A stretch of 32,651 nucleotides of DNA from Actinomycetota bacterium. Its GTDB lineage: Bacteria; Actinomycetota; CADDZG01; JAHWKV01. Location: positions 1-32,651 of the forward strand of contig JBDSRR010000257.1 in NCBI GenBank assembly GCA_039929185.1, written 5' to 3'. A program made the translations under genes and the position numbers. Under the pieces are notes generated by a model. The model did not search any database and was not told the origin of the DNA. It saw only the letters and a list, made by a program, of their open reading frames with translations. Shown piece after piece: positions 1 to 32,651 of this stretch. Numbering within the stretch: position 1 is the stretch's first letter; each line of letters begins with the position of its first letter.

Positions 1-357
1 TTGCTGGCGCATCGCAACGGTCTCGGCATCATCGTCAAGCGTGTGACCAGTCGCGATGCCGACACATCCAAGTTCGTCAGCGATCTTCTCGAGGGCCGCG
101 TAACGCACGCGACGCGCCTCGGCTTCAGTCGCAGGACGTACTACCACCCGGGCGACCTCGATAGGCAATCGCCAGCCCTTTGCAAGCTCGACGCAACGAG
201 CGGCATCGTGAGCCGAAGATGGACGCATCTGATGATCAACGTGTCCCAGAACTAAATCAAATCCAAGTTGTTTCAGCATCAACGCCAGTGCGCTTGAATC
301 GGCGCCGCCGCTGAAGGCGACCAAGATGCGATTCAGGCTGGTGTTCTTGCTATCCAT
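1..357 (-). CDS. tilS: tRNA(Ile)-lysidine synthase TilS, N-terminal 119 codons (3' part runs off the left edge)
   Basis: My own minus-strand translation from the ATG at 357 gives MDSKNTSLNRILVAFSGGADSSALALML...GHVDHQMRP...ATGHTLDDDAETVAMRQQ. It carries the SGGxDS PP-loop and H-x2-DD-x2-ET motifs typical of TilS/MesJ. It is absent from the ORF track because it has no stop inside the window. The 1..255 + ORF is its antisense shadow. Confidence 0.85.
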   Translation of the reverse strand, partial: MDSKNTSLNRILVAFSGGADSSALALMLKQLGFDLVLGHVDHQMRPSSAHDAARCVELAKGWRLPIEVARVVVRPATEAEARRVRYAALEKIADELGCVGIATGHTLDDDAETVAMRQQ

Positions 358-1349
358 AAGTCGGGGTTCCTGATCTCTTGCAAAGACGGCAACGCATCGG
401 GGCCGGTGAAGCAATACCGAACCTTAGCTTGGCCCCCAACTTCGAAGATTCGATCGAAGAAGGCCTGCCCTTGTTCATATTGTGCCCGCTTCATCTCCAG
501 TCCGAGCAACTTGCCGATGAGTTTGGAAATGGGTCCGCCTGCTCCGCCTTGGCCGCGCAGAACCCGTCGCATCTGCGGCTGAGTTGGGATGATGCGCTCG
601 GCGATACGGTCCATCACGAAGTTTCCGTGCCCTTCGATCACCGACATGAAAGCCTGCATGCGATCGAAGGCCTCACGTTGGGCAGGCGTGAGCAAGCGGA
701 CACCAAACGGCGCCCCGCGATCGGTGAAAACAGCACGAAGGCGAGCCGTGAGACCACGGGCATCAAGATCCATCGAATCGAGCAGTTCATTGACCCCGGT
801 GCGGAAGTGGTCGCGAAGCCAGGGGTTGCCTGTGAACTGCGCGCGGTGAGTCAATTCATGCAGAACGATCCAAAGACGAAAATCGCGGGGAACGAACCTT
901 AACTTTCGCTCCATGTTGACTATGTTCGAACCGACGAACCACACTTGATCGCCATGTTCGACCAAGGTGTCATATTGACCCAACACCCTTTGGGACAAGA
1001 AACCCAAAACCATTCCCAACTGGGCGCCCAAGGCCGGACGATATGCGAGGCGGACCAAACCCGAAACAGGAGTGCGGACTATGCGTTTGTCCAGCTTTCG
1101 TATCATGGGTCCGATCATCGTCAGCATGGAATCAACATTCGCCGAAGCCCACTCGGCGCGAGTCAGAACCCGAGCTATAGCCGATGAGGGCACAGCAAAG
1201 CCGGTCTCTTCGGTTATCAAAGGTTCGGCTTCGGCGGAAAGTTCAACGAAGTGACTTTCGAGATCGTCGTCAACTTCGGTTTGGCGACTCATCGCAACCC
1301 TTGCTGCAAAGCGGGCTGCCATGGCTACGTCAGTCAGATGATCTGCCAA
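333..1349 (-). CDS. Zincin-like zinc metalloprotease (DUF2342/Zincin_2-type hydrolase)
   Basis: 338-aa ORF with the HExxH motif HELTHRAQF. Overall it resembles the conserved actinobacterial hydrolase found immediately upstream of tilS. Its 3' end overlaps the tilS start by 25 nt. Confidence 0.75.
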   Translation of the reverse strand: MADHLTDVAMAARFAARVAMSRQTEVDDDLESHFVELSAEAEPLITEETGFAVPSSAIARVLTRAEWASANVDSMLTMIGPMIRKLDKRIVRTPVSGLVRLAYRPALGAQLGMVLGFLSQRVLGQYDTLVEHGDQVWFVGSNIVNMERKLRFVPRDFRLWIVLHELTHRAQFTGNPWLRDHFRTGVNELLDSMDLDARGLTARLRAVFTDRGAPFGVRLLTPAQREAFDRMQAFMSVIEGHGNFVMDRIAERIIPTQPQMRRVLRGQGGAGGPISKLIGKLLGLEMKRAQYEQGQAFFDRIFEVGGQAKVRYCFTGPDALPSLQEIRNPDLWIARTPA

Positions 1350-1353
1350 AGAT

Positions 1354-1881
1354 TTAGGGTTGGCGGTTGCGGCCGGACTTCATCATCATCCTCAGGTAAC
1401 CCAAACCGATCAGCCCGATCATGAGAACGAACAGAGCGACCATGATGAATGGGAAGTACTTCTGTGACGGAGGGGCCTCGGCCTCTTCCTCTTTCGCAGC
1501 GGCCTTAACGGCGGTGGGTGTGGCAGAAGCGGCTACCGTTGGAACGGGCTCCTTCGCGGCGGCAGCTAACACGGTGATCACACCTTTCATTTGATCCGGA
1601 TGAATGGTGCACTTATAGGCTATGTCGCCCGATCCGGTGATCACCACTTTCTCCTCATCGCCGCTGTTGAGCAGCGCCGTCTTGAAGGAACCATCGCTCG
1701 CGACGGCATTATGTGGAGCTTCGCCGGCGTTCTTGAAAGTGACGGTATCGCCAGATTCAATGGTGATCTGGGAGTCGACAAACTTAAAGTCTTGAGCCTC
1801 GACGGTAGTAGAGGCAGCTCCCGCGGGTAACGCTACGAGCGGCAGGATGAAACAAGCGAGCAAGATCAACTTCCGGCGCAT
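1354..1881 (-). CDS. Membrane-anchored type-1 copper protein (plastocyanin/amicyanin-like cupredoxin)
   Basis: Signal peptide MRRKLILLACFILPLVALPAGAAS. Cupredoxin ligand pattern: His in GEAPHN, then Cys-x2-His-x3-Met in YKCTIHPDQM. An Ala/Pro/Glu linker is followed by a C-terminal TM helix (FPFIMVALFVLMIGLIGLGYL). An AGGAGG Shine-Dalgarno sits just upstream of the ATG. Confidence 0.8.
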   Translation of the reverse strand: MRRKLILLACFILPLVALPAGAASTTVEAQDFKFVDSQITIESGDTVTFKNAGEAPHNAVASDGSFKTALLNSGDEEKVVITGSGDIAYKCTIHPDQMKGVITVLAAAAKEPVPTVAASATPTAVKAAAKEEEAEAPPSQKYFPFIMVALFVLMIGLIGLGYLRMMMKSGRNRQP

Positions 1882-1923
1882 CTGTCCTCCTAAGTCGGAT
1901 TCATGATGCCCGGATTGTAGAGG

Positions 1924-2112
1924 CTAGGCGGTTTTCTTTCCGCGAAGCCTCGGTATTTTTACTCCAGCATGCGCAAAACACGTCTCGCGACGGTTGTACA
2001 TCGACAGCTTCGTGATGCAGTCACCATGGGCGCAGGAACGCCCCTCAGTGAACCTTCGCGACTTTTTCGGAAGGGCAGCCACGTGGGCTCCCCGCAAGGC
2101 TACTGTAGTCAC
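1924..2112 (-). CDS. Small basic Cys/His-containing protein (62 aa), putative zinc-binding, unknown family
   Basis: This is the C-terminal part of track ORF 1924..2310. An AGGAGG lies 6 nt upstream of the GTG at 2112 (minus strand CAGGAGGGTGAATGTGACT). Product: VTTVALRGAHVAALPKKSRRFTEGRSCAHGDCITKLSMYNRRETCFAHAGVKIPRLRGKKTA, with a C-x-H-x2-C ... C-x2-H pattern. The longer ORF version would overlap the divergent gene at 2200. Confidence 0.4.
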   Translation of the reverse strand: MTTVALRGAHVAALPKKSRRFTEGRSCAHGDCITKLSMYNRRETCFAHAGVKIPRLRGKKTA

Positions 2113-2199
2113 ATTCACCCTCCTGGTTGGACTTGCTTGACTCTTTCTGACGCTGGACCGGACCCAAAGGTTCCACGGATTGCTTAGAGTCTTACCCCA

Positions 2200-2679
2200 A
2201 TGCTCAAGTCGATAATCCTTCTTGGTCTCGTTGTGGGGGCTTTTTCTACGATGGCGGCCCCCGCCGCGGCCTCGATGTGCCTCCTGGGAGGCGACGCTTG
2301 GATGCGCCAAGCGATCCGAGAATCCCCGTTGGTCTTCATCGGCACCAAGGTGAATGACGATTCATCGACTTCACAAAGCACCTACCAAGTTGAAACTGTT
2401 CTCAAGTCCCATGGACCACCACCCACCAGGATTACCCTCCAAGAGATTCGATTTGGCGGGAACGCGGCACCAGGAGAACGAATAGGTATCGTCACCGACC
2501 TTTGGGAAGGGAACCTTCGAACGAGCCCGTGCCAGCAATATGACCCTGCCAACTTGCAACGGTTCATGGAGAGGACTCGATCTTGGCTTCCGTGGTTGAG
2601 TGCGATATTGCTTGCGGCGACGGTCCTAGTCGGAGCTGCCGCCGCCCCGAGAATCGCTGCTCCGCCCGACTCTTCGTAA
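2200..2679 (+). CDS. Exported hypothetical protein with C-terminal membrane anchor
   Basis: 159-aa ORF with N-terminal signal peptide MLKSIILLGLVVGAFSTMAAPAAAS and C-terminal hydrophobic helix WLPWLSAILLAATVLVGAAAA. A TANNNT box (TAGAGT, 2185-2190) lies 9 nt upstream of the ATG and there is no SD. No family recognised. Confidence 0.55.
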   Translation: MLKSIILLGLVVGAFSTMAAPAAASMCLLGGDAWMRQAIRESPLVFIGTKVNDDSSTSQSTYQVETVLKSHGPPPTRITLQEIRFGGNAAPGERIGIVTDLWEGNLRTSPCQQYDPANLQRFMERTRSWLPWLSAILLAATVLVGAAAAPRIAAPPDSS

Positions 2680-2687
2680 CTGTCGAC

Positions 2688-2975
2688 TCAAATTGTTTTG
2701 AGTGTCCTAACTGCTTCCTCAAGCTGCTTGCGATTCACTACACGGGCCACAAGAACTGGGCCCGCGTCCACCTGTCGAAACAAGATTCGCCAATCCCCTA
2801 CTCTCATCCGCATCCACGGTTCGGCACCCTTCAATGTCTTGACGTCTAGATTTGGAGGCCACTGGTCTAGTGTCAGCCCTTCCTTCATTGCCCTCAGCAG
2901 ACGTTCTCGATCTTGCCCAGCAACAACCTTACGAAGGTCCTTCGCAGCTCGCGCGGAGAGTTCAACCTCTCTCAA
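2688..2975 (-). CDS. Type II toxin, RelE/ParE family
   Basis: 95 aa. Pattern AAKDLRKV ... LKGAEPWMRMRVGDWRILFRQVD..VLVARVVNRKQ matches the ParE/RelE fold signature (yRlRvGdyRiiY...v.hR). There is a 4-nt overlap with the upstream antitoxin gene. Confidence 0.85.
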   Translation of the reverse strand: MREVELSARAAKDLRKVVAGQDRERLLRAMKEGLTLDQWPPNLDVKTLKGAEPWMRMRVGDWRILFRQVDAGPVLVARVVNRKQLEEAVRTLKTI

Positions 2976-3262
2976 TCGGTGGCAGTTTGATCGCTGGAGA
3001 ACTCATCTATGAGGGCATCTAGATTCGTAGTGTTCCCGGCTTCGAGATCACGCTCGGCCTCGTCCATAGCCTCCACAAACATGGGTGCCTGGGCAAGTAC
3101 GAAGTCTTCAAGGGCCTCCGCCGAAATAGGCGTCACTGTCGCCACGGGCCGACCGTTCTTCGTCACGAGGACGACCCCCCCGCCCTCAACCTGATCCAGG
3201 ACCCTGCTCGTTTGCCGAGAGAGCTCTCTAACGTTTACCACTTCCACGTGACGCTTGGCCAC
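2972..3262 (-). CDS. Type II antitoxin, Phd/YefM family
   Basis: VAKRHVEVVNVRELSRQTSRVLDQVEGGGVVLVTKNGRPVATVTPIS is a typical Phd/YefM N-terminal domain, followed by an acidic C-terminal tail. I place the start at the GTG at 3262 because AAGGAG (3274-3269) lies 6 nt upstream. The track start (ATG 3307) would add MRLCDNCQTINKESD and sit inside the predicted promoter. Confidence 0.8.
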   Translation of the reverse strand: MAKRHVEVVNVRELSRQTSRVLDQVEGGGVVLVTKNGRPVATVTPISAEALEDFVLAQAPMFVEAMDEAERDLEAGNTTNLDALIDEFSSDQTATD

Positions 3263-3280
3263 ATCAGACTCCTTGTTAAT

Positions 3281-3328
3281 CGTCTGACAATTGTCACACA
3301 ACCTCATTCGTCAGTCAAGTGTCAGACA
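3281..3328 (-). promoter_or_regulatory. Promoter/operator of the Phd-RelE operon
   Basis: On the minus strand: TTGACT (-35, 3318-3313), a 17-nt spacer, then TGtGACAAT (extended -10, hexamer 3295-3290). A perfect 12-bp palindrome TGACAATTGTCA (3285-3296) overlaps the -10. A second inverted pair, CGTCTGACA (3281-3289) and TGTCAGACA (3320-3328), flanks the promoter. Confidence 0.45.
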
Positions 3329-3369
3329 CGTGAATCTTGAGCTCGCGCGCGCGGCATCAGAGTCAGGTT

Positions 3370-3828
3370 TTACCCCTCAGAAATCTTCAACTTGCAGGCG
3401 CTTAAACCTTTTGGGATATGAAGAGTCGGGTTCGGGTTCGAAAGGCTGTTTTCGAATTCGGGTGCTTTGAGATTGACCACGGTCAGGGCCTCAGTGGTAA
3501 TCCTTTGTGTGCCAGTAAACGACTCCCCGCCCGCCTCGATCACGTATTCGATGACGGCGTTGAATCTGGCGGAGTCCTTACGCCTGATCGTTCCCCCCCG
3601 GATTTCAGGGGTGAACTTTCCAGCCTCCGGACCTTCACCTATAATCTCCGTCTCATTGCATCGAAAACGCCCTGTCTGAACCAACGAATCTTCGATCTCG
3701 ATGTTGACGGGAACAGTTGTACCTGTTTTTCGCAGCCCGTAAGCCCCCTGCTGTACCACCTTATCGAAGCGAACACAGCCCCCTCCAACGAGGACCAGAG
3801 CCAGGACAAGGGCGGTTAGGGGCCTCAT
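3370..3828 (-). CDS. Hypothetical lipoprotein
   Basis: 152 aa. Signal peptide with lipobox: MRPLTALVLALVLVGGGC. No recognisable family. Confidence 0.6.
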   Translation of the reverse strand: MRPLTALVLALVLVGGGCVRFDKVVQQGAYGLRKTGTTVPVNIEIEDSLVQTGRFRCNETEIIGEGPEAGKFTPEIRGGTIRRKDSARFNAVIEYVIEAGGESFTGTQRITTEALTVVNLKAPEFENSLSNPNPTLHIPKGLSACKLKISEG

Positions 3829-3910
3829 CTGACCAACACTATCTGTTAGCTGTAACTCTGTTTGTCAACTTTGCGAGTTCCTGACTGTGAAGTTGTCCCG
3901 TGTGGAGAAC

Positions 3911-3930
3911 TCGTCCCATCTCGTCCCATC
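3911..3930. repeat. Perfect tandem 10-bp direct repeat (TCGTCCCATC x2) in an intergenic region
   Basis: tcgtcccatctcgtcccatc was read directly. A third degenerate copy (ttgtcccgt) lies about 20 nt to the left. The repeat sits 83-102 nt upstream of the lipoprotein start at 3828 and just downstream of the stop at 3944. Confidence 0.6.
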
Positions 3931-3943
3931 GAAGACGGTGGTT

Positions 3944-5107
3944 CTAGGTGGGGATACAACTGGGCGAAACTGCATCGCTCGGCGGAGTTGTCGTTGAAAT
4001 TCGCTCAAACTGGGTTTCGGCGAGGGTCCTTAGATCTTGGAGGGTCAAGCCAGAACCCGTCGTCGAACCGAGTAGAGCGAGAAATAAATCTCCGGACACA
4101 AACACCACGCCATGCGTCACTAGCGTTCCTTGGTCGTCTTCATCCGTTTGAGAAAAGGCCGCGCCGCCCGGAGGTGTTGTGATCTCGACTCGCTGCGCAC
4201 CAGTTCCTTCCAAAGATATAAGGGTGTCATCAAGATAGGCCTTGGCGCCCCGAGGCTCGGCGAATAGATAGACCGTGGCTACCACAACGTCTTCCGTCGC
4301 ATTTGTCCAGGCCTTCGCATACCCTCGTTGGAATTCCCGCGTGATCAACAGTGAGCGCTCTGCCTCGACATCGTCTTCTTCTGCTGCGGCGGCCTCGAGA
4401 TCGAGGGGGCCAACCGCGAAAAGGTCGGGGTCGGCGACGGCGAAACCGGCAAGGGCATCGTCGATGAGGATGGCGTCGAGGGAGTCATCGATGGGGGCCG
4501 GACACACCGCGGCGAAAGTGCTAGCGACGGGCAACGGCCGCGGCTTGGATGTCGATGCAGGTCGACATGCCGATAACAGCCCCGCAATGCAAAACGCTGC
4601 TACGACACCCGCTAATAGCCTGCGGGTCGTTCCACCAAAACTTTGAACACGACCCATACGAACGGCCATTGAACCTTGTACGCCCAAGGAGACGATCGCG
4701 ATGAGGCTCGCCCGCGCGAACCCAAATGCGGCGCCGACTATGGCGGATCGCTGCAGGCCTAGCGATGCAGAAGTCACAGCAAAGGCCCACCAAACCCACG
4801 TGTTAAGGATCGTAGCGGGACCGATGCCAAGACGAAGTCCATACAAAACAGCAGCGGTTTTCATTCCAAAAACCCGAGACCAAACCATCGGCACTTGCCT
4901 GCGGACCGCCAGCGGACGAAGCGGGGTTTGGTCCAAAACAACCGCAACGACTCCGATCGCAGATCCGGTCATAAGGGTTATCGAAAGACCCGTTAGGTCC
5001 CAAGCCGCACCCATAAGGGCCCCGGCCGTTGCTGCTGAAAACGTGCAGGACAGTAACAGCAATCCGGTCACGGCTATCTTGCTGCGCCCCCGCACGGAGG
5101 GGATCAC
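3944..5107 (-). CDS. Polytopic membrane protein with a C-terminal extracytoplasmic domain, unknown family
   Basis: 387 aa. The first ~180 residues form about 5-6 hydrophobic helices. These are followed by a Pro/Ser linker and a ~190-aa acidic soluble domain. GTG start. Same strand as, and 84 nt downstream of, the Cys-rich Tat protein gene. Confidence 0.6.
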   Translation of the reverse strand: MIPSVRGRSKIAVTGLLLLSCTFSAATAGALMGAAWDLTGLSITLMTGSAIGVVAVVLDQTPLRPLAVRRQVPMVWSRVFGMKTAAVLYGLRLGIGPATILNTWVWWAFAVTSASLGLQRSAIVGAAFGFARASLIAIVSLGVQGSMAVRMGRVQSFGGTTRRLLAGVVAAFCIAGLLSACRPASTSKPRPLPVASTFAAVCPAPIDDSLDAILIDDALAGFAVADPDLFAVGPLDLEAAAAEEDDVEAERSLLITREFQRGYAKAWTNATEDVVVATVYLFAEPRGAKAYLDDTLISLEGTGAQRVEITTPPGGAAFSQTDEDDQGTLVTHGVVFVSGDLFLALLGSTTGSGLTLQDLRTLAETQFERISTTTPPSDAVSPSCIPT

Positions 5108-5191
5108 TGTTTCAGTGACTGAAAGCCCTCAGGGCGACCACATCGAATGAAGCGCGGCGGTTAAACCAAGGCCCAAGGCTAACCAGAACAC

Positions 5192-6583
5192 CTAACGTCT
5201 TCTGCGTCGTCTTCGGCGTCGCGTCCTTCTCGTCCATCGACCTCGCGGGCGTGGCGGGGCTGGATCGGTTCCAAGCCGGGCCCTCCCCATCTCGCGCTCC
5301 GGAGGAGGTTGCGAATAGACGGGCAATCCTTGGCCCGCGACCCCGATCAACTTGTGTATCTCGAATCGATTAACTATCGACTGCAAAGACTGGTACGAGT
5401 CGGCATCGATGCCTTGAGTCCCGAACAAGATGACTCGCGAAACCCGGTCGCGAACCTCGAGGAGGAGATCTCGAACGCCAACCAGGGACCCAGGGTCGTG
5501 CACCAAAATGGGGCCGCCGAAACCGGCGAGTCCCCAAAGCGCTGGCCACCCCAAGGGCGTAAGCAACATCGTGCCAGTGGAAACTCCCATGCTCCTTGCG
5601 TGGGGAATCATGCGAGCAGAGATCGTGTGCAAATTTTCACCATCGATAACAACCGCACCCGGGAAGTCGCCTATACGGGCAGCCGCCTCAGGCCCGATGA
5701 GATACATGCCACCCCCAGCACGTGGTGTATCGGGCCCAACTATCAGCGGCATCTTCGCGGAAGAAGCAAAAGCCGAAGCTATCGGCGCAGCCGCCGCAGA
5801 CGAACCCGAGTTGGCGATGCAAACCACACTCCTGGCCCCGACGTTGTTTGCAACCCAGGCCGCAACCTCGCCCGAAAATGTTTCGACATCGAGGGCCACG
5901 CCGACTCTTTCGTTTGGTATCGCATGGTCTGTCAGTTGCTGATCTATCGAGGCAGGCAGATTCGAGCCAACGATCTTCACGCTCGGACCCCATCGCTGAA
6001 CGATCTGGGTGATGACGGATGGATCTAGATCTGCGCGCGGAACGAGGAAGACCGGCGCACCTATCACCCCGGCGAAAGCAACGGCGACTCCAGCGAATAG
6101 CCCATCAGAATCGCCGATAACGGCTTGCACGGCACCAATGGGAAAACGGGAATCGCGCGAATACAGTTCGATCTCTGCGACGTTATCAGTGCCCATTCGC
6201 GATATCGAAACTGTCTGCATCCTTGGGTCGGTGCCGCAACTTTCAACGATGCACTTGACGTTGGTCCCGGCGGGGCAATATCCATGAACGTTGGGATAGG
6301 CAGGAGCGCAGCAATCGCAGATCTTCTTCAGCAGTCCATCGGCACAACACCCCGTGGCATACCAGCACCATCCCCACACTTCATCGCAATCGAAGGTTGC
6401 ACACTTCGTCGAAATACCCGATTGACCACAAACCCTGGCTTCCGCATCGTCCACTAACAAGGTTGCGATAGTTGGTCCAGCCGCAACCAGAACTGCAGTG
6501 CGACCAAATTTGCCCATGAAAGAACGTCGCGTCATGCGCTCGGATGTCCAGCGGCTTGCCCGTTCTGCCCACTGATCGATCAA
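5192..6583 (-). CDS. Tat-exported protein: 12-Cys N-terminal domain + three cell-wall-binding (CWB2-like) repeats + poly-Arg C-terminus
   Basis: Twin-arginine motif TRRSFMGKF plus h-region AVLVAAGPTIATLL. Residues 52-116 contain 12 Cys. Residues ~125-440 form three repeats with the CW_binding_2 pattern (e.g. AVIGDSDGLFAGVAVAFAGVIGAPVFLVP...KIVGSNLPASI). The protein ends RGRWTRRTRRRRRRRRR. The TTG start overlaps the upstream stop (TTGA); the alternative ATG at 6535 gives MTRRSF... Confidence 0.8.
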   Translation of the reverse strand: MIDQWAERASRWTSERMTRRSFMGKFGRTAVLVAAGPTIATLLVDDAEARVCGQSGISTKCATFDCDEVWGWCWYATGCCADGLLKKICDCCAPAYPNVHGYCPAGTNVKCIVESCGTDPRMQTVSISRMGTDNVAEIELYSRDSRFPIGAVQAVIGDSDGLFAGVAVAFAGVIGAPVFLVPRADLDPSVITQIVQRWGPSVKIVGSNLPASIDQQLTDHAIPNERVGVALDVETFSGEVAAWVANNVGARSVVCIANSGSSAAAAPIASAFASSAKMPLIVGPDTPRAGGGMYLIGPEAAARIGDFPGAVVIDGENLHTISARMIPHARSMGVSTGTMLLTPLGWPALWGLAGFGGPILVHDPGSLVGVRDLLLEVRDRVSRVILFGTQGIDADSYQSLQSIVNRFEIHKLIGVAGQGLPVYSQPPPEREMGRARLGTDPAPPRPRGRWTRRTRRRRRRRRR

Positions 6584-7062
6584 GGCGCGGCCGTATCCAG
6601 ATACGACTCTTCGAGCATCACCTCAACCTGTTCGATCGTATTAGCCACACCTCTTACTTTGACGATGCCTTTTTGGTCTACAGCAACGAAGTAGGGGGTA
6701 GAGCGTACGTTGAATACCGAAAAAACATCGGCATTTGCGTCATCGTGGTCGATGCGATTCAACTGCACTTCGGGATACTGCCTAGTGAGACTTCTCAACC
6801 CAGGCTTTAGCGCATCGCAGATCGCGCAATTCGACGAACTGAACATCAACAGAGTGGTCTTGGCATCTTGATAGTTGAATCGGTCCGGCAGTGGGGCGGG
6901 CTTAAGCCTTTCGGGCCCTTCGCCGGCAAAATGAACGCCTTGCGGACGCAACCGGGCATGCAACACTCCTACTTGCCGCAACAGTGCGACAACGGTGAGG
7001 CCGAGAAGGATCACTGCTGCCCAAAGAGCGACATAAGACGCGACCCAAACCGACCCCGTCAA
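6580..7062 (-). CDS. Membrane-anchored thioredoxin-fold protein, MauD/TlpA-like thiol-disulfide oxidoreductase
   Basis: 160 aa. N-terminal TM anchor (VWVASYVALWAAVILLGLTVVALL). Thioredoxin-like domain with a CxxC motif (LLMFSSSNCAICDALKP). It overlaps both neighbouring genes by 4 nt. Confidence 0.75.
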   Translation of the reverse strand: MTGSVWVASYVALWAAVILLGLTVVALLRQVGVLHARLRPQGVHFAGEGPERLKPAPLPDRFNYQDAKTTLLMFSSSNCAICDALKPGLRSLTRQYPEVQLNRIDHDDANADVFSVFNVRSTPYFVAVDQKGIVKVRGVANTIEQVEVMLEESYLDTAAP

Positions 7063-7583
7063 GGCAAGACCTCCCCCGCAAGCGTGTTATCCCACACATG
7101 CCCCACCTGGATCTTAAGATCGACCAGGGCCACCAAAACCGTCCCAACCAAAAACACCGTCGAGGTGACGATGATGTCTTCTATAGACGGCAGGACCGGA
7201 GTGGAGAAATAACTGAAGACGGCCATACCGACTAGCAGCCCATTGCGGAAAAGATCGCTTCGAGAGATAGGTCTTTCGCTGAACCCTCCGAAGCAGGCGC
7301 AGGTAGCACCAGGTTCGAGATGCATGCCGCGTATAAGAACCACCGTGAACAACGAGATTACGATCGTCGACATCACGGCCCCCACTGGGGGCCGAAACAC
7401 TAAGAGCAGAGCAAGACCTAACTCGATCACCGGAACCGCTACAGCCAGCCGCTTGGCAAAGGGAAGATGCAGATTCGCCCAAGATGCAACGGTAACCGAC
7501 GGTCTGGATAGTTTGCCTATCCCGGCCGCAGCAAAGACGACCGCTAGTAGCAGCCCGGTGCAGTAACTAACGCCATTCAGCAT
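7059..7583 (-). CDS. MauE/DoxX-family redox-associated membrane protein
   Basis: 174 aa with four predicted TM helices. Pattern LLLAVVFAAAGIGKL ... VPVIELGLALLLVF ... LIRG...ATCACFGGF matches the MauE family, including its conserved C-x-C-F-G motif. Confidence 0.75.
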   Translation of the reverse strand: MLNGVSYCTGLLLAVVFAAAGIGKLSRPSVTVASWANLHLPFAKRLAVAVPVIELGLALLLVFRPPVGAVMSTIVISLFTVVLIRGMHLEPGATCACFGGFSERPISRSDLFRNGLLVGMAVFSYFSTPVLPSIEDIIVTSTVFLVGTVLVALVDLKIQVGHVWDNTLAGEVLP

Positions 7584-7599
7584 AGAGCTGGGATGAACC

Positions 7600-8247
7600 C
7601 TAACTCGACTCCATCGACGTGACTTCGACCTCGGCGAATCCGCCGATCAAGTTGAGTCCGCTGGGCAAATTGCGCACACTATTGACCGAGACCAGTAGGT
7701 ACGTAGTGAATCCGGGAGGTAGTGATTTGATGAGGGGAAAGTCTGCCCACGAGAGGTCGAAGTCGTAACTTCCGCTAGGGGGGCTGACTAGACATTTCTT
7801 CTGGACGATCGAAAACGTACTTAGATGTACGTAGGCGTTCTCGAGGCAGACTGTGTAATTCAATAGCCCTGCCTTGACCTCAATATGAGCCTTGTTCATA
7901 GTGTTCGTGGTACTCGAAGGCTTCTGAATGCCTGCGTAACTGCGATAAACGTATTGGGCCACGACTAAATGGCCGTTGATCGAAGCACCCACCGTAGTGG
8001 GCACGGAAACAGTCGGACCTGGGTAGTAAAGGGTGCAGCCATATCCCCCGCTGGGCACGAGACACTGGTAGTTGGTAATGCCGACGGGAGAGCCTGGAGG
8101 CAGGTCAATAAAGCAGCTAAAAAAGCCATCGACACAAGTACCGCCAACGCTGTATGGCGGGCCCGTTGGACTAGCCACTCCTCCAGACGGAAAGAGGGCC
8201 ATGATCATTGCCACCGAAATCGTTAGTAACCCTGCTCGCTTGAGCAC
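7600..8247 (-). CDS. Secreted 6-Cys hypothetical protein (first gene of the MauE/MauD cluster)
   Basis: I moved the start to the GTG at 8247, which is preceded by GAGAGAGGAAC. Signal peptide VLKRAGLLTISVAMIMALFPSGGVASP. Six Cys in the mature part. No family recognised. My hand count of 7621-7920 gives about 51% G+C, which looks lower than the neighbours. Confidence 0.55.
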   Translation of the reverse strand: MLKRAGLLTISVAMIMALFPSGGVASPTGPPYSVGGTCVDGFFSCFIDLPPGSPVGITNYQCLVPSGGYGCTLYYPGPTVSVPTTVGASINGHLVVAQYVYRSYAGIQKPSSTTNTMNKAHIEVKAGLLNYTVCLENAYVHLSTFSIVQKKCLVSPPSGSYDFDLSWADFPLIKSLPPGFTTYLLVSVNSVRNLPSGLNLIGGFAEVEVTSMESS

Positions 8248-8385
8248 CCGTGTTCCTCTCTCCCAGATTGGTTCCTGATTTGGTTCCAATGCCTACCACT
8301 TCGCCACGAAAGCCGCTTTTCCTGCTCACCTTGGCAAGAAAATTCGACACAAACCGGAAATTTCGCCAACAGCAAGCACGTTGGG

Positions 8386-8461
8386 TGGAGCCGGAGCGGG
8401 GAATCGAACCCCGGACCTACGGTTTACGAAACCGTTGCTCTGCCATCTGAGCTACCCCGGC
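8386..8461 (-). tRNA. tRNA-Thr (anticodon CGU), CCA encoded
   Basis: The reverse complement GCCGGGGTAGCTCAGATGGCAGAGCAACGGTTTCGTAAACCGTAGGTCCGGGGTTCGATTCCCCGCTCCGGCTCCA folds as a cloverleaf. It has a 7-bp acceptor stem (one G-U), a T arm CGGGG/TTCGATT/CCCCG and an anticodon loop TTCGTAA. Confidence 0.95.
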
Positions 8462-9523
8462 CGACTGATTCGATTGTAGTCGCAGCAGCACCGACTCGAC
8501 CGCCATGGTGGCATTGGCGTTCTCCCTTATGGCATTGCACGCGTTTGCGGACGCCTCGACCATCTCCAGCCATCGGTACGGGCTCATCTTCGTGGATGCT
8601 CGCGTGAGATCAGCCGTTCTGTCGGTTGCAATAAGGGCCTCCTCGGATGATCCTGACGAAGCTACGGCAAGATCTCTGAACCCGTCACCAAGCCATCCCA
8701 GGAACGAGATGTGAGCCTGTGACTCGGCCCTGCGCAACCCACGTTTATGACTATCCACCAGCTGTTTTCGGGGGCCTGCAGAGCCCCTGCCGCTTCCTGT
8801 GGCCTCATCGAATGCTTTGAGTTCTTCGGCTTGTACCTTCTCCGTCTCAGACTTGATCGCAGATACGATCTCACTCAGTTTTCCAATGTCCGCGAAAACG
8901 CTACGGATCGACAGCTCCGGGTGGGTAACGACATCGAGAGCCAATCGCCTCATGTCGCGTTCAGACCCATCCCCGGCAAGTGACATCGCGCGACTAGCGT
9001 CACCCCTCGCAACCCGAACCGTAAGCGCGGCGTCGGGGCCCGGAAGCAAAGCGAGCAGAGCCTCGTCTGACATCGCAGCGAACTCGATGACCTCACACCT
9101 AGACAAGATGGTTGGCAAGAACAGGTCAAGCGCGGCCCCCACCAAAACCCAAGTCACCGAAGGATTCGGTTCCTCAAGGGCCTTCAACAATGCGTTCTGT
9201 GACCGCTCCGCTATGAGGTGCGCTTCATTGATGATGAACACTTGTGATTTCGCCTCGATGGGTGAGCGCGCCGCGGAAGTAACCATGTCGCGGATGGTCT
9301 CAACGGGATAGGTGTACCCCTCCGGCTCGAACATATGCACGTCTGGATGAAGTCCCGCAGAGATGCGGCGACAAACCTCGCATGTTTCGCATGATTCGGG
9401 GCACAACATCGCGCTTGCGAGTCGGAGCGCCGCAAGGGATTTTCCCACGCCGGGCGGACCTACGAACAGGTATGCCCCGGACGTTGCACTCTTAAGCCGT
9501 TCTTCTAAGCGCGTATTACTCAC
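8417..9523 (-). CDS. holB: DNA polymerase III delta' subunit
   Basis: Walker-type YLFVGPPGVGKS, a Cys zinc module (CPESCETCEVCRRI), FIINEAHL...NALLKALEEP and TILSRC motifs. I set the start at the GTG at 9523, which overlaps the tmk stop by 8 nt. The longer track ORF (to 9787) overlaps tmk. The stop codon lies inside the tRNA-Thr gene. Confidence 0.85.
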   Translation of the reverse strand: MSNTRLEERLKSATSGAYLFVGPPGVGKSLAALRLASAMLCPESCETCEVCRRISAGLHPDVHMFEPEGYTYPVETIRDMVTSAARSPIEAKSQVFIINEAHLIAERSQNALLKALEEPNPSVTWVLVGAALDLFLPTILSRCEVIEFAAMSDEALLALLPGPDAALTVRVARGDASRAMSLAGDGSERDMRRLALDVVTHPELSIRSVFADIGKLSEIVSAIKSETEKVQAEELKAFDEATGSGRGSAGPRKQLVDSHKRGLRRAESQAHISFLGWLGDGFRDLAVASSGSSEEALIATDRTADLTRASTKMSPYRWLEMVEASANACNAIRENANATMAVESVLLRLQSNQSAGVAQMAEQRFRKP

Positions 9524-11360
9524 GAATGATCTCCTGGTCGATGAACGGCTGCAAGCGCAGCCTAACTTGAGCCTCCACTTCGTCAGGCGATCGCGATGCA
9601 TCGATAAGAGCGAAACGATCGGAATATCGCGATGCCATCGCGTGAAACGCTTCGCGAACCTGCTGATGAAACACAAGATCCTCGCGCTCGATGCGATCAG
9701 GAACTCCAGCCCGCTCAAGTCCCTCCGAGGCTTCGAAATCGAGCAAGAAGACGATGTCTGGAAGCAGTCCATCCGTGCCCCAGACATTCAGGTCTCGTAT
9801 CTCTTCTGCCCCCAACCCTCTGGCCACTCCTTGATACGCAACAGATGAATCGATGTATCGATCAGAGATAACGATCGCACCAGCTTGAAGGGCTGGCCTT
9901 ATCACTTGATCGACATGTTGAGCACGATCGGCTGCATACAGTAGAGCCTCAGCTTTTGGAGACATCGACGTGTTTTGAGGATCAAGGAGAAGTTCTCTCA
10001 CCGTATGGCCGATCCCAGTGCCGCCAGGCTCGCGCGTTACAACGACGTGCAAGCCTTGCGATCGTAGATAAACACACAACCGTTCTATCTGAGTAGTTTT
10101 CCCTGAGCCTTCCCCGCCTTCGAAAACCACGAAGGTTCCAGACCTGGTTGCCTTTACCCTAAACCGAGCGCGTATCGCCTGAGTAGTAAGCAACCCGGCA
10201 AGAAGTATCGAGACTCCGCCGGCCCACATGACTACACGCACGCCGCGAACGTCTATCGCTTGCTCCAACAAAAAGCGAGGGCGCTTTTCCAGCAGTGCAT
10301 CCACCAACCGCACTACAACCGGTGCCAGAGCCGCGGCTCCCACGACGGCCAATCGGATCAATGTGTTGACCGCCGCCAGGATGCGTCCGCGGACTTCTTC
10401 CTCAACTTGCTCTTGAACCAGCGCGTAGCCAGATGGGTATGCGAACCCGCCAAACAAACCAGCGATGGCCGCCCAAACCAAGGCCGTAGTGATGGTCGAC
10501 ACGCTACCGAAAACGATCATCGATAAACCCAGTGCACCCACCACTACAGAAAACAAGACGTCCTTGGGGACGAATCGCGAGACGCCACCGGCCAATATGA
10601 ATCCTGACCCAAGGCCGATGCCCACTGCCGTGATCAAGAAACCAAAACTCGCCGGACCTCCACCCAAAACGTCAGCCACAAAGAAGGGCGCGATGGAGAT
10701 GAAGATGCCGATGCCTGCAAAAGTTCCAAATATCCCAAGAACCCAGGGACGGATCATCGCGTGATTCCACATCGCGCTAAGGCCCTGCATGAGTTCAGTC
10801 CATACGACCTTCAGATTGAGGCCGCGCTTAACTTCAGGACGCGCTGGAATGATCAGCGTCAACGTCAACACAGCACTGATGAGAAACGTCCCGGAGTCAA
10901 CGAACAGTGCAAGGTTTTCTTGATCGATCGCAAGCCGGAACACCCGAGAGATGTGGGCAAGTAATCCGAAAGCGGCACCAGACAAAGGGAAGGTCAGATA
11001 AGCGCCAAGTAGCAGCAGTGAATAAGCGTGCGTCAACTGATGACGCTTGACCATCGCAGGAACACTCGCGTCCTTGGCTGGCTGCCACATCAGCGTGAGG
11101 ACCTCGAGCCCAGACGACACCAACAACAAAAGCACGACCGGGTTTAGCAAGGGAATCGCCTCGCTAATGACTTCGGCGAAAGGCAAGGTGGCGATAAGGC
11201 AAGCCCGGCCGATATCGCACAAGACCATCACCTTCTTGCGGCTCCATCGGTCGGCCGCTACCCCTGCCGCCGGCCCGAACAACAACGCTGGGGCGAGTCG
11301 TGCAAGCAAGACCGCGGCAACCGCGAACTCGTCGTCATAGATGCGCTTAGCCACTGACAC
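9516..11360 (-). CDS. tmk: Fusion protein: MFS-type transporter domain + thymidylate (dTMP) kinase domain
   Basis: The C-terminal ~205 aa (about 9516-10135) carry FVVFEGGEGSGKTTQ (P-loop), TREPGGT and DRYIDSSVAYQG, which identify Tmk. The N-terminal ~400 aa form multiple TM helices of MFS type. Conserved MFS N-terminal sequence continues upstream of 11360 without a canonical start (see findings), so the 5' end is uncertain. Confidence 0.85.
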   Translation of the reverse strand: MSVAKRIYDDEFAVAAVLLARLAPALLFGPAAGVAADRWSRKKVMVLCDIGRACLIATLPFAEVISEAIPLLNPVVLLLLVSSGLEVLTLMWQPAKDASVPAMVKRHQLTHAYSLLLLGAYLTFPLSGAAFGLLAHISRVFRLAIDQENLALFVDSGTFLISAVLTLTLIIPARPEVKRGLNLKVVWTELMQGLSAMWNHAMIRPWVLGIFGTFAGIGIFISIAPFFVADVLGGGPASFGFLITAVGIGLGSGFILAGGVSRFVPKDVLFSVVVGALGLSMIVFGSVSTITTALVWAAIAGLFGGFAYPSGYALVQEQVEEEVRGRILAAVNTLIRLAVVGAAALAPVVVRLVDALLEKRPRFLLEQAIDVRGVRVVMWAGGVSILLAGLLTTQAIRARFRVKATRSGTFVVFEGGEGSGKTTQIERLCVYLRSQGLHVVVTREPGGTGIGHTVRELLLDPQNTSMSPKAEALLYAADRAQHVDQVIRPALQAGAIVISDRYIDSSVAYQGVARGLGAEEIRDLNVWGTDGLLPDIVFLLDFEASEGLERAGVPDRIEREDLVFHQQVREAFHAMASRYSDRFALIDASRSPDEVEAQVRLRLQPFIDQEIIRE

Positions 11361-11522
11361 GACGGCGATGAGACCTATCCAGTCGCCGAGGGAAGAAACT
11401 ACTTGACCTGAAAAGAAGCGCAGAAATGTTCGATCGGCGAGCAGTTTCCGATAGGAACTACGGTCTCGAACGGGGATGGGATGGGTCGCGTTTATGGGTC
11501 GCCTCCGCAGATGGATTTGCCT

Positions 11523-13754
11523 CTAGGACGATTCTACGGCGGCAGGCTCTGGCGTGACAGCATCTGGGGCGACAGGCAAAGAAGGGTCCTCGTTCTGGGT
11601 GTGACGGCAAGCGGGGTAGTGATTGCAGCCGTAGAAAACTCCCTTGCGGCCGGTGCGCTCGACAAGTTCTCCTGGCGCATCCTTAGCGCAGCGCTTGCAG
11701 GGGTCAGAGACGCATTTAGAACATGACACGCCGGTCTTTTTCGCAACCTTCTTCTGGATGTACTTGCACTCAGGGTAATTCGAGCAGCCAACGAAGGGCC
11801 CGAAGCGTCCCGTGCGCTTTTGCAGTTGCGAATGGCACTCGGGACACTTCTCGTCGAGCAGCTCGATCGGAGCTTGAACCTCGCCCGGCATGGGTTTCGT
11901 GAAACGGCACGTCGGATAATTCGTACAGGCTAGGAATTTGCCGCGTTTACCCAATTTGATGATCAACGGCGACGAGCATTCGGTACATATCTCGTCGGTC
12001 GCTTCGGTGGTGATCTCCTCTTTCGTAACCTCGTCAGCCTTCATCAGTCGGTCTTGCATGGGGTTGTAAAAGGCTTCTACGACGGGACGGTAAGCAAGCT
12101 TCCCCGCCGCCACGTCATCGAGGTGTTCCTCCATGTCGGAGGTGAACTGATAGTCCATGAAGTGGTCCGCGAAATATCGATTCAGGAAATCGGTCGTAAT
12201 TTCGCCAGTATCGGTTGCGAAGAATCTTTTCTTTTCAAGCCTCGTGTAGTCCTTCTTCTCGTCCGAGATGGTGCTCATGATCGAGGCATAAGTGGAAGGA
12301 CGCCCTATCCCGCGAGCCTCTAGATCCTTTATCAATGATGCTTCGGTGTAGCGAGGCGGGGGCTGGGTAAAGTGCTGCTCCTGTTTGAGGTCCCGCAGAT
12401 CAAGGGGCTGCTCGGGCTGCAATGCTGGGAGACGCTTTTCTTCATCGTCTTCTTCGTCATCTTTTCCTTCTAAGTACAGATGCATGAAGCCGTCGAATTT
12501 CATGGTTGAACCTGTCGCACGGAAAAGATGAACCGGCTCCCCCGCATGTATGTCGGCGGACACTTGATCGAAAACGGCAGGGGTCATCAAAGACGCGACG
12601 GCCCGCTTATAGATGAGGTCGTAAACCCGCAGAAGGTCTTTGGCATCGCGAGACGATTCAGTCTCGATGGTCTGCCGCATAGCCTTGGCGTCTTGTGCCA
12701 TCTCCGTCGGACGGATGCATTCGTGCGCCTCCTGGGCCCCCTTGGCTTGTTTGTCGTGATTCTTGTAGCGGCCCGCCCAATAGTTATCGCCAAACGCAGA
12801 CTTGATGTGTCCTGCCGCGGTTGCGATGGCCTCGGCAGCCATCGTGGTGGAATCGGTTCGCATATAAGTGATGTAACCGAGTTCATAAAGACGCTGGGCG
12901 ATGCCCATAGCGCGGCGAGCGCCGAGCCCAAGTTTGCGTGAGGCCTCCTGCTGAAAGGTGGACGTTATAAACGGAGCAGCAGGTGTTCGTCTTACCTCCT
13001 TGGTTCGTACATCGGCCACCTTCCATGTAGCGCCATCTAGCGCGGCGGCGATGCGATTGGCTTCTGCCTCCTCGGGGATGCGATCCTCGGAGTCGCCCGT
13101 GGGAACTTTGCGGTCACCGATCTGGATGAGGGTCGCGATGAACGTCTCCTGGGCTTCGGTCGCCAGAAGGGCTTCGAGGGTCCAATACTCAACGGCATTG
13201 AAGGCCCTGATCTCGCGTTCGCGCTCGACAACCAGACGCAGCGCCGGGCTTTGCACTCGTCCCGCTGATAATCCGTAGCGGATCTTTTTCCAAAGCATCT
13301 GCGACACCGGGTACCCCACCAAACGGTCGATGATCCGGCGGGCCTGCTGAGCATCGACCAATCGCTGGTCGAGTTCGCGGGGCTGCTCGACAGCGGCAGT
13401 CACAGCCCGTTTCGTGATTTCAGTGAAAACGATGCGGCGCTGCTTTTCCTTGGGGATCTTGCATGCCTCAGTGACGTGCCAAGCGATGGCCTCGCCCTCG
13501 CGGTCGAAGTCGGTGGCCAGGAAAACGGTGTCTGCGAGTTTCGCCTCTTTCGCAATGGCCTTGATGACCTTGGCTTTGTCCTCATTTATCACGTATTCGA
13601 CAGCGAAATCCTTACTAACGTCGACACCGAGGGTCTTGGTGGGCAGGTCTCGGACGTGACCTACCGAGGCGAGGACCTTATAGTCCTTGCCCAAGTACTT
13701 CTCAATTGTCTTCGCCTTTGCGGGCGACTCGACGATCACTAGATTCGAAGCCAT
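11523..13754 (-). CDS. topA: DNA topoisomerase I with three C-terminal C4 zinc ribbons
   Basis: 743 aa. TOPRIM N-terminus (MASNLVIVESPAKAKTIEKYLG), active-site region YITYMRTDS, and three CxxC...CxxxxxC ribbons between 11607 and 11987. Confidence 0.97.
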   Translation of the reverse strand: MASNLVIVESPAKAKTIEKYLGKDYKVLASVGHVRDLPTKTLGVDVSKDFAVEYVINEDKAKVIKAIAKEAKLADTVFLATDFDREGEAIAWHVTEACKIPKEKQRRIVFTEITKRAVTAAVEQPRELDQRLVDAQQARRIIDRLVGYPVSQMLWKKIRYGLSAGRVQSPALRLVVEREREIRAFNAVEYWTLEALLATEAQETFIATLIQIGDRKVPTGDSEDRIPEEAEANRIAAALDGATWKVADVRTKEVRRTPAAPFITSTFQQEASRKLGLGARRAMGIAQRLYELGYITYMRTDSTTMAAEAIATAAGHIKSAFGDNYWAGRYKNHDKQAKGAQEAHECIRPTEMAQDAKAMRQTIETESSRDAKDLLRVYDLIYKRAVASLMTPAVFDQVSADIHAGEPVHLFRATGSTMKFDGFMHLYLEGKDDEEDDEEKRLPALQPEQPLDLRDLKQEQHFTQPPPRYTEASLIKDLEARGIGRPSTYASIMSTISDEKKDYTRLEKKRFFATDTGEITTDFLNRYFADHFMDYQFTSDMEEHLDDVAAGKLAYRPVVEAFYNPMQDRLMKADEVTKEEITTEATDEICTECSSPLIIKLGKRGKFLACTNYPTCRFTKPMPGEVQAPIELLDEKCPECHSQLQKRTGRFGPFVGCSNYPECKYIQKKVAKKTGVSCSKCVSDPCKRCAKDAPGELVERTGRKGVFYGCNHYPACRHTQNEDPSLPVAPDAVTPEPAAVESS

Positions 13755-13876
13755 AACGATTGGGCACAGTGAGGCCGAACGTCGATTCTGTCAAGTTTCC
13801 TACCTAACTGCGTAACGACCGGCATACCCCAAGCGTTGTACCTTCTATATGATTGCTGGACTTTCAGGGGGTTAAT

Positions 13877-14464
13877 TTGAAGAAGACAGTCGCTAGGATC
13901 GCTATCGGGTCGGCGATCGCCACCCTTTTCTCAACCGTCTCGCTGGCAGGTGCCTTGCCCCAAGGCGTCAGAGACACCTACAACAGGCAGGCTCCTCGTC
14001 AATACGCGACGGGCTGTGGAACGGGCAACCAGTTGTATTTTGATGGCCCGGCACGCCTGTGGCCGCCGAACCACAAGTACTACGCAGGTCTAATTGCGGT
14101 AACGGCCGTTGACGCCCAAAACAATAGGATCGACCTAAATTCCACGGGCATCCACAACCAGTACGAGGGAGACACCGAGTGGAACGGCTCTGGCCACACG
14201 GCCGATGACATCGCACTGGCTGATGGTGAGGATGCAGAAATACAAAGTGCCGACGGGGCAGCCGAAGTCGTCGCTAACGACACCGGCAACGCGATCGTGT
14301 CCATCGCATGGAAAGTTCGATCAGAGCGTTCAGGTCATAAAACTGCTGTAGACGGTCAAGGCAGGGTGTACACGATCACTGGCGAGGCCGCTTTCACGGA
14401 TGGCACATGCAAAGGCAGCTGGCAGATCATCGTTCCACACGACATGAGCGTAAAGAATCGCTAA
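13877..14464 (+). CDS. Secreted hypothetical protein
   Basis: The TTG at 13877 is preceded by AGGGGG at 6 nt (track start 13853 is also TTG). Signal peptide LKKTVARIAIGSAIATLFSTVSLAGA. No family assigned. It is followed by a strong intrinsic terminator. Confidence 0.6.
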   Translation: MKKTVARIAIGSAIATLFSTVSLAGALPQGVRDTYNRQAPRQYATGCGTGNQLYFDGPARLWPPNHKYYAGLIAVTAVDAQNNRIDLNSTGIHNQYEGDTEWNGSGHTADDIALADGEDAEIQSADGAAEVVANDTGNAIVSIAWKVRSERSGHKTAVDGQGRVYTITGEAAFTDGTCKGSWQIIVPHDMSVKNR

Positions 14465-14480
14465 AACCAAATCTTGTAAG

Positions 14481-14517
14481 AACAGCGGCCGGATCTCCGG
14501 CCGCTGTTCGTTTTTCT
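14481..14517 (+). terminator. Rho-independent terminator
   Basis: A perfect 12-bp stem, AACAGCGGCCGG (14481-14492) and CCGGCCGCTGTT (14497-14508), with loop ATCT, followed by CGTTTTTCT. It starts 17 nt after the stop at 14464. Confidence 0.75.
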
Positions 14518-14546
14518 GGTTCATCCTGGTTCTAGCAGCCTTATCT

Positions 14547-15212
14547 ATGACATCGTGCCGCACGGTTAGGGGGCCCGATACAGCGGCTCCCGGCACTATT
14601 CGCCCGACAGAAAAAGCAGCCCGGCCCCAGCCCCTGACGTCCGACCTTCGAGCCACCCCCGGCCCCAGCAAAACCCCTTCAACCCCAAGCCTTACTCCGA
14701 CTTCGAAACCCACCAGCGCTGATAAAACGCAGAGCCCGCCCAAACCCTACAAGGTCCTCGCATCCCAACAGGATCCTAGCGCCGACGCTTTACTTGGCCC
14801 CGCTTACGCGGATCTCTTGTCTTTAACCATCGAGGACGACGGCACGAACGTCCGCATCACAGTCGATATGAACGGCAACCTTCCCCCTAAGCTCAGCGAT
14901 GAAGAGACAGTAGGCGTCGGCGTGAATCTCTACGCAACTTCTTCGCAGACCGAAAGCGACTACCAGGTTTTTGTCGATGGAGGGTCGGACGGCTGGTTCG
15001 CCTACCTTGACACCCCGAAAGGCTTCGTCGATTACCCCGGGACATTTCAACTTGGTGGAGCGCGAATGGTCTTTGTACTCCCATGGGCTTCTCTTGGGGG
15101 ATTGAAAGGAACAGGCTTCGACGTATTCGAAGATTGGGCTTCCAGCGAGTTGGTGCCCAAGTCCTCGTATGATCGCGCTCCCGATAACGGCAGAACCGCT
15201 TTCTCACGCTGA
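14547..15212 (+). CDS. Hypothetical protein with Pro/Thr/Ser-rich N-terminal region and a C-terminal globular domain
   Basis: 221-aa ORF. The first ~75 residues are low complexity (PSKTPSTPSLTPTSKPTS) with no hydrophobic signal peptide. The start is uncertain and no family was recognised. Confidence 0.4.
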   Translation: MTSCRTVRGPDTAAPGTIRPTEKAARPQPLTSDLRATPGPSKTPSTPSLTPTSKPTSADKTQSPPKPYKVLASQQDPSADALLGPAYADLLSLTIEDDGTNVRITVDMNGNLPPKLSDEETVGVGVNLYATSSQTESDYQVFVDGGSDGWFAYLDTPKGFVDYPGTFQLGGARMVFVLPWASLGGLKGTGFDVFEDWASSELVPKSSYDRAPDNGRTAFSR

Positions 15213-15230
15213 GCCCTACAATCTGCCGCA

Positions 15231-15851
15231 ATGGAACATCTCTTAGATCAATTCAAAGAATCGATAGTCCTTTACGTCGGAGCTTGGGGCTACGTCGCCA
15301 TTTTCGTTTTGATGGTGCTTGAATCGGCATGCATCCCGATACCAAGTGAAATCACCATGCCGGTGGGTGGCCTGCTTGCCGCTGCCGGCAGATTGAACTT
15401 CATAGCAGTTGGGATGATTGGCGCGGTTGCGAATCTGGTGGGCTCATGGGCTGCCTACGCAGTGGGCCGAGGCGGGGGACGCCAACTGCTGCTGAAGTAC
15501 GGCCGCTTCATATTGATCAAACCCCACGACATCGATAAGGCGGACCGGTGGTTCGAAAAGTTCGGTGATCGCGCGGTTTTCTTTTCAAGACTGCTGCCGG
15601 TCGTGCGAACGTTCATCTCTTTGCCGGCGGGAGTCGCTCGCATGCCACTGCTGCGTTTCTCGATTCTTACTCTCGCAGGGTGCCTTCCATGGAGCTTCGC
15701 CTTGGCCTACGCAGGATTTCTGTTGGGAGACAACTGGGAGAAGATCTTGCCCTACACTGAGCCGGTCACTTACGGGGTCGCCGTGGTTGTCGCAGCAGTC
15801 ATCGGTTGGTGGTTCTTCAAGAGGATGCGTTCGAGAAGCCAACCTCAGTAA
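15231..15851 (+). CDS. DedA-family (VTT/SNARE-associated domain) membrane protein
   Basis: 206 aa. Characteristic ESACIPIPSE, KADRWFEKFGDRAVFFSRLLPVVRTFISLPAGVARM and TLAGCLPWSFALAYAGFLLG. Confidence 0.85.
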   Translation: MEHLLDQFKESIVLYVGAWGYVAIFVLMVLESACIPIPSEITMPVGGLLAAAGRLNFIAVGMIGAVANLVGSWAAYAVGRGGGRQLLLKYGRFILIKPHDIDKADRWFEKFGDRAVFFSRLLPVVRTFISLPAGVARMPLLRFSILTLAGCLPWSFALAYAGFLLGDNWEKILPYTEPVTYGVAVVVAAVIGWWFFKRMRSRSQPQ

Positions 15852-15888
15852 CGATTCTAGAGTCGGAATCGTTGTAACCCCAATAAAC

Positions 15889-16800
15889 ATGCACGGCAAC
15901 TTCGACTATTTCCTTGTCCTCTTCGCCACCGCCGCCGGGGCCTTAGTAGCGATTAGCGCGGTCATTGCTGGGATCGTTGCGGTCTCGAGCGGAGGCAAGT
16001 CTGCCGGGCGAACTGGGGCTAAGCAGTTCCTGTGGCTTTGGAGAACCATGAGCGTGGCCCTCGTCGAACTGGCGGTATTGGTCAGCGTGGGATGGACACT
16101 CCTCGGCGACCGAATCAGGGGAATCGTGGTCCCTCCCCTCGTATGGCTCGATGTTATCGGGGAATCCACCACCGGCATGATGGATGCAAGTGGCAGGAAC
16201 TTAATCTCTTTCGAGAAGGACGCCGGTCTAATCTATGTCTTTGATCCGATCAAGGGATCAACGAAACGAACTATCGCGATTCCACTTCCTGCGATGGATT
16301 CCACAGAGCGGTCGCAGATCGCAATCGCCGAATGGAGCGCAGACACAGTGCTGCGAGTGCAAGTCGTAGTTCATCCAACAGATCCTCACTCTTCGTTTTC
16401 CAATCGATATCCAGATACCTATTCCTCGCTCGTCTATAGGTGCTTCGCGAAGTACAGCGTGTCGGTTTCGGACGGCACGATGACGCAAGAGAAAGACTGC
16501 CAACTACCCCTAGGAACGTTGAGCGGCCCCCGGCCACCGGCGGGGTTTCCCTCGGAGGGCCCTTTCCTTCACTCTCGCGTTTCAAAGTTACAGGCAGGGC
16601 CATGGATCCGGTCAGAGTTTCCTGACGATTGGTCGATCAAACTCGCGGTCCTCGATGAAAACCGTCGCGAACTGGCCTTCTTCGAAGATACGTACCTGAT
16701 CGGATGGGACGCTGAAGGCGGCCTTGTGGTTCATGGGTCTCGGAGGGGCATCGATGGCTACTTTCGAATCTCTCCTTCCTATCTGGAGTCCTTGCGTTGA
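15889..16800 (+). CDS. Hypothetical membrane-anchored protein (two N-terminal TM helices)
   Basis: Track ORF 15565..16800 overlaps DedA out of frame. The first ATG past the DedA stop is at 15889 (MHGNFDYFLVLFATAAGALVAISAVIAGIVAV). No family recognised. Confidence 0.5.
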   Translation: MHGNFDYFLVLFATAAGALVAISAVIAGIVAVSSGGKSAGRTGAKQFLWLWRTMSVALVELAVLVSVGWTLLGDRIRGIVVPPLVWLDVIGESTTGMMDASGRNLISFEKDAGLIYVFDPIKGSTKRTIAIPLPAMDSTERSQIAIAEWSADTVLRVQVVVHPTDPHSSFSNRYPDTYSSLVYRCFAKYSVSVSDGTMTQEKDCQLPLGTLSGPRPPAGFPSEGPFLHSRVSKLQAGPWIRSEFPDDWSIKLAVLDENRRELAFFEDTYLIGWDAEGGLVVHGSRRGIDGYFRISPSYLESLR

Positions 16801-16803
16801 CCG

Positions 16804-17352
16804 CTAGATCAATCCGGCTTCGACAGCGCTGGCTTGAAGGCCCTCGATGGCCAACTGCAGGAACTCGTCTAGGGGGAGTCCGATCTTTTCTTCGCAGTTG
16901 TGGATCTCGTCTCGATCGACGCCGGGGGCAAATGACTTTTCCTTCAGCTTCTTCTTGCAGGATGAAACCTTCATCCCGACGGTCTTATCGGGACGAACTA
17001 GGGCACAAGCGACTAGGAACCCGGCTACCGCATCGGCTTGAACGATCGCCTGTGACATCAAGTCTTTGATGTAGGCGGGATGAGCATGGGCGATGACAGT
17101 GTTGACGATCTCGTTATCGACCTGGGCTTCGCGGAGCCACTCAGCCGACAGATGCCCATGGCGGGCAAGATCATGGTGGGTCTGTTCCATGTCCATATCG
17201 TGAAACAGCCCTGCTCGCGCCCACCGGTCGGCATCCTCGTCGAATCGTTCGGCAAGTCGACGCATGATCGCCTCAACCGTAACCAGATGCCGAAGGGTCG
17301 TTTCCTTCGATGTCTTGGAACGGATCAAGTCGAGTGCTTGCTGACGCAACAT
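16804..17352 (-). CDS. HD-domain metal-dependent phosphohydrolase
   Basis: 182 aa. RHLVTVEAIMRRLA ... AGLFHDMD ... HGHLSAEWL ... AHAH gives the H...HD...H...H pattern of HD-superfamily hydrolases. Confidence 0.75.
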   Translation of the reverse strand: MLRQQALDLIRSKTSKETTLRHLVTVEAIMRRLAERFDEDADRWARAGLFHDMDMEQTHHDLARHGHLSAEWLREAQVDNEIVNTVIAHAHPAYIKDLMSQAIVQADAVAGFLVACALVRPDKTVGMKVSSCKKKLKEKSFAPGVDRDEIHNCEEKIGLPLDEFLQLAIEGLQASAVEAGLI

Positions 17353-17371
17353 ATCGGCTCATAATAAGTGA
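17353..17371. promoter_or_regulatory. 19-bp divergent intergenic region with a shared AT-rich -10 element (putative bidirectional leaderless promoter)
   Basis: CATAAT (17360-17365, + strand) ends 6 nt before the ATG at 17372. Its near-complement TATTAT (17366-17361, - strand) ends 8 nt before the ATG at 17352. Neither direction has a Shine-Dalgarno. Confidence 0.35.
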
Positions 17372-17737
17372 ATGGGTATTTTGAAAAGGGTCGGCGAAAA
17401 ATTATCCACGACCCCCGAGCAACATCAAGCGCAGGAAATAAGAACCTGGTGCGGGGAAGTTGTGGGCGTTGAACAGATAGCAGAGTGCCGTCCTCGCACA
17501 CATCGACGCGTTGCTGGGGTTGTCGAGAGCATCAAGGTGATACCCCGCCCACATACGACAACACTCGAGATTCAGATCTTCGATGGAACAGACACCATCG
17601 TCGGGGTTTGGCTTGGCCGTAGAAAGATACCTGGCATCGACTTAGGGCAGCGCATCGTCTTCGAAGGAACGATCGGAATCTTCAAGGACACCACACTTCA
17701 GATAATTAACCCAGCTTACGAACTTATCGAGGGCTAG
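17372..17737 (+). CDS. OB-fold nucleic-acid-binding domain protein (actinobacterial Rv2694c-like family)
   Basis: 121 aa. RRVAGVVESIKVIPRPHTTTLEIQIFDGTDTIVGVWLGRRKIPGIDLGQRIVFEGTIG...LQIINPAYELI matches the conserved family normally found beside the trkA pair in Actinobacteria. Confidence 0.7.
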   Translation: MGILKRVGEKLSTTPEQHQAQEIRTWCGEVVGVEQIAECRPRTHRRVAGVVESIKVIPRPHTTTLEIQIFDGTDTIVGVWLGRRKIPGIDLGQRIVFEGTIGIFKDTTLQIINPAYELIEG

Positions 17738-18423
17738 CCGGGGACTCCGTCGGATCCGCCAGGGGTACCTGCCAACAGTTCCTCAAGGCTGGCCTGAACG
17801 TCTGCAGCAGACAATGCCAGGATCTCGTCGCCCACCATCAACGGAGTCTCGTCACGGGGTGCGATCACGTGACCTGACCGCACGATGGCAACCAACGAAC
17901 AATCGCGCGGAAGCGCCAACTCTGCGATCACTTTTCCAACCGCCGGTGAATCTTCTCCAAGTTTGAATTCAACTAACAGAACCTTGCCCTGCTCAAGCCG
18001 TAGCAGCGTTACCAAGTCGCCCACTGTGACCGCCTCGTCGACCAGTGAGGCAAGTAACTGAGGTGGACTAACTGCAACGTCGACACCCCAGGACTCGTTG
18101 AAAAGCCATTCGTTGCTTGGGTGATTCACGCGCGCCAGAACGCGTTGAATGCCGAATTCCTGTTTAGCCAATAGTGATGCAACCAGATTCACCTTGTCGT
18201 CGCCGGTGGCTGCAACCATTACGTCACAAGTTTCAAGACCTTCGCCGCGAAGGCTCAGCGGCTCGCAGGCATCAGCAGCGATCCATCGACATGCGATCTT
18301 GTTCGAGAACAGCGCAACGACTTCGCTGTCGGCGTCGATCATGAGTACCTCGTGGCCGCGTTCAAGCAAATCTCCGGCAAGGAAACGACCCACCTTTCCC
18401 GCTCCTGCTATCCCAACCTTCAA
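17734..18423 (-). CDS. trkA: TrkA/RCK-domain potassium-transport regulatory protein
   Basis: 229 aa. Rossmann GxGxxG (MKVGIAGAGKVGRFLA) plus a TrkA-C domain. There is a 4-nt overlap with the upstream trkA paralogue. Confidence 0.9.
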   Translation of the reverse strand: MKVGIAGAGKVGRFLAGDLLERGHEVLMIDADSEVVALFSNKIACRWIAADACEPLSLRGEGLETCDVMVAATGDDKVNLVASLLAKQEFGIQRVLARVNHPSNEWLFNESWGVDVAVSPPQLLASLVDEAVTVGDLVTLLRLEQGKVLLVEFKLGEDSPAVGKVIAELALPRDCSLVAIVRSGHVIAPRDETPLMVGDEILALSAADVQASLEELLAGTPGGSDGVPG

Positions 18424-19079
18424 TGCGCCGGTCCCTTCAAGCGCTCATCTACTTCGTCTTGGGCCGTTCGCAGCACTGATAAGTGAATGAAGTCGCCCTC
18501 TTGGATGACTGTCTTGCGGTCCGGAATCTGGGTTGCGCCGAACCGAGTGAGAGCGACGACGCTTACCTTACCTGGCTCTCGCAATTCATCGATGGGTTGG
18601 CCGATCATCGCGATAGGTGCCGGTATTCCAACAACGACAACCTCACCACCGCCAACCGTCCATTCAACAGACTCCGTCGAAGGTAGAACTCGGGACAGCA
18701 ATTGATCTGTGGCCCAAGCAACCGATGCAACGGTGGCGATGCCAAGCCGCTCATATATCCGCACTCTGCGAGGATCGTAGATCAATGCCGCCACGTTCGG
18801 TGTCGCATAAAACTCTTTTGCGATGCGCGCGGAAACGATGTTCGTGTTGTCGCCCCTGGTGGCAGAAACGAAAATGTCGGCCTCTTTGATGCCAGCCTCC
18901 TCAAGGATCTCTCGATCAAAGCCGATACCGACCAACTTCTTGCCATGAAAGCCCGGGTGGAGTCGTTGCTCGAATGCCCCACCATCGCGGTCGATGATCG
19001 AAACCGTTCCGCCCTTGGCCTCAAGGGCCTGGGCAAGTTCGGCCCCCACTCGACCGCAACCAACAATCACAGCATGCAT
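18420..19079 (-). CDS. trkA: TrkA/RCK-domain potassium-transport regulatory protein
   Basis: 219 aa. MHAVIVGCGRVGAELA (GxGxxG) plus a TrkA-C domain. A TAGACT box lies 6 nt upstream of the ATG, suggesting a leaderless transcript. Confidence 0.9.
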   Translation of the reverse strand: MHAVIVGCGRVGAELAQALEAKGGTVSIIDRDGGAFEQRLHPGFHGKKLVGIGFDREILEEAGIKEADIFVSATRGDNTNIVSARIAKEFYATPNVAALIYDPRRVRIYERLGIATVASVAWATDQLLSRVLPSTESVEWTVGGGEVVVVGIPAPIAMIGQPIDELREPGKVSVVALTRFGATQIPDRKTVIQEGDFIHLSVLRTAQDEVDERLKGPAH

Positions 19080-19132
19080 TTGGGCAGTCTAAACGCGCGA
19101 GGGGCAACCGCGGGTCTTATGCTCACCCCACA

Positions 19133-21460
19133 ATGAATCGCATCTTCAAACGGATCCTCGTCGGCAGACCTATATCGACCCACGAGGAACTGCATCACAG
19201 ACTGAGCAAGAAGATCGCACTGGCGGTGTTTTCCTCGGATGCGCTGTCTTCGTCGGCCTATGCAACCGACGAGATCCTTTTGGTTTTGATCCTGGCAGGA
19301 GTAGGCGCGTTGAGTTTGGGGGTCCCAATCGCACTCGCGGTCGCATTCGTGTTAACGGTAGTAGTCATGTCCTATCGGCAAACCGTGAGGGCATATCCGA
19401 GCGGTGGCGGCGCATACATCGTTGCGCATCGCAACCTCGGCCCATTTCCTGGATTGATCGCTGCATCCTCGCTTTTGGTCGACTATGTCCTCACCGTTTC
19501 GGTAAGCGTCGCCGCCGGGATGGCGGCCGTAGGGGCGGCATTTCCGGATGTGCGCCAACACCGACTTCCGTGGGCTTTGGCGATCGTTGGCCTTATCACG
19601 GTACTGAACTTGCGTGGCCTCAAGGAGTCCGGAACCGTATTCGCGATCCCAACCTACGGATTCTTGATCTCGATGGGGGCGATGATCCTGATCGGGGCAT
19701 ACAAAGTCATTGCCGGGCAGGTTCCCCCTGCGCATGAGATCGCCAAGGCCGCAGAAACAACGGCCGGCATATCTCTTTTCCTAATAGCGCGGGCCTTCGC
19801 GTCGGGTTCGACTGCATTAACTGGTGTTGAGGCGATCTCGAATGGAGTACCAGCATTCGAGAAACCGGAATCGAAAAACGCCGCCCAAACCCTACTGGTC
19901 CTGGGCTTCCTGCTCACTTTCCTATTCCTTGGCGTCACCTTCCTGGCCAAGGCTTTCCACGTCGACCCACACCTGATCGAGCAGGGCCAAACCGTCACGT
20001 CCCAGATAGCCGGAAGGGTATTTGGAAGATCTAATGCGATGTTCTTCACTATCCAGGTATTCACCGCTTTGATCTTGTTTCTTGCCGCCAACACCTCGTA
20101 TGCAGACTTTCCCCGGTTGGCGTCGATCCTGGCAACCGACCGATACCTTCCTCGGTCGTTGCAAAACCGAGGGGATCGTCTAGCATTTTCGAACGGCATC
20201 GTTGTTCTCGCGGCCGCGGCCAGTGCGGTCCTGATGATCTATAAAGCAGACGTCCATAAGATCATCCCCCTATACGTCGTTGGGGTCTTCACTAGTTTCA
20301 CGCTGTCGCAGTCGGGGATGGTTCGACATACGCGCCAAGAAGCTAAGCGCGCAGAAACCGCGGGCAAACCCGAACCGCGCGGCTGGAAACGAGCAATGGC
20401 GATCAATGGTTTCGGCGCGCTGACAACCTTCATTGTTCTAGTCATCGTCGCCACTACTAAATTCAAATCTCCCGACGTTGCCTGGTCGCAGTTCTATACG
20501 AAGGGGGGCGCTTGGCAGGTGATCATCCTGATCCCGGTGGTTGCATTGTTGCTTCGCAGGGTTGGATCTCATTACCGTCATGTTTCTGAACAGCTGCGCC
20601 AAGACCGGTCGGTGCCGCGCATCGAGTCCAACCGAGTTGTTCTGGTGGTTTCGCGTCTGCGGGGCGCAACCAAAGCGTTGGCCTTCGCACGTGCCATCGC
20701 TCCGCGAGAACTACGAGTCATCTCATTGAGGGCGACAGGAGTAAGGCTCACCGACCTTCGCAACCGATGGGAAACGATGGGCGTTACTACGCCGATAGAA
20801 TCAGTTGGGGATCGGATATCTGACGTGGCCGCATTCATCGAATCGATGTCGCCCACTGCTCTGCGGCCCGTAACGATCATCCTGCCTGACCCTCAATATC
20901 CCAACTACTTTGGGCAGCTTCTTCGGGGCCGGTTCTTGCTGCGAATGAAACGGGCGCTTCTGTATCAACCGGGAGTCGTGGTGATCAGCGTTCCCTTCGC
21001 TCCGCTGACAGAACCCGAACCGAAAAGGCTCCAGGCTCCAGGCCGCCTTGCCATCATCGTGGTCGTATCGGCGGTTCACCGAGCAACCGTGCAGGCGATC
21101 CGTTATGCAACATCGCTCAACCCCTCTGAGATAAAAGCGCTTTCGATCCAAACCGACCCCGGCGAGGCGGCCAAGATCTCCGGCGAATGGGCCGACAAGG
21201 ATTGGGAGCTCGATGTTCCTCTTGAGATCGTCGACTCACCCTACCGAAGTCTGCTCGAACCCCTTTTGCGCGAGGTGCGAGAGCTGCGCCCCAACCCCGA
21301 AGACGCGGTCGCGGTAGTCGTCCCCGAGTTCCTAGTGCCGCACTTATGGCAAAGGGCCCTGCACAACCAAACGGCGCTACTCATCAAATTCGCTCTGTTA
21401 TTCGAACCAAACGTAGTCGTGATCAACGTCCCCTACCGCATCGAAAAAACCACGGATTAA
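19133..21460 (+). CDS. APC-superfamily permease with a large C-terminal cytoplasmic domain (Rv2690c-like; possible K+ transporter)
   Basis: 775 aa. The N-terminal ~480 aa form about 12 TM helices, beginning LSKKIALAVFSSDALSSSAYATDEILLVL (APC/amino-acid-permease type). A ~290-aa soluble C-terminal domain follows. It is divergent from the trkA pair, as in other Actinobacteria. Confidence 0.8.
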   Translation: MNRIFKRILVGRPISTHEELHHRLSKKIALAVFSSDALSSSAYATDEILLVLILAGVGALSLGVPIALAVAFVLTVVVMSYRQTVRAYPSGGGAYIVAHRNLGPFPGLIAASSLLVDYVLTVSVSVAAGMAAVGAAFPDVRQHRLPWALAIVGLITVLNLRGLKESGTVFAIPTYGFLISMGAMILIGAYKVIAGQVPPAHEIAKAAETTAGISLFLIARAFASGSTALTGVEAISNGVPAFEKPESKNAAQTLLVLGFLLTFLFLGVTFLAKAFHVDPHLIEQGQTVTSQIAGRVFGRSNAMFFTIQVFTALILFLAANTSYADFPRLASILATDRYLPRSLQNRGDRLAFSNGIVVLAAAASAVLMIYKADVHKIIPLYVVGVFTSFTLSQSGMVRHTRQEAKRAETAGKPEPRGWKRAMAINGFGALTTFIVLVIVATTKFKSPDVAWSQFYTKGGAWQVIILIPVVALLLRRVGSHYRHVSEQLRQDRSVPRIESNRVVLVVSRLRGATKALAFARAIAPRELRVISLRATGVRLTDLRNRWETMGVTTPIESVGDRISDVAAFIESMSPTALRPVTIILPDPQYPNYFGQLLRGRFLLRMKRALLYQPGVVVISVPFAPLTEPEPKRLQAPGRLAIIVVVSAVHRATVQAIRYATSLNPSEIKALSIQTDPGEAAKISGEWADKDWELDVPLEIVDSPYRSLLEPLLREVRELRPNPEDAVAVVVPEFLVPHLWQRALHNQTALLIKFALLFEPNVVVINVPYRIEKTTD

Positions 21461-23784
21461 GGAGCTACGTGTTCCACTGGGGGCAAGTCAGCGTCCATGC
21501 TTGTTGACTTGCGCTTTGAGAAGGCTATCGAAATCGTCAAGATGAGCAGCGACACGCCAGCTATGGAATAACGCACAGGTGCATTGTCCTGCAGGCTGAT
21601 GACCGCGGGAAGGATGAGCAATGACACCAGGTTCATCACCTTGATCAAAGGGTTTAGGGCAGGGCCGGCAGTGTCCTTGAAAGGATCGCCAACTGTGTCG
21701 CCGATGACCGCCGCCTTGTGGGCTTCTGAACCTTTACCGCCCTCGGCACCATCTTCGATGTGCTTCTTGGCATTGTCCCAAGCACCACCTGCATTGGATA
21801 AGAAGTTAGCCATCAACTGTCCGGTCAAGATGACACCAGCAAGGAACGCACCAAGAGCGAAGTAGTTGATGCCGAACCCAACTATGACCGGCGTTAAGGT
21901 GGCGAGCAGAGCAGGAGTAGCAAGCTCTCGAAGCGAAGCCGTCGTGCAGATGTCGATGACTTTTCCGTACTCAGGCTTTTCGGTGTAGTCCATGATGCCA
22001 GGGTGCTCACGGAACTGTCGACGCACCTCCTGCACAACGACCGCAGCCGTACGCCCGACCGCCCGCACCGCCAAGGCAGTGAACATGAATGCGATGGATC
22101 CACCGATAAGCAAACCGATAAACGTCTTCGGGTCAGCAACGTTGATCTGAGTAAGTGGATCCTTGAAGAGGGCAGAGCCAGTTGCTTTTATACCCAGCTC
22201 GCCGCCGATAGTTTCGATGAATGATGCAAAAAGGGCGACTGCGGCGATGACCGCAGACCCGATGGCGAAACCCTTCGTTACTGCCTTGGTGGTGTTGCCG
22301 ACAGCGTCAAGGCTGACCATGATGCGCTGCGGCTCGCCCTCGAATTCACCCGACATCTCTGCGATACCGGCGGCGTTGTCGGAAACAGGACCAAAAGTAT
22401 CTTCACTGACAACTACTCCAGTAGTTGCAAGCATCCCCATTCCCGTAAGGGCAACAAGGTAAAGCGTGAACTGTATGTTGCCTGCGCCCATAGCGATCGC
22501 AGAACCAAGAGCGAGCGCGATCGCGATGATCGCGTACACCGACGACTCCATCCCAGATGCGAATCCTGAGAGAATGGTCGTTGCTGGCCCGGTTCTTGCC
22601 GCTTCCGAAATCTCCTGCACGGGCCGGTTTTCTGTTGAGGTGAAGTACTCGGTCAAACGGCTAACCACTTGCGCCAGGACAAGTCCCACAACGACCGCAC
22701 CGAATACACGGTATCCCTCGTTAATTTGGTCGTTACCGACGTAGTAGTAAGCGACCAACCCGGTTCCCAAAACAGTCAAGAGGCCAGCAGTAAGGAATCC
22801 TCTGTTGATGGGGGCCATAGCGGTTTTGTCTTTGGGTGTGGCTCTTACGGCATAGACCCCAACGATCGACGCTAGAACGCCTATGGCTCTAGCGATAACC
22901 GGGAAGATGAGACCGAGAACGGGATTGGCACCGATCGAATCGAACGCAGCAACACCGAGGATGATCGACGCAACCAGAGTGACCTCATACGATTCGAACA
23001 AGTCGGCGGCCATGCCAGCACAGTCACCTACGTTGTCGCCAACGTTGTCAGCGATCGTCGCCGGGTTGCGGGGGTCGTCTTCGGGGATCCCCGCTTCGAC
23101 CTTACCTACAAGGTCGGCACCGACATCTGCTGCCTTAGTGAAGATGCCTCCACCTACTCGAAGGAAAAGCGCAAGTAGAGAACCACCGAAACCGAACCCG
23201 ATCAAGATGGCAGAAGAGGTGTTCTGGAAGATGAGAATGATGACTGTTGCGCCGAGCAGCCCCAAGCCAACGGTGAACATCCCCGCCACTCCACCGGTGC
23301 GAAACGCGACCTTCAGAGCGGCTGGCAGCGATCCGGAACGAGCAGCGGCCGCGGTGCGGACATTTCCCCGCACGGCAAGGCCCATCCCGATGAAGCCGGT
23401 AAGGCCCGACATCAAACAGCCGGCGATGAAAGCGATGGTCCGAAATGCCCCAGACTCGAATCGCGAAAGGGCCAGGACGCCATCGGGTTTAACGACTTCG
23501 GTAGCTGTGAAGTAAACGATCGCTCCGAGCGGAATGAGTATCAAGCCGATGGTCTTGAACTGACGCTTCAGGTACGCCATCGCGCCTTCCTGAATCGCAG
23601 CAGCGATCTCCATCATCTTTGGGGTTCCCGTGTCTGCCGCGAGAACGCCGCGCATCAAGATGAAACCGACGGCGATCGCAAGCAAAGCGGTGCCGGCGGA
23701 AAAGTACAGCCACATAAAATCGGATCCCCGAAGGGTGAACTCCTGAAACCCTCCTTCACCTGCCAATATCACTTGGTTGTTCAT
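21457..23784 (-). CDS. hppA: Membrane-integral proton-translocating pyrophosphatase, K+-independent type
   Basis: 775 aa. Motifs [27 protein letters not shown]-like ([12 protein letters not shown]) and [18 protein letters not shown]. The [10 protein letters not shown] signature (Lys/Thr instead of Ala/Gly) marks K+-independent enzymes. Confidence 0.95.
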
Positions 23785-23786
23785 GT

Positions 23787-24479
23787 TTATCCTTTCCCTT
23801 CTGCCTCTAAAACCTTCACGAATATCTGACTTGCAACTTTGTGTCCTAACGTACGCTCTTGACCATCTACGGTCAGCACCAACGGGCCATCGAATGGGTG
23901 TTTTTCTTTCACTTGTACGGTCACGCCAGGTCGAAGCCCCAAGGTGTCGAGGAAAGCCACGACCTCCTGCGCTGTCGACCCTGGAACGGCGACCTCGGCG
24001 ATGTCGCCGGGCTCCAATGAATACAAAGGGGGCATCTCGTCAATCTCGCTCGTATCCGGCGACGGTATGGGAAACCCGTGGGGACACGTCGATGGACGGT
24101 CGAGCGCTACGAAAAGACGGTCTTCCACCTCTTGGGGCAGTTCATGTTCGAAGCTGCCCGCAAGTCGGTCGGCCTCATTCCACGCATAGCCCAGCATGTC
24201 AGACAGGAATCGCTCGACGATGCGGTGGCGGCGTATCGAAGCGACGGCGGCCTGACGCCCACTAAAGGTCAGAACAACGCCATGGTAAAGACGGTGTTCC
24301 ACGAATCCACGCTCAGCTAGGCGTTTAACGGCTGTGGTCACTGTGCCTGGGGACAGCCCAAGCGACTCAGCCAAACTGCCAGTGTGGGCGTCCGGAGTGT
24401 CCTTGGTCAGGCGATAGACAGCCTTCAGAAGGTCTCTATCAGATTTCGAGAATGGCTCATTCATAGTTTTGAGTCCCAA
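23787..24479 (-). CDS. DtxR/MntR-family metal-dependent transcriptional regulator with C-terminal FeoA/SH3-like domain
   Basis: wHTH region (SLAESLGLSPGTVTTAVKRLAERGFV). Dimerisation/metal helix RRHRIVERFLSDMLGY ... FEHELP. The CPHGFPIP motif is seen in Mn-responsive members (ScaR/SloR/TroR type) rather than the SPFGNPIP of DtxR/IdeR. TTG start at 24479 or ATG at 24464. Its stop lies 2 nt before the hppA start. Confidence 0.85.
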   Translation of the reverse strand: MGLKTMNEPFSKSDRDLLKAVYRLTKDTPDAHTGSLAESLGLSPGTVTTAVKRLAERGFVEHRLYHGVVLTFSGRQAAVASIRRHRIVERFLSDMLGYAWNEADRLAGSFEHELPQEVEDRLFVALDRPSTCPHGFPIPSPDTSEIDEMPPLYSLEPGDIAEVAVPGSTAQEVVAFLDTLGLRPGVTVQVKEKHPFDGPLVLTVDGQERTLGHKVASQIFVKVLEAEGKG

Positions 24480-24489
24480 AATATATCTT

Positions 24490-24509
24490 TTGACCCATCA
24501 AAATGTCAA
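24490..24509. promoter_or_regulatory. Inverted repeat TTGAC-N10-GTCAA overlapping a -35-like TTGACA upstream of the DtxR-family gene
   Basis: The minus strand reads TTGACATTTTGATGGGTCAAAAGATATATTTTGGGA. TTGACA, a 17-18-nt spacer, then ATATAT/TATATT. The repeat arms are at 24490-24494 and 24505-24509. It lies in the 138-bp divergent region shared with the LCP-TerC operon. Confidence 0.3.
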
Positions 24510-24617
24510 CTAACTCGCCCTGGCGGCCCTTCGTTAGCCTGAGTGAGCAACGGAAAAGGCCACGGGTCACTGCAGCCGCCGACGGATGAGTCCCAACGGT
24601 GGTACAAACTACCGATC

Positions 24618-26042
24618 ATGAACCTCAAAACACCTCTTACGATCGCGCTCTCGTTGGCATTGCTGTTAACGGCATGCAAGGGATCGGCCCCCAAACCCAT
24701 CCCGCCACCCCCAACCGTCCAGCGGGCGGACTTTAAAGTTATGGAAGTCAAAGTGGCAGACCCACTTGACCGTGGCATCCAACCGGCGGCCGACATCAAG
24801 CTAGTAACGGACTTAGTCAACGGCTACTACACCGCCGCCTTCCTTTTACCGAGTGTGGTGACTTCGACGTTTACTGCTGAAGCTCAACCACAAGCGATCA
24901 CAAACCTGGACACGTTGACCATCGGCGGATTGGGCAAAGACATCAAACGTATGGTTGCCTCGGTCCAGGAGATTACCCGCGCGTCATTCTTCGTCGAAAA
25001 CGACTCCAGCATTCCGCAGGCAATCGTCGAGATGAGATTCGAAGCCAAGGCAACTATGAAGCCGGAGCGCGGCGGTAAGCAGAGCTTGAAGCGATCGCCG
25101 ACGAACATCGTTCATACGGCGAAGTTTTGGCTGCAAAAGCACGAAGGGGCCTTCCAAATATCAGCCTTTGCTGCCGACCTGAAGGCCGACTCCATAGCGC
25201 CGCCGACCAAACCAAAAGCCACCGCCAGCACCGCTAAGTCGCCGTCCGCACTTGAGATTCACAAAGTGCAAACAACCCAATGGCGACCAGAAGTCGGCGG
25301 TCCTGTATTCATCCTCGTTCTGGGAAGCGACGCCCGAAATGCCGGGCCTGACGGCGGGCGTGGACGATGCGACGCCATCCATCTGGTCGGGATAAACCCC
25401 ACGACCAAAAGCGGGAGCATCCTGAACTTTCCCCGTGACTCCTATGTAGACGTTCCCGGACATGGCATGCAGCGGATAAACACTTCTTGCTTTTACGGCG
25501 GGCCCGACCTGATGGTGAAAACGATGACCCAACTGACCAACATCCCCATCCATTACTACGTAATTACTGAGTTCTCGCACTTTCGCGCCATAACGGAGGA
25601 ATTGGGTGGGGTCGAGGTAGACATCCCTTATCCAATGAATGACCCAGTTGGTTCTGGTGCGCAGTTCGCAGCCGGCCCCCACCTGCTTTCTGGTGAAGAA
25701 GCCCTGCGATTCAACCGAAATCGTCACGACACTCCCAATGGAGATTTCAGTAGAACCGCGAACCAAGCGACCTTCATGCTTGCATCGCTTAAGAAGTTCC
25801 GCACCGAAACCCAAGACCTGTCGCGCATGTTTGATTATTTCCGGGTGGCGCGAAGGCACACACTCATCACGGTTCCCTTGAACGAGATGCTACGGTTGGG
25901 CTTCCTCGCCCAACAGATCGATCCCGGGGCGATCCAAAGCATCGTGATCAACGGAAGCACTGGCAAGGCTGGCGATGCTAGCGTCGTCTTCCTTAACCCG
26001 GGCGACATATTTTCTCGGGTTCGCGACGACGCACTCCCTTGA
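24618..26042 (+). CDS. LytR-CpsA-Psr (LCP) family cell-envelope glycopolymer transferase, lipoprotein-type signal
   Basis: I start at the ATG at 24618 (MNLKTPLTIALSLALLLTAC, a lipobox). The LCP core reads FILVLGSDAR...RCDAIHLVGINP...ILNFPRDSYVDVPGHG..RIN...YYVITEFSHFRAITEELGGVEV. Confidence 0.85.
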   Translation: MNLKTPLTIALSLALLLTACKGSAPKPIPPPPTVQRADFKVMEVKVADPLDRGIQPAADIKLVTDLVNGYYTAAFLLPSVVTSTFTAEAQPQAITNLDTLTIGGLGKDIKRMVASVQEITRASFFVENDSSIPQAIVEMRFEAKATMKPERGGKQSLKRSPTNIVHTAKFWLQKHEGAFQISAFAADLKADSIAPPTKPKATASTAKSPSALEIHKVQTTQWRPEVGGPVFILVLGSDARNAGPDGGRGRCDAIHLVGINPTTKSGSILNFPRDSYVDVPGHGMQRINTSCFYGGPDLMVKTMTQLTNIPIHYYVITEFSHFRAITEELGGVEVDIPYPMNDPVGSGAQFAAGPHLLSGEEALRFNRNRHDTPNGDFSRTANQATFMLASLKKFRTETQDLSRMFDYFRVARRHTLITVPLNEMLRLGFLAQQIDPGAIQSIVINGSTGKAGDASVVFLNPGDIFSRVRDDALP

Positions 26043-26052
26043 TGGTTTAGCG

Positions 26053-26967
26053 ATGGTTAGCCCGGGGATCTACGCTGCGTTCATCGGCTTTGTCTTGGCG
26101 ATGCTATTGGTCGACCTTAAATTTTTTCACCGAGATGCAGAACAGGAAAACAACAAGCAATCTGCTATCTGGGTGGGAGTTTGGGTCGGCCTGGCCTTAG
26201 CGTTCGGCGGGATCGTCTATGTTTGGCTTGGGTCAGCTAGAGCGACAGAATACTTTGCCGGCTACTTGATCGAGTATTCGCTTTCGGTCGACAACATGTT
26301 CGTTTTCATCGTGATCTTCGAATACTTCCAAGTGCCAGCCGCCTTTCAGCACAGGGTCCTTTTCTTCGGGATACTCGGCGCCATCATCTTTAGGGGCATC
26401 TTCATCTTGCTAGGTGCAGCCCTTCTGGAGAACCTCGAATGGATCATCTTCGTCTTTGGGGGCTTGCTGATCCTCACCGGCGTCCGTATTGCCCGAGGAA
26501 CCTCCGAGGTGGCACCTGAGCGAAATCCCATCCTGCGGCTATTCAACAGGTGGTTCAAAACATCAACGCAATTCGACGGACAAAAACTGCTCACTGTCGA
26601 GAATGGGCGACGAGTAGCTACTCCTCTGCTGGTGGTTCTGTTGGTAATCGAAAGTACCGATATCGTCTTCGCGATCGACTCGATACCTGCCATTTTCGCC
26701 ATCACTCGCGATCCATTCATCGTGCTTACTTCCAACCTTTTCGCCGTGCTTGGCTTAAGGGCCCTTTACTTCCTGATCGCTGGATCGATGCAGAAATTCC
26801 ACCTTCTCAAATACGGACTCGCCGTCATTCTGGCTTTCGTCGGGACGAAGATGATCCTTTCGGGTTTCCACATCCACATCTCGATCGGCTTCTCCCTGGC
26901 TGTCGTGATCAGCGTATTGCTATTGACAGCTCTGCTCTCTATGAAGGTACCGCCCAAGGAAGTCTAG
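26053..26967 (+). CDS. TerC-family integral membrane protein
   Basis: The ATG at 26053 (MVSPGIYAAFIGFVLAMLLVD) avoids overlap with the LCP gene. Motifs EYSLSVDNMFVF and ESTDIVFAIDSIPAIFAIT...NLFAVLGLRALYF are hallmark TerC repeats. Confidence 0.9.
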   Translation: MVSPGIYAAFIGFVLAMLLVDLKFFHRDAEQENNKQSAIWVGVWVGLALAFGGIVYVWLGSARATEYFAGYLIEYSLSVDNMFVFIVIFEYFQVPAAFQHRVLFFGILGAIIFRGIFILLGAALLENLEWIIFVFGGLLILTGVRIARGTSEVAPERNPILRLFNRWFKTSTQFDGQKLLTVENGRRVATPLLVVLLVIESTDIVFAIDSIPAIFAITRDPFIVLTSNLFAVLGLRALYFLIAGSMQKFHLLKYGLAVILAFVGTKMILSGFHIHISIGFSLAVVISVLLLTALLSMKVPPKEV

Positions 26968-26979
26968 GATGGGCCTTCG

Positions 26980-29178
26980 ATGAGACGGCAAGTGGTTGGT
27001 ATTGGCATCGTTGTAACCTTGATCGCAAGTGCGCTGGCGCTGGCGGCCATGGCTCAAACGCAGTCTCCACCAAGCAACTCCTCACCGGTTTCTCCAACAC
27101 TTGGGAGCACCCCCACGTCGACGACTGCACCGGGGCCGGTAGGTTCAACGGCGGTGACCGCGACCGTCACCGACACCGAGTACATTTCAGTCCACATCGA
27201 TGCCAATGGCACGCCGCTTAACATCGGCGTCAAGGAGTGGTACCGGGTCCGCAAAGAACAAGGCGGCGAGGTACACGTTGAAGACCCAGGCATCCTCGAT
27301 GACGTGAAGTCGTTGGCAGGCGCAAAACCCAATGTTCGTGAAGACGTCATTGCTTTGGACGTTGACGTTGACGCTAATGAGTCGGGATGCAGCGGTGAGT
27401 GTGGCTTTTCTGATGTTTACATCGCGGGTAAGCCGCGGCAAAAACAGTTAGGGACTTGGCAAACTGACTCGGGGCCCAAAGTATTGCCAGTCACGGTCAA
27501 GATCCGGTACTACACAGGAGAGCCGGGTTCTGACGAGGCTGCGACATCGGTTAACGCTCGTCAATTCAGCCAGCATCACGGTCCGTTCAAATTGGTCATC
27601 ACGGTTACCAACAATACGAAACAGACCGAAGAAGTCACCTACAACGACATCCAAACCAAGAAGCAGATGACGGGCATCGCCGAAGTCTCGACCCCCTTCA
27701 ATGTAAAGATTCGCGACATCGTTCTTCCCGATAGTGGATACGACGGAATCACCACGAACGGTTCACTGGGGCGAAACGGGAAGGCATCAGTTGTCAGTTG
27801 GAACCTGGATCTTGCCCCTCCGGACTTTCCGAATGAACAGCACGCGATCATCGAAGGTCGGGCCAACTCGCCGGGGATCCCTCAGATCGACGTAGTCGCA
27901 CACCCCGTTTATCCCGAGCCAGTTGCACAAGCTCTAACATCTTCGGAGCAGCAATTCCAAAAGGGGAGGCGTTCGTTCTACTACGACGTGCTGACCCTGC
28001 TTCGCGAGAATCTGTTGGCCCTGGGAGGGCTCTTCTCAACGCTCGACGACTCCTTTTCGAATCTTGCCTTGCCTTTGATCGGTCCCGAAAAAAACAATCG
28101 CGATTCAGGCACGTTCACCGATGCCAACCTGCTTTGGGGAACATGGACGATATCAAAGGGCACCGAACAACTGACGCGCGCTGTCGACGATCTTGCATAC
28201 AGCGTCCAACTCGCGCGCGATGCAGTGAAGGGACAGATCGCCACGTTCCAATTGCTACGGGCTTTCCTTGGCAAATCGACCGATAAGCCGGTACTGGCAT
28301 CGAATCCAGGAGGAGTGCCGTGTGTACCGATCCCTGAGCCGCTAGGCAACTGCACACTCGAAGAAGCGGAATCTCAAGTTGATGCGCTGCTAGCTGAAAG
28401 CATGTGGGCAAACCTCAAGGATCTTGAGGTAACCCTGGGCGCGCCCACCAACCCAGATGTTGCAGGGGGGCCAAACGATCCACGACCGTACCTTCCCGAG
28501 GCACCCGCTTCACTCGCCACCAATGGCGCGCTGATCATCACCGTCCTTAAGATAAAGATGGCGATACTTGAGCACAACTTCTATTGCCTGCAATACGAAG
28601 ACCACACGAACGGATGCTCGACGATCCTTGGCATCACAAACAAGCCCGGTGCCACCGGCTGGGACAAATTCTCGTTCGTCAAATTTCCCTTCGGTCAACT
28701 GGAAGTAGAAAAGGGACTAAGGGTCATAGAAACCGAGGGCCTTGGCCAGATCAGGTCGGCTCTCGGCAACAGAACCGCACCAAACTCATTCGTGTGGGGA
28801 AGTCGGACAGTGGTGGAAGGTGTGGAGGGTCTCGTAGATTCGCTGCACCAACTCGGAGCCACTTGGCGCTACGCTGCCGACTCGATCCAAAACTTTGGCG
28901 TCTTCGGTCTCGACACATCAAAGTCGATCCTTCAACTAGACGTAAACGCGATCGACATCGAGACAGCAGCCAAGAGCGCGGCCGTTAAGAGAGTTACCGC
29001 AGCTAATACATTTTTTGGAAAACCCAAGGGCGCACAAGGTCAATTGATACTTTCGTTCTCAACCGACCCTGATGCATCGCCGCGATCATCAAGAAACGTC
29101 GCTCTTTCAGGATTCGGAGTGTTCGCGCTTCTGTCCACGTTGCTTCTATTTGCGCGATTCAAATGGTTCCTGCTGTGA
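26980..29178 (+). CDS. Large exported protein with C-terminal membrane anchor, unknown family
   Basis: 732 aa. Signal peptide MRRQVVGIGIVVTLIASALALAAMA and a Ser/Pro/Thr linker. The N-terminal half looks beta-rich and the second half helical. C-terminal TM helix ALSGFGVFALLSTLLLFARF. No motif I can assign. Confidence 0.7.
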   Translation: MRRQVVGIGIVVTLIASALALAAMAQTQSPPSNSSPVSPTLGSTPTSTTAPGPVGSTAVTATVTDTEYISVHIDANGTPLNIGVKEWYRVRKEQGGEVHVEDPGILDDVKSLAGAKPNVREDVIALDVDVDANESGCSGECGFSDVYIAGKPRQKQLGTWQTDSGPKVLPVTVKIRYYTGEPGSDEAATSVNARQFSQHHGPFKLVITVTNNTKQTEEVTYNDIQTKKQMTGIAEVSTPFNVKIRDIVLPDSGYDGITTNGSLGRNGKASVVSWNLDLAPPDFPNEQHAIIEGRANSPGIPQIDVVAHPVYPEPVAQALTSSEQQFQKGRRSFYYDVLTLLRENLLALGGLFSTLDDSFSNLALPLIGPEKNNRDSGTFTDANLLWGTWTISKGTEQLTRAVDDLAYSVQLARDAVKGQIATFQLLRAFLGKSTDKPVLASNPGGVPCVPIPEPLGNCTLEEAESQVDALLAESMWANLKDLEVTLGAPTNPDVAGGPNDPRPYLPEAPASLATNGALIITVLKIKMAILEHNFYCLQYEDHTNGCSTILGITNKPGATGWDKFSFVKFPFGQLEVEKGLRVIETEGLGQIRSALGNRTAPNSFVWGSRTVVEGVEGLVDSLHQLGATWRYAADSIQNFGVFGLDTSKSILQLDVNAIDIETAAKSAAVKRVTAANTFFGKPKGAQGQLILSFSTDPDASPRSSRNVALSGFGVFALLSTLLLFARFKWFLL

Positions 29179-29849
29179 GCAGGCGACCGCTGGCTTGGCT
29201 CGCTGTGGTGGGGCTCTTCGCTGCCGCAGGATGCTCAAAGCAAGTAGCTGGTGCTGACCTGAAGGTTGAGCAATCGGATCCACCGGCATTCGGCGCATTC
29301 GAGGGGGGGCAAGAAGCTGAATCGACAGGTGCGGCGTTAGGCGGTGGGCAGGAAGCCGTCGAAGTGTCTGAAGCGGCACCGCCAGGGCTTCGGATAGTAC
29401 ACATCAAGATCGCACCCACTACCCTGGCATTCCGGCAAGCAACCGGCTTTACGGGTTTTAAATCTGGCAGTGCTGGTGCCCTTGTTGAACTTCCTCTTTA
29501 CGGCCTCGACCCCCGTGGCGGGACATATTACTTAGTCGTGGCGGTGGGCAATTTCGGCGATGCTCCAGTACGCAATCTCAAGGGCAGGGCCGACTTCTTC
29601 GATGCCGATGGGGTAAGGATCTGGAGCGAGACGCAGGCGGTGACTCACTTCCCAACGCGCCTTGGGCTCAATCCCCCATCGCTTCCCAACCTCGCTGAGC
29701 CGCAACCCGATTTCGATCCTGACTTAAAAGGCTTCAGCCTTTATTACTTCCCGACCAACGTGGGCGTTTTCACATTCAACGTTCCCGACGGTCCCGTCTC
29801 GGCCCAGATCAAAGACTGGAAATTGACCTTTCTTGTGAGCACAACATGA
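29163..29849 (+). CDS. Hypothetical lipoprotein
   Basis: 228 aa. Lipobox in LAWLAVVGLFAAAGCSK. ATG at 29163, or an in-frame GTG at 29175 forming a GTGA overlap with the upstream stop. Its 3' end overlaps the next gene (ATGA). Confidence 0.65.
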   Translation: MVPAVSRRPLAWLAVVGLFAAAGCSKQVAGADLKVEQSDPPAFGAFEGGQEAESTGAALGGGQEAVEVSEAAPPGLRIVHIKIAPTTLAFRQATGFTGFKSGSAGALVELPLYGLDPRGGTYYLVVAVGNFGDAPVRNLKGRADFFDADGVRIWSETQAVTHFPTRLGLNPPSLPNLAEPQPDFDPDLKGFSLYYFPTNVGVFTFNVPDGPVSAQIKDWKLTFLVSTT

Positions 29850-31045
29850 TGCGCTTCATCTTGGTTTTGACGTTGCTTGCAACTGGATGCTCGGGCTCGG
29901 CCGCGACGACCGAGAACCGACCTGATTTTGCTGACGTGAAGATCGGGTTACTCATTACGACCGGGGGCCGGAGCGGCGATCTTGCAGGGCCTTCCATCGG
30001 TGCAGCAAAAGTGGCTGCCGCGCACCTCAAGGCCGACCACGGAGTCGAAGTAACCATCGAGCAAGCCGACTATCAGGGTGACCCAAGTTTGGTTCCACAA
30101 CTTATCAAGGACTTAGCCGCCAGAACCGAAGCCATCGTCATTGGGTCCGACGATCCGGCCATACTTCCGTCGCTGGCGGCCATGTCCGTGCCGCTTATAC
30201 ATGCCTACATCACAACCGACGGCGCCACCGACGAACCTAAGAGCTATCGGTTGGCCCCAAGCAACACACTTCAAGCCAGATCGCTTGCCTCTTATCTTGT
30301 GCGTCATCGCAGATATGCGCGGATCGCGCTCCTGGCCGAAAACGCCCCCTACGGTCAGCAAGGGGGCCCTGCATTCGCCGATGCGGTAAGGAAGGAGGGC
30401 GCAAGTTTGGTTGAAGAGATCTCGTTCGATACGGGAGGCGAGGTTCACACGGCAGTGTCATCGGCATCAGACTCGGGGGCCCAAGTTTTGGTCGTGTGGA
30501 CAGAAGACCCAGCCGAAGCCGCGCGAGTTGTCATCGACGTGCATCGATCGAACATCGCTTACCAACTTGCCGTTCCAACCAACGTAACGGGACCGGGTTT
30601 CGGCAAAAACGCAGTGGCGCAGATAGTTCCCACGGCATTTCGCGAAGGGATCCTTTCAGTAGGTCAGTGGTCTGGGCCCTGGATAGATGAGCCTAACGTT
30701 CGCAGGTTTCACAAAGACTTTCGTAAACAGGAAAACGACATCGCACCCATCAAGTCTTCTTCGATATACGACGCCGTAAAGCTTCTGTCGGCAGCGAAAA
30801 CCCATGGGTCGATAGCATCGGGCTTACCGAAGATTAAAGACTTTCGCGGAGTCGGCACACCCATAACATTCGATGCCCGACGCGAAGGCATCGGCGCCGA
30901 TGACATGTGGGGCTGGGGCTTCACGAAGTCCGAGACCGCCGCGGGGGCCGAGTTTTTCCCCGCCGTAGACACCGGCGGCGGATTCTTCACTCTCGTACCA
31001 GCGGGGTTGAAGGTGCCGGAACGATTCAGGTACTTGATCTCGTGA
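29846..31045 (+). CDS. Lipoprotein, LivJ/Peripla_BP_6-type ABC substrate-binding protein (no transporter partners in window)
   Basis: 399 aa. Lipobox MMRFILVLTLLATGCSG. VKIGLLITTGG...AAKVAAAHL...VTIEQADYQGDP...LI...AIVIGSDDP and IALLAENAPYGQQG follow the type I periplasmic binding fold of the branched-chain amino acid/urea binder family. Confidence 0.75.
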   Translation: MMRFILVLTLLATGCSGSAATTENRPDFADVKIGLLITTGGRSGDLAGPSIGAAKVAAAHLKADHGVEVTIEQADYQGDPSLVPQLIKDLAARTEAIVIGSDDPAILPSLAAMSVPLIHAYITTDGATDEPKSYRLAPSNTLQARSLASYLVRHRRYARIALLAENAPYGQQGGPAFADAVRKEGASLVEEISFDTGGEVHTAVSSASDSGAQVLVVWTEDPAEAARVVIDVHRSNIAYQLAVPTNVTGPGFGKNAVAQIVPTAFREGILSVGQWSGPWIDEPNVRRFHKDFRKQENDIAPIKSSSIYDAVKLLSAAKTHGSIASGLPKIKDFRGVGTPITFDARREGIGADDMWGWGFTKSETAAGAEFFPAVDTGGGFFTLVPAGLKVPERFRYLIS

Positions 31046-32651
31046 AAAAGCTGTTGGCTTGTGTGACGACTGTCATCCTCTTCGGATTGCCTGCTGGTGC
31101 GATGGCAAGCGAGTGGACCTACGACACCGGCCCAAACGGCAACCACTTCATCGAGGCGCCCGCTGCAAGAACTCATTCGCTGCGCTGGCAGACGAAACTA
31201 TCGGACCTTCCTTCCGGGATATATCCGTTGAGTCCATTGCTGGTCTTCGACAACAAAGTCATCCTCGGTGGTGCCGGAACGAACTCGGTTGTGGCACTCA
31301 ACTCAGCAACGGGAGAAGTAGTTTGGCGGTTCGCTCCTGATCCACGCAGCGGCGGCCATTTTGGCGGTTACCCAAATGCTAACCAACCACAAATCGTGAA
31401 TGGCATCTATTACACGACCGCGACCAACGGCTTCTTATATGCACTCGACGCCAAGACCGGTCGCAAGTTGTGGTCGTACCAAGTAACTACAACCGACTAC
31501 AACAAGGCGATATCGAAAGTCGCTGTTTGCGAAGGTAGGGTCCACTTTGAAGTCCTTGGTGGCATCTACTCGAAAGGACAGCACAACCTGTACTCCGTCG
31601 ACGCGAAAAGCGGAAAGAAGGTTTGGAGTATCTATTCCGGAGCAACTGACTTTCCCGGCGAGGGGATATGGCCAGACTTCCCAGCAAGTCCAAAGGTCCC
31701 AGATCTGGCTGCCCTTGGTCGCTCAACTCGGCGCTTCGAAGCGCGTCCGGGCCTTTCTTGCTCCAGGGGACGCATCCAAGCCTACGGAGAGGACGGCGTA
31801 CTGCGCTTACACGATGTGGCTAACGGGGAACTCCGCGGTGAGTACAGCGTTCTGCACCACGCGATGGACCTGGGGTTCGCCGTCGATGGTGTGGTAGGAA
31901 TCACCGACAACGTCACCGGCGACATGCTGCGCTCGTCACTCAATAACCGATTGGTGCGACTCGATGAAGAGGCGATCCAAACTGTTTGCGGTGGAAGGGT
32001 CTGCGCCAGCGACGATGAGGAGCAGATGAAAGTCCATCCAGGGTGGCGACATCCATACGGTGACTGCGCCGACAGGAGCGATTGCGGTGTCGTGTCGGTC
32101 AACCGCGAGGGGGTGCTTCCCACTTATACGGACAGTCGAGCAGACGGGGTCTTGGGGGGAGCGGTCTTTTCCGGTAGCTTCGCTCTCGCCAATTGGGAAG
32201 ACGGAAAGCGCGTTGTTTACGCGCCTAACCAAGATGGTCACCTGTACGCTATGGATTGGGATGACCCCATAAACGACGCGGGCGAACCTTCCGTATTCAA
32301 GGTTGCATTCGATGTGATACCTGATAGCGACCGCGACGCTGCCTACTCCGGGCGGCGCGACGGCATCGACCTATACACAAGCAACAACGGCGCACATTGC
32401 TTAAAGGCTGACAACTGCAAGAACGGACCATGGGAACATCAAGCATCGAATGTATCGAGCCCAGTGGTCGCTGGCGGCGTTGTCTATGTGCCGGTGTCTA
32501 TGGCTCACAAGATGGTGGGGTTCGACTGGAAGTCAGGCAAGAAGGTTTGGGAATTCGAAGTGAAGTGGGACAGCAAGAGTCAGTATCCGCCATTCGGTGA
32601 CACCAAACCCGAGCGATTCATAGACATCGATCTGCTGGTTCAAACCCAACC
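31042..32651 (+). CDS. Secreted PQQ-like/BamB-like beta-propeller repeat protein (3' end beyond window)
   Basis: My own translation from the GTG at 31042 (a GTGA overlap with the upstream stop) is open to the window end, about 536 codons. It reads VKKLLACVTTVILFGLPAGAMA|SEW..., with recurring propeller-blade motifs (VVALNSATGEVVWRF, GFLYALDAKTGRKLWSY, LYSVDAKSGKKVWS, GHLYAMD, MVGFDWKSGKKVWEF). It is not in the ORF track because it has no stop in the window. Confidence 0.75.
   Translation, partial: MKKLLACVTTVILFGLPAGAMASEWTYDTGPNGNHFIEAPAARTHSLRWQTKLSDLPSGIYPLSPLLVFDNKVILGGAGTNSVVALNSATGEVVWRFAPDPRSGGHFGGYPNANQPQIVNGIYYTTATNGFLYALDAKTGRKLWSYQVTTTDYNKAISKVAVCEGRVHFEVLGGIYSKGQHNLYSVDAKSGKKVWSIYSGATDFPGEGIWPDFPASPKVPDLAALGRSTRRFEARPGLSCSRGRIQAYGEDGVLRLHDVANGELRGEYSVLHHAMDLGFAVDGVVGITDNVTGDMLRSSLNNRLVRLDEEAIQTVCGGRVCASDDEEQMKVHPGWRHPYGDCADRSDCGVVSVNREGVLPTYTDSRADGVLGGAVFSGSFALANWEDGKRVVYAPNQDGHLYAMDWDDPINDAGEPSVFKVAFDVIPDSDRDAAYSGRRDGIDLYTSNNGAHCLKADNCKNGPWEHQASNVSSPVVAGGVVYVPVSMAHKMVGFDWKSGKKVWEFEVKWDSKSQYPPFGDTKPERFIDIDLLVQTQ

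Follow-up and report, generated by a model that had tools for sequence, protein, structure and literature searches.

A conserved four-gene cassette of mau-type helpers that probably serves a Tat-exported, wall-anchored cysteine-rich protein in Actinomycetota

Gene organization of the locus

The 32.6-kb window (32,651 nucleotides, the whole stretch of Actinomycetota DNA that was analysed) carries five genes of interest, g1 to g5. Their features are listed below, with the evidence for each in brackets.

7600-8289 (or GTG start at 8247), minus strand: g1 (6 Cys, hydrophobic N-terminal signal)
7059..7583, minus strand: g2, MauE-like membrane protein, 174 aa (Pfam MauE and CACFG motif)
6580..7062, minus strand: g3, MauD-like thioredoxin-fold protein, 160 aa (TIGR02661 similarity, CAIC)
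5192..6583, minus strand: g4, Tat-signal client, 463 aa (twin-arginine leader, 12-Cys head, CWB2 repeats)
6437..6583, minus strand: g4 residues 1-49, MauA-type twin-arginine leader (hhalign and leader HMM)
6221..6436, minus strand: g4 residues 50-121, 72-aa 12-Cys head (conserved Cys, AF2 model)
5309..6208, minus strand: g4 residues ~126-425, three tandem CWB2-type repeats (family profile, AF2/Foldseek)
5192..5308, minus strand: g4 residues 426-463 and stop codon (rest of the conserved C-terminal motif, arginine-rich tail)
3944-5107, minus strand: g5, MauF-like membrane protein, 387 aa (hhalign to MauF, conserved synteny)
4553..5107, minus strand: g5 residues 1-185, MauF-like polytopic membrane domain (profile-profile hhalign)
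3944..4552, minus strand: g5 residues 186-387, variable C-terminal domain, putatively extracytoplasmic (length classes, blastp)

All four ORFs described in a first-pass annotation (g1-g4) lie on the minus strand at the positions that it gave. As it had reported, the last three of them are joined by 4-nt start/stop overlaps: both the g2/g3 and the g3/g4 junctions read TTGA, in which a TTG start overlaps a TGA stop. In favour of the TTG start of g4, the 16 residues that it adds align with the leader region conserved among homologues. The same annotation had counted g1, as a secreted 6-Cys protein, among the members of the module. We found that g1, separated from g2 by 16 nt, is an orphan ORF with 0 homologues in an index of 5.8 billion proteins, and that the slot upstream of MauE varies between genomes; g1 is outside the module. 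On the other hand, g5, which had been overlooked, is the fourth conserved gene of the unit.

Two further observations concern the surroundings. The genes upstream of the cassette encode variable secreted proteins, some of them with Cys (6 in g1). An amicyanin-related cupredoxin gene (1354-1881, minus strand) is located 3.3 kb downstream of the cassette, and is not conserved at related loci.

The MauE-like, MauD-like and MauF-like proteins

g2 matches the Pfam family MauE (PF07291) with 72.5 bits (cutoff 27, E=5e-20) and Pfam DoxX with E=4e-6. It thus scores above the Pfam gathering threshold and also has the CXC followed by Phe-Gly that is expected of MauE, in the form C-A-C-F-G; CXC[F/L]G was found in 74 of 74 orthologues. 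The description of g2 as a MauE/DoxX-type membrane protein with a CxCFG motif therefore holds. MauE homologues of Caldithrix and Desulfatibacillum were found by experiment to have a DsbB-like function with a CXC active site (Gonzalez et al., bioRxiv 10.64898/2026.03.05.709764), and by analogy we propose that g2 is a DsbB-like disulfide generator with CACFG as its active-site motif. The same study termed MauE a generalist oxidase, ranked it as the second most common DsbB-like protein, and found that about 90% of MauE-bearing species have no MauA. An "orphan" MauE is thus not the unusual feature that it had been taken for; MauE/MauD together with Cys-rich precursors had also been flagged in Streptomyces in 2020 (PMC7794033).

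g3 has a thioredoxin fold (Pfam), and its nearest NCBIfam model is MauD TIGR02661 (E=5e-19). Because its score of 68.5 bits is far under the equivalog cutoff of 188.6, the sequence evidence identifies g3 as a MauD homologue, not an equivalog. In blastp, g3 shares 33% identity with Paracoccus versutus MauD over 177 aa (E=2e-25), a full-length similarity that takes in the N-terminal anchor and the LRQVG.LH motif. As had been annotated, g3 is a MauD-like thioredoxin with an N-terminal TM helix and a CxxC, here CAIC; 78 of 79 orthologues share the CxxC. We propose that g3 acts as a disulfide carrier or isomerase.

g5 had no match in Pfam or NCBIfam. When the g5 family alignment was compared with a MauF alignment by hhalign, the probability was 94.8% (E=5.1e-8, 126 columns), and a comparison with one MauF sequence gave 81% (E=1.2e-5). 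The homology covers the MauF core region (RAQVP...F-P...LYG-LSLG), and the invariant core of the g5 family reads R-Q-V-P-x-x-W ... L-Y-G-x-R-L-G-x-G-P-x-T ... W-x-W-W. Judged by these profiles, the membrane domain of g5 is a distant MauF homologue. The N-terminal GGLLSTWSPCGYSS motif with its Cys is invariant in 5/5 MauF sequences; the STWSPCGYSS motif of MauF is absent from the g5 family, the alignment begins only at MauF residue ~112, and the membrane domain of the g5 family has no conserved Cys. The C-terminal domain of g5 starts after a lipobox-like LLSAC. Long members of the family (mostly ~370-509 aa, with few intermediate lengths) have this domain, and short members (~123-190 aa, typically around 185 aa) are without it. 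In blastp, g5 matches a 387-aa protein (locus L001) over its full length and a 185-aa protein (locus L004) over the N-terminal domain only.

Leader, CWB2 repeats and cysteine-rich head of g4

In the g4 leader, the n-region is conserved (D..(V/A)E...R..A.R) and precedes TRRSF, a hydrophobic core and a predicted cleavage site between AEA and RV. The elements of a Tat substrate are all present (T-R-R-S-F-M-G-K ... AVLVAAGPTIATLL ... AEA-RV), and R19 and R20 are invariant across the g4 family. With hhalign, the leader of the g4 family matched the MauA/AauA leaders with a probability of 97.9% (E=6.6e-13), and a leader-inclusive g4 profile matched the MADH chain 3c75_L in the PDB (E=8e-6). An HMM built from the leader only gave 24-43 bits for MauA/AauA leaders and at most 10 bits for generic Tat leaders. 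On this sequence evidence, the homology of the leader to those of MauA/AauA is specific, not a generic Tat resemblance.

Although a single-sequence Pfam scan of g4 gave no match to CWB2 (PF04122), the three CWB2 repeats that had been annotated were recovered by more sensitive searches. The g4-family profile matched Cwp6 (5j72, E=1.4e-18), Cwp8 (5j6q, E=1e-12) and SlpA HMW (~1e-8 to 3e-8) in the PDB. The AF2 model of g4 (mean pLDDT 89.6) matched Cwp6 5j72_A (E=1.2e-12) and the SlpA H chain 7acx_D (E=7.9e-9) in Foldseek, over 340-425 columns of 5j72_A and 7acx. The repeats run into a C-terminal motif with its GQGLPV part at residues ~414-422, followed by P-x-x-E-R-x-x-G-R-A-R. Its invariant or nearly invariant columns are G398, G401, G403, L404, P405, V406, Q409, P410, E413, R414, G417, A419 and R420 (447-aa numbering; adding 16 gives the 463-aa numbering).

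The head contains, as had been described for this Tat-signal protein, 12 Cys in 65 residues, from residue 52 to residue 116. All 12 are invariant in the family alignment, mean column identity is 78%, and the motifs are an invariant GWCWY, LKKICDCC and GYCP. The near-invariance of these sequences suggests a specific ligand or partner. Cys counts of aligned full-length relatives are even, from 12 to 16, and P0209 has other residues at two Cys positions. From this parity and the genomic context, we propose as a working assumption that the head holds six disulfides.

The first-pass annotation had likened g4 to MauA and had called for a structure prediction of the Cys-rich region. For the leader the likeness stands, but the mature domain does not share it. 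AF2 predicted a three-stranded beta mini-domain with pLDDT of 82 for the isolated domain and 88-97 inside the full-length model, and neither a PDB profile search nor Foldseek matched the head to any structure, a MauA-like fold included. A PDB search with the mature-domain profile brought up no MADH chain at E<=10, g4 had no match to Pfam Me-amine-dh_L (PF02975) at E<=0.1, and it scored 21.3 bits against TIGR02659 (cutoff 196.85). When mature g4 and mature MauA were compared by hhalign, the probability was 2.6% and the only common element was ICDCC...CPxGT. In these searches the head matched no MauA fold.

The invariant GWCWY and two further Trp positions that are at least 90% conserved bring up a different reading, in which the head bears either a metal cluster or a covalent cofactor or cross-link (a TTQ/CTQ-like quinone or a Cys-Trp thioether). 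g4 would then work at the wall as a redox enzyme or electron carrier, with MauE/D/F maturing the cofactor in the manner of amine dehydrogenases. Such a reading would fit with Tat export, which is typical for cofactor proteins, with a leader otherwise common only to TTQ dehydrogenase light chains, and with the cupredoxin gene in the window. However, in an HMM alignment to 3c75_L, both TTQ tryptophans (Trp57 and Trp108, Paracoccus numbering) are absent from g4: the Trp57 position is taken by the Ile of CIVESC, and the half of MauA bearing Trp108 is without counterpart. Neither the window nor the regions within 8 kb of 80 related loci contain MauG, a flavoprotein, a radical-SAM enzyme or a heavy chain, and the cupredoxin is not conserved beside the cassette. 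Ferredoxin-type CxxCxxC spacings are also absent, and the even Cys counts agree with disulfides. We consider a cofactor-bearing head quite improbable.

Conservation of the cassette

The g4 family comprises at least 395 clusters and is found in 113 GTDB species of Acidimicrobiia and Nitriliruptoria-type lineages. Synteny was analysed in 80 species-level genomes of the 113 matching ones, with counts limited to loci whose contig permits checking. The order MauE-MauD-client-MauF-like was found in all checkable loci (Acidimicrobiia, Egibacteraceae and Euzebyales). Beside the g4 homologues, a MauD-like gene is upstream in 76/76 loci, a MauE-like gene is upstream in 71/71, and a MauF-like gene is downstream in 72/72. 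The adjacency of MauE/MauD to Tat-exported Cys-rich CWB2 proteins, first noticed at this locus, is thus conserved in relatives.

The absence of mauB and mauG from the cluster was likewise confirmed. A Pfam scan of ORFs of at least 130 aa found neither gene in the window, and tblastn with P. versutus MauB, MauG, MauJ, MauM and MauN found nothing in the window at E<=0.1. Across the 80 loci and their 8-kb flanks, mauB, mauG, mauJ, mauM and mauN gave no tblastn match at E<=1e-3, and amicyanin gave no match within 8 kb.

Stand-alone relatives of the head are proteins of 120-160 aa whose mature part spans about 70-100 residues. Their cassettes have the layout MauE-(58-61 aa ORF)-[MauD]-client-MauF-like, with a MauD-like gene identified in locus L085 only. 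Small clients of this kind recall RiPP or defensin precursors: the leader would guide modification of a Cys-rich core, the knot, set free or displayed, would be an antimicrobial or a signal, and g4 would be the wall-tethered version. In Streptomyces, decRiPPter marked loci with MauE/MauD beside precursors of 8 or more Cys as candidate RiPP clusters (PMC7794033). In contrast to such precursors, g4 is a folded protein of 463 aa whose Tat signal-peptidase site is normal, the conserved four-gene cassette is without a dedicated protease, transporter or immunity gene, and the head is near-invariant between species, unlike typical antimicrobial cores. A RiPP-like or defensin-like line is, in our view, very improbable.

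It may also be argued that the MauE-like and MauD-like proteins are the general DsbB/DsbA-equivalent pair of the cell, with g4 as one abundant substrate encoded alongside and no dedicated system. The generalist nature of MauE, its commonness and its occurrence mostly without MauA (bioRxiv 10.64898/2026.03.05.709764) agree with this view, as do the variable secreted proteins upstream of the cassette, some of them Cys-bearing. However, the four-gene synteny is complete across classes of Actinomycetota, start/stop overlaps couple the genes, and the stand-alone head relatives are surrounded by the same cassette. The MauA-type leader and the MauF-like gene have also been kept, and both would be needless in a general pathway. 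We therefore regard a general pair as unlikely.

Discussion

The idea of a mau-derived dedicated folding module, put forward in the first-pass annotation, survives in its main part, with the MauE/MauD pair, the Tat-exported 12-Cys CWB2 client, the complete synteny and no mauB or mauG nearby; membership of g1, a MauA-like mature domain and the unusualness of a lone MauE do not. We conclude that a dedicated, leader-linked oxidative-folding cassette, MauE-like/MauD-like/client/MauF-like, probably serves a wall-anchored disulfide-knot protein. The four translationally coupled genes would derive from that part of mau clusters which matures the small subunit, and would have acquired a new client. 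g4 with its 49-residue MauA-type leader would be exported by the Tat pathway and probably cleaved at the AEA-RV site. On the outer side of the membrane, the six proposed disulfides of the 72-residue head may be inserted or shuffled by the anchored MauD-like thioredoxin (CAIC). Like DsbB with DsbA, the MauE-like protein may re-oxidise this thioredoxin through its CXC-FG site and deliver the electrons to the quinone pool. The MauF-like protein would be the third obligatory helper, possibly a scaffold or holdase coupling the leader-bearing precursor to MauE/MauD. By analogy with the C. difficile proteins, the three CWB2 repeats would dock the knotted head non-covalently on a secondary cell-wall polymer.

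Several points count against this model. The MauD score of g3 is far under the equivalog cutoff, the MauF-like protein is without STWSPCGYSS, and the predicted fold of the head has no structural neighbour. Because MauE is reported to be a generalist (bioRxiv 10.64898/2026.03.05.709764), the adjacency could mean a favoured substrate instead of an exclusive client. Tat export of a domain that is oxidised only after export would also be unusual.

More tentatively, and with less than even confidence, we suggest that the n-region of the MauA-type leader serves as a recognition tag, by which a MauF-MauE-MauD complex is recruited where the client leaves the Tat system. g4 would then belong to a class of leader-guided disulfide-knotted mini-proteins (free, membrane-tethered or wall-anchored) in Actinomycetota and perhaps Thermomicrobia, of which MADH light-chain maturation is one specialised offshoot. 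The invariant GWCWY/CC head might, furthermore, bear a cofactor or Cys-Trp cross-link of a new kind.

Knockouts of MauF, MauE or MauD, described from the 1990s on, reportedly abolish the MADH small subunit. Of the mechanisms of the mau helpers, only that of MauE has recently been assigned an activity (DsbB-like). The cassette keeps exactly these three mau helpers and the leader, and in place of the complicated TTQ enzyme it has a simple 72-residue head, a putative Cys knot, attached to a wall anchor; it offers a simpler and much cleaner system for probing the role of each helper and the leader as a recognition element. The g4 family is also an undescribed, widespread surface-protein family, and extends CWB2-type wall anchoring outside Firmicutes, here coupled with Tat export. 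To our knowledge, the Acidimicrobiia and Nitriliruptoria-type lineages have no cultured model and their envelopes are poorly known.

Comparison with known systems

Like the mau clusters of Paracoccus and Methylobacterium, the cassette has MauE, MauD and, more distantly, MauF homologues, an equally long twin-arginine client leader, the E-D-A(client) gene order of canonical mauFBEDA, and a client with 12 Cys. Unlike those clusters, it is without MauB, MauG or MauJ/M/N in the window or the 8-kb flanks, and its mature client is not Me-amine-dh_L, has no TTQ tryptophans and continues into three fused CWB2 repeats. The MauF-like gene follows the client (mauF precedes mauB) and is without the WSPCGY of MauF, and the host belongs to Actinomycetota, not Pseudomonadota.

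With the DsbB-like MauE proteins (bioRxiv 10.64898/2026.03.05.709764), g2 shares the CXC-F-G motif, the MauE Pfam family, a thioredoxin-fold partner and the absence of MADH. While MauE is described there as a generalist, here a conserved operon ties it to a single client and a MauF-like gene, and a client-specific cassette is therefore indicated.

The decRiPPter clusters of Streptomyces (PMC7794033) likewise place mauE, with or without mauD, beside a small Cys-rich precursor in genomes without other mau genes, and the stand-alone head relatives resemble them. Those clusters are predictions only, and a MauA-type leader, a MauF-like gene and a CWB2 fusion were not reported there.

Cwp6, Cwp8 and SlpA HMW of Clostridioides difficile have the same triple CWB2 wall-anchoring module with the same fold, although their identity to g4 is only 12-15%. 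While the C. difficile proteins combine Sec export with an enzyme or S-layer domain, g4 combines Tat export with a putative 72-aa Cys knot and a dedicated operon that probably serves its oxidative folding.

Gene organization in the window

Five co-directional ORFs were found on the minus strand of the window:

7600-8289, minus strand: g1, an ORF that more likely starts at the GTG at 8247
7059-7583, minus strand: g2, a MauE/DoxX protein (Pfam MauE, E=5e-20) with the motif CACFG
6580-7062, minus strand: g3, a thioredoxin-fold protein with an N-terminal TM helix and the motif CAIC
5192-6583, minus strand: g4, the client, with the twin-arginine motif TRRSFMGK and 12 Cys within residues 52-116
3944-5107, minus strand: g5, a protein with a MauF-like membrane domain

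The g2/g3 and g3/g4 junctions both read TTGA, in which a TTG start and a TGA stop overlap, and the spacing is 16 nt between g1 and g2 and 84 nt between g4 and g5. The best NCBIfam model for g3 was MauD (E=5e-19, score under the equivalog cutoff), and direct comparison of g3 with MauD gave 33% identity over 177 aa (E=2e-25), the anchor region included. The ORF positions, the junctions, the MauE and MauD matches, and the twin-arginine motif and 12 Cys of g4 therefore show that the first-pass annotation described the architecture of g1 to g4 correctly.

Two further ORFs of the window lie outside this region. Downstream of g5 is a 152-aa ORF (3370-3828, minus strand) with a lipoprotein-type signal, LVGGGC, that had no Pfam match and was not found in related loci. 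A single 614-aa ORF (9516-11360, minus strand) encodes an N-terminal membrane domain resembling MFS transporters (residues 13-340) and a thymidylate kinase at the C terminus (413-598). The DNA polymerase III delta-prime gene, if read as its long ORF (8417-9787), runs into this ORF; the delta-prime protein probably begins at a more downstream codon.

Conservation of the cassette across species

In a survey of one genome per GTDB species, a g4 relative was present in 113 species, and 80 loci were fetched, all from MAGs (Acidimicrobiales/Acidimicrobiia, Egibacteraceae, Euzebyales, unclassified Actinomycetota, and one labelled Acidobacteria). Complete chromosomes with the cassette include those of three Acidimicrobiales MAGs (OZ243889.1, OZ244139.1 and OZ244195.1). 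Among the loci whose contig leaves room, a MauD-like gene was immediately upstream of the client in 76/76 and a MauE-like gene upstream in 71/71, so the proposed adjacency of MauE/MauD to a Cys-rich CWB2 protein is conserved in relatives. A MauF-like gene was downstream of the client in 72/72; the four-gene unit first drawn had omitted g5, which is in fact its fourth component. The motif CXC[F/L]G was present in 74/74 MauE-like genes, and 78 of 79 MauD-like genes have CxxC. In locus L003, all that is left of the MauD-like gene is a 60-aa C-terminal remnant (1949-2131), followed by a g4 homologue that is shortened at its 5' end; a low-complexity ORF is adjacent. The locus may hold a decayed copy of the cassette or a misassembly.

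The upstream neighbour of MauE varied: 14 loci have a propeller-like repeat protein there, and 5 have a CarboxypepD_reg+CWB2 protein. The propeller-like one is a secreted protein of ~280 aa with five or six ~40-aa repeats (GYWLVASDGGVFAFGDA.F.GS) and no Pfam match on record, found at 6169-7014 of locus L001 and in 13 other loci (e.g. L009, L014, L018), directly upstream of MauE. Its position is that of mauB in canonical clusters. It was considered as a counterpart of MauB and rejected, as its blastp match to MauB was not significant (E=0.25) and it is absent from the window. In the window the upstream slot holds g1, a predicted secreted protein of 215-229 aa with 6 Cys, which had no Pfam match and no homologue but itself in an index of 5.8 billion proteins. 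Thus g1, initially counted as a cassette member, is a lineage-specific orphan where other genomes carry the propeller-like or CWB2 protein, and was excluded from the system.

The client g4 has a MauA-type leader and a distinct mature domain

Searches of Pfam and the PDB with the single sequence of g4 gave nothing useful and no Pfam domain, so profiles were required. More than 395 relatives were found, all from metagenomic Actinomycetota and none named. The family profile matched the C. difficile proteins Cwp6 (E=1.4e-18), Cwp8 (E=1e-12) and SlpA HMW (~3e-8), and an AlphaFold2 model built from a 58-sequence alignment (mean pLDDT 89.6, pTM 0.84) matched Cwp6 (E=1.2e-12) and SlpA H chains (~1e-8) in Foldseek. 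The body of g4 is thus a triple CWB2 module, which confirms the three cell-wall-binding repeats noted earlier. The 72-residue head (RVCGQSG...DPR) had a mean column identity of 78% vs 44% in the body; none of the 12 Cys varies, and the motifs GWCWY, LKKICDCC and GYCP are likewise invariant. A C-terminal motif, GQGLPV.xQPxxERxxGRAR, is nearly invariant. Because Cys counts were even (12, 14 or 16) in the full-length family members aligned here, and both of two Cys positions were replaced in the related protein P0209, the sequences support disulfides over metal ligation in the head.

The first-pass annotation had also likened the Cys-rich module to MauA, the light chain of methylamine dehydrogenase (MADH). 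By itself g4 matched TIGR02659 weakly, and the full N-terminal profile of its family matched the precursor MADH light chain 3c75_L (E=8e-6). To locate this signal, the leader and the mature part were compared separately. The g4 leader aligned with MauA/AauA leaders by hhalign at a probability of 97.9% (E=6.6e-13), and a leader-only HMM scored MauA/AauA leaders at 24-43 bits and ten other Tat leaders, used as controls, at <=10 bits. The n-region pattern D..VE...R..A.R is common to the leaders of g4 and of TTQ light chains. In contrast, hhalign of the mature g4 head against mature MauA gave a probability of 2.6%, with ICDCC...CPxGT the sole aligned part; the mature head profile matched no MADH chain at E<=10 in a PDB profile search, and the head model alone had zero Foldseek neighbours. 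The position of the cofactor-forming Trp57 aligned with Ile in g4, and the half of MauA with Trp108 is absent. The likeness to MauA therefore holds for the leader and fails for the mature head, and a MauA fold based on the TIGR02659 match was rejected since the signal resides in the leader. Judged from these alignments, g4 and the TTQ light chains share the same unusual leader, which in g4 is joined to a mature part other than the catalytic domain.

The protein g5 is related to MauF

No Pfam or NCBIfam match was obtained for g5 (19 family members scanned), and all its relatives in the 5.8-billion-protein search were unnamed. Its membrane domain has the invariant core RQVP..W...F.P...LYG.RLG.GP.T..TW.WW. 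As reference we used the canonical cluster mauFBEDA-amicyanin-JGMN of Paracoccus versutus plasmid pTAV3 plus four more MauF sequences. Homology was visible only by profile-profile comparison with canonical MauF from Paracoccus plasmids (probability 94.8%, E=5.1e-8, 126 columns); against one MauF sequence the probability was 81%. The STWSPCGYSS motif, invariant at the N terminus of MauF, is missing from g5, which is therefore labelled MauF-like. In many long g5 forms the last TM helix leads into a lipobox-like sequence (LLSAC, LAGCS or AALSACG) and then a ~200-aa domain; the C-terminal half in the window is at 3944-4552 (minus strand), and other species have the ~185-aa membrane domain alone.

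Dehydrogenase partners are absent near the cassette

As first noted, neither mauB nor mauG is near the cluster: the queries MauB, MauG, MauJ, MauM, MauN and amicyanin had no tblastn hit at E<=1e-3 among the 80 loci, and MauB and MauG were absent from the window by tblastn, in agreement with Pfam scans of 26 window ORFs, most long ones included. A cupredoxin (1354-1881, minus strand; Pfam Copper-bind, E=9e-11), which adjoins a zincin-like peptidase (333-1349), lies 3.3 kb downstream of the cassette; in a small-database comparison it weakly resembled the amicyanin of Paracoccus (E=6e-8, 25% identity). It was rejected as an amicyanin partner, since it is not near the cassette in 80 other loci. 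There is a hint that g4 could be a redox protein bearing a cofactor or cross-link, given the invariant GWCWY, export by Tat and the nearby cupredoxin; however, the cupredoxin is not syntenic, and neither MauG nor another maturation enzyme lies nearby.

Stand-alone relatives of the head

A profile search of 1.8 billion representatives retrieved short stand-alone proteins (120-160 aa) that share both the leader and the Cys pattern, and also reached, at E=5e-4, P0238, which is divergent but a genuine Me-amine-dh_L protein (Pfam E=6e-10). This suggests that the leader-sharing Cys-rich proteins form a continuum. The loci of two relatives, P0207 (L085) and P0212 (L086), are ordered MauE, small ORF, [MauD-like], client, MauF-like; the MauD-like gene was identified in L085, and in L086 the stretch from the small ORF to the client had none. 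The small ORF is conserved, encodes 58-61 aa and lies directly 3' of MauE (L085 3461-3637, L086 774-959); in L085 it precedes the MauD-like gene. The g4-type cassettes have no such ORF. On the megaplasmid of Thermomicrobium roseum (NC_011961.1, 476850-487131), several Cys-rich ORFs, unannotated or annotated 'methylamine dehydrogenase light chain', adjoin a 597-aa MauE/DoxX fusion protein and a sigma-70 factor. T. roseum is not known as a methylotroph, and this locus may represent another non-MADH use of MauA-like proteins.

Proposed maturation of g4

MauE homologues replace DsbB in E. coli through a CXC active site followed by Phe-Gly, and MauE is widespread without MauA, with MauD proposed as its DsbA-like partner (bioRxiv 10.64898/2026.03.05.709764). 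On the basis of these results and the cassette synteny, we propose that g4 would be exported by Tat via its MauA-type leader, that the MauD-like protein would form or isomerise six disulfides in the head, and that the MauE-like protein would re-oxidise the MauD-like protein and pass electrons onward to quinone. The MauF-like protein would be an obligatory third helper, and the CWB2 repeats would then keep the knot on the wall. It is plausible in part that the MauE-like and MauD-like proteins are a purely housekeeping DsbB/DsbA-like pair, but this leaves the retained leader, the MauF-like protein and the strict synteny unexplained. A RiPP- or defensin-like product, an idea put forward for MauE/MauD clusters of Streptomyces (PMC7794033), is unlikely here, since g4 is a predicted wall protein of 463 aa.

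The g4 family is a widespread family of predicted surface proteins in uncultured Actinomycetota, and the cassette offers a simple model for open questions on MauF, MauE, MauD and the MauA leader. Our literature search found no paper on the g4 family or the cassette. MauE, MauD, MauF, the MauA-type leader and CWB2 are all of known kinds; their combination is new. Also new, as predicted from sequence, are a client that is wall-anchored and not a dehydrogenase, a MauF that accompanies MauE and MauD outside methylotrophy, and a MauA-type leader that extends to a wider family.
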